The notes under the pieces are model-generated. The model did not search any database. It was not told where the DNA came from and worked only from the letters and a program-made list of their open reading frames with translations. A DNA stretch of 64,000 nucleotides, from NCBI RefSeq assembly GCF_003018235.1, contig NZ_CP027437.1; one strand, given 5' to 3'. This stretch comes from Escherichia coli. GTDB taxonomy: Bacteria > Pseudomonadota > Gammaproteobacteria > Enterobacterales > Enterobacteriaceae. Positions 1 through 64,000 of this stretch are shown here, in pieces (within the stretch, counting starts at the first letter, position 1; each line of letters begins with the position of its first letter). The position numbers and the translations under genes are program-made.

Positions 1-853
1 GGATAACGCCCGTTTTAGTCTGGTCGCCACGGCGAATGATGTCGCAGATTGCGATACGTTGATTTACTACTGGCCGAAGAACAAACCGGAAGCCCAGTTC
101 CAGTTGATGAATTTACTTTCTCTGCTGCCGGTGGGCACGGATATTTTTGTCGTTGGCGAGAACCGCAGCGGCGTGCGCAGCGCCGAACAGATGCTGGCAG
201 ATTATGCGCCGTTGAATAAAGTCGACAGCGCCCGTCGCTGTGGCCTCTATTTTGGTCGTCTGGAAAAACAGCCGGTGTTTGATGCCGATAAATTCTGGGG
301 CGAATACAGCGTCGATGGCCTGACGGTCAAAACGCTGCCGGGCGTGTTTAGCCGCGACGGTCTGGATGTCGGTAGCCAGTTGCTGCTCTCGACGTTAACT
401 CCGCACACGAAAGGTAAAGTGCTGGATGTCGGCTGCGGCGCGGGCGTGCTTTCGGTTGCCTTTGCGCGCCATTCACCGAAAATTCGTCTCACTCTGTGCG
501 ATGTCTCTGCGCCAGCGGTAGAAGCCAGCCGCGCAACACTTGCGGCCAACGGTGTTGAAGGTGAAGTCTTTGCCAGTAACGTCTTTTCCGAGGTGAAAGG
601 TCGTTTTGATATGATCATCTCCAACCCGCCGTTCCACGATGGGATGCAAACCAGCCTCGATGCGGCGCAAACGCTGATTCGCGGCGCGGTGCGTCATCTT
701 AATAGCGGCGGCGAGCTGCGAATTGTAGCGAACGCCTTCCTGCCTTATCCGGACGTGCTGGATGAGACATTTGGCTTCCACGAAGTGATCGCGCAAACCG
801 GGCGCTTCAAGGTGTATCGCGCCATTATGACCCGCCAGGCGAAGAAAGGTTAA
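1..853 (+). CDS. rsmC: 16S rRNA (guanine1207-N2)-methyltransferase RsmC, 5'-truncated by window edge (C-terminal ~283 codons present)
   Basis: ORF 59..853 open to window start in same frame; SAM-methyltransferase motifs ([15 protein letters not shown]); recognised sequence and conserved neighbourhood next to leu tRNA cluster. Confidence 0.9.
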
Positions 854-865
854 GTATCTGATATC

Positions 866-900
866 TGTCGCCGCATACCGTGTCGGATGCGGCGTACACG
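866..900. repeat. REP-like palindromic element downstream of rsmC
   Basis: gtcggatgcggcgtacacgcc resembles enterobacterial REP consensus (gccggatgcggcgtgaacgcc). Confidence 0.35.
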
Positions 901-983
901 CCTTCTCTGACCGACAAACGAATTATCCACAATCCGCTGATGGACATTTTTCCAGCAATTACACCTCCGGCGATAATTAACTA

Positions 984-1011
984 TTGACGAAAAGCTGAAA
1001 ACCACTAGAAT
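984..1011 (+). promoter_or_regulatory. Candidate sigma70 promoter of the tRNA-Leu operon (-35 TTGACG, 16-bp spacer, -10 TAGAAT)
   Basis: Near-consensus hexamers ~40 bp upstream of first tRNA. Confidence 0.55.
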
Positions 1012-1052
1012 GCGCCTCCGTGGTAGCAATTCTTTTTAAGAATTGATGGTAT

Positions 1053-1139
1053 GCGAAGGTGGCGGAATTGGTAGACGCGCTAGCTTCAGGTGTTAGTGTC
1101 CTTACGGACGTGGGGGTTCAAGTCCCCCCCCTCGCACCA
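1053..1139 (+). tRNA. leuV: tRNA-Leu (anticodon CAG), 87 nt, ends CCA
   Basis: Cloverleaf-compatible sequence gcgaaggtggcggaattggtagacgcg...ggttcaagtccccccctcgcacca with long variable arm; anticodon loop cuuCAGgu. Confidence 0.95.
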
Positions 1140-1167
1140 AAAACCACGTTGATATTGCTCGCACTGG

Positions 1168-1254
1168 GCGAAGGTGGCGGAATTGGTAGACGCGCTAGCT
1201 TCAGGTGTTAGTGTCCTTACGGACGTGGGGGTTCAAGTCCCCCCCCTCGCACCA
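1168..1254 (+). tRNA. leuP: tRNA-Leu (CAG), identical copy 2
   Basis: Exact 87-nt repeat of first tRNA. Confidence 0.95.
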
Positions 1255-1288
1255 AACGAGGCGATATCAAAAAAAGTAAGATGACTGT

Positions 1289-1375
1289 GCGAAGGTGGCG
1301 GAATTGGTAGACGCGCTAGCTTCAGGTGTTAGTGTCCTTACGGACGTGGGGGTTCAAGTCCCCCCCCTCGCACCA
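1289..1375 (+). tRNA. leuQ: tRNA-Leu (CAG), identical copy 3
   Basis: Exact 87-nt repeat of first tRNA. Confidence 0.95.
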
Positions 1376-1413
1376 ATTATCTTTACTTCCTTTCTTGTTT
1401 CTTCCCTGATTTT

Positions 1414-1650
1414 TCATCCCTGATTCAAATTCATTATCATCAGCATGATGCCAGCAATAAGCGCCAGGCACGATGGCAGCAAAACGTAATGCCGCAACTG
1501 TTTGTGATACAGCATCACCGGCGTCAATATTAATCCCATCAGAATGACAATCCGCCACTGATCCGGCGATAAATCCGCATACATCAGCCCTGCAATCAGC
1601 AATCCCGGCAGCAACACTCCCCAGCCACTGCCCAGCGTACGTTGCAACAT
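1414..1650 (-). CDS. yjjZ: Small hydrophobic inner-membrane protein (78 aa), Fur-box-adjacent
   Basis: Internal Met of ORF 1414..1761 (MLQRTLGSGWGVLLPGLLIAG...); two predicted TM helices; 38-bp spacing from leuQ. Confidence 0.6.
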   Translation of the reverse strand: MLQRTLGSGWGVLLPGLLIAGLMYADLSPDQWRIVILMGLILTPVMLYHKQLRHYVLLPSCLALIAGIMLMIMNLNQG

Positions 1651-1664
1651 GGTTTCATCTCTTT

Positions 1665-1712
1665 CATTGATAATGATAACTAATATCATATGATAATTTT
1701 TATCATTTGCAA
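1665..1712. promoter_or_regulatory. Fur box-like iron-regulatory repeats in yjjZ/fhuF divergent control region
   Basis: tgataatgataactaatatcatatgataatttttatcatt contains overlapping GATAAT/ATCATT hexamers typical of Fur sites. Confidence 0.5.
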
Positions 1713-1751
1713 GCCAGAGAAATCCCTTGCTATCGGGTAAACCTATCGCTA

Positions 1752-1776
1752 GGATTAGCAATCATTATCATTTAGA
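1752..1776. promoter_or_regulatory. Second Fur box-like site immediately upstream of fhuF
   Basis: gattagcaatcattatcattt matches Fur consensus GATAATGATAATCATTATC in 3' half. Confidence 0.45.
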
Positions 1777-1790
1777 TTACTATCCCGATT

Positions 1791-2579
1791 ATGGCCTATC
1801 GTTCCGCACCGCTCTATGAAGATGTTATCTGGCGAACGCATCTCCAGCCGCAGGATGCTGGGCTTGCACAAGCCATACGGGCGACGATCGCCGAACATCG
1901 TGAACATTTGCTCGAGTTTATCCGCCTGGATGAACCCGCTCCGCTTAACGCCATGACGCTGGCGCAATGGTCATCAACGAATGCGCTAAGTTCTCTACTG
2001 GCGGTCTATTCCGATCATATCTATCGCAACCAACCAACGATGATCCGCGAGAACAAACCGCTGATCTCACTATGGGCGCAATGGTATATCGGCCTGATGG
2101 TGCCACCATTAATGTTGGCGCTGCTGACGCAGGAAAAAGCATTAGATGTGTCGCCGGAACATTTCCACGTTGAGTTTCACGAAACCGGACGCGCCGCCTG
2201 TTTCTGGGTCGATGTGTGTGAAGATAAAAACGCAACACTACATTCGCCGCAGCAGCGAATGGAAACGTTAATCAGTCAGGCGCTGGTTCCGGTAGTGCAG
2301 GCATTAGAAGCAACGGGAGAGATCAACGGCAAACTTATCTGGAGCAATACCGGTTATTTGATCAACTGGTATCTGACTGAGATGAAACAGCTGCTTGGCG
2401 AGGCGACGGTTGAATCGCTGCGCCATGCCCTCTTTTTTGAGAAAATGCTCACGAACGGTGAAGATAATCCACTCTGGCGTACCGTGGTACTGCGCGACGG
2501 CCTGCTGGTGCGCCGCACTTGCTGCCAGCGTTATCGCTTACCGGATGTGCAGCAATGTGGCGATTGTACGCTGAAATGA
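1791..2579 (+). CDS. fhuF: Ferric-siderophore reductase FhuF (C-terminal 2Fe-2S C-C-x10-C-x2-C motif)
   Basis: 262-aa ORF ending RRTCCQRYRLPDVQQCGDCTLK; recognised sequence. Confidence 0.9.
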   Translation: MAYRSAPLYEDVIWRTHLQPQDAGLAQAIRATIAEHREHLLEFIRLDEPAPLNAMTLAQWSSTNALSSLLAVYSDHIYRNQPTMIRENKPLISLWAQWYIGLMVPPLMLALLTQEKALDVSPEHFHVEFHETGRAACFWVDVCEDKNATLHSPQQRMETLISQALVPVVQALEATGEINGKLIWSNTGYLINWYLTEMKQLLGEATVESLRHALFFEKMLTNGEDNPLWRTVVLRDGLLVRRTCCQRYRLPDVQQCGDCTLK

Positions 2580-2582
2580 AAG

Positions 2583-2612
2583 CACTGCCGGGGAAGTAAA
2601 CCCGGCATCATG
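2583..2612. terminator. Hairpin (gccgggg..cccggc) between convergent fhuF and bglJ
   Basis: GC stem with short loop directly after fhuF stop. Confidence 0.4.
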
Positions 2613-2616
2613 CGGA

Positions 2617-3294
2617 TTAATAGGGATGCAACACATTACTTGCTTCGCAATGCCGCATACATAACAGAATATCTGCGGCCTCCAACAACCCTGCATCAGA
2701 ACTGACGCCCAGTTTCGACATCACATTAAATTTATGTGCACGGATCGTTTTGATATTGCGTTTAAGCTGCTCGGCAATTTGTGTCATTGAGTAGCCACGC
2801 GACATAAAGCGCAATATTTCTCTCTCCGTCGGGCTTAGCGTTCGGCTTTGATTAATGTACCACTGATTGTTCAGTCGGTCGGTCGCCTGACGTACACCAT
2901 TTAATGACAAAAAGAGTTCCTGATGAAAAATCTCCAGCGTTGACGCTTTACTTAATACACCGTCCAACGGTGATGGCGACAATGAACCAATCAGCCGAGC
3001 TTCAATATCATCATCCGCAATAACTAAACGCCGGGTACGCGGAAACTTAATCGCCAGTTCAGTCAGGCAAGATAATCCCTCTCTGCGCTCACTTCTCATG
3101 GCAGAAAAAGAAAAAATGACCGCCGCAAACGAGATCCGCGACATGGCATCCTGAAATGACTCCTGACTGGTATAGGTATGGAGCTTATAAGGGTTACCCG
3201 CAAACTTTCTGAATAAACTCTCAATACCGATACTACTCATGACGCATTTTTCTATGAGTGCGACATTTCTCTTCTTAATTCGGCTGTGTTCCAT
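2617..3294 (-). CDS. bglJ: LuxR/FixJ-type transcriptional regulator BglJ
   Basis: 225-aa ORF with C-terminal HTH ([34 protein letters not shown]); overlaps yjjQ 3' end. Confidence 0.85.
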
Positions 3295-3977
3295 TCTGCG
3301 GCATCTCCATAAACAGAAGGCAAGTTAAGTTCTCTTGCACCCTGCGCGCTATTTATCCATGCATACATTTCAGCGTTGCTGTGAATTGCCAGTCGACGCA
3401 TCGCACTGTTTTTTTGGGCGCTGATAGTTTTATTACTTTTCTTAAGCAATGAAGCTATCTGGTTGATGCCCCATCCTTTACCTAATAGCCGCAGTACCTT
3501 GCGCTCTGAAAGAGTGAGAATGACGGAGCGATAGCTAAAATCATGAGTTTCAGTCATTGCCGGAGAGGTCAGCATGGCGCTGATACGCTCTGCGTGCGTA
3601 TTGCCGGAACGTACGGTCTTGACCAGATTCTCAATGGGTTCAACATCAGACAATAACGTCGCCGTAGGGCACATAAGCAGTTCTACTGCCTGGGAATACC
3701 AGGAGCGTGACACCATGAAAACCCAGTGAATTTCCCGATATTGTGAGATTAAAGAATAATAATGTTCACAAACAGAACGTGGATCTTCACTTTCACCGGC
3801 TAAATCAGCAATGACTAATCCGGAACGACGTAATTGTAATAAGGTAAGGTCCTCCGCAGAGGCGCTGGATATTATTTCATATTCAGGGAAGTGAGTCCTC
3901 ATGACCTCTTTTAACCCTGCTTGCATAACAGGTATTTTACTGATAACAATTCCATTTTTGCAGCATCCTGGCAACAT
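3252..3977 (-). CDS. yjjQ: LuxR-type transcriptional regulator YjjQ
   Basis: 241-aa ORF with LuxR HTH ([25 protein letters not shown]); operon partner of bglJ. Confidence 0.85.
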
Positions 3978-4532
3978 ATTTCCTCCACATCCACTGTCTA
4001 AAAATTATGATGGTTTATTCAGGATATTCATTCCTTAAATGTTTCCAGCAAATTAATAGATTAAGCGAATAAATTATCCTTAGCATTCACTTTCATATCA
4101 GCATACTCCTGCTGCACAACAACTCCACTGCATGTGTCAGAAGGTTAGCATCAAATGATAACCTGGTGAAATAGCCTGGAGACATTTAAAATATCTACAT
4201 TAAGTTGTTAGAAATACTTAATGAAAAACAGAATTCTCATTCATTTAATTTATAATTAACTGATATCCCTTCCCGCAGAATGCAAAATCACACAATCAAT
4301 ATTTATTCAATAAAATCTGATAGTTTTAACTTGTAAAAATTAAAAAACGCGCCCAGTTATCTTTTATCCTGATTCGTAAAGGCTAAACAATAAATTCATT
4401 ATAGTGATAATATTCATGTGATAATTTGTTTGCGACGAGAGATAATTCGCTTTTTATCACCGAGCTTCTCCCGATAACCAGGATTAATCAGCGCAATTTT
4501 GATCTTAACCTACCGCAAAACAACCGTGCTTC
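3978..4532. promoter_or_regulatory. AT-rich divergent control region (yjjQ-bglJ / yjjP), typical of H-NS-silenced promoters
   Basis: ~550 bp of strongly AT-rich non-coding DNA between divergent genes. Confidence 0.5.
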
Positions 4533-4595
4533 ATGATACAAATGGATTCTCATTATCTGAACAATACGCAGCACGTCTATGACAAAGGGCGAGTT

Positions 4596-5366
4596 ATGCA
4601 AACTGAGCAACAGCGAGCCGTAACACGGCTTTGTATCCAGTGTGGATTATTTCTTTTGCAACATGGTGCGGAAAGCGCGTTGGTTGATGAGCTTTCCTCA
4701 CGACTGGGTCGGGCGTTGGGAATGGACAGCGTCGAAAGTTCTATCTCTTCGAACGCCATAGTGCTGACAACCATTAAAGATGGGCAATGCCTGACATCGA
4801 CACGAAAAAATCACGATCGCGGCATTAATATGCATGTGGTGACTGAAGTCCAGCACATTGTGATTCTGGCGGAGCATCATCTGCTGGATTACAAAGGTGT
4901 AGAGAAACGATTTAGCCAAATTCAGCCATTACGTTACCCGAGATGGCTGGTAGCCTTAATGGTCGGCCTTTCTTGCGCCTGTTTCTGTAAACTCAATAAA
5001 GGTGGCTGGGATGGTGCCGTCATCACCTTCTTTGCCAGTACGGTCGCGATGTATATCCGCCAGCTGCTGGCACAACGTCATCTTCATCCACAGATCAACT
5101 TTTGCCTCACCGCTTTCGCCGCCACCACCATTTCCGGTTTGCTTTTGCAACTTCCCACTTTCAGCAATACACCCACTATCGCGATGGCCGCCAGCGTTCT
5201 GCTGCTGGTGCCGGGTTTTCCGTTGATTAATGCCGTCGCCGATATGTTTAAAGGCCACATCAATACCGGGCTGGCACGCTGGGCGATCGCCAGTCTGCTG
5301 ACACTGGCTACCTGCGTCGGCGTAGTAATGGCACTGACGATTTGGGGGCTACGCGGATGGGTGTGA
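4596..5366 (+). CDS. yjjP: Inner-membrane protein YjjP (ThrE-like, putative)
   Basis: ORF 4533..5366; start placed at internal Met (MQTEQQRAV); multiple hydrophobic segments. Confidence 0.8.
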
Positions 5367-5830
5367 TCGAATTTCTGTTTGCATTGGCGCAGGATATGAT
5401 CCTCGCCGCCATTCCTGCGGTCGGCTTTGCGATGGTGTTCAACGTTCCCGTGCGGGCGTTACGCTGGTGTGCGCTGCTTGGCTCGATAGGTCATGGTTCC
5501 CGAATGATCTTAATGACCAGCGGGCTGAATATTGAGTGGTCAACTTTTATGGCTTCTATGCTGGTCGGCACCATTGGTATTCAATGGTCGCGCTGGTATC
5601 TGGCGCATCCGAAAGTGTTTACCGTGGCGGCTGTTATTCCTATGTTCCCTGGCATATCGGCTTATACCGCAATGATTTCGGCGGTAAAAATCAGCCAGCT
5701 AGGTTACAGCGAACCGTTGATGATTACCCTGTTAACCAACTTTCTTACAGCTTCATCAATTGTTGGTGCGTTATCCATCGGTCTTTCCATTCCTGGATTA
5801 TGGTTGTACCGCAAGCGCCCTCGCGTATAA
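5357..5830 (+). CDS. yjjB: Inner-membrane protein YjjB
   Basis: ORF 5342..5830, start at MGVIEFLF; hydrophobic throughout; overlaps yjjP stop. Confidence 0.8.
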
Positions 5831-5936
5831 AATTGCCTCGCTTAAGCACACGGATGAGAGACAGCCTCCTCTCCTCCGTGTGTTACTATAAAAGTTATCT
5901 CCCTTCTCGTTCATCGTTCCATATTTGAGAAACAGT

Positions 5937-6476
5937 ATGTCTTCCAGAGTTTTGACCCCGGACGTCGTTGGTATTGACGCCCTGGTACACGATCACCAAA
6001 CCGTTCTGGCAAAAGCTGAAGGCGGTGTGGTTGCCGTATTTGCTAACAATGCCCCGGCGTTTTATGCCGTCACGCCTGCACGCCTGGCTGAACTGCTAGC
6101 GCTGGAAGAAAAGCTGGCGCGTCCGGGAAGCGATGTCGCTCTGGACGATCAACTCTATCAGGAACCGCAAGCTGCTCCCGTAGCTGTACCCATGGGGAAA
6201 TTCGCCATGTATCCGGACTGGCAACCCGATGCCGACTTTATCCGCCTGGCGGCGCTATGGGGCGTGGCACTAAGAGAGCCGGTGACCACCGAAGAACTGG
6301 CCTCATTCATTGCCTACTGGCAGGCGGAAGGTAAAGTCTTTCACCATGTGCAGTGGCAACAAAAACTGGCGCGCAGCCTGCAAATCGGTCGTGCCAGCAA
6401 CGGCGGACTGCCGAAACGAGATGTGAATACGGTCAGTGAACCTGACAGCCAAATTCCACCAGGATTCAGAGGGTAA
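5937..6476 (+). CDS. dnaT: Primosomal protein DnaT
   Basis: ORF 5925..6476, start at [16 protein letters not shown]; immediately precedes dnaC. Confidence 0.9.
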
Positions 6477-6478
6477 CG

Positions 6479-7216
6479 ATGAAAAACGTTGGCGACCTGA
6501 TTCAACGCCTGCAAAAAATGATGCCTGCCCATATCAAACCTGCTTTCAAAACGGGTGAAGAACTACTGGCCTGGCAGAAAGAACAAGGGGCGATCCGCTC
6601 CGCCGCTCTCGAACGTGAAAATCGGGCGATGAAAATGCAGCGCACCTTTAACCGCTCCGGTATTCGTCCACTGCATCAGAACTGCTCCTTTGAGAACTAT
6701 CGCGTTGAGTGTGAAGGGCAGATGAATGCGTTAAGCAAAGCGCGCCAGTATGTCGAAGAGTTTGACGGCAACATCGCCAGCTTCATCTTTTCTGGTAAGC
6801 CAGGAACCGGCAAAAACCATCTGGCGGCGGCAATCTGCAACGAGCTGCTGCTACGCGGTAAATCCGTATTGATCATCACCGTGGCCGATATTATGTCGGC
6901 GATGAAAGATACCTTCAGGAATAGCGGTACCAGCGAAGAACAACTGCTTAACGATCTGAGCAACGTTGATCTGCTGGTGATCGATGAGATCGGCGTGCAG
7001 ACCGAATCGAAATACGAAAAAGTGATCATCAACCAGATCGTCGATCGCCGCTCTTCTTCCAAACGCCCAACCGGGATGCTGACCAACAGTAATATGGAAG
7101 AGATGACCAAGTTGCTGGGCGAACGCGTGATGGACCGTATGCGCCTGGGTAACAGTTTGTGGGTGATCTTCAACTGGGATAGCTACCGTAGCCGGGTAAC
7201 GGGTAAAGAGTATTAA
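6479..7216 (+). CDS. dnaC: DNA replication helicase loader DnaC (AAA+ ATPase)
   Basis: 245-aa ORF with Walker A GKPGTGKNHLAAA and Walker B LLVIDEIG. Confidence 0.95.
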   Translation: MKNVGDLIQRLQKMMPAHIKPAFKTGEELLAWQKEQGAIRSAALERENRAMKMQRTFNRSGIRPLHQNCSFENYRVECEGQMNALSKARQYVEEFDGNIASFIFSGKPGTGKNHLAAAICNELLLRGKSVLIITVADIMSAMKDTFRNSGTSEEQLLNDLSNVDLLVIDEIGVQTESKYEKVIINQIVDRRSSSKRPTGMLTNSNMEEMTKLLGERVMDRMRLGNSLWVIFNWDSYRSRVTGKEY

Positions 7217-7261
7217 TCCCCGTTTCTGGCGGTATACTGCGACACAATTCCACCTTGAGTA

Positions 7262-7759
7262 ATGATGATGAAAACTGTTAAACATCTTCTGTGCTGTGCC
7301 ATTGCCGCCAGCGCATTAATTTCCACCGGGGTGCATGCTGCGTCCTGGAAAGATGCGCTCTCCAGCGCCGCCAGCGAACTTGGCAACCAAAACAGCACGA
7401 CACAGGAAGGCGGTTGGTCGCTCGCGTCATTAACTAACTTGCTTAGCAGCGGAAACCAGGCCTTAAGCGCAGATAACATGAACAATGCCGCAGGCATTCT
7501 GCAATACTGCGCGAAGCAAAAGCTGGCTTCGGTAACCGATGCCGAAAACATCAAGAATCAGGTACTGGAAAAACTGGGCCTGAACAGTGAAGAGCAAAAA
7601 GAAGACACCAATTATCTGGATGGCATTCAGGGTTTGCTGAAAACTAAAGATGGTCAGCAACTCAATCTGGATAATATCGGAACGACTCCGCTGGCAGAAA
7701 AGGTGAAAACCAAAGCCTGCGATCTGGTGTTAAAGCAGGGGCTGAACTTCATTTCCTGA
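7262..7759 (+). CDS. yjjA: Secreted protein YjjA (signal peptide)
   Basis: 165-aa ORF with N-terminal signal sequence MMKTVKHLLCCAIAASALISTGVHA. Confidence 0.8.
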   Translation: MMMKTVKHLLCCAIAASALISTGVHAASWKDALSSAASELGNQNSTTQEGGWSLASLTNLLSSGNQALSADNMNNAAGILQYCAKQKLASVTDAENIKNQVLEKLGLNSEEQKEDTNYLDGIQGLLKTKDGQQLNLDNIGTTPLAEKVKTKACDLVLKQGLNFIS

Positions 7760-8012
7760 ACCGCGAAACGCCGCGTTTTAGCTGTTACCCGGCTGACGCG
7801 GCTCTCTCCTGCCCTTTTCCCTGCTCCTGGACGGTTTTCCCCCTGTTACACGGGAAGCGACCGTAATCAAAAAAGTCTGTTTATAAACTAATTCCTAACA
7901 ACATCGCATTTTTTTGACACTAGAATTGCAGCAATATGGCGACGCCATTACATTGTGCTTCTCAAAAAGCTTAAACGTTGGCTAAACGGCCCGGTTTAGT
8001 GAGGATCGCCCG

Positions 8013-10304
8013 TTGTCAGAACTACTCTCTTTCGCCCTTTTTCTCGCCTCTGTGCTGATTTACGCATGGAAAGCGGGACGTAACACCTGGTGGTTTGCAG
8101 CCACATTAACGGTACTGGGGCTATTTGTCGTTTTAAATATCACCCTGTTTGCCAGCGACTATTTTACTGGCGATGGTATTAACGACGCGGTTCTCTATAC
8201 CTTAACCAACAGCCTGACCGGTGCTGGTGTCAGTAAATACATCCTGCCTGGTATCGGCATTGTGCTGGGGCTGACGGCGGTGTTCGGTGCGCTGGGCTGG
8301 ATCCTGCGCCGTCGTCGCCATCATCCGCACCATTTTGGTTACAGCCTGCTGGCACTCTTACTGGCGCTGGGTTCAGTGGATGCCAGCCCGGCATTTCGTC
8401 AGATAACGGAACTAGTGAAATCCCAGTCACGCGACGGCGACCCGGACTTTGCGGCTTATTATAAAGAGCCGTCGAAAACTATCCCTGACCCGAAACTCAA
8501 CCTGGTTTATATCTACGGCGAAAGTCTCGAGCGGACCTATTTTGATAACGAGGCTTTCCCGGATCTCACGCCTGAACTGGGCGCGTTGAAAAATGAAGGC
8601 CTGGATTTCAGCCACACGCAGCAGCTGCCAGGAACGGATTACACGATTGCGGGCATGGTGGCTTCTCAGTGCGGCATACCGCTGTTTGCCCCCTTTGAAG
8701 GCAACGCCTCCGCCTCTGTCTCCAGCTTCTTCCCGCAGAACATCTGTCTGGGAGATATCCTGAAAAACTCGGGTTATCAGAACTATTTCGTGCAGGGCGC
8801 AAATCTGCGTTTTGCAGGTAAAGATGTGTTCCTGAAATCGCACGGCTTCGATCACTTATACGGCTCAGAAGAGCTGAAAAGCGTGGTGGCCGACCCGCAC
8901 TATCGCAACGACTGGGGATTCTACGACGATACCGTTCTCGATGAAGCGTGGAAAAAGTTTGAAGAGCTTTCCCGTTCTGGTCAGCGATTCTCACTGTTTA
9001 CCCTGACGGTCGATACCCATCACCCGGATGGTTTTATCTCGCGCACCTGTAACCGCAAAAAATATGATTTTGACGGTAAGCCTAATCAGTCATTCAGCGC
9101 GGTAAGTTGCAGTCAGGAGAATATCGCGACGTTTATCAACAAAATCAAAGCGTCACCGTGGTTTAAAGATACCGTCATCGTCGTCTCTTCTGACCATTTA
9201 GCGATGAACAACACGGCGTGGAAATACCTTAATAAACAGGATCGCAATAACCTGTTTTTTGTCATCCGTGGCGACAAGCCGCAGCAAGAGACGCTGGCGG
9301 TGAAGCGTAACACGATGGATAACGGCGCGACGGTGCTGGACATTCTCGGTGGCGATAACTATCTCGGACTTGGTCGTAGCAGTTTATCCGGGCAGTCAAT
9401 GTCAGAAATCTTCCTCAATATCAAAGAGAAAACATTGGCGTGGAAGCCGGATATCATCCGCCTGTGGAAATTCCCTAAAGAGATGAAAGAGTTCACCATC
9501 GACCAGCAGAAAAACATGATTGCCTTCTCGGGTAGCCATTTCCGTTTGCCGCTGCTGTTGCGGGTTTCAGACAAACGCGTGGAACCGCTGCCGGAAAGCG
9601 AATACTCAGCACCGCTGCGTTTCCAGCTGGCCGATTTCGCTCCACGCGACAATTTCGTCTGGGTTGACCGTTGCTACAAGATGGCACAACTTTGGGCTCA
9701 GGAACTGGCACTCTCCACCGACTGGTGTGTCTCGCAAGGGCAGCTTGGCGGTCAGCAAATTGTCCAGCATGTTGATAAAACAATGTGGAAGGGCAAAACG
9801 GCATTTAAAGATACGGTCATCGACATGGCGCGTTACAAAGGCAATGTCGATACGCTGAAGATTGTTGATAACGATATTCGCTACAAAGCCGACAGTTTCA
9901 TCTTTAACGTCGCCGGTGCGCCAGAAGAGGTGAAACAGTTTAGCGGGATTTCCCGTCCGGAGTCGTGGGGCCGCTGGTCCAACGCGCAACTGGGCGACGA
10001 AGTAAAAATCGAGTACAAGCATCCGCTGCCGAAGAAATTTGACCTGGTGATTACCGCCAAAGCATACGGCAATAACGCCAGCCGTCCTATTCCGGTACGC
10101 GTAGGCAATGAAGAACAAACTCTTGTGCTGGGCAATGAAGTGACCACCACCACGCTGCATTTCGATAACCCAACCGATGCCGACACGCTGGTAATTGTGC
10201 CGCCGGAACCTGTCTCAACCAACGAAGGGAATATCCTCGGACACTCGCCGCGTAAGCTCGGGATCGGCATGGTAGAAATTAAAGTGGTAGAACGTGAAGG
10301 ATAA
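8013..10304 (+). CDS. opgB: Phosphoglycerol transferase I (osmoregulated periplasmic glucan biosynthesis), sulfatase-family, N-terminal TM helices
   Basis: 763-aa ORF, probable TTG start; membrane N-terminus then sulfatase-like domain. Confidence 0.9.
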
Positions 10305-10316
10305 TTCCTGACTGAT

Positions 10317-10346
10317 GTGTAGGTCGCATAAGGTGCGACCTACACG
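10317..10346. repeat. Palindromic REP-like element downstream of opgB
   Basis: gtgtaggtcgca-taagg-tgcgacctacac perfect inverted repeat. Confidence 0.4.
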
Positions 10347-10441
10347 CCTTCTCCGGCTTACAACACACTATTAAGAAACAAAAAAAACAGCGCCCAACAC
10401 TTCCCCGGACGCTGCATGGCAACTTTAATAATCTCGCCTTA

Positions 10442-11464
10442 TCAGAAAGTAATTACACCCTTAATCAACTCACGATTGTTAATCACATCACGCTCGTAGG
10501 TTTCTGCCAGCGTGGCGAACGGGTAGCGATGGGTTAACATCATGTCGGCAGTGATTTTCCCTTCCGCCATCAGTCGACCGACTTTAGCGAAATCTTCCGG
10601 CGTGGCGTTGCGGCTACCCATCATCGTCGTTTCTTTTTTATGGAATTCTGGATCGGAGAACTGCAACTCACCTTTAAACAGACCGACAAATACCACCGTG
10701 CCGCCGTGACGAATCAGATTCACGGTGTTATTCATCGCATGTTGATTACCTGTCGCGTCGATCACTTTCTGCGCCAGAGAACCACCAAACTGCGCCCGCA
10801 GCTGCGCGTCAAAATCTTCGGCTGATGGGTCCAGCACGGGCAACTCCAGACGCGTTGCCACATGTTCACGGCGCGCCGGACTGGTATCCGCCACCACCAC
10901 CTGTGCGCCATCGGCTTTAGCGATTGCCGCCGCGCCCAGACCGATTGGCCCCGCCCCGACCACCAGCACCTGCTCGCCGGGAGCAATGGCTGCGCGACGT
11001 ACCGCATGAGCGCTAATAGCGAAAGGTTCAATCAATGCTGCCGCCTGCGGGTCAATACCATCTGCGGGCAAAATGTTCGCCACCGGCACGCTCAAATACT
11101 CACTAAAACCGCCATCCTGATGCACGCCAATGACTGAAATTTTTTCACAGCAATTGGTACGCCCGCTTTTACACGCCGGGCATTGCTGACAGGCAACATA
11201 AGGGATCACCGCTACTTGCTGTCCATTTTTAAGATTTGCAATATTTTTACCCAGCCCAACAATCTCCCCACATATTTCATGGCCTAAAACCCGTGGATAA
11301 CTAAAAAATGGTTGATTTCCACCCCAGGCATGAATATCGGTACCGCAAATCCCGACAGACTTAATTTTTATTAATGCTTCATTGTCACCCGGAATAGGTA
11401 TCTCGCGTTGTTTCCAGACTAATTCTTTCGGCTGCTGGCAAATTAAAACATTCATCGTAGACAT
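10442..11464 (-). CDS. lgoD: L-galactonate 5-dehydrogenase (Zn-dependent MDR family)
   Basis: ORF 10442..11479, start at MSTMNVLICQQ; GICGTDIH and GHEICG Zn-ADH motifs; NAD fold GAGPIGLG. Confidence 0.85.
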   Translation of the reverse strand: MSTMNVLICQQPKELVWKQREIPIPGDNEALIKIKSVGICGTDIHAWGGNQPFFSYPRVLGHEICGEIVGLGKNIANLKNGQQVAVIPYVACQQCPACKSGRTNCCEKISVIGVHQDGGFSEYLSVPVANILPADGIDPQAAALIEPFAISAHAVRRAAIAPGEQVLVVGAGPIGLGAAAIAKADGAQVVVADTSPARREHVATRLELPVLDPSAEDFDAQLRAQFGGSLAQKVIDATGNQHAMNNTVNLIRHGGTVVFVGLFKGELQFSDPEFHKKETTMMGSRNATPEDFAKVGRLMAEGKITADMMLTHRYPFATLAETYERDVINNRELIKGVITF

Positions 11465-11602
11465 GATTCGGCTCTCCATTTTTTGTTGCCTTAGATATCA
11501 ATGAAAATGAAAAATGGCAGCGGAACGGAAAATCTGTTTTGTGAAAACACACGCATAAAAATGTTTTAAATCGGGTTTTAATGGACTCACAAGGAGGAAA
11601 AT

Positions 11603-12517
11603 ATGAGTCGTTCACAAAATTTACGCCACAATGTGATTAACCAGGTCATTGATGATATGGCGCGGGGTCATATCCCTTCCCCACTTCCATCGCAAAGTGC
11701 GCTGGCGGAAATGTACAACATCAGCCGCACTACAGTGCGTCATATTCTCAGCCACTTACGCGAATGCGGCGTCTTAACGCAGGTTGGAAACGACTATGTG
11801 ATTGCGCGTAAACCTGACCATGATGACGGTTTCGCCTGTACTACCGCTTCAATGAGTGAACAAAACAAAGTGTTTGAGCAGGCTTTTTTCACGATGATAA
11901 ACCAGCGCCAGTTACGCCCTGGGGAAACTTTTTCTGAACTGCAACTGGCTCGGGCCGCGGGTGTCAGCCCGGTTGTAGTAAGAGAATATCTTTTAAAATT
12001 CGGCCGTTATAATCTTATTCAAAGCGAAAAGCGCGGCCAGTGGAGCATGAAGCAATTCGATCAATCCTACGCCGAGCAGCTGTTTGAACTACGCGAAATG
12101 CTCGAAACACATTCACTTCAGCACTTTCTCAACCTGCCTGATCATGATCCCCGCTGGCTGCAGGCGAAAACCATGCTCGAACGTCATCGGCTACTGCGTG
12201 ACAACATCGGCAATAGCTTTCGCATGTTCTCGCAACTTGACAGAGATTTTCACTCCTTACTGCTTTCAGCTGCCGACAATATCTTTTTTGATCAATCTCT
12301 TGAGATCATCTCAGTCATCTTTCATTTTCACTATCAATGGGACGAAAGCGATCTTAAACAGCGCAATATCATTACCGTCGATGAGCATATGACCATTCTC
12401 AGCGCTCTGATTTGCCGCAGTGACCTTGATGCCACCCTTGCGCTCCGTAACCATTTGAATTCAGCTAAACAATCAATGATTCGATCCATTAATGAGAACA
12501 CGCGTTATGCTCATTAA
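11603..12517 (+). CDS. lgoR: GntR-family transcriptional regulator of L-galactonate utilisation
   Basis: 304-aa ORF with N-terminal wHTH (SQSALAEMYNISRTTVRHIL). Confidence 0.85.
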   Translation: MSRSQNLRHNVINQVIDDMARGHIPSPLPSQSALAEMYNISRTTVRHILSHLRECGVLTQVGNDYVIARKPDHDDGFACTTASMSEQNKVFEQAFFTMINQRQLRPGETFSELQLARAAGVSPVVVREYLLKFGRYNLIQSEKRGQWSMKQFDQSYAEQLFELREMLETHSLQHFLNLPDHDPRWLQAKTMLERHRLLRDNIGNSFRMFSQLDRDFHSLLLSAADNIFFDQSLEIISVIFHFHYQWDESDLKQRNIITVDEHMTILSALICRSDLDATLALRNHLNSAKQSMIRSINENTRYAH

Positions 12518-12731
12518 GTACGGATTAAAAACAGCAAACTATTAGCGGGGGCACGGTTTTATCAAAAGATAAATACCGGGAAATTCCCGCTTACCTATGC
12601 TCACAATCAGTCGACTAAAAATGTTTTTGTGAGCGGTAGTAAAGTCCTAAAACTTTAACCTGCCGTTAATGTCAACCTTGCGTAATGCACAATTACGTAA
12701 ACAATTAAAATTATAAATACAGGAGTCCGGC

Positions 12732-14093
12732 GTGGAAAAAGAAAATATCACCCTCGATCCGCGTTCTTCATTTACTCCATCTTCGTCGGCAGATATTCCC
12801 GTGCCACCAGATGGATTAGTTCAACGCAGTACCCGAATTAAACGCATTCAAACCACCGCCATGTTGTTATTATTTTTTGCGGCGGTAATCAATTATCTCG
12901 ACCGCAGTTCGCTGTCGGTAGCAAATTTAACGATTCGTGAAGAATTGGGATTAAGTGCCACCGAAATCGGCGCTTTGCTCTCCGTGTTTTCACTCGCTTA
13001 CGGGATTGCGCAACTTCCTTGCGGCCCACTATTGGATCGTAAAGGCCCACGCCTGATGCTGGGACTGGGGATGTTCTTCTGGTCACTGTTCCAGGCCATG
13101 TCTGGCATGGTGCACAGCTTTACGCAGTTCGTGTTGGTGCGTATCGGTATGGGGATTGGTGAAGCGCCGATGAACCCATGTGGCGTAAAAGTCATTAACG
13201 ACTGGTTCAACATCAAAGAGCGCGGACGCCCGATGGGCTTCTTCAACGCAGCTTCTACCATTGGCGTTGCCGTAAGCCCACCGATTCTGGCGGCGATGAT
13301 GCTGGTGATGGGCTGGCGTGGGATGTTTATTACCATTGGTGTGCTGGGGATTTTTCTCGCCATTGGCTGGTATATGCTCTATCGCAACCGCGAGCACGTA
13401 GAACTGACTGCCGTTGAACAAGCTTATCTCAATGCAGGTAGCGTCAATGCCCGCCGAGATCCGCTCAGTTTTGCCGAATGGCGCAGCCTGTTCCGTAACC
13501 GCACAATGTGGGGAATGATGCTCGGATTCAGTGGCATCAACTACACTGCGTGGCTGTATCTGGCCTGGCTTCCTGGTTACCTGCAAACAGCCTATAACCT
13601 GGATTTAAAAAGCACAGGGTTGATGGCGGCTATCCCTTTCCTGTTTGGGGCTGCCGGGATGCTGGTCAACGGTTACGTTACTGACTGGCTGGTCAAAGGG
13701 GGAATGGCTCCGATTAAAAGCCGTAAGATCTGCATTATTGCCGGGATGTTCTGTTCTGCCGCCTTTACGCTGGTCGTACCGCAAGCGACAACATCCATGA
13801 CGGCGGTTCTGCTGATTGGCATGGCACTGTTCTGTATTCACTTTGCCGGAACATCCTGCTGGGGCTTGATCCACGTCGCAGTTGCTTCTCGCATGACGGC
13901 GTCGGTGGGCAGTATCCAGAACTTTGCCAGCTTCATCTGCGCCTCTTTTGCGCCGATCATTACTGGTTTTATTGTTGATACCACCCACTCATTCCGTCTG
14001 GCACTAATCATCTGCGGTTGCGTCACCGCAGCGGGAGCACTGGCGTACATCTTCCTGGTTCGTCAGCCGATCAACGACCCGCGTAAAGATTAA
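12732..14093 (+). CDS. lgoT: MFS L-galactonate:H+ symporter
   Basis: 453-aa ORF, 12 predicted TM segments, MFS signature region GPLLDRKGPR. Confidence 0.85.
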   Translation: MEKENITLDPRSSFTPSSSADIPVPPDGLVQRSTRIKRIQTTAMLLLFFAAVINYLDRSSLSVANLTIREELGLSATEIGALLSVFSLAYGIAQLPCGPLLDRKGPRLMLGLGMFFWSLFQAMSGMVHSFTQFVLVRIGMGIGEAPMNPCGVKVINDWFNIKERGRPMGFFNAASTIGVAVSPPILAAMMLVMGWRGMFITIGVLGIFLAIGWYMLYRNREHVELTAVEQAYLNAGSVNARRDPLSFAEWRSLFRNRTMWGMMLGFSGINYTAWLYLAWLPGYLQTAYNLDLKSTGLMAAIPFLFGAAGMLVNGYVTDWLVKGGMAPIKSRKICIIAGMFCSAAFTLVVPQATTSMTAVLLIGMALFCIHFAGTSCWGLIHVAVASRMTASVGSIQNFASFICASFAPIITGFIVDTTHSFRLALIICGCVTAAGALAYIFLVRQPINDPRKD

Positions 14094-14102
14094 ACTCCCT
14101 AT

Positions 14103-14136
14103 GCCCGATAACATTTTGCTTATCGGGCATTTTTAT
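14103..14136. terminator. Bidirectional rho-independent terminator between convergent lgoT and tsr
   Basis: gcccgataa-cattttgc-ttatcgggc stem-loop followed by atttttat. Confidence 0.7.
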
Positions 14137-14141
14137 GGCGA

Positions 14142-15806
14142 TTAAAACGTTTCCCAGTTCTCCCCGCTATCTGCCACTGCCATTTTACGCGGCGTAGCTG
14201 GCGTCACGTTTTTTACCACAGCCGATGTTTCACGCTGCTGTTGCTGCTGTTGCTGAATCCGGAACACTGCCACAGCTTCGGTCAGGCGACTGGCCTGCTC
14301 TTCCAGCGCGGCGGCGGCAGCGGCAGATTCTTCCACCAGCGCAGCGTTCTGTTGAGTTACCCGGTCCATCTCAGCAACCGCTAAGCCAACCTGATCGATA
14401 CCACGGCTCTGCTCATCAGAAGCAGAAGCAATTTCGCCCATAATGTCCGTCACGCGGGTCACAGCGCTGACAATCTCCGCCATTGTTTCCCCGGCGCTTT
14501 CGACCAGCGTAGAGCCAACATCCACTTTCCCCACCGAGTCTTCAATCAGGCTTTTAATTTCGCGAGCCGCCTGGGCGCTGCGCTGGGCCAGATTACGCAC
14601 TTCGCCCGCGACCACCGCAAAACCGCGCCCTTGCTCACCCGCACGCGCAGCCTCAACCGCCGCGTTCAAAGCCAGAATATTGGTCTGGAAGGCAATGCCG
14701 TCAATTACGCTGATAATATCGGCGATTTTCTGCGAACTGGTGGAGATATCGCGCATGGTCTGCACCACGTTATCCACCACTTTGCCGCCGCGTTGCGCCG
14801 TTTCGGAAGCACTTAACGCCAGGTGGCTGGCCTGACGCGCATTTTCGGCGTTCTGCTTCACCGTTGCGGTCAGTTGCTCCATGCTGGCTGCCGTCTCTTC
14901 CAGCGAAGCGGCCTGTTGCTCGGTGCGCGAAGAGAGATCGTTATTGCCGGTGGCGATTTCGCTGGCACCGCTATAGATGGCATTGGCCCCGTTGCGCACA
15001 TCACCGACGGTACGCATCAGCTCTCCCTGCATATGGCGCAAACTCTCTGCCAGTTGCCCCATCTCATTAGAGCCATCCACCTCAATCGGTTTCACCAGAT
15101 CGCCGCCTGCAATATGACGAATGCTGTCAATCAGGCGATTCATTGGCGCTACCAACGAGGCTTTAATACCGAACCAGACGGCGAAGATGACCGCCAGTAC
15201 GACGATCATCACGCCCACCAGGATCCACATCGCCTGGCTGTAGGAGGCATTATTATCGCTGACGGCGATATCATAGAGCCGATCGTTTTGCTCCATGTAA
15301 GCCACATACTGCTTCTCGAAACCGTCCTGATATCCCTGGGTCGGCTGATCAAAGAACTCGTTGATTTTGCCTGCACCTAACAGTTGGATCAGCTCCGCCA
15401 GCGCATTGTGATAAATATCGTAATTACGTTTGATCTCTGCCGCTGCGGCGGTGCTCTGACGCGGGTCACGCGGCAACGCTTCGTAATCCGCCCAGTTTTT
15501 TTCCGCCTGTTTCAGCGAAATACTGGCACTCTGCATCAGCTCAGCAACGGTTGAACCGCTACCAATATTATTCTGATCCATCATGTAGCGGATACCCGCG
15601 CGGTTGAGGGTGTTACGCGTCTGCAACAACGCGACCCAGCTGCCATTCAGCGTGGATTGCTGCTGGCGAATGGTTTGTAAAACAGTGAAATTTTCTTTGT
15701 CATTCTTTAAGGCATTAAAGAACAGACCGCCTGATGTCAGTTGTAAAAGGCCAAAAACGGCCAAAACCAGCAGTAAGCTGGTCACAATTTTGATACGTTT
15801 TAACAT
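14142..15806 (-). CDS. tsr: Methyl-accepting chemotaxis protein I (serine chemoreceptor)
   Basis: 554-aa ORF with two TM segments, HAMP, methylation helices ([17 protein letters not shown]) and C-terminal NWETF pentapeptide. Confidence 0.95.
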
Positions 15807-15924
15807 GTTTTCTCTTTCCTGTGGACCGATGCAAGATTTTCGGCCTGGAAAGGAAAAACTTTATGAAAAGGTGTAACCCGCCATCCATGGAAAAACCAGG
15901 CGCTGGTTATCAGATATTAAAAAG

Positions 15925-16371
15925 TTATTCATTATCGCCCGGGATGTCTTCTTGTCGGGAATTACCCAGAGCAATAAATTCCTCTAACAGATGGGTTAAC
16001 TGTTGCATTTTCTCGGCAGTAAACTGAGCTTCAATCTGCCGATAGGCCTCTTCAATCTGTGTCTGAGCGCGGTTATACAGCGCCTGCCCCTCTTTGGTCA
16101 GCGAGATATAGAGCTTCCGCTGATCATTGATCGGCTTTAATCGCAACACTAAACCGTCGCGTTCCATCCGCGTAAGGATCCCGGTCAGGCTTGGGCGCAA
16201 AATGCAGGCGCGATACGCCAGATCGTGAAAATCCATTGATGGGCTTTCCGCCAGAATACGCACGATGCGCCACTGTTGCTCAGTCAAATTATGCCGTTTA
16301 ACGATTGGGCGAAAATAACTCATCGCCGCTTCTCGCGCCTGGAGCAACGCAATGGTTAGAGAGTCGTGCAT
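15925..16371 (-). CDS. hpaR: MarR-family repressor of homoprotocatechuate degradation
   Basis: ORF 15925..16452, start at MHDSLTIALLQ; MarR wHTH; divergent from hpaG. Confidence 0.8.
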   Translation of the reverse strand: MHDSLTIALLQAREAAMSYFRPIVKRHNLTEQQWRIVRILAESPSMDFHDLAYRACILRPSLTGILTRMERDGLVLRLKPINDQRKLYISLTKEGQALYNRAQTQIEEAYRQIEAQFTAEKMQQLTHLLEEFIALGNSRQEDIPGDNE

Positions 16372-16642
16372 TATCTTTCCCCTGAAAAATTCAAAATCAT
16401 TAATATAGAAACAGTTAATCATCACGTTACCGGGACTGCGCTGCCCCTGCAATTCTTCATTTTATCAAAATTGAGCATGTTTTGTTAACTTGCTGATATT
16501 TAATATTTTATTATCTTTAAATGTAAATGGTTTGTTAATTAGATCACATTTACATCACTTACTTTTGCCAAACTACGCAATCGGGAATAAAAGTAATCAT
16601 TAACATATTAATGATTAAGATGATCGAATCCGAGGAGTGGTA

Positions 16643-17932
16643 ATGAAAGGCACTATCTTCGCCGTAGCGTTGAACCATCGCAGCCAGCTTGATGCATGGC
16701 AGGAAGCGTTCCAGCAATCCCCCTACAAAACCCCGCCTAAAACTGCGGTCTGGTTTATTAAACCACGCAATACGGTGATTGGTTGCGGTGAACGGATTCC
16801 CTTTCCACAGGGTGAAAAGGTACTGAGCGGTGCGACTGTTGCGTTGATGGTGGGGAAAACGGCGACGAAAGTACGTGAAGAAGATGCGGCAGAGTACATC
16901 GCCGGATATGCGCTGGCTAACGACGTCAGCCTGCCGGAAGAGAGCTTTTACCGCCCGGCAATCAAAGCAAAATGTCGTGATGGATTCTGCCCCATTGGCG
17001 AAACCGTGGCTCTCAGCAATGTCGATAATCTGACTATCTATACCGAGATCAACGGGCGTCCTGCCGATCACTGGAATACCGCCGATTTACAACGTAACGC
17101 CGCACAGTTGCTGAGCGCCCTGAGCGAATTTGCCACGCTGAATCCAGGCGATGCCATTCTGCTCGGCACGCCACAGGCGCGCGTGGAAATACAGCCAGGC
17201 GATCGCGTGCGTGTTCTCGCAGAAGGTTTCCCGCCACTGGAAAATCCGGTAGTGGACGAACGTGAAGTGACCACGCGCAAGAGCTTCCCAACGCAGCCAC
17301 ACCCGCACGGCACGCTGTTTGCCCTCGGCCTGAACTACGCCGACCACGCCAGCGAACTGGAATTTAAGCCACCGGAAGAACCGCTGGTGTTCCTGAAAGC
17401 GCCGAATACCCTCACTGGCGATAACCAGACCTCCGTGCGCCCGAACAATATTGAATACATGCACTACGAAGCGGAGCTGGTGGTAGTTATTGGCAAGCAG
17501 GCGCGTAACGTCAGCGAAGCCGATGCCATGGATTATGTCGCGGGCTACACCGTGTGTAACGACTACGCCATTCGCGACTATCTGGAAAACTACTACCGCC
17601 CTAACCTGCGGGTAAAAAGCCGCGACGGACTGACGCCGATGCTTTCAACCATCGTGCCGAAAGAGGCGATCCCGGACCCGCATAATCTGACCCTTCGCAC
17701 CTTCGTCAACGGCGAGTTACGCCAGCAAGGCACCACCGCCGATCTGATCTTCAGCGTGCCCTTCCTGATCGCCTACTTAAGCGAATTTATGACCCTGAAT
17801 CCGGGCGACATGATCGCCACCGGCACACCAAAAGGCTTATCTGACGTGGTGCCTGGCGATGAAGTAGTGGTGGAAGTAGAAGGCGTGGGCCGCCTGGTGA
17901 ACCGAATTGTGAGTGAGGAAACAGCGAAATGA
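16643..17932 (+). CDS. hpaG: Bifunctional 5-oxopent-3-ene-1,2,5-tricarboxylate decarboxylase / 2-hydroxyhepta-2,4-diene-1,7-dioate isomerase (two FAH-like domains)
   Basis: 429-aa ORF after GAGGAG RBS; duplicated fumarylacetoacetate-hydrolase-like halves. Confidence 0.9.
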   Translation: MKGTIFAVALNHRSQLDAWQEAFQQSPYKTPPKTAVWFIKPRNTVIGCGERIPFPQGEKVLSGATVALMVGKTATKVREEDAAEYIAGYALANDVSLPEESFYRPAIKAKCRDGFCPIGETVALSNVDNLTIYTEINGRPADHWNTADLQRNAAQLLSALSEFATLNPGDAILLGTPQARVEIQPGDRVRVLAEGFPPLENPVVDEREVTTRKSFPTQPHPHGTLFALGLNYADHASELEFKPPEEPLVFLKAPNTLTGDNQTSVRPNNIEYMHYEAELVVVIGKQARNVSEADAMDYVAGYTVCNDYAIRDYLENYYRPNLRVKSRDGLTPMLSTIVPKEAIPDPHNLTLRTFVNGELRQQGTTADLIFSVPFLIAYLSEFMTLNPGDMIATGTPKGLSDVVPGDEVVVEVEGVGRLVNRIVSEETAK

Positions 17933-19395
17933 AAAAAGTAAATCATTGGATCAACGGCAAAAATGTTGCAGGTAACGACTACTTCCAGACCACCAATCCG
18001 GCAACGGGTGAAGTGCTGGCAGATGTGGCCTCCGGCGGTGAAGCGGAGATCAATCAGGCGGTAGCGGCAGCGAAAGAGGCGTTCCCGAAATGGGCCAATC
18101 TGCCGATGAAAGAGCGTGCGCGCCTGATGCGCCGTCTGGGCGATCTGATCGACCAGAACGTGCCTGAGATCGCCGCGATGGAAACCGCGGACACGGGCCT
18201 GCCGATCCATCAGACCAAAAATGTATTGATCCCACGCGCTTCTCACAACTTTGAATTTTTCGCGGAAGTCTGCCAGCAGATGAACGGCAAGACCTATCCG
18301 GTTGACGACAAGATGCTCAACTACACGCTGGTGCAACCGGTAGGCGTTTGTGCGCTGGTATCGCCGTGGAACGTGCCGTTTATGACCGCCACATGGAAGG
18401 TCGCGCCGTGTCTGGCGCTGGGCAATACCGCGGTGTTGAAAATGTCGGAACTCTCCCCGCTGACCGCTGACCGCCTGGGTGAGCTGGCGCTGGAAGCCGG
18501 TATTCCGGCGGGCGTGCTGAACGTGGTACAGGGCTACGGCGCAACCGCAGGCGATGCGCTGGTTCGTCATCATGACGTACGTGCCGTGTCGTTCACCGGC
18601 GGTACGGCCACCGGGCGCAACATCATGAAAAACGCCGGGCTGAAAAAATACTCCATGGAACTGGGCGGTAAATCGCCGGTGCTGATTTTTGAAGATGCCG
18701 ATATTGAACGCGCGCTGGACGCTGCCCTGTTCACCATCTTCTCGATCAACGGCGAGCGCTGCACCGCCGGTTCGCGCATCTTTATTCAGCAAAGCATCTA
18801 CCCGGAATTCGTTAAACGCTTTGCCGAACGCGCCAACCGTCTGCGCGTGGGCGATCCGAACGATCCGAATACCCAGGTTGGGGCGCTTATCAGCCAGCAA
18901 CACTGGGAAAAAGTCTCCGGCTATATTCGTCTCGGCATTGAAGAAGGCGCAACCCTGCTGGCGGGCGGTCCGGATAAACCGTCCGACCTGCCTGCGCACC
19001 TGAAAGGCGGCAACTTCCTGCGCCCAACGGTGCTGGCTGACGTTGATAACCGTATGCGCGTCGCCCAGGAAGAGATTTTCGGGCCGGTCGCCTGTCTGCT
19101 GCCGTTTAAAGACGAAGCTGAAGGTCTGCGCCTGGCAAATGACGTGGAGTATGGCCTCGCGTCGTACATCTGGACGCAGGATGTCAGCAAAGTGTTACGC
19201 CTGGCGCGTGGCATTGAAGCAGGCATGGTGTTCGTCAACACCCAGAACGTGCGCGACCTGCGCCAGCCGTTTGGCGGCGTAAAAGCCTCCGGCACCGGGC
19301 GTGAAGGCGGTGAGTACAGCTTCGAAGTGTTCGCGGAAATGAAGAACGTCTGCATTTCCATGGGCGAGCATCCAATTCCGAAATGGGGAGTCTGA
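17929..19395 (+). CDS. hpaE: 5-carboxymethyl-2-hydroxymuconate semialdehyde dehydrogenase (aldehyde dehydrogenase family)
   Basis: 488-aa ORF with ALDH motifs (catalytic Cys in GERCTAG, FTGGTATG); overlaps hpaG stop. Confidence 0.9.
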   Translation: MKKVNHWINGKNVAGNDYFQTTNPATGEVLADVASGGEAEINQAVAAAKEAFPKWANLPMKERARLMRRLGDLIDQNVPEIAAMETADTGLPIHQTKNVLIPRASHNFEFFAEVCQQMNGKTYPVDDKMLNYTLVQPVGVCALVSPWNVPFMTATWKVAPCLALGNTAVLKMSELSPLTADRLGELALEAGIPAGVLNVVQGYGATAGDALVRHHDVRAVSFTGGTATGRNIMKNAGLKKYSMELGGKSPVLIFEDADIERALDAALFTIFSINGERCTAGSRIFIQQSIYPEFVKRFAERANRLRVGDPNDPNTQVGALISQQHWEKVSGYIRLGIEEGATLLAGGPDKPSDLPAHLKGGNFLRPTVLADVDNRMRVAQEEIFGPVACLLPFKDEAEGLRLANDVEYGLASYIWTQDVSKVLRLARGIEAGMVFVNTQNVRDLRQPFGGVKASGTGREGGEYSFEVFAEMKNVCISMGEHPIPKWGV

Positions 19396-19396
19396 T

Positions 19397-20248
19397 ATGG
19401 GTAAGTTAGCGTTAGCCGCCAAAATCACGCACGTACCGTCGATGTATCTCTCTGAACTGCCAGGGAAAAACCACGGTTGCCGCCAGGGTGCGATCGACGG
19501 GCATAAAGAGATCAGCAAGCGTTGCCGGGAAATGGGCGTCGATACCATTATCGTTTTCGATACTCACTGGCTGGTCAACAGTGCTTATCACATCAACTGT
19601 GCAGACCATTTTGAAGGCGTCTACACCAGTAACGAGCTGCCGCATTTTATTCGTGACATGACCTACAACTACGAGGGCAACCCGGAGTTGGGGCAGCTTA
19701 TTGCCGATGAAGCGTTAAAACTCGGCGTGCGGGCAAAAGCGCACAATATTCCCAGCCTGAAACTGGAATACGGCACGCTGGTGCCAATGCGCTACATGAA
19801 TGAAGACAAGCACTTCAAAGTGGTCTCCATTTCGGCTTTCTGCACGGTTCACGATTTTGCCGACAGCCGCAAGCTTGGCGAAGCGATTTTGAAAGCAATC
19901 GAACAGTACGACGGCACCGTGGCGGTCCTTGCCAGCGGTTCGTTATCGCACCGCTTTATTGACGATCAGCGTGCAGAAGAAGGGATGAACAGCTACACCC
20001 GCGAGTTCGACCGCCAGATGGACGAGCGCGTGGTGAAGCTGTGGCGCGAAGGCCAGTTCAAAGAGTTCTGCAATATGCTGCCGGAGTACGCCGACTACTG
20101 CTACGGCGAAGGCAATATGCACGACACGGTGATGCTGCTGGGGATGCTCGGCTGGGATAAATACGACGGCAAGGTGGAGTTTATTACCGAGCTGTTCCCA
20201 AGCTCTGGCACCGGTCAGGTTAACGCTGTTTTCCCGCTTCCCGCGTAA
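19397..20248 (+). CDS. hpaD: 3,4-dihydroxyphenylacetate (homoprotocatechuate) 2,3-dioxygenase, extradiol class III (LigB-type)
   Basis: 283-aa ORF immediately after hpaE. Confidence 0.9.
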   Translation: MGKLALAAKITHVPSMYLSELPGKNHGCRQGAIDGHKEISKRCREMGVDTIIVFDTHWLVNSAYHINCADHFEGVYTSNELPHFIRDMTYNYEGNPELGQLIADEALKLGVRAKAHNIPSLKLEYGTLVPMRYMNEDKHFKVVSISAFCTVHDFADSRKLGEAILKAIEQYDGTVAVLASGSLSHRFIDDQRAEEGMNSYTREFDRQMDERVVKLWREGQFKEFCNMLPEYADYCYGEGNMHDTVMLLGMLGWDKYDGKVEFITELFPSSGTGQVNAVFPLPA

Positions 20249-20257
20249 GGAACCACC

Positions 20258-20638
20258 ATGCCGCACTTTATCGTGGAATGTACTGAAAATATTCGTCAAG
20301 AAGCCCGCTTACCTGAGCTGTTTGCCAGTGTTAACACCGCACTGGCGGCGACGGGGATTTTTCCGCTTGGGGGAATACGTAGCCGGGCGCACTGGATCGA
20401 TACCTGGCAAATGGCTGATGGCAAGCACGATTACGCCTTTGTGCATATGACGCTAAAAATCGGCAGCGGGCGCAGTCTGGAAAGCCGTCAGGAAGTGGGC
20501 GAAATGCTGTTTGATCTGATTAAAACGCACTTCGCCTCACTGATGGAGAGCCGTTACCTGGCGCTTTCATTTGAGATTGCAGAGCTGCACCCGACGTTGA
20601 ATTTCAAACAGAACAACGTACACGCGTTGTTTAAATAA
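20258..20638 (+). CDS. hpaF: 5-carboxymethyl-2-hydroxymuconate isomerase
   Basis: 126-aa ORF starting [12 protein letters not shown] (tautomerase-like N-terminal Pro). Confidence 0.9.
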
Positions 20639-20655
20639 ATTTGCACCAGCTTCCA

Positions 20656-20686
20656 GGCCGGATGATAAGGCGCAGCCGCATCCGGC
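20656..20686. repeat. REP element between hpaF and hpaH
   Basis: gccggatgataaggcgcagccgcatccggc, canonical REP palindrome. Confidence 0.6.
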
Positions 20687-20705
20687 AATGCCACAGGATA
20701 TCGCT

Positions 20706-21509
20706 ATGTTCGATAAACACACCCACACCCTGATCGCCCAGCGTCTGGATCAGGCAGAAAAACAGCGCGAACAGATCCGCGCGATCTCGCTGGATTACCC
20801 GGAGATCACCATCGAAGACGCTTACGCGGTACAGCGTGAATGGGTTCGACTGAAAATCGCCGAAGGTCGCACGCTGAAAGGCCACAAAATCGGCCTGACC
20901 TCGAAAGCGATGCAGGCCAGCTCACAAATCAGCGAGCCGGATTACGGTGCCCTGCTGGATGACATGTTCTTCCACGATGGCAGCGATATCCCGACTGATC
21001 GCTTTATCGTGCCGCGCATTGAAGTGGAGCTGGCTTTCGTGCTGGCAAAACCGCTGCGTGGGCCAAACTGCACGCTGTTCGACGTCTACAACGCCACGGA
21101 CTATGTGATCCCGGCGCTGGAGCTGATCGACGCTCGCTGCCACAACATCGATCCGGAAACCCAGCGCCCGCGTAAAGTGTTCGACACCATTTCTGATAAC
21201 GCCGCCAATGCCGGGGTGATCCTCGGTGGTCGTCCCATTAAGCCCGATGAGTTGGATCTGCGTTGGATCTCCGCCCTGATGTATCGCAATGGCGTGATTG
21301 AAGAAACTGGCGTCGCCGCTGGCGTGCTGAATCACCCGGCAAACGGCGTAGCCTGGCTGGCGAACAAACTCGCACCGTATGACGTACAACTGGAAGCCGG
21401 GCAAATCATTCTCGGCGGTTCGTTCACCCGCCCGGTTCCGGCGCGTAAGGGCGACACCTTCCACGTCGATTACGGCAACATGGGCTCCATTAGCTGCCGC
21501 TTTGTTTAA
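20706..21509 (+). CDS. hpaH: 2-oxo-hept-4-ene-1,7-dioate hydratase
   Basis: ORF 20688..21509, start at [11 protein letters not shown] downstream of the REP; 267 aa. Confidence 0.85.
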
Positions 21510-21519
21510 GGAGAGAACG

Positions 21520-22323
21520 ATGGAAAACAGTTTTAAAGCGGCGCTGAAAGCAGGCCGCCCGCAGATCGGATTATGGCTGGGGCTAAGTAGCAGCTACAGC
21601 GCAGAGTTACTAGCCGGAGCAGGATTCGACTGGTTATTGATCGACGGTGAGCACGCGCCGAATAACGTGCAAACCGTGCTCACCCAACTACAGGCGATTG
21701 CGCCCTACCCCAGCCAGCCGGTAGTACGTCCGTCGTGGAACGATCCAGTGCAAATCAAACAACTGCTGGACGTCGGCACACAAACCTTACTGGTGCCGAT
21801 GGTACAAAACGCCGACGAAGCCCGTGAAGCGGTACGCGCCACCCGTTATCCCCCCGCCGGTATTCGCGGTGTGGGCAGTGCGCTGGCTCGCGCCTCGCGC
21901 TGGAATCGCATTCCTGATTACCTGCAAAAAGCCAACGATCAAATGTGCGTGCTGGTGCAGATCGAAACGCGTGAGGCAATGAAGAAATTACCGCAGATTC
22001 TGGACGTGGAAGGGGTCGACGGCGTGTTTATCGGCCCGGCGGATCTGAGCGCCGATATGGGTTATGCCGGTAATCCACAGCACCCGGAAGTACAGGTCGC
22101 CATTGAGCAGGCGATCGTGCAGATCCGCGAAGCGGGCAAAGCGCCGGGGATCCTGATCGCCAATGAGCAACTGGCAAAACGCTATCTGGAACTGGGCGCG
22201 CTGTTTGTCGCCGTCGGCGTTGACACCACCCTGCTCGCCCGCGCCGCCGAAGCGTTGGCAGCACGGTTTGGTAATAGTTCTTCTATTTCGATGGCGAAGC
22301 AAAACAACAACTCTGTCTACTAA
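21520..22323 (+). CDS. hpaI: 4-hydroxy-2-oxo-heptane-1,7-dioate aldolase (HpcH/HpaI class II aldolase)
   Basis: Start at [12 protein letters not shown] with AAGGAGAG RBS inside longer ORF 21379..22323. Confidence 0.85.
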
Positions 22324-22344
22324 ACGTACGATGTGGAGCGCATC

Positions 22345-23700
22345 ATGACGACCTCTACCCTGCAATATAAAGATAATAAAACTGTTGAAATTGAACATCG
22401 TGTCATTAATAAATTATTTCGTCGCCTAATCATTTTTCTTTTTATTCTGTTTGTTTTTTCGTTTCTTGATCGCATCAATATAGGATTTGCCGGACTGACA
22501 ATGGGCAAGGATCTTGGCCTGACGTCCACAATGTTTGGCCTCGCCGCGACACTCTTTTATGTCACGTACGTCATGTGCGGGATCCCCAGTAATATGATGT
22601 TAGCGAAAATTGGCGCTCGTCGATGGATCGCTGGGATCATGGTGGTCTGGGGAGTTGCTTCCACCTGCACAATGTTTGCAACAAGCCCCGAAACACTCTA
22701 TCTACTGCGTATGCTGGTTGGTATTGCTGAGGCGGGTTTTTTACCTGGTATTTTGGTTTATCTGACCTGGTGGTTCCCGGCATATCATCGGGCCAGAGCC
22801 AATGCCTTATTTATGATAGCGATGCCAGTCACTATGATGCTGGGATCGATCCTTTCAGGCTACATTCTGGCCTTGGATGGACTGTGGAATCTAAAAGGCT
22901 GGCAATGGCTCTTTTTGCTGGAAGGTCTGCCATCGGTCATTCTTGGTGTCGTCACCTGGTTTTATCTCAACGACACACCAGACCAGGCGACCTGGCTTGA
23001 TGAAAACGAAAAACAGGCTTTAAAAACGATGATTCTCCGTGAACAAGAGAGTGCATTTGCCCATGCATCTGTTCCACGCTCAACCTTACGTGAAGTCCTG
23101 ACCCCAGCCATCATGCTATATACACTTGCTTATTTTTGCCTGACCAATACTCTGAGTGCGATTAATATCTGGACGCCGCAAATCCTACAGAGTTTCAATA
23201 CTGGCAGTAGCAACATCATGATTGGTTTGCTGGCGGCCATCCCCCAATTCTGCACAATTTTTGGCATGATCTGGTGGAGTCGTCGTTCCGACCGTCTTAA
23301 AGAACGCAAAAAGCATACGATTCTTCCCTACCTGTTTGCCGCTGCCGGATGGTTACTCGCTTCTGCGACTGATCACAGCCTCATTCAACTGAGCGGCATC
23401 ATTATGGCCTCAATGGGATCATTTACCGCAATGGCTATCTTTTGGACGACACCGGATCAAGTAATAAGCTTGCAATCGCGTGCCGTTGCGATGGCTGTCA
23501 TCAATGCTGTCGGTAATGTAGGTTCAGCAGTCAGTCCATTACTTATCGGTATTTTGAAAGATGCAACCGGCAGTTTTAGCTCAGGTTTGTGGTTTGTAGC
23601 AGGATTACTGGTACTGGGCGCGTTAGTCATGACCCGAATTCCTATGGGGAGTCGGGAACACTCTCTTTCATCTGAACTTATCGCACCAAAACCGCAATAA
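22345..23700 (+). CDS. hpaX: MFS 4-hydroxyphenylacetate permease
   Basis: ORF 22333..23700, start at MTTSTLQYK; 12-TM MFS profile. Confidence 0.85.
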   Translation: MTTSTLQYKDNKTVEIEHRVINKLFRRLIIFLFILFVFSFLDRINIGFAGLTMGKDLGLTSTMFGLAATLFYVTYVMCGIPSNMMLAKIGARRWIAGIMVVWGVASTCTMFATSPETLYLLRMLVGIAEAGFLPGILVYLTWWFPAYHRARANALFMIAMPVTMMLGSILSGYILALDGLWNLKGWQWLFLLEGLPSVILGVVTWFYLNDTPDQATWLDENEKQALKTMILREQESAFAHASVPRSTLREVLTPAIMLYTLAYFCLTNTLSAINIWTPQILQSFNTGSSNIMIGLLAAIPQFCTIFGMIWWSRRSDRLKERKKHTILPYLFAAAGWLLASATDHSLIQLSGIIMASMGSFTAMAIFWTTPDQVISLQSRAVAMAVINAVGNVGSAVSPLLIGILKDATGSFSSGLWFVAGLLVLGALVMTRIPMGSREHSLSSELIAPKPQ

Positions 23701-23706
23701 GGAGTC

Positions 23707-24600
23707 ATGATGTCCAGTGAAGCTATCTTTGAACATGGTTATGAAAATATTGATTTGGTCCGGGAATATGATGCCCGCTACGCTGGTGAAGATGTGCATT
23801 ATGAAACATTTGCCAGGTTAGCGAATTTCTTTGGACGCGATATGCGCCCTCACTGGCACGATAGATATTTTCAACTCCATTATCTGGTCACTGGACGCAT
23901 TACTTTACAGCTGGATGAGCACTTCTATTCTGTGCGCGCACCGCTTTTTGTACTAACACCACCATCGGTGCCACATACTTTCTTTACTGAGCCTGATAGC
24001 GACGGGCATGTTCTGACCGTACGTCAGGAGTTAATTTGGCCCCTGGTAGAAAAGCTCTGGCCTGGTAGTGGAGATGCCGCAATGCTACAAGGTATCTGTC
24101 TATCGCTGGAGGGAATGGAACATACACTGGCGGCATTAAATCATTATTGGCCGATAATATCCCTGGAGTTTCAACAAAATAAGCCAGGACGGGAAATTCT
24201 ATTGCAATCACTGGCGCAAAGTATTTTTACAATCCTACTGCGTGAAGCACCACCAAATGATATTTCAACATGCAGCGTGCGCGGCGAGATGTGTTTATTC
24301 CAGAAGTTTAATCGGCTGATTGACGAAAATTATCGCCAACATTTAATGGTCCCTGAATATGCAGCAATGCTCGGTATGAGTGAATCACGGCTTACCGAGC
24401 TGTGCCGACGTTTTGCCAATCAATCGCCGAAGAGATTGATTTTCGAACGAGTGAGCCGGGAAGCCAGACGGCTTCTGCTCTATAGCGAGCAAAGCATCAA
24501 CCAGATTGCCCTTGATCTTGGCTACAAAGATCCCGCCTATTTCGCCCGTTTTTTCAACCGAATGATGGGTTGCTCACCAACACAATTCCGTGGTCGCTGA
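23707..24600 (+). CDS. hpaA: AraC/XylS-family activator of hpaBC
   Basis: 297-aa ORF with C-terminal AraC HTH (LGYKDPAYFARFFNRMMGCSP). Confidence 0.85.
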   Translation: MMSSEAIFEHGYENIDLVREYDARYAGEDVHYETFARLANFFGRDMRPHWHDRYFQLHYLVTGRITLQLDEHFYSVRAPLFVLTPPSVPHTFFTEPDSDGHVLTVRQELIWPLVEKLWPGSGDAAMLQGICLSLEGMEHTLAALNHYWPIISLEFQQNKPGREILLQSLAQSIFTILLREAPPNDISTCSVRGEMCLFQKFNRLIDENYRQHLMVPEYAAMLGMSESRLTELCRRFANQSPKRLIFERVSREARRLLLYSEQSINQIALDLGYKDPAYFARFFNRMMGCSPTQFRGR

Positions 24601-24626
24601 CCATTTATCAACCTGAGAGACTCGAC

Positions 24627-25565
24627 ATGAAAATATCTTTACGCTCACTATTTGTGGCGTGCCTGATTGCGCCAGTGGCATTCACCTACGCCTCCGAACC
24701 GCAAGAAATGAAAATTGTACTACTTGGAACGAAAGGTGGCCCTTCTTTATTAAAAGCTGACCGTTTGCCGATGGCAACGGCACTTATTATTGGCAATAAA
24801 ACATGGTTAATTGATGCTGGTTACGGGGCCAGCTTACAACTGGTAAAAAATAATATTCCACTGCGCCAGATTGATAATATTTTACTCACCCATTTACACA
24901 GTGATCATATTCTGGACTATCCCTCAGTCTTAATGAATGCATGGGCTAGCGGTCTGCAGGACAAAACTATTCATGTGTTCGGTCCGCCAGGCACCCGAGC
25001 CATGACCGCTGCCAGTTGGCAGGTCTTCGATCGGGACATCACACTGCGTATGGAAGAAGAAGGAAAACCCGATCCTCGCAAGCTCGTTACAGCTCAAGAT
25101 GTTGGTGAAGGCGTAGTTTATAAAGATGATACCGTGACCGTGACTGCATTAAAGGTTCCTCATTCTCCTTTCCCTGACGGTGAGGCTTTTGCTTATCGCT
25201 TCGACACACAAGGCAAGCGAATTGTCTTCTCAGGAGATACCTCGTACTTTCCCCCACTGGCAACTTTCTCAGAAGGCGCTGATATACTTGTGCATGAGGC
25301 CGTACATGAGCCCTCCGTCGCTAAGCTGGCAGACAGTATTGGCAATGGTAAAACACTGGCAAAAGCCATTGCTTCTCACCATACGACTATTGAGGATGTA
25401 GGCAAAATTGCCAATGAAGCAAAAGTGAAAAAACTCATCCTTAGCCACCTGGTACCAATCACCGTTCCGGATGAAACATGGAAGCAAGAAGCACAGAAAA
25501 ACTATTCAGGCCCTATCGTCGTTGGTCATGAAAATATGACGATTACCATTCCATTCGCCCCATAA
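24627..25565 (+). CDS. Secreted metallo-beta-lactamase-fold hydrolase (HxHxDH Zn motif), function unknown
   Basis: ORF 24570..25565, start at MKISLRSLFVACLIAPVAFTYA (signal peptide); THLHSDHILDYP motif; lies between hpaA and hpaB. Confidence 0.6.
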   Translation: MKISLRSLFVACLIAPVAFTYASEPQEMKIVLLGTKGGPSLLKADRLPMATALIIGNKTWLIDAGYGASLQLVKNNIPLRQIDNILLTHLHSDHILDYPSVLMNAWASGLQDKTIHVFGPPGTRAMTAASWQVFDRDITLRMEEEGKPDPRKLVTAQDVGEGVVYKDDTVTVTALKVPHSPFPDGEAFAYRFDTQGKRIVFSGDTSYFPPLATFSEGADILVHEAVHEPSVAKLADSIGNGKTLAKAIASHHTTIEDVGKIANEAKVKKLILSHLVPITVPDETWKQEAQKNYSGPIVVGHENMTITIPFAP

Positions 25566-25791
25566 AAAATTCCGTCCCCGTTAGCCCTTGTTAGCGGGGA
25601 ATATTATGATTTGCCTTACTGCAAGTTGATCACGATCGCAGTTTACTATTTAACTCCACCTTGCTGGCGAAAAGTACCAACGTTCGCCTGAAACGTCTCT
25701 TCCCGACAACCGCGTTCAACGCTTCAATTAAATAACAAAAACAACACACAAAATTAACAATCGTATTCCGATTAATACTGTAGAGGTCGAC

Positions 25792-27354
25792 ATGAAACCA
25801 GAAGATTTCCGCGCCAGTACCCAACGTCCGTTCACCGGGGAAGAGTATCTGAAAAGCCTGCAGGATGGTCGCGAGATCTATATCTATGGCGAGCGAGTGA
25901 AAGACGTCACTACTCATCCGGCATTTCGTAATGCGGCAGCGTCTGTTGCCCAACTGTACGACGCGCTGCACAAACCGGAGATGCAGGACTCTCTGTGTTG
26001 GAACACCGACACCGGCAGCGGCGGCTATACCCATAAATTCTTCCGCGTGGCGAAAAGTGCCGACGACCTGCGCCAGCAACGCGACGCCATCGCTGAGTGG
26101 TCACGCCTGAGCTATGGCTGGATGGGCCGCACCCCAGACTACAAAGCCGCTTTCGGTTGCGCACTGGGCGCGAATCCGGGCTTTTACGGTCAGTTCGAGC
26201 AGAACGCCCGTAACTGGTACACCCGTATTCAGGAAACTGGCCTCTACTTTAACCACGCGATTGTTAACCCACCGATTGATCGTCATTTGCCGACCGATAA
26301 AGTGAAAGACGTTTACATCAAGCTGGAAAAAGAGACTGACGCCGGGATTATCGTCAGCGGTGCGAAAGTGGTTGCCACCAACTCGGCGCTGACTCACTAC
26401 AACATGATTGGCTTCGGCTCGGCACAAGTGATGGGCGAAAACCCGGACTTCGCACTGATGTTCGTTGCGCCAATGGATGCCGATGGCGTGAAATTAATCT
26501 CCCGCGCCTCTTATGAAATGGTGGCGGGTGCTACCGGCTCGCCGTACGACTACCCGCTCTCCAGCCGCTTTGATGAGAACGATGCGATTCTGGTGATGGA
26601 TAACGTGCTGATCCCATGGGAAAACGTACTGATCTACCGCGATTTCGATCGCTGCCGTCGCTGGACAATGGAAGGTGGTTTTGCCCGTATGTATCCGCTG
26701 CAAGCCTGTGTGCGCCTGGCAGTGAAATTAGACTTCATTACGGCACTGCTGAAAAAATCACTCGAATGTACCGGCACCCTGGAGTTCCGTGGTGTGCAGG
26801 CCGATCTCGGTGAAGTGGTGGCGTGGCGCAACACCTTCTGGGCATTGAGTGACTCGATGTGTTCAGAAGCGACGCCGTGGGTCAACGGGGCTTATTTACC
26901 GGATCATGCCGCACTGCAAACCTATCGCGTACTGGCACCAATGGCCTACGCGAAGATCAAAAACATTATCGAACGCAACGTTACCAGTGGCCTGATCTAT
27001 CTTCCTTCCAGTGCCCGTGACCTGAACAATCCGCAGATCGACCAGTATCTGGCGAAGTATGTGCGCGGTTCGAATGGTATGGATCACGTCCAGCGCATCA
27101 AGATCCTCAAACTGATGTGGGATGCTATTGGCAGCGAATTTGGTGGTCGTCACGAACTGTATGAAATCAACTACTCCGGTAGCCAGGATGAGATTCGCCT
27201 GCAGTGTCTGCGCCAGGCACAAAGCTCCGGCAATATGGACAAGATGATGGCGATGGTTGATCGCTGCCTGTCGGAATACGACCAGAACGGCTGGACTGTG
27301 CCGCACCTGCACAACAACGACGATATCAACATGCTGGATAAGCTGCTGAAATAA
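25792..27354 (+). CDS. hpaB: 4-hydroxyphenylacetate 3-monooxygenase, oxygenase component (FADH2-dependent)
   Basis: 520-aa ORF; recognised sequence; followed by flavin reductase gene. Confidence 0.9.
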   Translation: MKPEDFRASTQRPFTGEEYLKSLQDGREIYIYGERVKDVTTHPAFRNAAASVAQLYDALHKPEMQDSLCWNTDTGSGGYTHKFFRVAKSADDLRQQRDAIAEWSRLSYGWMGRTPDYKAAFGCALGANPGFYGQFEQNARNWYTRIQETGLYFNHAIVNPPIDRHLPTDKVKDVYIKLEKETDAGIIVSGAKVVATNSALTHYNMIGFGSAQVMGENPDFALMFVAPMDADGVKLISRASYEMVAGATGSPYDYPLSSRFDENDAILVMDNVLIPWENVLIYRDFDRCRRWTMEGGFARMYPLQACVRLAVKLDFITALLKKSLECTGTLEFRGVQADLGEVVAWRNTFWALSDSMCSEATPWVNGAYLPDHAALQTYRVLAPMAYAKIKNIIERNVTSGLIYLPSSARDLNNPQIDQYLAKYVRGSNGMDHVQRIKILKLMWDAIGSEFGGRHELYEINYSGSQDEIRLQCLRQAQSSGNMDKMMAMVDRCLSEYDQNGWTVPHLHNNDDINMLDKLLK

Positions 27355-27371
27355 CGCAGCAGGAGGTTAAG

Positions 27372-27884
27372 ATGCAATTAGATGAACAACGCCTGCGCTT
27401 TCGTGACGCAATGGCCAGCCTGTCGGCAGCGGTAAATATTATCACCACCGAGGGCAACGCCGGGCAATGCGGGATTACGGCAACGGCTGTCTGCTCGGTC
27501 ACGGATACACCACCGTCGCTGATGGTGTGCATTAACGCCAACAGTGCGATGAACCCGGTTTTTCAGGGCAACGGTAAGTTGTGCGTCAACGTCCTCAACC
27601 ATGAGCAGGAACTGATGGCACGCCACTTCGCGGGCATGACAGGCATGGCGATGGAAGAGCGTTTTAGCCTCTCATGCTGGCAAAAAGGTCCGCTGGCGCA
27701 GCCGGTGCTAAAAGGTTCGCTGGCCAGTCTTGAAGGTGAGATCCGCGATGTGCAGGCAATTGGCACACATCTGGTGTATCTGGTGGAGATTAAAAACATC
27801 ATCCTCAGTGCAGAAGGTCACGGACTTATCTACTTTAAACGCCGTTTCCATCCGGTGATGCTGGAAATGGAAGCTGCGATTTAA
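27372..27884 (+). CDS. hpaC: 4-hydroxyphenylacetate 3-monooxygenase reductase component (NAD(P)H:flavin oxidoreductase)
   Basis: 170-aa ORF with flavin reductase-like fold, tight spacing after hpaB. Confidence 0.9.
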   Translation: MQLDEQRLRFRDAMASLSAAVNIITTEGNAGQCGITATAVCSVTDTPPSLMVCINANSAMNPVFQGNGKLCVNVLNHEQELMARHFAGMTGMAMEERFSLSCWQKGPLAQPVLKGSLASLEGEIRDVQAIGTHLVYLVEIKNIILSAEGHGLIYFKRRFHPVMLEMEAAI

Positions 27885-27892
27885 GCTCCAGA

Positions 27893-27925
27893 CCCTTCAC
27901 GTATTCGTCGAAGGGGCATTTTTAT
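27893..27925 (+). terminator. Rho-independent terminator after hpaC
   Basis: cccttc..gaaggg stem followed by gcatttttatt. Confidence 0.55.
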
Positions 27926-27941
27926 TGTGATCTCAATCACA
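27926..27941. promoter_or_regulatory. CRP binding site (TGTGA-N6-TCACA) upstream of btsT
   Basis: tgtgatctcaatcaca is a perfect match to both CRP half-sites. Confidence 0.6.
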
Positions 27942-27969
27942 TATCCACCCGATGAATAATTCTTGCCCA

Positions 27970-28018
27970 ACCGCTCACCGCCATTCCTGACCGCTTACAT
28001 CCCTAAAATAACCACTCA
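27970..28018 (+). promoter_or_regulatory. Three direct repeats ACC(G/A)CT(C/T)A, the BtsR (YehT) LytTR response-regulator motif, in btsT promoter
   Basis: accgctca, accgctta, accactca spaced ~20-21 bp apart. Confidence 0.55.
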
Positions 28019-28273
28019 GTTATTTACCTTACTTTACGCGCGCGTAACTCTGGCAACATCACTGCAGGATAGCGGTCAATTTACCTCCTCAAACGCAACG
28101 CAAACCTAGAACGGCTTCGGCCTATGATTAACAAATTACTCTATGGATTTTGGTTTGCAGGAAGGCAGCAAGTGAGTGAACCAGGAGCTTACAACAGTAA
28201 GTGACAGGGGTGAACGAACCCAGCTGCGGCACCTGTAAGCCAAAAGACGACGAGTAAAATGCCAGGTTTTACT

Positions 28274-30424
28274 ATGGATACGAAAAAACTATTCAAGCAC
28301 ATACCCTGGGTGATTCTCGGAATCATCGGTGCATTCTGCCTCGCGGTAGTTGCATTACGTCGGGGGGAGCACGTCAGCGCCCTGTGGATCGTGGTCGCCT
28401 CTGTGTCGGTGTATCTGGTGGCGTATCGCTACTACAGTCTGTACATCGCCCAGAAGGTGATGAAACTCGACCCCACGCGCGCGACGCCTGCGGTTATTAA
28501 CAACGACGGTCTGAACTACGTTCCGACCAACCGTTACGTGTTGTTTGGTCACCACTTCGCCGCTATCGCCGGTGCTGGTCCGCTGGTGGGTCCGGTTCTC
28601 GCCGCGCAGATGGGCTACCTGCCTGGCACGCTGTGGCTGCTGGCGGGGGTAGTGCTGGCCGGTGCGGTACAGGACTTTATGGTGCTGTTTATCTCCTCTC
28701 GCCGTAACGGCGCATCTCTCGGTGAGATGATCAAAGAAGAGATGGGACCAGTACCGGGGACTATCGCGCTGTTTGGCTGTTTCTTAATCATGATCATCAT
28801 CCTCGCCGTCCTGGCGCTGATTGTGGTTAAAGCCCTGGCCGAAAGTCCGTGGGGTGTCTTCACCGTTTGCTCAACCGTACCGATTGCGCTGTTTATGGGT
28901 ATCTACATGCGCTTTATCCGTCCGGGGCGTGTGGGTGAAGTCTCTGTCATTGGTATCGTGCTGCTGGTTGCCTCTATCTACTTCGGTGGCGTGATTGCTC
29001 ACGATCCGTACTGGGGTCCGGCACTGACCTTTAAAGACACCACCATTACCTTCGCGCTGATTGGCTATGCGTTTGTTTCCGCACTGCTGCCGGTGTGGCT
29101 GATCCTCGCACCGCGCGACTATCTGGCAACCTTCCTGAAAATCGGTGTTATCGTCGGCCTGGCACTGGGTATCGTGGTGTTGAACCCGGAACTGAAAATG
29201 CCTGCGATGACCCAGTACATTGACGGTACTGGCCCGCTGTGGAAAGGCGCTCTGTTCCCGTTCCTGTTCATCACCATCGCCTGTGGTGCGGTATCTGGCT
29301 TCCACGCGCTGATCTCTTCCGGTACGACGCCGAAACTGCTGGCTAACGAAACCGACGCGCGTTTCATTGGCTACGGCGCAATGCTGATGGAGTCCTTCGT
29401 GGCGATTATGGCGCTGGTTGCTGCGTCCATCATCGAACCGGGTCTTTACTTCGCGATGAACACCCCGCCTGCTGGCCTTGGCATCACCATGCCTAACCTG
29501 CATGAAATGGGTGGCGAGAACGCGCCGATCATCATGGCGCAGCTGAAAGACGTTACCGCACACGCGGCAGCGACCGTCAGCTCCTGGGGCTTCGTGATTT
29601 CGCCAGAGCAGATCCTGCAAACCGCGAAAGACATTGGTGAGCCTTCTGTCCTGAACCGTGCAGGTGGTGCGCCGACGCTGGCGGTAGGTATCGCTCACGT
29701 GTTCCACAAAGTGCTGCCGATGGCTGACATGGGCTTCTGGTATCACTTCGGTATTCTGTTCGAAGCCCTGTTCATCCTGACCGCGCTGGATGCGGGTACC
29801 CGTTCTGGCCGCTTTATGCTGCAAGATCTGCTGGGTAACTTCATCCCGTTCCTGAAAAAAACCGACTCCCTGGTTGCCGGTATCATCGGTACGGCGGGCT
29901 GTGTGGGTCTGTGGGGCTACCTGCTGTATCAGGGCGTGGTCGATCCGCTGGGCGGCGTTAAGAGCCTGTGGCCGCTGTTCGGTATCTCCAACCAGATGCT
30001 GGCAGCCGTGGCGCTGGTACTGGGTACCGTTGTGCTGATTAAGATGAAGCGCACCCAATACATCTGGGTAACTGTTGTTCCGGCTGTATGGTTGCTTATC
30101 TGCACCACCTGGGCGCTGGGCCTGAAACTGTTCAGCACCAACCCGCAGATGGAAGGCTTCTTCTACATGGCAAGCCAGTACAAAGAGAAGATTGCTAACG
30201 GTACTGACCTGACGGCGCAGCAGATTGCCAACATGAACCACATCGTTGTGAACAACTACACCAACGCAGGCCTGAGTATTCTGTTCCTGATTGTGGTGTA
30301 CAGCATCATCTTCTACGGTTTCAAAACCTGGCTTGCGGTGCGTAACAGCGACAAACGTACTGACAAAGAAACACCGTACGTTCCAATCCCGGAAGGCGGC
30401 GTGAAGATCTCTTCGCACCACTAA
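28274..30424 (+). CDS. btsT: CstA-family pyruvate/H+ symporter
   Basis: ORF 28259..30424, start at MDTKKLFKH; ~716 aa polytopic membrane protein; recognised YjiY sequence. Confidence 0.9.
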   Translation: MDTKKLFKHIPWVILGIIGAFCLAVVALRRGEHVSALWIVVASVSVYLVAYRYYSLYIAQKVMKLDPTRATPAVINNDGLNYVPTNRYVLFGHHFAAIAGAGPLVGPVLAAQMGYLPGTLWLLAGVVLAGAVQDFMVLFISSRRNGASLGEMIKEEMGPVPGTIALFGCFLIMIIILAVLALIVVKALAESPWGVFTVCSTVPIALFMGIYMRFIRPGRVGEVSVIGIVLLVASIYFGGVIAHDPYWGPALTFKDTTITFALIGYAFVSALLPVWLILAPRDYLATFLKIGVIVGLALGIVVLNPELKMPAMTQYIDGTGPLWKGALFPFLFITIACGAVSGFHALISSGTTPKLLANETDARFIGYGAMLMESFVAIMALVAASIIEPGLYFAMNTPPAGLGITMPNLHEMGGENAPIIMAQLKDVTAHAAATVSSWGFVISPEQILQTAKDIGEPSVLNRAGGAPTLAVGIAHVFHKVLPMADMGFWYHFGILFEALFILTALDAGTRSGRFMLQDLLGNFIPFLKKTDSLVAGIIGTAGCVGLWGYLLYQGVVDPLGGVKSLWPLFGISNQMLAAVALVLGTVVLIKMKRTQYIWVTVVPAVWLLICTTWALGLKLFSTNPQMEGFFYMASQYKEKIANGTDLTAQQIANMNHIVVNNYTNAGLSILFLIVVYSIIFYGFKTWLAVRNSDKRTDKETPYVPIPEGGVKISSHH

Positions 30425-30432
30425 CCGTGTTT

Positions 30433-30460
30433 AGCCCCGCTTCGGCGGGGCTTTGTTCTT
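30433..30460 (+). terminator. Rho-independent terminator after btsT
   Basis: gccccgc-ttcg-gcggggc hairpin followed by tttgttctt. Confidence 0.6.
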
Positions 30461-30473
30461 ATCAGAGTGAACT

Positions 30474-30677
30474 ATGTTTGGTAACTTAGGACAGGCAAAA
30501 AAATATCTCGGCCAGGCGGCAAAGATGTTGATTGGCATTCCAGACTACGACAACTACGTCGAGCATATGAAGACCAACCATCCCGACAAGCCGTACATGA
30601 GCTATGAAGAATTCTTCCGCGAACGCCAGAACGCGCGCTACGGCGGCGATGGTAAAGGCGGTATGCGCTGTTGTTAA
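30474..30677 (+). CDS. yjiX: Small DUF466-family protein partnered with CstA-type transporters
   Basis: 67-aa ORF directly after btsT. Confidence 0.8.
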
Positions 30678-30687
30678 TGGAGAGAGC

Positions 30688-31644
30688 ATGAACCCGATTG
30701 CAGTTACCCTACTCACCGGTTTTTTAGGCGCGGGCAAAACCACCCTGCTGCGCCATATTCTTAACGAACAACACGGCTACAAGATTGCCGTGATTGAAAA
30801 CGAATTCGGCGAAGTCTCCGTTGATGATCAATTGATTGGTGATCGCGCCAGGCAGATCAAAACGCTGACCAACGGCTGCATCTGCTGTTCGCGCTCCAAC
30901 GAGCTGGAAGACGCACTACTCGACCTGCTGGATAATCTCGACAAGGGCAATATTCAGTTCGATCGTCTGGTCATTGAATGCACCGGCATGGCCGATCCCG
31001 GCCCGATTATTCAGACCTTTTTCTCCCATGAGATTTTATGCCAGCGCTACCTGCTGGACGGCGTGATTGCGCTGGTGGATGCGGTACATGCCGATGAGCA
31101 GATGAACCAGTTCACCATCGCCCAGTCCCAGGTGGGCTACGCCGACCGTATTCTGCTGACTAAAACCGACGTCGCAGGTGAAGCAGAAAAACTGCGCGAA
31201 CGCCTGGCACGCATCAACGCCCGCGCACCGGTCTACACCGTCACCCACGGTGACATCGACCTGGGCCTGTTGTTCAACACCAACGGTTTTATGCTGGAAG
31301 AAAACGTCGTCAGCACCAAACCGCGTTTCCACTTTATCGCGGATAAACAAAACGATATTTCGTCGATTGTGGTGGAACTGGATTACCCGGTAGATATCAG
31401 CGAAGTTTCCCGCGTGATGGAAAACCTGCTGCTGGAATCGGCAGATAAACTGCTGCGTTACAAAGGGATGCTGTGGATTGACGGCGAACCTAACCGCCTG
31501 CTGTTCCAGGGCGTCCAGCGCCTCTACAGCGCCGACTGGGACAGGCCGTGGGGTGATGAAACACCGCATAGCACAATGGTGTTTATCGGGATTCAGCTGC
31601 CGGAGGATGAGATTCGGGCAGCGTTTGCGGGGTTGAGGAAGTAA
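30688..31644 (+). CDS. yjiA: CobW/HypB-family (COG0523) metal-binding GTPase
   Basis: Start at MNPIAVTLLTGFLGAGKTTLL (P-loop) inside ORF 30604..31644; CxCC motif (GCICCS). Confidence 0.9.
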   Translation: MNPIAVTLLTGFLGAGKTTLLRHILNEQHGYKIAVIENEFGEVSVDDQLIGDRARQIKTLTNGCICCSRSNELEDALLDLLDNLDKGNIQFDRLVIECTGMADPGPIIQTFFSHEILCQRYLLDGVIALVDAVHADEQMNQFTIAQSQVGYADRILLTKTDVAGEAEKLRERLARINARAPVYTVTHGDIDLGLLFNTNGFMLEENVVSTKPRFHFIADKQNDISSIVVELDYPVDISEVSRVMENLLLESADKLLRYKGMLWIDGEPNRLLFQGVQRLYSADWDRPWGDETPHSTMVFIGIQLPEDEIRAAFAGLRK

Positions 31645-31653
31645 GGGGTTATG

Positions 31654-31680
31654 GGCCGGATAAGGCGCAGCCGCATCCGG
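31654..31680. repeat. REP element between yjiA and mrr
   Basis: gccggataaggcgcagccgcatccgg, near-identical to the REP at 20656. Confidence 0.55.
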
Positions 31681-31689
31681 TCTGATATT

Positions 31690-32604
31690 TCACTCAAAAT
31701 AGTCCATATCCAGTTTCGGCACCTTCAACAAACGTGAAGAAACCCCTACTTCGTTTTCGATCATTAAGTGCACCAGGCGTTCCCCATCAACCAGCACCAT
31801 ACCCTCGACGGATTGGGCAAAGTCACGCGCCTGAGAAGTAAATCCAGAAGTGGTAATAAACACCCCACGTTTCGCTTTTTGCCCAGCCAGTGCGCCGTAA
31901 AATGCCTGTAATTCTGGCCTGCCTACAGTATTCTGCCAACGTTTTGCCTGAACATAAACTTTCTCCAGGCCAAGTTTATCAAGCGATATCACACCATCGA
32001 TGCCACCATCTCCAGTACCGCCAACACGCTGCAAATCATCACGGTGGCCGCCATACCCCAGGCGATGCAAAACATCCAGAACAATGACTTCAAAGCGCGA
32101 AGGAGAAACCTGCAATAAGTTTTCCAGAACCTCATCAGCCACCGCATCACGAAGCTCTTTTAGCGCCTGATCTAACCGATCGTCCGGGCTGCTCTTTGCA
32201 AGTTCTTCATGATCGGGAGAGTCGGCTTTCGGATCTAAATCGACGGCATCCGGCCGTGACTTAAGTTTGACATTCACAAAATCGAAGGCCAGATGGTTCG
32301 TCTCCTGCTCCGTCATTGGCTGGGGATGAGACGCAACCCAGTCAAAACCCGCAGGAGTCAGGCACCATTTGCCACGCGACAAACTTTGCGACAACCCGGC
32401 ACGTTTTAAACGGTCATGCGCCCAGCCTGCACGATTTTTATAAACAAGTTGTCCGCTGGTAATGACTTTCGCTCGCTGGCTGTCATCCAGTCCTAATGCA
32501 TCCGCGGCAGCCTCATGAACATCACGCGCGGCTGCACCTTCCGGTTTTGTCGCCAGATAACGCAGAACAGGTTCAATAAATTTGTCATAGGTTGGAACCG
32601 TCAT
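31690..32604 (-). CDS. mrr: Type IV methyl-directed restriction endonuclease Mrr
   Basis: 304-aa ORF; C-terminal Mrr-cat PD-(D/E)xK domain; position flanking hsdR. Confidence 0.9.
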   Translation of the reverse strand: MTVPTYDKFIEPVLRYLATKPEGAAARDVHEAAADALGLDDSQRAKVITSGQLVYKNRAGWAHDRLKRAGLSQSLSRGKWCLTPAGFDWVASHPQPMTEQETNHLAFDFVNVKLKSRPDAVDLDPKADSPDHEELAKSSPDDRLDQALKELRDAVADEVLENLLQVSPSRFEVIVLDVLHRLGYGGHRDDLQRVGGTGDGGIDGVISLDKLGLEKVYVQAKRWQNTVGRPELQAFYGALAGQKAKRGVFITTSGFTSQARDFAQSVEGMVLVDGERLVHLMIENEVGVSSRLLKVPKLDMDYFE

Positions 32605-32791
32605 AGTACATCCTTGCAGAATCAGGTAGATGTTTTTCGGCTACTATAACACTACCAAAATAGGCGAACACGTTAGAAATGAGTCAGTTGCTGTGACCGT
32701 GGTCATTGCCCGGAAAGGTACAGAAAGCTAAGATGCGATGTTATGGGCCTTAAATATTTGGACAGGCCCACACAGCAATGGATTAATAACA

Positions 32792-35700
32792 ATGATGAAT
32801 AAATCCAATTTTGAATTCCTGAAGGGCGTCAACGACTTCACTTATGCCATCGCCTGTGCGGCGGAAAATAACTACCCGGATGATCCCAACACGACGCTGA
32901 TTAAAATGCGTATGTTTGGCGAAGCCACAGCGAAACATCTTGGTCTGTTACTCAACATCCCCCCTTGTGAGAATCAACACGATCTCCTGCGCGAACTCGG
33001 CAAAATCGCCTTCGTTGATGACAACATCCTCTCTGTATTTCACAAATTACGCCGCATTGGTAACCAGGCGGTGCACGAATATCACAACGATCTCGACGAT
33101 GCCCAGATGTGCCTGCGGCTCGGGTTCCGCTTGGCTGTCTGGTACTACCGTCTGGTCACCAAAGATTATGACTTCCCGGTGCCGGTATTTGTGTTGCCGG
33201 AACGTGGCGAAAACCTCTATCACCAGGAAGTGCTGACGCTAAAACAACAGCTTGAACAGCAGGCGCGAGAAAAAGCGCAGACTCAGGCAGAAGTCGAAGC
33301 GCAACAGCAGAAGCTGGTTGCCCTGAACGGCTATATCGCCATTCTGGAAGGCAAACAGCAGGAAACAGAAGCGCAAACCCAGGCTCGCCTTGCGGCGCTG
33401 GAAGCACAGCTTGCCGAGAAGAACGCGGAACTGGCAAAACAGACCGAACAGGAACGTAAGGCTTACCACAAAGAAATTACCGATCAGGCCATCAAGCGCG
33501 CACTCAACCTTAGCGAAGAAGAGAGCCGCTTCCTGATTGACGCGCAACTGCGTAAAGCAGGCTGGCAGGCCGATAGCAAAACCCTGCGCTTCTCCAAAGG
33601 CGCACGCCCGGAACCCGGCGTCAATAAAGCCATTGCCGAATGGCCGACCGGGAAAGATGAAACGGGTAATCAGGGCTTTGCGGATTATGTGCTGTTTGTC
33701 GGCCTCAAGCCCATCGCGGTGGTAGAGGCGAAACGTAAAAATATCGACGTTCCAGGCAAGCTCAATGAGTCTTATCGCTACAGCAAATGCTTCGATAATG
33801 GCTTCCTGCGGGAAACCTTGCTTGAGCACTACTCACCGGATGAAGTGCATGAAGCAGTGCCGGAGTATGAAACCAGCTGGCAGGACACCAGCGGCCAACA
33901 ACGGTTTAAAATCCCCTTCTGCTACTCGACCAACGGGCGCGAATACCGCGCAGCAATGAAGACCAAAAGCGGCATCTGGTATCGCGACGTGCGTGATACC
34001 CGCAATATGTCGAAAGCCTTACCCGAGTGGCACCGCCCGGAAGAGCTGCTGGAAATGCTCGGCAGTGAACCGCAAAAACAGAATCAGTGGTTTGCCGATA
34101 ACCCTGGTATGAGCGAGCTGGGTCTGCGTTATTATCAGGAAGATGCCGTCCGCGCGGTTGAAAAGGCTATCGTCAAGGGCCAACAAGAGATCCTACTGGC
34201 GATGGCGACCGGTACCGGTAAAACCCGTACGGCAATCGCCATGATGTTCCGCCTGATCCAGTCCCAACGTTTTAAACGCATTCTCTTCCTTGTGGATCGC
34301 CGCTCTCTTGGCGAGCAGGCGCTGGGGGCGTTTGAAGATACGCGTATTAACGGCGACACCTTCAACAGCATTTTCGACATTAAAGGTCTGACGGATAAAT
34401 TCCCGGAAGACAGCACAAAAATTCACGTTGCCACCGTACAGTCGCTGGTGAAACGCACCCTGCAATCAGATGAACCGATGCCGGTGGCCCGTTACGACTG
34501 TATCGTCGTTGACGAAGCGCATCGCGGCTATATTCTCGATAAAGAGCAGACCGAAGGCGAGCTGCAGTTCCGCAGCCAGCTGGATTACGTTTCTGCCTAC
34601 CGTCGCATTCTCGATCACTTCGATGCGGTAAAAATCGCCCTCACCGCCACCCCGGCGCTGCATACGGTGCAGATTTTCGGCGAGCCGGTTTACCGTTACA
34701 CCTACCGTACCGCGGTTATCGACGGTTTTCTGATCGACCAGGATCCGCCGATTCAGATCACCACCCGCAACGCACAGGAAGGGGTTTATCTCTCCAAGGG
34801 CGAACAGGTAGAGCGCATCAGCCCGCAGGGAGAAGTGATCAACGATACCCTGGAAGACGATCAGGATTTTGAGGTCGCCGACTTTAACCGAGGCCTGGTG
34901 ATCCCGGCGTTTAACCGCGCCGTCTGTAACGAACTCACCAACTACCTTGATCCGACCGGGTCACAAAAAACGCTGGTCTTCTGCGTCACCAATGCCCATG
35001 CCGATATGGTGGTGGAAGAGCTGCGTACCGCATTCAAGAAAAAGTATCCGCAACTGGAGCACGACGCGATCATCAAGATCACCGGTGATGCCGATAAAGA
35101 CGCGCGCAAAGTGCAGACCATGATCACCCGTTTCAATAAAGAGCGGCTGCCCAATATCGTGGTAACCGTCGACCTGCTGACGACCGGTGTCGATATTCCG
35201 TCGATCTGTAATATCGTGTTCCTGCGTAAAGTACGCAGCCGCATTCTGTACGAACAGATGAAAGGCCGCGCCACGCGCTTATGCCCGGAGGTGAATAAAA
35301 CCAGCTTTAAGATTTTTGACTGTGTCGATATTTACAGCACGCTGGAGAGCGTCGACACCATGCGTCCGGTGGTGGTGCGCCCGAAGGTGGAACTGCAAAC
35401 GCTGGTCAATGAAATTACCGATTCAGAAACCTATAAAATCACCGAAGCGGATGGCCGTAGCTTTGCCGAGCACAGCCATGAACAACTGGTGGCGAAGCTC
35501 CAGCGCATCATCGGCCTGGCCACATTTAACCGTGACCGCAGCGAAACGATAGATAAACAGGTGCGTCGTCTGGATGAGCTATGCCAGGACGCGGCGGGAG
35601 TGAACTTTAACGGCTTCGCCTCGCGCCTGCGGGAAAAAGGGCCGCACTGGAGCGCCGAAGTCTTTAACAAACTGCCTGGCTTTATCGCCCGTCTGGAAAA

Positions 35701-36304
35701 GCTGAAAACCGACATCAACAACCTGAATGATGCGCCGATCTTCCTCGATATCGACGATGAAGTGGTGAGCGTAAAATCGTTGTACGGTGATTACGACACG
35801 CCGCAGGATTTCCTCGAAGCCTTTGACTCGCTGGTGCAACGTTCCCCGAACGCACAGCCGGCATTGCAGGCGGTGATCAATCGCCCGCGCGATCTCACCC
35901 GTAAAGGGCTGGTCGAACTCCAGGAGTGGTTTGACCGCCAGCACTTTGAGGAATCTTCCCTGCGCAAAGCGTGGAAAGAGACGCGTAATGAAGATATTGC
36001 CGCCCGGCTGATTGGTCATATTCGCCGTGCTGCGGTAGGCGATGCGCTGAAACCGTTTGAGGAACGTGTCGATCACGCGCTGACGCGCATCAAGGGCGAA
36101 AACGACTGGAGCAGCGAGCAATTAAGCTGGCTCGATCGTTTAGCGCAGGCGCTGAAAGAGAAAGTGGTGCTCGACGACGATGTCTTCAAAACCGGCAACT
36201 TCCACCGTCGCGGCGGGAAGGCGATGCTGCAAAGAACCTTTGACGATAATCTCGACAACCTGCTCGATAAATTCAGCGATTATATCTGGGACGAGCTGGC
36301 CTGA
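32792..36304 (+). CDS. hsdR: Type I restriction enzyme R subunit (HsdR), family IA
   Basis: ORF 32738..36304, start at MMNKSNFEFL; SF2 helicase motifs (ATGTGKT, VVDEAHRG). Confidence 0.95.
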   Translation: MMNKSNFEFLKGVNDFTYAIACAAENNYPDDPNTTLIKMRMFGEATAKHLGLLLNIPPCENQHDLLRELGKIAFVDDNILSVFHKLRRIGNQAVHEYHNDLDDAQMCLRLGFRLAVWYYRLVTKDYDFPVPVFVLPERGENLYHQEVLTLKQQLEQQAREKAQTQAEVEAQQQKLVALNGYIAILEGKQQETEAQTQARLAALEAQLAEKNAELAKQTEQERKAYHKEITDQAIKRALNLSEEESRFLIDAQLRKAGWQADSKTLRFSKGARPEPGVNKAIAEWPTGKDETGNQGFADYVLFVGLKPIAVVEAKRKNIDVPGKLNESYRYSKCFDNGFLRETLLEHYSPDEVHEAVPEYETSWQDTSGQQRFKIPFCYSTNGREYRAAMKTKSGIWYRDVRDTRNMSKALPEWHRPEELLEMLGSEPQKQNQWFADNPGMSELGLRYYQEDAVRAVEKAIVKGQQEILLAMATGTGKTRTAIAMMFRLIQSQRFKRILFLVDRRSLGEQALGAFEDTRINGDTFNSIFDIKGLTDKFPEDSTKIHVATVQSLVKRTLQSDEPMPVARYDCIVVDEAHRGYILDKEQTEGELQFRSQLDYVSAYRRILDHFDAVKIALTATPALHTVQIFGEPVYRYTYRTAVIDGFLIDQDPPIQITTRNAQEGVYLSKGEQVERISPQGEVINDTLEDDQDFEVADFNRGLVIPAFNRAVCNELTNYLDPTGSQKTLVFCVTNAHADMVVEELRTAFKKKYPQLEHDAIIKITGDADKDARKVQTMITRFNKERLPNIVVTVDLLTTGVDIPSICNIVFLRKVRSRILYEQMKGRATRLCPEVNKTSFKIFDCVDIYSTLESVDTMRPVVVRPKVELQTLVNEITDSETYKITEADGRSFAEHSHEQLVAKLQRIIGLATFNRDRSETIDKQVRRLDELCQDAAGVNFNGFASRLREKGPHWSAEVFNKLPGFIARLEKLKTDINNLNDAPIFLDIDDEVVSVKSLYGDYDTPQDFLEAFDSLVQRSPNAQPALQAVINRPRDLTRKGLVELQEWFDRQHFEESSLRKAWKETRNEDIAARLIGHIRRAAVGDALKPFEERVDHALTRIKGENDWSSEQLSWLDRLAQALKEKVVLDDDVFKTGNFHRRGGKAMLQRTFDDNLDNLLDKFSDYIWDELA

Positions 36305-36505
36305 CACGTATACACTTCATCCTTCAGGCTGCCTCTGCGTTGGCTGCGCTCGTTCACCCCGGTCACGTACTTCTGTACGCTCCCGGGGATTCACTCACTT
36401 GCCGCCTTGATGCAACCTGAATGATTTTGTGTATATTACCCTCGGCAATTTCTTCTTCTACGGCCCCAAACAATGCGGGCCGTTGTTTAATTTACGGAAC
36501 TCACA

Positions 36506-38095
36506 ATGAACAATAACGATCTGGTCGCGAAGCTGTGGAAGCTGTGCGACAACCTGCGCGATGGCGGCGTTTCCTATCAAAACTACGTCAATGAACTCGC
36601 CTCGCTGCTGTTTTTGAAAATGTGTAAAGAGACCGGGCAGGAAGCGGAATACCTGCCGGAAGGTTACCGCTGGGATGACCTGAAATCCCGCATCGGCCAG
36701 GAGCAGTTGCAGTTCTACCGAAAAATGCTCGTGCATTTAGGCGAAGATGACAAAAAGCTGGTACAGGCAGTTTTTCATAATGTTAGTACCACCATCACCG
36801 AGCCGAAACAAATAACCGCACTGGTCAGCAATATGGATTCACTGGACTGGTACAACGGCGCGCACGGTAAGTCGCGCGATGACTTCGGCGATATGTACGA
36901 AGGGCTGCTGCAGAAGAACGCCAACGAAACCAAGTCTGGTGCAGGCCAGTACTTCACCCCGCGTCCGCTGATTAAAACCATTATTCATCTGCTGAAACCG
37001 CAGCCACGTGAAGTGGTACAGGACCCGGCAGCGGGTACGGCGGGCTTTTTGATTGAAGCCGACCGCTACGTTAAGTCGCAGACCAATGATCTGGACGACC
37101 TTGATGGCGACACGCAGGATTTCCAAATCCACCGCGCGTTTATCGGCCTCGAACTGGTGCCCGGCACCCGTCGTCTGGCGCTGATGAACTGCCTGCTGCA
37201 CGATATTGAAGGCAACCTCGACCACGGCGGCGCAATCCGTCTGGGCAACACTCTGGGTAGCGACGGTGAAAACCTGCCGAAGGCGCATATTGTCGCCACT
37301 AACCCGCCGTTTGGCAGCGCCGCAGGCACCAACATTACCCGCACCTTTGTTCACCCGACCAGCAACAAACAGTTGTGCTTTATGCAGCATATTATTGAAA
37401 CGCTGCATCCCGGCGGTCGTGCGGCGGTGGTTGTGCCGGATAACGTGCTGTTTGAAGGCGGCAAAGGCACCGACATTCGTCGTGACCTGATGGATAAGTG
37501 TCATCTGCACACCATTCTGCGTCTGCCGACCGGTATTTTTTACGCTCAGGGCGTGAAGACCAACGTGCTGTTCTTTACCAAAGGGACGGTGGCGAACCCG
37601 AATCAGGATAAGAACTGTACCGATGATGTGTGGGTGTATGACCTGCGTACCAATATGCCGAGTTTCGGCAAGCGCACGCCGTTTACCGACGAGCATTTGC
37701 AGCCGTTTGAGCGCGTGTATGGCGAAGACCCGCACGGTTTAAGCCCGCGTACTGAAGGAGAATGGAGTTTTAACGCCGAAGAGACGGAAGTTGCCGACAG
37801 CGAAGAGAACAAAAATACCGATCAGCATCTTGCTACCAGCCGCTGGCGCAAGTTCAGCCGTGAGTGGATCCGCACCGCGAAATCCGATTCGCTGGATATC
37901 TCCTGGCTGAAAGATAAAGACAGTATTGATGCCGACAACCTGCCGGAGCCGGATGTGTTAGCGGCAGAAGCGATGGGCGAACTGGTACAGGCGCTGTCTG
38001 AACTGGATGCGCTGATGCGTGAACTGGGGGCGAGCGATGAGGCGGATGCGCAGCGCCAGTTGCTGGAAGAAGCATTTGGTGGGGTGAAGGAATGA
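36506..38095 (+). CDS. hsdM: Type I restriction-modification N6-adenine DNA methyltransferase subunit (HsdM)
   Basis: 529-aa ORF with SAM-binding and catalytic NPPF motif (TNPPFGSA). Confidence 0.95.
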   Translation: MNNNDLVAKLWKLCDNLRDGGVSYQNYVNELASLLFLKMCKETGQEAEYLPEGYRWDDLKSRIGQEQLQFYRKMLVHLGEDDKKLVQAVFHNVSTTITEPKQITALVSNMDSLDWYNGAHGKSRDDFGDMYEGLLQKNANETKSGAGQYFTPRPLIKTIIHLLKPQPREVVQDPAAGTAGFLIEADRYVKSQTNDLDDLDGDTQDFQIHRAFIGLELVPGTRRLALMNCLLHDIEGNLDHGGAIRLGNTLGSDGENLPKAHIVATNPPFGSAAGTNITRTFVHPTSNKQLCFMQHIIETLHPGGRAAVVVPDNVLFEGGKGTDIRRDLMDKCHLHTILRLPTGIFYAQGVKTNVLFFTKGTVANPNQDKNCTDDVWVYDLRTNMPSFGKRTPFTDEHLQPFERVYGEDPHGLSPRTEGEWSFNAEETEVADSEENKNTDQHLATSRWRKFSREWIRTAKSDSLDISWLKDKDSIDADNLPEPDVLAAEAMGELVQALSELDALMRELGASDEADAQRQLLEEAFGGVKE

Positions 38096-39459
38096 GTGCT
38101 GGGAAATTGCCGGAGGGGTGGGAACAGATTGAAATAGGCGACATTGCTGATGTCATCTCTGGTGGGACACCAAAATCGGGAGTCGCTGAAAATTTTGCAC
38201 CTTCGGGTGAGGGAGTCGCCTGGCTTACGCCTGCCGATTTGAGCGGTTATAAAGAGAAATATATCTCACATGGTGCCAGAGATTTAACTACACTAGGCTA
38301 TTCCTCTTGTTCAGCAAAACTAATGCCCAAAGGCACTATACTTTTTAGTAGCCGGGCACCGATTGGATATGTTGCTATTGCTGCAAATGAGATTGCGACT
38401 AACCAGGGTTTCAAAAGTTTTGCTTTTCCTTCAGACATTTTTCCTGATTATGCATATTACTTTCTCCGCAACATCAGACATATTGCAGAGGAAATGGGCA
38501 CAGGAACAACTTTTAAAGAAATTTCTGGTAGTTCTGCGAAAACATTACCATTTGTTCTTGTACCGTTTGCCGAACAAAAAATCATCGCTGAAAAACTCGA
38601 TACGCTGCTGGCACAGGTAGACAGCACCAAAGCACGTCTTGAGCAAATCCCACAAATCCTGAAACGTTTTCGTCAGGCGGTTCTGGGTGCAGCGGTGAGA
38701 GGAAAACTAACTGAAGACTGGAGAGATAATTCAAGCCTGTCTGGGTGGAGAGAAGGCAAACTTGGGGAGTTTATAAAAAAACCAAGTTACGGAACGTCAT
38801 CTAAGTCTAATAAAGAAGGACTCATTCCTGTATTAAGAATGGGCAATCTTCAGGGAGGAAAGTTGGACTGGACGGATCTAGTCTATACGTCAGATACCAT
38901 AGAAATTGAAAAGTATAAACTTGAGTACAATGATGTATTATTCAATCGTACAAATAGTCCTGAACTTGTCGGGAAAACAGCCATATATAAATCAGAGCAA
39001 CCAGCTATTTATGCAGGTTATTTGATTAGGGTTCAATGTTTACCTGATTTAAACCCTGACTATCTTAACTACCATTTAAATAGCATTTTGGGGAGACAAT
39101 ATTGCTATTCAGTTAAATCTGATGGGGTCAGTCAATCAAATATTAATGCACAGAAATTAATTGCATACCCAATAACTGTTCCCCCCCTTCCCGAACAAGC
39201 TGAAATCGTTCGCCGCGTCGAGCAACTCTTCGCCTACGCCGACACAATAGAAAAACAGGTCAACAACGCCTTAGCCCGCGTCAACAATCTGACGCAATCC
39301 ATCCTGGCAAAAGCGTTCCGTGGTGAACTCACCGCCCAGTGGCGGGCCGAAAACCCGGAATTAATCAGCGGTGAAAACAGCGCCGCCGCGTTGCTGGAGA
39401 AAATCAAAGCTGAACGCGCAGCCAGCGGGGGTAAAAAAGCCTCGCGTAAAAAGTCCTGA
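38092..39459 (+). CDS. hsdS: Type I R-M specificity subunit HsdS, family IA conserved framework with two divergent target-recognition domains
   Basis: 455-aa ORF overlapping hsdM stop; conserved N-terminus, central and C-terminal EcoKI-like framework; variable blocks (~38130-38560, ~38700-39180) are AT-rich and unlike K-12. Confidence 0.9.
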   Translation: MSAGKLPEGWEQIEIGDIADVISGGTPKSGVAENFAPSGEGVAWLTPADLSGYKEKYISHGARDLTTLGYSSCSAKLMPKGTILFSSRAPIGYVAIAANEIATNQGFKSFAFPSDIFPDYAYYFLRNIRHIAEEMGTGTTFKEISGSSAKTLPFVLVPFAEQKIIAEKLDTLLAQVDSTKARLEQIPQILKRFRQAVLGAAVRGKLTEDWRDNSSLSGWREGKLGEFIKKPSYGTSSKSNKEGLIPVLRMGNLQGGKLDWTDLVYTSDTIEIEKYKLEYNDVLFNRTNSPELVGKTAIYKSEQPAIYAGYLIRVQCLPDLNPDYLNYHLNSILGRQYCYSVKSDGVSQSNINAQKLIAYPITVPPLPEQAEIVRRVEQLFAYADTIEKQVNNALARVNNLTQSILAKAFRGELTAQWRAENPELISGENSAAALLEKIKAERAASGGKKASRKKS

Positions 39460-39592
39460 TCATTATTTTCTGGCGCACCTTTCTGGTGCGCTATTTATTA
39501 TTTTTACGCCAATCATAACTCACACAAATATATTTAAATCGTTCCAGAAACTTCCCATTTTATTCTATTTTTAGCTGGACTTTCCCTGTATT

Positions 39593-39612
39593 TACTGATG
39601 ATATATCCAGGT
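39593..39612. promoter_or_regulatory. LexA (SOS) box-like site upstream of symE
   Basis: tactgatgatatatccaggt: CTG-N10-CAG core with AT-rich centre. Confidence 0.5.
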
Positions 39613-39639
39613 ATTTAGCGCGATGCGGATGTGCGCCAA

Positions 39640-39720
39640 CACACCCGCACCGCTCATCACAATCACTATTTATGGAGAATAGTAATCATGACTGACACGC
39701 ATTCTATTGCACAACCGTTC
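39640..39720 (-). ncRNA. symR: Candidate antisense sRNA SymR (type I antitoxin) overlapping the symE translation-initiation region; boundaries approximate
   Basis: Positional inference from the known symE/symR arrangement; not folded or promoter-mapped here. Confidence 0.35.
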
Positions 39721-40029
39721 GAAGCAGAAGTCTCCCCGGCAAATAACCGTCAATTAACCGTGAGTTATGCGAGTCGCTACCCGGATTACAGCCGTATTCC
39801 CGCCATCACCCTGAAAGGTCAGTGGCTGGAAGCCGCCGGTTTTGCCACTGGCACGGCGATAGATGTCAAAGTGATGGAAGGCTGTATTGTCCTCACCGCC
39901 CAACCCCCCGCCGCCGAAGAGAGCGAACTGATGCAGTCGCTTCGCCAGGTGTGCAAGCTGTCGGCGCGTAAACAAAGGCAGGTGCAGGAGTTTATTGGAG
40001 TGATTGCCGGTAAACAGAAAGTCGCGTAA
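39688..40029 (+). CDS. symE: SOS-induced toxin SymE (AbrB/SpoVT-fold endoribonuclease-like)
   Basis: Start at [15 protein letters not shown] inside ORF 39631..40029; 113 aa; between hsdS and mcrB. Confidence 0.85.
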
Positions 40030-40190
40030 CAGCGTTTACTCCCGGTTAACCACCGGGAGCTTTCCACTGACTCAATAGAAACTTTCCCCCTCAGTAAATA
40101 TTTACCTGCCTGATTGTGCAGTAAAAATCTATTGTTTCAGTACGTTGCGAAAGCGATAATAGAGGCTTAGCAATGAGGAAGGCACATCTT

Positions 40191-41570
40191 ATGGAATCAA
40201 TTCAAGCCTGGATTGAAAAATTTATTGAGCAAGCACAGCAACAAAGTTCACAATCCACTAAAGATTATCCAACGTCTTACCGTAACCTGCGAGTAAAAGT
40301 GAGTTTCGGTTATGGCAATTTTACATCTATTCCCTGGTTTGCATTTCTTGGAGAAGGTCAGGAAGTTTCTAACGGTATATATCCCGTTATTCTCTATTAT
40401 AAAGATTTTGATGAGTTGGTTTTGGCTTATGGTATAAGTGACACGAATAAACCACATGCCCAATGGCACTTTTCTTCTGACATACCTAAAACAATCGCAG
40501 AGTATTTCCAGGCAACTTCAGGTGTATATCCTAAAAAATACGGACAGTCCTATTACGCCTGTTCCCAAAAAGTCTCACAGGGTCTTGATTATACCCGGCT
40601 TGCCTCCATGCTGGACAACATAATCAACGACTATAAATTAATATTTAATTCTGGCAAGAGTGTTATTCCACCTATGTCAAAAACTGAATCATACTGTCTG
40701 GAAGATGCGTTAAATGATTTGTTTATCCCTGAAACCACAATAGAGACGATACTCAAACGATTAACCATCAAAAAAAATATTATCCTCCAGGGGCCGCCCG
40801 GCGTTGGAAAAACCTTTGTTGCACGCCGTCTGGCTTACTTGCTGACAGGAGAAAAGGCTCCGCAACGCGTCAATATGGTTCAGTTCCATCAATCTTATAG
40901 CTATGAGGATTTTATACAGGGCTATCGTCCGAATGGCGTCGGCTTCCGACGTAAAGACGGCATATTTTACAATTTTTGTCAGCAAGCTAAAGAGCAGCCA
41001 GAGAAAAAGTATATTTTTATTATAGATGAAATCAATCGTGCCAATCTCAGTAAAGTATTTGGCGAAGTGATGATGTTAATGGAACATGATAAACGAGGTG
41101 AAAACTGGTCTGTTCCCCTAACCTACTCCGAAAACGATGAAGAACGATTCTATGTCCCGGAGAATGTTTATATCATCGGTTTAATGAATACTGCCGATCG
41201 CTCTCTGGCCGTTGTTGACTATGCCCTACGCAGACGATTTTCTTTCATAGATATTGAGCCAGGTTTTGATACACCACAGTTCCGGAATTTTTTACTGAAT
41301 AAAAAAGCAGAACCTTCATTTGTTGAGTCTTTATGCCAAAAAATGAACGAGTTAAACCAGGAAATCAGCAAAGAGGCCACTATCCTTGGGAAAGGATTCC
41401 GCATTGGGCATAGTTACTTCTGCTGTGGGTTGGAAGATGGCACCTCTCCGGATACGCAATGGCTTAATGAAATTGTGATGACGGATATCGCCCCTTTACT
41501 CGAAGAATATTTCTTTGATGACCCCTATAAACAACAGAAATGGACCAACAAATTATTAGGGGACTCATAG
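40191..41570 (+). CDS. mcrB: 5-methylcytosine-specific restriction enzyme McrBC, GTPase/DNA-binding subunit McrB
   Basis: ORF 40173..41570, start at MESIQAWIEKF; AAA+ GTPase motifs GPPGVGKT and NTADRS. Confidence 0.9.
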   Translation: MESIQAWIEKFIEQAQQQSSQSTKDYPTSYRNLRVKVSFGYGNFTSIPWFAFLGEGQEVSNGIYPVILYYKDFDELVLAYGISDTNKPHAQWHFSSDIPKTIAEYFQATSGVYPKKYGQSYYACSQKVSQGLDYTRLASMLDNIINDYKLIFNSGKSVIPPMSKTESYCLEDALNDLFIPETTIETILKRLTIKKNIILQGPPGVGKTFVARRLAYLLTGEKAPQRVNMVQFHQSYSYEDFIQGYRPNGVGFRRKDGIFYNFCQQAKEQPEKKYIFIIDEINRANLSKVFGEVMMLMEHDKRGENWSVPLTYSENDEERFYVPENVYIIGLMNTADRSLAVVDYALRRRFSFIDIEPGFDTPQFRNFLLNKKAEPSFVESLCQKMNELNQEISKEATILGKGFRIGHSYFCCGLEDGTSPDTQWLNEIVMTDIAPLLEEYFFDDPYKQQKWTNKLLGDS

Positions 41571-42616
41571 TGGAACAGCCCGTGATACCTGTCCGTAATA
41601 TCTATTACATGCTTACCTATGCATGGGGTTATTTACAGGAAATTAAGCAGGCAAACCTTGAAGCCATACCCGGTAACAATCTTCTTGATATCCTGGGGTA
41701 TGTATTAAATAAAGGGGTTTTACAGCTTTCACGCCGAGGGCTTGAGCTTGATTACAATCCTAATACCGAGATCATTCCTGGCATCAAAGGGCGAATAGAG
41801 TTTGCTAAAACAATACGCGGCTTCCATCTTAATCATGGGAAAACCGTCAGTACTTTTGATATGCTTAATGAAGACACGCTGGCTAACCGAATTATAAAAA
41901 GCACATTAGCCATATTAATTAAGCATGAAAAGTTAAATTCAACTATCAGAGATGAAGCTCGTTCACTTTATAGAAAATTACCGGGCATTAGCACTCTTCA
42001 TTTAACTCCGAAGCATTTCAGCTATCTGAACGGCGGAAAAAATACGCGTTATTATAAATTCGTTATCAGTGTCTGCAAGTTCATCGTCAATAATTCTATT
42101 CCAGGTCAAAACAAAGGACATTATCGTTTCTATGAATTTGAAAGAAATGAAAAAGAGATGTCATTACTTTATCAAAATTTTCTTTTTGAATTTTGCCGTC
42201 GTGAATTACCATCTGTAAATACAACTCGCCCACATTTAAAATGGGATGCATCAAGCATATCGGATCAATCACTTAGCTTGTTACCTCGAATGGAAACTGA
42301 CATCACCATTAACTCATCAGGGAAAATACTTATCGTTGATGCCAAATACTATAAAAGCATTTTTTCACGACGAATGGGTACAGAAAAGTTTCATTCTCAA
42401 AATCTATATCAACTGATGAGTTACTTATGGTCGTTAAAGCCTGAAAATGGCGAAAAAACAGGGGGGTTATTAATATACCCACACGTAGACACCTCAGTGA
42501 AACATCGTTATAAAATTAATGGCTTCGATATTGGCTTGTGTACCGTCAATTTAGGTCAGGAATGGCCGTGTATACATCAAGAATTACTCGACATTTTCGG
42601 TGAATATCTCAAATAA
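41570..42616 (+). CDS. mcrC: McrBC endonuclease subunit McrC (PD-(D/E)xK)
   Basis: GTG start overlapping mcrB stop (VEQPVIPVRNIYYMLTYAWG) within ORF 41540..42616. Confidence 0.85.
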   Translation: MEQPVIPVRNIYYMLTYAWGYLQEIKQANLEAIPGNNLLDILGYVLNKGVLQLSRRGLELDYNPNTEIIPGIKGRIEFAKTIRGFHLNHGKTVSTFDMLNEDTLANRIIKSTLAILIKHEKLNSTIRDEARSLYRKLPGISTLHLTPKHFSYLNGGKNTRYYKFVISVCKFIVNNSIPGQNKGHYRFYEFERNEKEMSLLYQNFLFEFCRRELPSVNTTRPHLKWDASSISDQSLSLLPRMETDITINSSGKILIVDAKYYKSIFSRRMGTEKFHSQNLYQLMSYLWSLKPENGEKTGGLLIYPHVDTSVKHRYKINGFDIGLCTVNLGQEWPCIHQELLDIFGEYLK

Positions 42617-42638
42617 GCGGTAAGTTTTATAGAAAATA

Positions 42639-42665
42639 CCGCTCCCGACACCACATCGGGAGCGG
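42639..42665. terminator. Stem-loop between convergent mcrC and the large helicase gene
   Basis: ccgctcccga-caccaca-tcgggagcgg perfect 10-bp stem; T-rich tract on the minus-strand side. Confidence 0.55.
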
Positions 42666-42672
42666 CTCATCA

Positions 42673-45600
42673 TCAGGAGGCGATCACCTCCACCAGCACA
42701 TCCGTTGCCCAACTCTCTTCGCTGTTGGCGACATTCCCTTCCTTGCAGGCCTGAGCCATTTTGACTAACTGGAAAGAAACGTCATCGCGGAAATCAAAGT
42801 AATGCCATTGCGATGCAAAGTTGATGCGCCAGTAGCCCATCCCCTGATCGAAGCGGATCTTCAATACCTGACCATCATCAAAAGTCACCGTCAGTTTACG
42901 ATGGTGAGGGATATCGCGCGGCGAGTCGAACACCGTCAGTTCTACCGGCCTGCCCAGCGCAGCAGCAAACCACTGATCAGCGAAATCCTGAAAATCCGCT
43001 ATGCTCATCCAGTCATGGAAAGGCCGGTTACCGGGGCGATCTTTATCTTTAAATAGCGTATCCAGCGTCACTTCAGCGCCATCGGTCAGCTTTGTTTTTA
43101 GCGGTCTCAAAATTGATCCCAACAACGCCAGCGCAACCGGGTTTTGCAGATAGCGATCGGTATAGTGAACGCCGGTAATTCGCGTGTTATTCATCAGTGA
43201 CTGCGCTTCTTCATGGTCGTTAAACAGCACGTCCCAGAAGCGTTGCCCAAACTGCGACAGTGGTCCATTCAACTGTTTGTGGATCTGAATGTCTTTGACC
43301 CGCTCGACAGCGTTGGCGGCTTTAGCCGGCAGAATAAATTCGTTCAGCTCTACCGTTTTATAGCCGAGACTACGTACCACCAGTTCGTCATTCAGGTGCC
43401 ACTCCGGCCCCGGAATCGTTGCCTGCTGGCTACGAGAGGCCAGCGTCATCACGCGATCGGCAAAGGTGACCTGAGCAACGATCGGTAATTTCAAATCCTG
43501 TTCAACATGGCATAGCCGCACACCCAGCGCAGTAAATTGCGATAGTTCGTGCAACAGGTCCGGGTCATCCACTCCCGCAGGAATAACAAGATCGACCTCG
43601 ACGTTGTCTTTTAGCCGATAGTTCTGAACCGCCGCGCGGAACTGACGTGCGTATAAATCCCACTCATTGGGCGCGCCGGTCATCCACAGGGTGAGCTTTT
43701 CAGCGCCTTCGTTAATCGCCCGGCGAATCGTATCGCCAATGGCGCCAGGGCAGTAGCGGGCATCCGGCAGCGAGAATGTCTCTTCATCCGGTAAACCGAT
43801 GTAATACGTGAAGTCATCGCCAAGCCAGGCCAGCGCCGCTTTGCGATCCAGCAAATCGTGATCGTGGCGAGTCTGGGAATCAAGCAGGCATTCACTACAT
43901 GCAGTCTCACAATGGCGGCAGCCTAACTGTTTCACCATTCCCTGCAATATAGCTTCAATGTGTACCGGTGCGCTGGAGGCAAAACCTGCACCACCGCTGA
44001 TCACATCATAAAGCTGTACGGCTAATACCGATTGCCCATCCTCCAGTCTGACCGGACGTACAGAATAGCCGAGTTCTGCGGCGGAGATACCCAGAACGCC
44101 CGCCAGCGCCTGACGCAGAGCAACCGCCAGAGTCATGGCAACAATCCGCCCCTCCTCTGTGTTATCTGGCAGATACTCGCCGTTTTGCGGTTTGCGCAGA
44201 ATCATTTCAAAGACATCGGTGCGCGCCAGTGCGCCCAGGGTGACGTTCTTCATGAGTGCCGTCGAACCGGGGCAAATCAGACGATGATTCTGGCTGTCGC
44301 GATCCGCTTTACCCGGACGCGGTGGATAGTGAGCTTCCATGCTTTTCGGCGCATCATTTTCATTCAGCATCGACTCAGCACGGCCACAGCTCAGACACAA
44401 TGCATAACCGTGTCCACCTTCCCCCAAACTTTGCTGGAAAACATGCCCATCAGCCCCAGAAGCCATATAACCCATTAGCGGGTTAGGCAACGGTACGGGC
44501 TCTGCTTTAACAAAGACCCACGCGGGGACAACCGGGACGAATTTCATGGTTTCAATATTGTTCGTTACCGGAGCGTGTGCATCGGTGACAAACCCGGCAG
44601 GCTGCAGCACCTGACGGCGATTATCCATGATTATTTTTTCGCCGCAGGCGCTATTGGAGCAAAAGAGCATCCCGGAACTGCTCATCCCCTCTTCATAGCC
44701 AATGGTCCCGCATTTGTGACAGCGCCAGGCGCAATCCAGACGCTGGGCTTCATTGGTATCAGCATTAATGTTGTGCCAGTGCAGTGAGACACCGGCAGAG
44801 CGGAAGACACGGCCATCAAGAATGATCTCTGCTCCCGGTGCATATTCACGAATGGCAACACCGAGGTTACGGGAAGGTAATCCTTTATAACGGGAGACGT
44901 TATCTTCACGGTCCTTTTTATCACGACTTTTTTGCGATTTTTCGCGGATATAATCTTCCATTGTGAAGTTATCAAACGTCACTACATCTGTCGGGAAACC
45001 GTATCCCGGCAAGAAGGTTCTGGCAGCTAGATCGCGCAGCAGATACTCGCCACAGTGCCGTTTCTTCTCCAGCTCTATGCGCTTACGATAAGGCGTTTGC
45101 GGCTGCGACTCACGCTCCTGTGTCACGAGATCGCGATAAACGGAGAGCCACCGCTGCTGCAGGAAGGTGATCGCGTTGATTGTTTTATCCCGCAGATATT
45201 CGGCTCTTGCACCATGCAACGCCGTACCTTTCACCAGCCGTTCCAGCGCCGTGTCGATATCAAGAACAGGGCGTTCCAGCCAGACTTTGAAGCGTTCGCA
45301 TTTTGACTGCCCGTCATCTTCACCGAAAAACCAGAGGCTATCGAGGCTGGTTTTCTCTTTATCGGTTTCGCCAATAACGTTACATAAAAAGTCGGACAGT
45401 AATAATGCATTGACGTGACGTTGCACCAGTCGGGCGGAGTTCATCGCGACCATGGGTGCCGGGATCATGGTTTCAAATGGCCAGAGCGGGTTGGCAAAAA
45501 CCTGCTGGTCGTGTGGGTTACCTTTACATAGGGTGTAAGAGATCGCACGTGATTCTTTACTACGCCCGGCTCGCCCGGCGCGCTGTAAATAGTTGGCCGG

Positions 45601-48600
45601 ATGTGGCGGTACGTTGTTCATTACCACCGCAGTAATGCCCCCGATATCAACCCCCATTTCCATGGTGGTGGAACAGTTGAGAACATTTAGTTGCCCATTC
45701 TTGAACATCTTTTCATAGCTTTGCAGACGTTCTGACGACTGCTGGGCAGAGTGCTCGGCAGTGCGATAGTAGAAACCGCCTTCCACGACACGATCGTTGA
45801 TGTCTGTCCAGACGTTTTCCGACCGCAATTGTGCGATCAGCGGATCATTGCTGACCCAGTCGCGTGCTTTTGCCAGACCCTCTGCGTAGTCTTCCTGTGA
45901 ACGATCCAGCTTCCAGATTTCCGGCATGGTGACTTTCTGCGCGACAAAAGTGTCATATTGCGCCTGGGTAAGATGCTCGAACGAAATATGGGTAGGCAGA
46001 TAAGGGGTTAAGCCTTTAAAAGCCGTATCCAGGATTTTATTGGTTACCGGGCAAATCCAGGCATCCGTGATTAATGAAAAAGTCATATGCTCTTTCGGTA
46101 AATAAAAACGGTTGCCATCGGGTTTCAGTACTGCAAGCGGTCCGGTAAGTTGGGCCCATGCTTCTTTCAGCCATGTATTGATAATATCAATAGTCGCCGT
46201 ATTGACGGTTTTGAATCCAGCCCCCAGCATCAGTAACTTCGCTAAACGATGGGATACGTTGCCATTACGAATTTGAGGCCAGCGTCTGTTCTGATTATCT
46301 TCAGGATCTTTTGATTCCGGGTTACGGACGAATTTTGATGAAAAACGGCTACCGATCCAGTTTTTCAGCTCATCATCCAGCTGTGTGAAGTTGCTCTCAC
46401 GAACGTAATGATCCAGCGTAACTTTGAGAAAATCGCGCCAGTCATCCAGCGTTAATCCTTTTTCCTGCCAGTGCAGAGGGATCTTATGTATTTTCTCCAG
46501 CCCCAGGTAACCAACCTGAACCAGCCCTTGTGTTTCCAGGCTGTTAGTCCGTTTAGGGCGACGCATGAATTCCCGGAATAACAACATTTCCGAAAGCTTT
46601 AGAGGCCCGCCGTTTTCATTAAACACTTCAGGCTTAAGATAATGGTTATATTGCAGAACCGGGCCACGGATATCGGCTCTCTCTTTAAGCTCGTTAACCA
46701 TTTCTGTCCAGGTTCGGGATACCAGAGTAATTGCAGCTTTTCCACCGATTGCAGACTGGTAAGCCTGTTCAAGCTGCTCGGCCTGCGCTTCTGATAATTT
46801 CGCTTGATCCGGCAATCCCCAGCTTCGATATTCTTCTGCCTGCTCACGGGCTTGCTTTACCCTGGTCGCTAATTTTTCCAGATCGGCATTAGCGTTCGGC
46901 GCCGTGGGCGTTTGCGTTCGTTGATGCCAGCTCAGAATTTCGACTACGCTTCCGCGTAAGCGACTACGTTCTGCTTCTTGCTGCATACGCACCGCCATCC
47001 GGGCTGTCCCTTGTCGACTATCCGTAAAGGTAATGAGTCGACGTCCTCGCCCTGGCAACGAATCTGGTCCGACGCCCTCTTTGCCTTCATCACTGGCAAA
47101 GTCCTGACAATACTCAAGAACGGTGGGAACGATATTAGTAACGTAAAATGGCCCACCTAATAGTGCACGCCGGAAGGGCTGTTTCCCGCTCATGCCTCTG
47201 AAGCCACAGCCGCTGGCGCTACAAACCTGTTCAATATCATTAATAATCAGCGGAATGCTGTCATTATTAATAACGCCAATACGGCGCGTCTGACGGTCGA
47301 GGCGTTGTAGGGTATAGCCTGTCTCGCTGGTCTCTCCTGCGGCAATAATCAACGGAGGCTGGAAACCGTTCTCTTTTTCGACTTTTTCCTCTGTAGTGTC
47401 ATGTTCAACAGGTACTTCATCCTGCAAGGAGAACTCATCGCCACCTTTATTTTCCCATTGGACAAGTTTGCCCTTTTTGTCCTGCGCCAGAAGATGAGGC
47501 TCATTACAATCATTACAGAACGCCACTTCGTAGACAGGGCTTCCACAGTCGCAATTTTGTCGCTGGTTCACATACACATAGCCAAAGGGCCAGCCTTTTT
47601 CGAGCGGTGTACCGTGCTTTAATCTGCAATCTTTATCAACACAAGCCCATATTCCCTGGGTATTACGCTGGAAGATATGCGCCCTGACTTTAAGAAATGC
47701 GGGATCCTTTGCATTAGGTTGAGTCCCTGAACAGACATCGATCCAACGCAGTACTTCCTGCTGGCTGTAATGCTGTTTTGTCAGCGCATTTAACCGCTGC
47801 GTCATCTCATCCAGTTTCATTGGATTAGGTTGGCTAACCAACATTTCACGTATGTAACGCGCTTCGGGGGAGTGCGTAAGCGCATAAAAGCGCTCAGGAC
47901 TTATCCCTTTAATTTTATTATCATTTTTATCTTTTAGATCCAGATCAGGTATTTGCTCTATTTCGTCTAACGGAACAGAAACGTTTTTGGATGGTTCCAG
48001 TTCAGGAATCACCCGACTTCCGTCCAGAACATCGATGCGCTCCTGCGGGATACCGGATAATTCAGAGAGAAATTTTTTCAGCTGCTTTTCAGCGTCGCTG
48101 CCGGCAATGGTCGCAGAGGTCGCTACAAAGCGCACGTCATCTGGTGTCACGCCAAACGCTGTCATCACACGACGCAGCTGGAGCGCCAGTTCAGCGGCCT
48201 GCGACCCGACATAGGTATGCGCTTCATCCAGTACAATCCAGCGTAGTGATTTTTGTGCTTTAGATTGCTGGATAATCGGGGCGTCGACCTGGCGAACCAT
48301 CATATATTCCAGCATCGTGCCGTTGGTCACCAGAATCGGCGCAGGTTCTTCACGCATTTTTTCGCGCGAGAGCACCTCATTCGGCCTTTTTGCCTGTTCA
48401 CTTTTTACCGAAGCGTGTAGGTTTTCGGTGTTGCCGTTGTAAAGGCAGTAGCGAATCCCAGTACCAAAACCACGCGTCCAGGCATCCAGACGCTCGCGCT
48501 GTGAATTAATCAAGGCGTTCAATGGATAGAGAAAAAGGGCTCGGACACCAACCAACGGATTGTTGCCATTTTCATGCAGTTCCCGGTAAAGATCTTCCAG

Positions 48601-49017
48601 CACCGGAACCATAAAACATTCCGTTTTACCTGAACCCGTACCACTGGTTACCACCACTGAATGTTTCTTTTCCAGCAAAGCTTTCCAACTGGCTAACTGG
48701 TGTGTAAAAGGCTTCCAGTCAGCACCAAATCGGTACCGGCCATTACTCTGATTATCCAGTGAATCAACCACTGCTTTGCTCAACAATGCGTTGCCTTCCG
48801 TCAGGCTGCGCATCGTGTGATTTGACTCCTTCCATCCAAACATTTGCTGGAATACCGGAGAAGCAAGGAATGAGCCCGGTTTCCCACAATCAGCCCCCAT
48901 TTGTTGCGCGAGATGTTCACGCAGCTGCGGGTTGGTAACGCCCATGATACTGAGCGTTGCTTCAGTTGAACGAGACAACGATTGTTCAATAAGTGACGAA
49001 AAATAGCGTGTAGTCAT
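42673..49017 (-). CDS. Giant (2114 aa) DEAD/DEAH-box SF2 helicase with zinc-ribbon/DUF1998-like cysteine clusters; candidate DruE-like effector of a Druantia type III-like defence module
   Basis: Single uninterrupted ORF; Walker [15 protein letters not shown] box VLDEAHTY, motif [11 protein letters not shown]; Cys clusters [42 protein letters not shown]; family assignment is by pattern recognition. Confidence 0.7.
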
Positions 49018-50818
49018 CCTTATTCCTTTTTATTTTTTAGCAACATAACGCAACAGGCTGCACTGAAAGATGGTCTTAAACCAGCGGGAATCGAAGTCCC
49101 TGACTTACCTCAGGAAAAATACGGCACCGGGTTTACGGTCAAATACAGCTTCAAAAGAAGTATTTCCGCTTGCCACAGCTGCAGCGAAGACGGGTAACCA
49201 GGCCACGGAATAGCGGTGATTTGCGTCAGGATTAATACCAATCACTGGATTTTTTTGTGACATCATCCATTTATACAGACGCTTGCAGCCATATTCAGGC
49301 CAGCGAGCTTCACTGTGCTCACGTAAAAGCTCCTGATACCACCCGTGGACACAAGATTCAGGAATAGACGGAGGGAGATATCCGTTACTTAACCATTTCT
49401 CAATTTCATCGGCATATGTCGGGAACACGAGCCCCAGCCGTTGAAACATATTAGTAACCAGTAATTTCTGGGTTTCCTCCGGTGCACCTTTTTGGCTCAG
49501 GAACAATTTGAAACGCTCAGATGCAGCTTTGATCTCAAAGATGGGGAAAAACTCCCATAGAATAGGGAACTCATTCTCAATACGACTCAGGTACTCTGCT
49601 GACATTTCAAATTTGAAGAGCGACATCGCCAATGCCTGCGGATGCTGCACTAGTGCACGCCATACTTCAAAGGTTGCCAGCGGTAAATAACCAAATTGAT
49701 CGTACAGGCTACGCATAAATTGCCAGCCGGAATGGGCAGGATCGTTAGCCATCTGTCCGAGAACCAGTGTGATGGTATTAACTTCTGCCTGTGGATTAAA
49801 AAGCTGGGTCGCTTTCTGCAATGAGCGGATGTTGCTTTCTTCTACCGGTAACGAAGATTCGCCACGAATGAAGCAGGGGCGAAAAGCCATCTCCTCACCC
49901 GGTTTAGGAACAACCAACCATGGCCCATTTTTGTTAACGATTGAGCTCAACTCATATTCACCGACAGGCACTCCCTCGCTCATTCTTGATGCTAAGGGGA
50001 TGGATTTCCTCTCGGGTTCACTTAACAGCATGATAACGGGGGAAGGAATCTGCCCAGCACGATGGTTCACTGACTGGCTGAGTAATAGTTCTTTTTCATA
50101 ATCATAGCGCAGGCTGTATTTATAGCGACGAATTTGCCAGGCCATGACCACACCTGCCCCCGTAATACGCATCTCAACAACCTGATCAATACCTGCCTCA
50201 AGTGAAATCAGGTTCTCAATATGTTCGCGCAGACTATAGAGATTCAATTCAACAGGACGATCGCTCAACGCCGTATAACACCATTCATGCCATGCCTGTA
50301 ATCCACTAACGGAGCGCAAATACAACTGCAATGTATATTTTGTCGGCTCACCATTTCTGGAGAACAGAAACGCTCTGGAACCCAGCAGATCATGCAGCGT
50401 AATGTTTTTATCCAGAGGACGTCCGTTTACATCAAGAGCGAGACAGCCTTTAGCGGGAAAAGGTAACTCAATGTCGATGGGGTCAGCCGCCAAATTAGGC
50501 AGAACTTGTAATGTAATAAATGCCGGAGGTACCCCTTCCGCTTTAAGTTGTATCTCTGTTCGCCCCTCAGTACGCTTACGTGTAGCCTCCAATGTTTTAT
50601 CTTTAAGTTTTGCTACACAAGGATGCTGTGTGGTGATTAAGATAGTGCCTTCATTTGCGTGCATTCCACCTTTTATCTCAATACTGAAATCAGCAGGCAA
50701 GATACCGATTTTGCGACGCAAGAGCGTTTCATTGTTACTATTACGGATAGAAAGATATTGAGCCCCCAGCATCTCTTGTATATGACATTGCTCAATTGAA
50801 ATTCCGCTCAGGTAACGC

Positions 50819-50823
50819 GTTAC
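50819..50823. repeat. Target-site duplication GTTAC (left copy)
   Basis: Identical 5-mer directly flanks both IS termini. Confidence 0.8.
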
Positions 50824-52777
<1,954 letters not shown>

Positions 52778-52782
52778 GTTAC
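52778..52782. repeat. Target-site duplication GTTAC (right copy)
   Basis: Identical 5-mer directly flanks both IS termini. Confidence 0.8.
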
Positions 52783-54776
52783 ATCAATGCTTTGAATATC
52801 CGGTAGTGTAGAAATGACTTTTGGTACACCAATAAATGTTTCATCTGGATGACAAACCCAGCTTGCACGCTTTCCATTTAGAGCAAACCTTCCGATGCTG
52901 ATTTGTTCTCTTCCGGTGCGAATCCGATAAGTTTCATTTGCTGTAACTGTAACGTCCTGACATCCCTTCACAGGTAGTGCTTTTAGTCCTAATACGTTTA
53001 CTGCGCTCGATTGGCCATCAAAACCAGCAACATTGCTATTATCCCGAGGGAGTACAATCAGAACATCGCTGCTTCGCACACTGCAAGAAGCCTGTCCCTG
53101 TAACAGCCATTGATCTGCATCAACGATGAAGGTTAACGGCACCTCACCAATGGCAATTTCACTGTCATCAAGTTTAATGCTCCCAACAATCATCCCTCCA
53201 GCACGAGCCACTAATGACAAACCTGCCGATGGATTTTGCCTGACAAATCTCACTTCGCTTTTACGTAATCGAACTGTTGCCTGTCTGTTTTCCAGGGAAG
53301 CATAGGCTGGCCCAAGGCCAGAGACTTCCTCACCATCTTCACAAATGGCAAGTTCAAAGCGCGTAGTTGACGGCTCGCTTGTTACAGGAAAGGAAACTTC
53401 GTCCGGAAGAGATACTATCACCCTAAGCTCATCTGGATGCTTTTCTGACCAATAGAATTGGCAACGCGTACTCTTATTTTTTTGTAGTCGAGGCTTAGCC
53501 TCTACAGAGGCTGCGCATAGCAGTCCATTCAAAAAATGCGTTCCTGTTTCATCATCTAACGGTATTGGAAACTCGCTTCGCCAGGTAGGGTGAACCTTCT
53601 CAAGCTGTTGTACTGGTTCTTTGTGATTTATTAGGTTGTGAGTAAGTACTAAGGAATTGAGGTTATCAGCCATATGACTGATAAGTTCTACAGAGGTATC
53701 TTCGCTAAAAACAGTTGGCAGCGCTGATTTTTCTATGACAGCTCTTGCCAGCGAAAGGGCAGAAAAACCTGACTGCTTTGCTTGCTCATATTGTCCAAGG
53801 ATCCTGGAGAAAACAGCCAGAAAGCGACTGTCTGATTCTTTGAGTAGCCGGAAAGGTAAACCACCTTCACTGAATAATGTTCCGAGAAAATTGCGTCGTT
53901 CAGATTCATAAAATCGAATTGGGCGCAGCCAGTAATCTTCCATCCCTTTCGGTACGATAGTACCAAGCTCTGTGGCGGTGAATGAAATCCCTATTTTTTA
54001 TATATAGGGTCCCACGTCCATCCGCATTGCCGTTCATAATCCCTGCGGTACCACTCAGAGCAAAAAAGAACAAAACAGGCAGCAAAGTCCCTATTACATA
54101 TATTAGATTGTGATTGACCGACCGCACGGAGTAGCTGCGTTAATTGGGTATATTCATCATTGGTTGCATGATATTCATAAAGAGGACGGCCATCCGGTTG
54201 TCTCAACCCTCTAAGATTCACAAAGTTACTTAGCCAGGAAGTACATTTTACCCATGAAATGTATTCTGATTGACCCAAAGCAAGCTCCTTAGAGATAAAA
54301 GATACAAAAACAAAACCCCACAACACTTCTAATTTGAAAGAAAACTTTTCAAAATATCGTATAATTAATCAGGCGGCAACAACTAATTTTTCATGTCGGT
54401 ACTATAAATTAATTTTAGATAAAAATGATATCAACCATCTATTAATCACAACTCATTTATCACCTGGTTTTATAATTTCAAATGAAAATAAATCTCAAAC
54501 AATCAAAAAGTATGCAGTAGCTAACATTTAACTTTCCAGGATATAAAACAATTAGAGAAACTGCACAATAGCGAATAATGAAAGTTGTAAAGTCAGTCAA
54601 AAAACACAAGCAATCAGTGTGCGTTTTTTGACCGTTATCGACATGAGTTTAAAGAGTTTAGTGAAGAAGATATTCCTGTACACTCCATACCTATTGATGA
54701 ATTGTCTCGGGAAAATTTTTATAACTTAATTTAAAAACATAAAAACGTTTTATTATATATAAATCTATAACCCCCA

Positions 54777-54941
54777 TCACTCCACATCCTCCCTGCGTAA
54801 CCCAATATCCCTCAACCGCTCATCACTCATCTGCTGTAACACTCGTCGGGTCTGCATTTGCCGCCGCCAACGCCTCATCACCTGCCAGAGTTGCACAAGT
54901 CCAATAAACGGTGCTTTAGCTTTGTTTTCGTGAAATTCCAT
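54777..54941 (-). CDS. yjiS: DUF1127-family small protein (54 aa), not in supplied ORF track because under 60 aa
   Basis: Hand translation: MEFHENKAKAPFIGLVQLWQVMRRWRRQMQTRRVLQQMSDERLRDIGLRREDVE; GAGGAGG RBS 6-8 nt upstream. Confidence 0.8.
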   Translation of the reverse strand: MEFHENKAKAPFIGLVQLWQVMRRWRRQMQTRRVLQQMSDERLRDIGLRREDVE

Positions 54942-55117
54942 CTGCTGCCTCCTCATCTTTCAGAGGCTTCATCATCCGTCTTCTGGCAGTTCACAATACA
55001 GATGCAAATATTAGTTTTATTTAACATACAGACAGGTTAAAACAGCATCTGCATCCGGTTTTTTAGCCTCATCTGTACCGGTTTTTCTCTCTGTATGGTC
55101 CAAATAAGGAACACAGC

Positions 55118-56530
55118 ATGACGCGTTATCAACATCTGGCGACTCTACTTGCCGAGCGGATTGAGCAGGGGCTGTATCGTCACGGGGAGAAATTGCCGTC
55201 GGTGCGCAGCTTAAGTCAGGAGCACGGCGTCAGCATCAGCACCGTGCAGCAGGCGTATCAGACGCTGGAGACGATGAAGCTCATCACCCCACAGCCGCGT
55301 TCGGGTTATTTTGTCGCACAACGTAAAGCCCAGCCGCCAGTACCGCCGATGACGCGCCCGGTGCAGCGCCCGGTGGAAATTACCCAGTGGGATCAGGTGC
55401 TGGATATGCTGGAGGCGCATAGCGACAGTTCCATTGTTCCGTTAAGTAAAAGCACGCCGGATGTCGAAACGCCCAGCCTGAAACCGCTGTGGCGGGAGCT
55501 AAGCCGGGTGGTGCAGCATAATCTGCAAACCGTTCTCGGTTATGACTTGTTAGCCGGTCAGCGAGTGTTGCGAGAGCAGATTGCCCGCCTGATGCTCGAC
55601 AGCGGCTCGGTGGTCACTGCCGATGACATCATCATCACCAGCGGCTGCCATAACTCGATGTCGCTGGCGTTAATGGCGGTGTGTAAACCGGGCGATATTG
55701 TCGCGGTCGAATCCCCCTGTTATTACGGTTCGATGCAGATGCTGCGTGGCATGGGCGTGAAAGTGATTGAAATCCCAACCGATCCAGAAACAGGCATCAG
55801 CGTTGAAGCGCTGGAACTGGCGCTGGAACAGTGGCCGATTAAAGGCATCATTCTGGTGCCAAACTGTAATAATCCGCTGGGATTTATTATGCCGGACGCG
55901 CGCAAACGGGCCGTTCTCTCTCTCGCTCAGCGTCATGATATTGTGATTTTTGAAGATGATGTCTACGGCGAACTGGCAACGGAGTATCCGCGCCCGCGGA
56001 CCATTCATTCCTGGGATATCGACGGGCGAGTGCTGTTGTGCAGCTCATTCAGTAAAAGTATTGCACCTGGCCTGCGCGTGGGTTGGGTCGCACCGGGGCG
56101 TTATCACGATAAACTGATGCATATGAAATACGCCATCAGCAGCTTTAATGTACCGTCCACGCAAATGGCGGCGGCAACGTTTGTGCTGGAAGGTCACTAT
56201 CATCGCCATATCCGGCGGATGCGGCAGATCTATCAGCGCAATTTGGCGCTTTATACCTGCTGGATACGGGAATATTTTCCATGCGAAATCTGTATTACGC
56301 GCCCGAAAGGCGGATTTTTACTGTGGATAGAATTGCCTGAACAGGTCGATATGGTCTGCGTCGCGCGGCAGCTGTACCGCATGAAAATCCAGGTGGCGGC
56401 AGGCTCGATTTTCTCAGCTTCCGGCAAATACCGTAATTGTCTGCGCATCAACTGCGCTTTGCCGCTCAGCGAAACCTATCGCGAAGCACTGAAGCAAATT
56501 GGCGAGGCCGTGTATCGGGCAATGGAATAA
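55118..56530 (+). CDS. yjiR: MocR-type regulator (GntR HTH fused to PLP-dependent aminotransferase-like domain)
   Basis: 470-aa ORF; N-terminal GntR HTH (LPSVRSLSQEHGVSISTVQQAY), C-terminal aminotransferase fold with SFSKS lysine motif. Confidence 0.85.
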   Translation: MTRYQHLATLLAERIEQGLYRHGEKLPSVRSLSQEHGVSISTVQQAYQTLETMKLITPQPRSGYFVAQRKAQPPVPPMTRPVQRPVEITQWDQVLDMLEAHSDSSIVPLSKSTPDVETPSLKPLWRELSRVVQHNLQTVLGYDLLAGQRVLREQIARLMLDSGSVVTADDIIITSGCHNSMSLALMAVCKPGDIVAVESPCYYGSMQMLRGMGVKVIEIPTDPETGISVEALELALEQWPIKGIILVPNCNNPLGFIMPDARKRAVLSLAQRHDIVIFEDDVYGELATEYPRPRTIHSWDIDGRVLLCSSFSKSIAPGLRVGWVAPGRYHDKLMHMKYAISSFNVPSTQMAAATFVLEGHYHRHIRRMRQIYQRNLALYTCWIREYFPCEICITRPKGGFLLWIELPEQVDMVCVARQLYRMKIQVAAGSIFSASGKYRNCLRINCALPLSETYREALKQIGEAVYRAME

Positions 56531-56644
56531 ATTCGAATTAGTGCCGAGCCCCCTGATTTACTCTCACGAATCGCCTGTAACTCGTTTTATCTTTATAGCG
56601 ACATCGCCACGTTCCGGCATGGCTTAGGCAAAATGCGCTTCGTT

Positions 56645-56748
56645 CATGCCAGATGCCATGTGAACGCCTTACCAGGTCTACAAAATCTTTAAAGTTCAAT
56701 ATATTTAATGGGTTATGTAGACCTGATAAGCGTAGCGCATCAGGCTGC
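56645..56748. repeat. Pair of inverted REP elements (BIME-like) between yjiR and rpnD
   Basis: gccagatgccatgtgaacgccttaccaggtctac and inverted gtagacctgataagcgtagcgcatcaggc. Confidence 0.6.
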
Positions 56749-56772
56749 TTTGCGTTTGTCATCCGTCTCTGA

Positions 56773-64000: not shown

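Follow-up and report, generated by a model that had tools for sequence, protein, structure and literature searches.

[quoted passage not shown] Bell et al. (2025) predicted them, and the same features were seen by cryo-EM in four independent 2026 preprints. In the published structures, the insert forms a duplex-binding and dimerisation platform, and the C-terminal part comprises an OB/zinc/MZB 'lid', which unwinding requires, and then two PLD-like domains. Five zinc motifs have been reported, two in the double zinc-binding domain (dZBD), two in the OB-fold and zinc domain (OBZ) and one in the MrfA-type zinc-binding domain (MZB), and these modules have a structural role and contact DNA. At a duplex junction, homologous DruE loads onto the single-stranded DNA and unwinds 3'-to-5', with the duplex held by the inserted domains. 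Dimerisation has been shown experimentally for homologues of the protein described here, whose identity to the solved E. coli protein is 41% in the N-terminal third and 32% in the C-terminal third. Phage protection has been shown for homologous Druantia III systems, in which defence depends on DruH, on dimerisation of DruE, and on its ATPase motifs and MZB cysteines. One E. coli Druantia III-A structure, 9TU7, represents a DruE monomer (accession list, Himpich et al. 2026).

The window analysed here is a stretch of 64,000 nucleotides from an Escherichia coli contig (NZ_CP027437.1). It contains a complete open reading frame of 2114 aa with an ATG start, which lies between mcrBC and yjiS/yjiR, within the immigration control region of E. 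coli. The RefSeq label of this gene is 'DEAD/DEAH box helicase', and it lies beside yjiT:

42673-49017, minus strand: druE (yjiV locus), from the ORF call, PADLOC DruE3 and the 9TU7 match
49030-54278, minus strand: druH (yjiT), a pseudogene and the partner directly upstream in the same operon, from PADLOC DruH3, NCBIfam YjiT_fam and comparison with an intact allele

The druE product matched the PADLOC DruE3 profile PDLC00037 with 2697 bits (E = 0) over residues 1-2110, spanning profile positions 1-2053 of 2055. It also aligned end to end with 9TU7 (1025 bits for the sequence alone, 1496 bits with a profile). The reading frame contained neither a stop nor a frameshift, and deviations occurred at 0 of 519 near-invariant family columns. 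This full-length similarity to the type III DruE profile and the gene content, with druH adjacent and co-oriented and no druA-D, druM, druF or druG, both correspond to Druantia type III. The C-terminal PLD-like domains, recognised by fold matches of the AF2 C-half, correspond to subtype III-A as opposed to III-B. The probability that the ORF at 42673-49017 encodes DruE, the signature protein of the two-gene type III-A Druantia system (druH-druE), was estimated at roughly 0.93. The NCBIfam search returned no DruE model above cut-off. Because a Foldseek search with both AF2 halves against the PDB (releases to 2026-04-08) did not return 9TU7, the link to this structure was drawn from sequence and from the accession list of the paper. 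Of 5426 complete E. coli genomes, 652 carried sequence matching druE. Papers retrieved for yjiV/yjiT dealt only with strain engineering, apart from the Nobrega/Patel preprint.

Pfam identified DEAD (106-310), Helicase_C (1085-1153) and MZB (PF09369, 1631-1711) in the protein, with no match in the inserted domains or the PLD region. A DEAH-bearing RecA1 lobe, a RecA2 lobe with motif VI and a C-terminal four-Cys MZB/DUF1998 module (CxxCx3CxxC at 1700-1710) are the hallmarks of the YprA/MrfA family. MrfA was the best Foldseek match to the AF2 models, and the C-half model also matched the MrfA and DrmAB folds. DruE is almost certainly an SF2 DNA helicase of the YprA/MrfA family, in which accessory domains have been inserted on either side of RecA2's first strand and within the lobe. 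The domains were placed as follows:

48718-49017, minus strand: N-terminal region, residues ~1-100 (approximate boundary), from AF2 secondary structure
48013-48717, minus strand: RecA1 lobe, residues ~101-335, with motifs I, II and III
47713-48000, minus strand: helical domain after RecA1, residues ~340-435, from AF2 helices 350-431
47083-47700, minus strand: beta-rich double zinc-binding domain (dZBD), residues ~440-645, from AF2 strands 444-617 and Cys conservation
47014-47055, minus strand: first RecA2 strand, motif IV-like, residues ~655-668, from AF2 strand 659-662 and 9TU7 identity
46738-47013, minus strand: three long helices, candidate dimerisation (DD / PD / stalk) subdomain, residues ~669-760, from AF2 helices 668-702, 713-732 and 736-756
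45778-46737, minus strand: duplex-binding / Cap / INS domain in RecA2, residues ~761-1080, from an AF2 alpha/beta model of high pLDDT
45448-45771, minus strand: rest of the RecA2 lobe, residues ~1083-1190, with motifs V and VI
44848-45435, minus strand: extended winged-helix / HTH domain, helical, residues ~1195-1390, from AF2 C-half helices and the literature
44173-44835, minus strand: OB-fold and zinc domain (OBZ), residues ~1395-1615, from invariant residues and a beta-rich AF2 model
43798-44160, minus strand: MrfA-type zinc-binding domain (MZB/DUF1998), residues ~1620-1740, from Pfam PF09369 at 1631-1711
43288-43770, minus strand: PLD-like domain 1, residues ~1750-1910, from AF2 (pLDDT mostly >85) and Foldseek
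42676-43275, minus strand: PLD-like domain 2, residues ~1915-2114, from invariant DRY/HxR motifs and Foldseek

Motif I (TGSGKT, 127-132) and motif II (DEAH, 264-267) lay within residues ~120-270, as a preliminary description of this DNA had placed them, and were followed by motif III (SAT, 301-303) and the motif V region (STTMEMGVD, 1116-1124). Motif VI (QRAGRAGR) was found at 1145-1152; its earlier position of ~1060 had been counted about 85 residues short. Inserted domains of ~750 residues separate RecA1 from most of RecA2; the gap, put at ~700 residues before, is real. However, the gap consists of two blocks and not of a single insertion, because the conserved motif IV strand (659-670) lies inside it. 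One block (~340-645) precedes the first RecA2 strand, and the other (~669-1080) is embedded within RecA2. G658-A672 formed an invariant block in the homologues, and the motif IV segment was identical in 9TU7; we infer that the strand at ~655-668 belongs to RecA2. AF2 confidence was low at 635-667 and 1117-1137, both parts of this lobe. In the model, the motif VI lobe packs against RecA1 as a normal SF2 core, so that both RecA lobes are predicted to form one bilobed ATPase core despite the insertion, and the earlier view that motif VI belongs to the same core holds in the structure prediction.

The N-terminal region (NTR) has been described for all YprA-family helicases and for DruE. The helical domain at ~340-435, variously named WH, five-helix or BrxA-like in the literature, had no Pfam match, nor had the duplex-binding / Cap / INS domain at ~761-1080, which is likewise known from published work. 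Within the dZBD, the loop 524-551 was poorly conserved with pLDDT below 50 and is likely equivalent to the published 'lock' loop. Residues ~669-760 were the least conserved part of the protein (conservation 0.25-0.42); the equivalent P680-Q758 bundle of EcDruE is needed for dimerisation and defence. According to this map, the inserts would comprise the helical domain after RecA1, a double-zinc beta-rich domain and a duplex-binding 'cap' carrying a helical dimerisation bundle. After RecA2, a winged-helix, an OB domain bearing two of the zinc sites, and the MZB with its four cysteines would form a lid over the RecA lobes, with two PLD-like domains downstream of it. The ~650 C-terminal residues previously left unassigned can therefore be allotted to an OB/zinc module, the MZB and two PLD-like domains. 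The proposal that the inserted and C-terminal regions carry specialised functions agrees with the published DruE structures, and an architecture once called unusual is the standard Druantia III-A DruE layout, with thousands of homologues and cryo-EM structures (9TU7-9TUC). Conservation of all its motifs and zinc ligands suggests that DruE at this locus works like its homologues.

DruE has 34 cysteines, and the clusters among them are 459/464/489/491/501/504, 599/604, 1433/1436/1453/1458, 1541/1544/1582 and 1700/1703/1707/1710. There were 11 close Cys pairs, compared with 2.5 +/- 1.5 in 20000 shuffles, one of which reached 11. All the clustered cysteines were invariant in 119 full-length homologues (50-98% identity) except C1429, beside the 1433-1458 cluster, which was conserved in 5% of them. 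The clusters reported earlier at about 480-510 and ~1430 roughly correspond to two of these, whereas none exists at 1350-1385, as there is no Cys between 1323 and 1428; 599/604 and 1700-1710 had been overlooked, and so had 1541-1582 unless '~1430' was an undercount of it. In the dZBD, the invariant cysteines C459, C464, C489, C491, C501, C504, C599 and C604 were accompanied by H447 and H508; how these cysteines pair to metals is an assumption. The OBZ contained two putative zinc sites, C1433/C1436/C1453/C1458 and C1541/C1544/H1563/C1582, all invariant and aligned with 9TU7. The putative MZB ligands were C1700/C1703/C1707/C1710, in a domain that also contains H1718, and mutation of the EcDruE residues aligned with these cysteines, C1681/1683/1687/1690, abolishes defence. 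All 20 proposed zinc ligands were invariant in the 119 homologues, and 20 of 20 matched the same residue in 9TU7 (Cys; His for H1563). Their grouping into five sites (two, two and one) would match the five reported zinc motifs. The clusters are genuine, conserved metal-site candidates.

The partner gene has fared differently. The 582-aa and 393-aa fragments of druH both matched PADLOC DruH3, and druH fragments also matched NCBIfam YjiT_fam. Compared with the intact 1096-aa allele in NZ_CP062824.1, where an intact druH-druE pair is syntenic, druH carries a 1-nt deletion near 53994, a CAG-to-TAG stop at 49105-49107 and an inserted element:

50824-52777, plus strand: IS100 (IS21 family), 1954 bp, from its junctions, inverted repeats and 5-bp duplication

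The element encodes istA (50910-51932) and istB (51929-52711), with IS21 transposase and IstB matches, is 100% identical to annotated IS100 copies and is flanked by a 5-bp target duplication (GTTAC) in druH. The IS100-druH junction was found in none of the 5426 complete E. coli genomes searched. DruH is required together with DruE for defence, and no intact DruH is encoded here. By descent this is a Druantia III locus, but the three lesions in druH probably leave the system inactive in the source strain.

The state of druH raises the question of whether druE itself is a decaying remnant, no longer selected or expressed and intact only because the loss is recent. The chances of this seem about even. 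The three independent lesions in druH and the need for both genes in defence are consistent with decay, as is the closest E. coli relative of druE, 99.9% identical, which has an IS30 inside the gene; furthermore, only 237 of the 652 matching genomes cover at least 80% of druE. On the other hand, the absence of stops and frameshifts, the unchanged near-invariant positions and a DNA identity of 99.3% to an intact locus argue against decay of druE.

[quoted passage not shown] The AF2 C-half matched PLD-superfamily folds in Foldseek, including PPK (2O8R), MITD1 (4A5Z), TDP1, Streptomyces PLD (1V0U) and SauUSI (7CLG); the fold is PLD-like. PLD-like domain 2 contained the residues D1954-R1955-Y1956 and H2038-x-R2040, invariant in the lineage (in alignment A2, numbered from residue 1151, these are columns D804/R805/Y806 and H888/R890). 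By motif and spacing, as distinct from direct alignment, these resemble the putative PaDruE nuclease pocket D1917/R1918/Y1919/H1999/R2001. PaDruE degrades ssDNA in an ATP-dependent manner, and defence is lost when its pocket carries D1740A, D1917A or R1918A (Loeff, Chanez and Jinek 2026); ECOR19 DruE cleaves long DNA, and R1258A at its PLD pocket abolishes defence (Nobrega/Patel preprint). In contrast, two other groups found no canonical HxK(x)4D motif in E. coli DruE and saw defence, helicase and ATPase activities unimpaired after deletion of one or both of its PLD domains, and III-B DruE proteins have no PLD domains at all. The present sequence likewise departs from the PLD-superfamily nuclease motif: it reads H2038-H-R2040-K-L-T-V-T-F-D, with HxR instead of HxK where the lineage is invariant, and the Asp expected four residues past the Lys is missing. 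An active nuclease in the PLD-like domains is contested in the literature, and published accounts also disagree on the polarity preference of DruE.

It is improbable that the immigration-control-region DruE (YjiV) differs functionally from the solved O-island-type protein through a Cys637/Cys989 pair and a DruH-independent role. C637 and C989 were near-invariant in this DruE lineage, and C637 is Ser in 9TU7; the pair might provide an additional metal site or a disulfide that joins the zinc and cap domains. An undamaged druE next to a triply broken druH could point to a role independent of DruH, for instance together with McrBC, encoded next to it, or with a different partner. That the protein comes from another YprA-centred system (DISARM DrmA/B, Dpd DpdJ, ARMADA or BRIGADE) can be dismissed: a common YprA core, fold matches to DrmA and DrmAB and weak PADLOC matches over the RecA lobes (DpdJ 98 bits, BrxH 83 bits, DrmA 35 bits) are outweighed by a full-length DruE3 score ~27 times higher and a DruH/YjiT neighbour without Drm, Dpd or Arm genes, and a DISARM, Dpd or BREX helicase identity was rejected on the same PADLOC scores and gene neighbourhood.

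For annotation, the identification of this ORF as DruE means that the 'DEAD/DEAH box helicase' beside yjiT in the immigration control region can be named DruE, and that the DruE domain map and putative zinc ligands can be transferred residue by residue. The locus is also a small case of defence-locus erosion, with druH struck three times, once by IS100, and druE intact. The presence of druE alone should not score the source strain as Druantia-positive.

[quoted passage not shown] 2026; Hu et al. 2026; the ECOR19 protein). The two proteins are similar in length (2114 aa here, 2104 aa there) and collinear throughout, with eleven domains in the same order, the same helicase motifs, the same five Cys/His clusters, a common clamp His (H1718 here, H1698 there) and a DruH partner immediately upstream. 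They differ in sequence, with identities of ~41% in the N-terminal third and ~32% in the C-terminal third; among the PDB entries searched, 9TU7 was the sole solved relative, and its identity is moderate (~32-41%). They also differ in site, the mcrBC-adjacent immigration control region here versus a Zorya II / ARMADA II island for the O-island type, and in druH, which is a pseudogene in the source strain.

The P. aeruginosa type III DruE (Loeff, Chanez and Jinek 2026) likewise has INS and Stalk domains within RecA2, DUF1998, OB and two PLD-like domains and a D-R-Y / H-x-R pocket. Its partner DruH is reported to be a 3' exonuclease that licenses DruE, and such licensing cannot operate in the source strain. 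Another P. aeruginosa DruE, P0032, was 59% identical over the full length; it was rejected as the published PaDruE since the two are numbered differently (P0032 has His instead of Glu at residue 266). MrfA / YprA of Bacillus subtilis (6ZNP/6ZNQ/6ZNS), a DNA repair protein of ~750 aa, has no counterpart to the ~750-residue inserts or the PLD-like domains of DruE, nor to four of its zinc sites. DISARM DrmA/DrmB (7S9V/7S9W), among the fold matches to both DruE halves, also use a YprA-family core and a DUF1998 module for phage defence, but divide them between two proteins, with inserted domains and partner genes that differ from those of DruE.

The druE gene is a real open reading frame of 2114 codons with an ATG start (42673..49017, minus strand). 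Its product matched the PADLOC type III DruE model PDLC00037 over the full length (residues 1-2110, E = 0, 2697 bits), with scores for the other DruE subtypes and the YprA-type helicases DpdJ, BrxH and DrmA smaller by a factor of approximately 5 to more than 70. The preliminary description was borne out in part as an observation and in part as an interpretation, and what it describes is a normal DruE, characterized before and already known. Of 5426 complete E. coli genomes, 652 contained sequence matching druE at 95-99.9% identity over the aligned part, and in 237 of these the match spanned at least 80% of the gene; the full-length matches bore no annotation other than 'DEAD/DEAH box helicase'. 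Three domains were identified by Pfam (DruE residue numbering here and below):

Residues 106-310, DEAD domain
Residues 1085-1153, Helicase_C domain
Residues 1631-1711, MrfA zinc-binding domain (MZB/DUF1998)

Motifs I and II were located near residues 120-270, as the preliminary description had placed them (TGSGKT at 127-132, DEAH at 264-267), with motif III (SAT) at 301-303. Motif VI, QRAGRAGR, was present but at 1145-1152, not at the proposed ~1060. The split of the core was borne out by a gap of ~750 residues separating the DEAD match in Pfam from that to Helicase_C; a single insertion was not, because an invariant block (659-672) lies inside this gap. The block is invariant in the family, is identical in the solved homolog 9TU7 (DruE monomer of E. 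coli Druantia III-A, Himpich et al. 2026), and runs from a beta strand into a helix in the AlphaFold2 model of the N-terminal half (residues 1-1200, 63-sequence alignment, pLDDT 79.0, pTM 0.68; pLDDT low at 635-667 and 1117-1137). We read it as the first strand plus motif IV of RecA2, in agreement with published accounts of accessory domains embedded in RecA2. The motif VI region did not fall outside the helicase core, the outcome that the preliminary description had named as refuting: its lobe packed on RecA1, the two forming one SF2 core in the model.

The 34 cysteines of DruE included the following clusters:

Residues 459/464/489/491/501/504, cysteine cluster
Residues 599/604, cysteine cluster
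Residues 1433/1436/1453/1458, cysteine cluster
Residues 1541/1544/1582, cysteine cluster
Residues 1700/1703/1707/1710, cysteine cluster

Clustering was beyond chance, with 11 close cysteine pairs observed versus 2.5 ± 1.5 in shuffles, of which 1 in 20,000 reached 11. All clustered cysteines and H1563 were invariant in 119 full-length homologs (50-98% identity), in which the isolated cysteines 1429, 1756, 1836 and 2091 showed no conservation. The earlier list had overlooked 599/604 and 1700-1710, and its cluster at 1350-1385 is absent, no cysteine occurring between 1323 and 1428; residue counting in the second half seems to have been ~80 too low. Two further isolated cysteines, C637 (47107-47109, minus strand) and C989 (46051-46053, minus strand), were 99-100% conserved in the 119 homologs of the lineage, with C637 corresponding to a serine in 9TU7. 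Judged from sequence, they could represent a disulfide particular to this lineage or an additional pair of metal ligands.

The C-terminal region, previously described as unassigned, was assigned to OB/zinc, MZB and two PLD-like domains from an AlphaFold2 model of residues 1151-2114 (pLDDT 78.7, pTM 0.64), whose fold matches comprised PLD superfamily members (polyphosphate kinase, MITD1, TDP1, Streptomyces PLD and SauUSI) as well as MrfA and DrmAB. The two PLD-like domains therefore indicate subtype III-A. Whether this pair acts as a nuclease is disputed: two groups, including Hu et al., who reported PLD-like domains without the HxK(x)4D motif, found them dispensable, whereas two others reported nuclease activity and essential PLD pocket residues. 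DruE of the window carries HxR, not HxK, and retains the residues of both pocket motifs, D-R-Y (D1954, R1955, Y1956) and H-x-R (H2038, R2040).

The druE gene is flanked on one side by mrr, hsdRMS, mcrB and mcrC and on the other by yjiT fragments, yjiR and an rpn gene, which places it in the immigration control region of E. coli. The gene itself is lesion-free. Three independent lesions, defined against the intact 1096-aa yjiT of NZ_CP062824.1, make its upstream operon partner druH (yjiT; 49030-54278, minus strand) a pseudogene:

50824-52777, plus strand, IS100 of 1954 bp with IS21-type inverted repeats and a 5-bp GTTAC target duplication
Near 53994, 1-nt deletion in a T7 run
49105-49107, CAG-to-TAG nonsense codon

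The IS100 was 100% identical to annotated IS100 copies, and its junction with druH was not found in any of the 5426 complete E. coli genomes. Since defence requires both DruE and DruH, the Druantia locus of the window, despite its flawless-looking druE, is probably inactive. The closest E. coli druE copy (99.9% identical; E. coli MEI003, NZ_CP071263.1, 3669593-3677160) is split by an IS30. Taken with the coverage of 80% or more in only 237 of the 652 matching genomes, this suggests that the Druantia locus in this region has often been eroded.

In the window, mcrB is intact (40173-41570, plus strand; 465 aa, NCBIfam McrB, 1100 bits). In contrast, the otherwise near-identical reference locus from NZ_CP062824.1 has an intact druH and a broken mcrB, which lacks ~600 bp and is annotated as frameshifted (locus positions 12126-12898). 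The hsdS product (38092-39459, plus strand) has 455 aa versus 496 aa in the reference locus, and the hsdS-symE-mcrB stretch (GC profile 38000-42000) is AT-rich (GC 0.40-0.46 versus ~0.52 around it); both features are consistent with a specificity subunit swapped in a hypervariable region. An Rpn-family recombination-promoting nuclease/ISNCY-like transposase gene (56773-57729, minus strand) is located just past yjiR, as in the reference locus.

Homologs of DruE dimerize via the helical bundle of the cap domain, bind single-stranded DNA at a junction and unwind 3'-to-5', with the duplex held by the zinc domain and cap and the tracking strand covered by a closing OB/MZB lid. Their defence activity depends on the ATPase motifs, the MZB cysteines, dimerization and DruH. 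Because DruE of the window showed no deviations across 519 near-invariant family columns, it would be expected to work by the same mechanism.

DruE aligned end to end with PDB chain 9TU7_Y (5-2089 against 11-2089; 1025 bits alone, 1496 bits with the family profile), and each clustered cysteine aligned with a cysteine. Residues 5-690 were 41% identical and residues 1402-2089 were 32% identical. The MZB cysteines C1681/1683/1687/1690 of this solved protein, whose mutation abolishes defence (Himpich et al.), correspond to C1700/1703/1707/1710, its clamp residue H1698 to H1718, and its RAGR arginines R1135/R1138 to R1146/R1149. Himpich et al. divided the solved protein into eleven domains; of its five zinc motifs, the double zinc domain and the OB/zinc domain hold two each and MZB the fifth. 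The 8 + 4 + 4 + 4 invariant putative ligands of DruE in the window agree with that number. The same architecture, predicted earlier by Bell et al. 2025, was reported under different names (Cap/PD, INS/Stalk, PLDi/PLDa) in the Nobrega/Patel preprint and by Hu et al. and Loeff et al.

What the first reader, a model, noticed from the sequence alone, without database searches (positions are those of the whole stretch)
53940..54326. Second lesion (probable frameshift) near the 5' end of the disrupted partner gene
A 111-codon ORF (54326..53991) with protein-like composition ends 48 bp before the 393-codon fragment begins in another frame. The gap contains a small palindrome ccctat-tttttatat-ataggg. 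Either the gene's true N-terminus is frameshifted here (making an ~1080-aa ancestral protein) or the palindrome is an indel scar or a programmed-frameshift-like site.
Basis: inference. Interest (0 to 1): 0.35.

Follow-up and report, generated by a model that had tools for sequence, protein, structure and literature searches.

The report
Frameshift in a dead phage-defence gene
One A is missing from a run of seven A's near the start of the E. coli phage-defence gene druH (yjiT), which cuts the protein at codon 96; it is one of three separate knock-out mutations in a gene that is already dead, so this is ordinary gene decay.

Summary
The 111-codon ORF and the 393-codon fragment are consecutive parts of one gene on the minus strand. 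That gene is druH (yjiT), the partner of the helicase druE in a type III Druantia anti-phage system, next to mcrBC/hsd.

Intact E. coli homologues are a single 1096-aa ORF with A7 at codons 94-96. The window has A6 (53994-53999), which gives TAG at codon 96. Homology continues without a gap in the -1 frame.

The true start is TTG 54278, behind an AAGGAG Shine-Dalgarno site, not GTG 54326.

This is not an assembly error. Two independently sequenced samples (Logan assemblies of separate sequencing runs), 100% and 99.97% identical to the window, carry the same A6.

It is not a programmed frameshift. 530 of 615 complete E. coli genomes with this stretch have the in-frame A7.

The palindrome is real, but the A-run is its loop, and such repeats are common in the window.

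The gene carries two further lesions: IS100 in codon 501 and a nonsense change, Q1072* (CAA>TAA at 49107). druE is intact.

A6 also occurs in at least two other allelic backgrounds. The rate is about the same as at a second A7 run in the gene, which fits generic homopolymer slippage.

Interest is low.

The parts
53991..54278 (-). druH (yjiT) N-terminal fragment: TTG start, 95 codons, then a premature TAG at 53993-53991
   Evidence: It matches PADLOC DruH3 PDLC00049 with E = 3e-47 over profile positions 3-95. The start is the one annotated in intact homologues. Sequence read.
54285..54290 (-). Shine-Dalgarno sequence AAGGAG, 6 nt upstream of the TTG start
   Evidence: Read directly from the sequence.
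53994..53999 (-). A6 run: the site of the 1-bp deletion. It is A7 in intact alleles, covering codons K94, K95 and the first base of I96.
   Evidence: Alignment A1 and alignment A2. 530 of 615 complete genomes have the exact A7 stretch and 1 has the exact A6 stretch.
53989..54009 (-). Small inverted repeat CCCTAT / ATAGGG whose loop is mostly the A-run
   Evidence: Sequence. RNA fold z = -2.2. 209 comparable repeats occur in the window against about 150 in shuffles.
52778..53997 (-). druH middle fragment in the -1 frame (residues 95-501), running up to the IS100 insertion
   Evidence: It matches PADLOC PDLC00049 at profile positions 95-501 with E = 1e-185. After repair the window protein is 100% identical to intact YjiT.
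50824..52777 (+). IS100 (IS21 family, 1954 bp; istA 50910-51932, istB 51929-52711), inserted in codon 501 of druH and flanked by a 5-bp duplication GTAAC (52778-52782 and 50819-50823)
   Evidence: BLAST break points and junction sequences. RefSeq annotation of the matching elements as IS100.
49105..50823 (-). druH C-terminal fragment (residues 500/501-1071), ending at a premature TAA (49107-49105) caused by CAA>TAA, Q1072*
   Evidence: L007 and L008 carry the same TAA.
49030..49104 (-). The last 24 codons and the original stop of druH, now untranslated
   Evidence: Alignment A3.
42673..49017 (-). druE, the Druantia III helicase, intact at 2114 aa
   Evidence: It matches PADLOC DruE3 PDLC00037 at 2697 bits over positions 1-2053 of 2055. 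The exact protein is indexed in 47 blocks of the assembly collection.

Best explanation
The site is a loss-of-function frameshift. One A was lost from an A7 homopolymer at codons 94-96 of druH (yjiT), most likely by strand slippage during replication. druH is the partner of the DruE helicase in a type III Druantia anti-phage system in the E. coli immigration control region.

The deletion puts TAG in frame at codon 96, so translation from TTG 54278 ends after 95 residues, inside the conserved N-terminal domain. The rest of the gene continues in the -1 frame.

The mutation is fixed in a clonal lineage. It is one of three independent inactivating lesions in the same gene, together with IS100 in codon 501 and Q1072*. 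druE is still intact.

Shown here: the 1-bp difference, the identity of the gene, the three lesions, and their reproducibility in independent assemblies. Inferred: the slippage mechanism, and that the system no longer defends against phage.
For: - A6 in the window against A7 in three intact or K-12 alleles.
- In 615 complete genomes that hold the stretch, 530 have the exact A7 version and 1 has the exact A6 version.
- The three fragments hit the DruH profile contiguously, and DruE lies downstream.
- The window gene with one A restored and IS100 plus one target duplication removed translates to a protein 100% identical to intact YjiT over residues 1-1071, then stops at Q1072*.
- Independent assemblies L005 and L006 (100% and 99.97% identical to the window) carry A6 and the IS100 edge. 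L007 and L008 (both 100% identical) carry TAA and the IS100 edge.
- The 393-aa fragment is on 16 contigs.
- druH has only three homopolymers of 7 or more bases, all A7, and the lesion is in one of them.
- All other differences between the window's druH coding sequence and its closest intact allele (L001) are synonymous third-position changes, so the gene was under purifying selection until recently.
- Deleting the DruH N-terminal globular domain abolishes defence (bioRxiv 10.64898/2026.05.12.722862).
- The solved DruH structure 9tud_A aligns to residues 14-266, so residue 95 lies inside the conserved N-terminal region.
Against: - No raw reads were inspected.
- The order of the three lesions is unknown. 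Exact look-ups of the products expected from intermediate genotypes found none.
- Loss of defence is inferred from deletion experiments on a related E. coli system, not tested for this allele.
- Low-level ribosomal slippage on AAA-AAA-TAG cannot be excluded, but it would be irrelevant here because of the two downstream lesions.
Confidence: 0.92

Rival explanations
1. The A7 run is a contingency (phase-variation) switch that turns Druantia III off and on by reversible slippage. The window shows the OFF state.
For: A6 is found on at least three allelic backgrounds whose nearest relatives have A7:
- the window, whose nearest allele is L001;
- MS6198, whose nearest allele is K-12;
- L009, L010 and L011, whose nearest allele is L012.

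The run lies early in the gene, where a switch would be most effective.
Against: - The run is only 7 nt long.
- A6 is rare: at least 1 of 615 complete genomes. A8 was not seen as a full-length exact match.
- The second A7 run in the gene shows the same rate, with 1 genome carrying A6. The third shows 0.
- In the window lineage the gene then acquired two irreversible lesions, which is decay and not switching.
- MS6198's A6 could be a long-read homopolymer error (an unchecked possibility; the sequencing platform was not looked up).
- Small recombination tracts could also spread A6 between alleles.
Confidence: 0.05
2. It is a programmed -1 ribosomal frameshift or transcriptional slippage site that normally yields full-length DruH from two frames.
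For: A lysine-codon A-run stands directly before a stop codon (tat aaa aaa tag), and a -1 slip would restore the frame. A local RNA hairpin is predicted.
Against: - The species-normal allele is a single in-frame ORF with A7.
- The heptamer in the zero frame is T-AAA-AAA, not X-XXY-YYZ.
- The hairpin encloses the run instead of following it by 5-9 nt.
- The fold z-score is only -2.2.
- No Rfam family matches the region.
Confidence: 0.01
3. It is a sequencing or assembly error in a homopolymer, and the gene is not frameshifted in the real organism.
For: Homopolymer indels are the commonest assembly error. Only one RefSeq complete genome shares the exact A6 stretch.
Against: Two Logan assemblies from separate SRA runs, 100% and 99.97% identical to the window over 7.2 kb, have the same A6. 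The gene-caller's 393-aa product, which starts at Met113 and ends inside IS100, is on 16 contigs.
Confidence: 0.02

Closest known systems
DruH (YjiT family; STY4851/ECs_5259 family) of type III Druantia, with DruE
   Same: The sequence matches full-length DruH profiles. druE follows immediately downstream on the same strand. The locus sits between yjiS and mcrBC in the immigration control region, as for the 1096-aa YjiT of other E. coli. DruH has been assigned to the YjiT family in the literature (bioRxiv 10.64898/2026.05.12.724681).
   Different: Here the gene is broken three times: an A7>A6 frameshift, IS100, and Q1072*. It cannot make the full protein.
E. coli K-12 yjiT / yjiV pseudogenes
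   Same: They occupy the same locus and are likewise a decayed Druantia III pair. K-12 keeps A7 and residues 1 to about 503 of YjiT.
   Different: K-12 lost the system through deletions, one from druH codon ~504 into druE and a second inside druE. It did not suffer a frameshift, IS insertion or nonsense mutation. The window keeps an intact druE.
Homopolymer-slippage frameshift pseudogenes, and simple-sequence contingency loci
   Same: There is a single-base length change in a mononucleotide run, and it recurs on several backgrounds.
   Different: The run is short at 7 nt. Variants are rare and go in one direction only. The rate is no higher than at another A7 run in the same gene.

Membership tests
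Druantia type III DruH (YjiT family) | Full-length sequence similarity to DruH profiles | tested here: met
   The three fragments cover PDLC00049 positions 3-95, 95-501 and 500-1074 of 1100, with E-values of 3e-47, 1e-185 and 9e-290. The repaired protein is 100% identical to the annotated YjiT WP_063625629.1 over residues 1-1071.
Druantia type III DruH (YjiT family) | An adjacent, co-oriented druE helicase gene | tested here: met
   The 2114-aa ORF 49017..42673 hits DruE3 PDLC00037 at 2697 bits.
Druantia type III DruH (YjiT family) | An uninterrupted coding sequence able to give the ~1100-aa protein | tested here: not met
   There is a frameshift at codon 96, IS100 in codon 501, and a stop at codon 1072.
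Druantia type III DruH (YjiT family) | Anti-phage defence activity together with DruE | not testable with these tools
   Loss of activity is inferred from the published loss of defence on deletion of the N-terminal domain.
Programmed -1 ribosomal frameshift site | The two-frame arrangement is conserved in homologues | tested here: not met
   530 of 615 genomes have the in-frame A7 stretch, and intact 1096-aa CDSs are annotated.
Programmed -1 ribosomal frameshift site | An X-XXY-YYZ slippery heptamer in the zero frame, with a stimulatory structure 5-9 nt downstream | tested here: not met
   The zero frame reads T-AAA-AAA-TAG. The only predicted hairpin has the run in its loop. There is no Rfam match.
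Phase-variable simple-sequence contingency locus | Frequent length polymorphism of the tract among strains, in both directions | tested here: not met
   An exact A6 stretch occurs in 1 of 615 genomes, and no full-length exact A8 match was found. The control A7 runs gave 1 and 0.
Phase-variable simple-sequence contingency locus | Recurrent independent changes at the same tract | tested here: inconclusive
   A6 is seen on at least three allelic backgrounds. Short recombination tracts, or a sequencing error in MS6198, cannot be excluded.
IS100 (IS21 family) insertion | A 1954-bp element with istA and istB and a 5-bp target duplication | tested here: met
   The element spans window 50824-52777 and encodes ORFs of 340 and 260 aa. 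GTAAC is duplicated at both ends. Matching elements are annotated as IS100.

The most novel reading that the evidence does not exclude
The A7 run at codons 94-96 of druH is a low-frequency mutational on/off switch for type III Druantia. It would be hit recurrently in separate E. coli lineages because switching the system off is sometimes advantageous, for example to admit useful foreign DNA or to avoid a cost of DruH. The window lineage would then show an OFF state that was later locked in by IS100 and a nonsense mutation.
Probability: 0.05. Interest if true: 0.4.

Novelty: already known. Interest (0 to 1): 0.1.

Why it matters
It matters little beyond annotation. The result shows that the 111-codon ORF is not a separate gene.

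There is one practical point. Automatic annotation can hide this frameshift. In strain MS6198 the same A6 allele is annotated as an apparently intact 984-aa protein starting at Met113. Defence-system censuses that count such genes as functional will therefore overcount.

The repeated loss of druH by different routes (deletion in K-12, mobile elements in an ETEC strain, and a frameshift, IS100 and a stop codon here) fits the known rapid turnover of defence systems in the immigration control region.

Tried and rejected
- **Assembly error:** rejected. Independent Logan assemblies carry A6.
- **Programmed frameshift:** rejected. The in-frame A7 is the norm, there is no canonical heptamer or downstream structure, and there is no Rfam hit.
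- **Palindrome as an indel scar or signal:** rejected. It is present in intact alleles, and such repeats are common (209 in the window).
- **Separate small gene:** rejected. The profile match is contiguous across the junction.
- **Pfam scan of intact YjiT and the fragments:** no hits in the local Pfam copy. The contig index, however, lists PF27201 YjiT_N and PF27205 YjiT_2nd.
- **Exact look-up of the 95-aa N-terminal product:** not on record. Gene callers do not call it.
- **Finding the window's own genome or the IS100/druH junction in RefSeq complete E. coli genomes:** no record covers the junction.
- **Ordering the three lesions by exact look-up of intermediate products (505, 959 and 1071 aa):** none is in the collection. 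The 984-aa product exists, but on a different allele, and one of its carriers (L012) actually has A7. A 984-aa gene call is therefore not proof of A6.
- **Simple promoter and terminator scan of the upstream spacer:** nothing found.
- **Selection for inactivation, judged from three disruptive lesions and no missense change:** considered, but not supported. From rough published E. coli mutation rates (my recollection, not computed here), IS insertions and homopolymer indels are frequent enough that two further disruptive hits in a neutral 3.3-kb pseudogene are not improbable.

Full report
**What is at the coordinates**

On the minus strand, the ORF listing gives a 111-codon ORF at 54326..53991 and a 393-codon ORF at 53943..52762 in a different frame. 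The sequence between them reads ...tgg gac cct ata tat aaa aaa TAG gga ttt.... The second frame is already open from 53997, immediately after a TAA at 54000-53998. The two reading frames therefore abut at the run of six A's (53999-53994) and are not separated by a true gap. A -1 shift, or one extra A, joins them.

Most of its 9-nt loop is the A-run.

**What the gene is**

All pieces belong to one gene. Against PADLOC they hit DruH model PDLC00049 (1100 positions) as follows:

| Piece | Profile positions | E-value |
|---|---|---|
| 111-aa ORF | 3-95 | 3e-47 |
| Translation from 53997 | 95-501 | 1e-185 |
| 582-aa ORF 50853..49105 | 500-1074 | 9e-290 |

The 2114-aa ORF immediately downstream (49017..42673) is DruE of type III Druantia, at 2697 bits.

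In RefSeq E. coli genomes the same stretch is annotated yjiT, "protein YjiT" or "STY4851/ECs_5259 family protein". It lies between yjiS/yjiR and a DEAD/DEAH helicase, next to mcrBC. Recent preprints assign DruH to the YjiT family and place it in the immigration control region.

In intact genomes the CDS is 3291 nt, or 1096 aa. It starts at the position that corresponds to TTG 54278, six bases after AAGGAG. The GTG at 54326 is only the mechanical start of the ORF.

**The lesion**

Alignment of the window with strains WP2-S18-ESBL-07 (intact YjiT), MG1655 and an ETEC isolate shows a single gap. The window has A6 where all three have A7. The A7 spans codons K94, K95 and the first base of I96. Losing one A brings TAG into frame as codon 96.

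Using 81-82-nt queries, so that only exact matches score 99% or more, 615 complete genomes hold the stretch. Of these, 530 have the exact A7 version and one (MS6198) has the exact A6 version. No full-length exact A8 match was found. The A6 count is a lower bound, because A6 plus a nearby SNP would not be distinguished from A7.

**Is it real?**

The window's own genome is not in the RefSeq collection searched, and no record there spans the IS100/druH junction.

An exact look-up of the 393-aa fragment, which ends inside IS100 and so is specific to this lineage, found it on 16 contigs. Two Logan assemblies of separate sequencing runs were returned, SRR7691681 and SRR18191694. They are 100% and 99.97% identical to the window over 7.2 kb, and both have A6. 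The frameshift is therefore a fixed feature of a clonal lineage and not an assembly artefact of one genome.

**The rest of the gene**

BLAST against the intact locus places a 1954-bp IS100 at 50824-52777, with a 5-bp target duplication GTAAC. It is inserted in codon 501.

I restored one A and removed IS100 plus one copy of the duplication. The result translates to a protein 100% identical to intact YjiT over residues 1-1071, but it then stops. The cause is a third lesion that the finding did not mention: CAA>TAA at 49107, Q1072*. It removes the last 25 residues. An NCBI draft genome (GCA_014070295.1) and another Logan assembly, both 100% identical to the window over 14 kb, share this TAA and the IS100 edge.

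druE is intact, and the exact protein is indexed in 47 blocks of the assembly collection.

Every other difference between the window's druH coding sequence and its closest intact allele (L001) is a synonymous third-position change, arranged in a mosaic pattern. That is the signature of recombination among functional alleles. It implies that the three lesions are recent.

**Consequence**

The truncation is at residue 95, inside the conserved N-terminal region. The solved DruH structure 9tud_A aligns to residues 14-266. For the E. coli ATCC 8739 system, deleting the DruH N-terminal globular domain abolishes defence (bioRxiv 10.64898/2026.05.12.722862).

By inference, A6 alone would inactivate the system. 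With IS100 and Q1072* added, the gene is certainly non-functional.

**Alternatives**

A programmed frameshift is excluded by the in-frame A7 norm. In addition, the zero-frame heptamer is T-AAA-AAA. The only predicted hairpin (-21.2 kcal/mol, z = -2.2) encloses the run rather than following it. No Rfam family matches.

The palindrome is present in intact alleles too. Repeats with a 6-bp stem and a loop of 3-12 nt occur 209 times in the window, against about 150 in shuffles.

**Recurrence**

A6 also occurs in MS6198 and in three Logan assemblies (L009-L011). MS6198 has a K-12-like allele, 97.1% identical to the window, with no IS100 and CAA at codon 1072. L009-L011 likewise have no IS100 and CAA at codon 1072. 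The closest alleles to each group (K-12, L012 and L001) have A7.

This suggests at least three independent A7>A6 events. Short recombination tracts, or a long-read homopolymer error in MS6198, cannot be excluded.

As a control, intact druH has three A7 runs and no longer run. An A6 variant of the second run is found in one complete genome (ER1709), and an A6 variant of the third run in none. The first run is therefore not obviously more mutable than the others. Generic homopolymer slippage explains the data, and a dedicated phase-variation switch remains a low-probability reading.

The order of the three lesions could not be established. The products expected from intermediate genotypes are not in the protein collection.

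**Verdict**

This is ordinary pseudogene decay in a known defence gene. Its main value is for annotation: one gene rather than several, three lesions rather than two, and a note that automatic annotation can mask this frameshift.

Noticed in passing
window 49105-49107 (minus strand): This is a third inactivating lesion in druH that the finding did not mention: CAA>TAA, Q1072*. It removes the last 25 residues. The same change is present in independent assemblies L007 and L008.
   Followed up: yes
window 52778-52789 / 50812-50823; L002 (MG1655) about 7915-7935: IS100 inserted into a perfect 12-bp palindrome, GTAACGCGTTAC, and duplicated GTAAC. The K-12 yjiT|yjiV deletion junction lies only about 7 bp further on, at the other end of the same palindrome. 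Two independent rearrangements share one small site. The reason is unexplained.
   Followed up: partly
L004 (E. coli MS6198, NZ_CP015834.1) 12024-15048: MS6198 carries the same A6. RefSeq nevertheless annotates an apparently intact 984-aa 'STY4851/ECs_5259 family protein' starting at Met113, so the frameshift is hidden by the annotation. Conversely, metagenome locus L012 has A7, yet its gene call also starts at Met113.
   Followed up: partly
window 49591-49999 (druH codons 774-910): There is a cluster of about 12 third-position synonymous differences from the otherwise nearly identical allele of WP2-S18-ESBL-07. Four of them (codons 799, 809, 814, 890) are unique to the window among seven alleles. 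It looks like a small recombination patch from an unsampled functional allele.
   Followed up: partly
window 54394: In the AT-rich spacer upstream of druH, 116 nt before the start, the window has A where all six other alleles compared have C. A simple sigma-70 scan found no promoter-like site anywhere in 53800-54800 (0 found against 3.8 expected), so the native promoter is not obvious.
   Followed up: no
E. coli ER1709 (NZ_CP030240.1) 2136187-2136268: This K-12 derivative has an A6 variant of the second A7 run of yjiT (nt 797 of the CDS). It is another homopolymer deletion in a gene that is already dead.
   Followed up: no
window 56773-57729: The Rpn-family gene next to yjiR (rpnD / yjiP-yjiQ) is an intact 318-aa ORF here. 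In the MG1655 record it is annotated as a pseudogene with an internal stop, and in the ETEC isolate as frameshifted.
   Followed up: no
(protein cluster look-up): The 90% clusters returned for the DruH fragments contain unrelated proteins. The 393-aa fragment is grouped with MalF, and the 984-aa form with DruE helicases. This looks like a clustering or indexing artefact. Only the exact-sequence presence/absence results were used.
   Followed up: no
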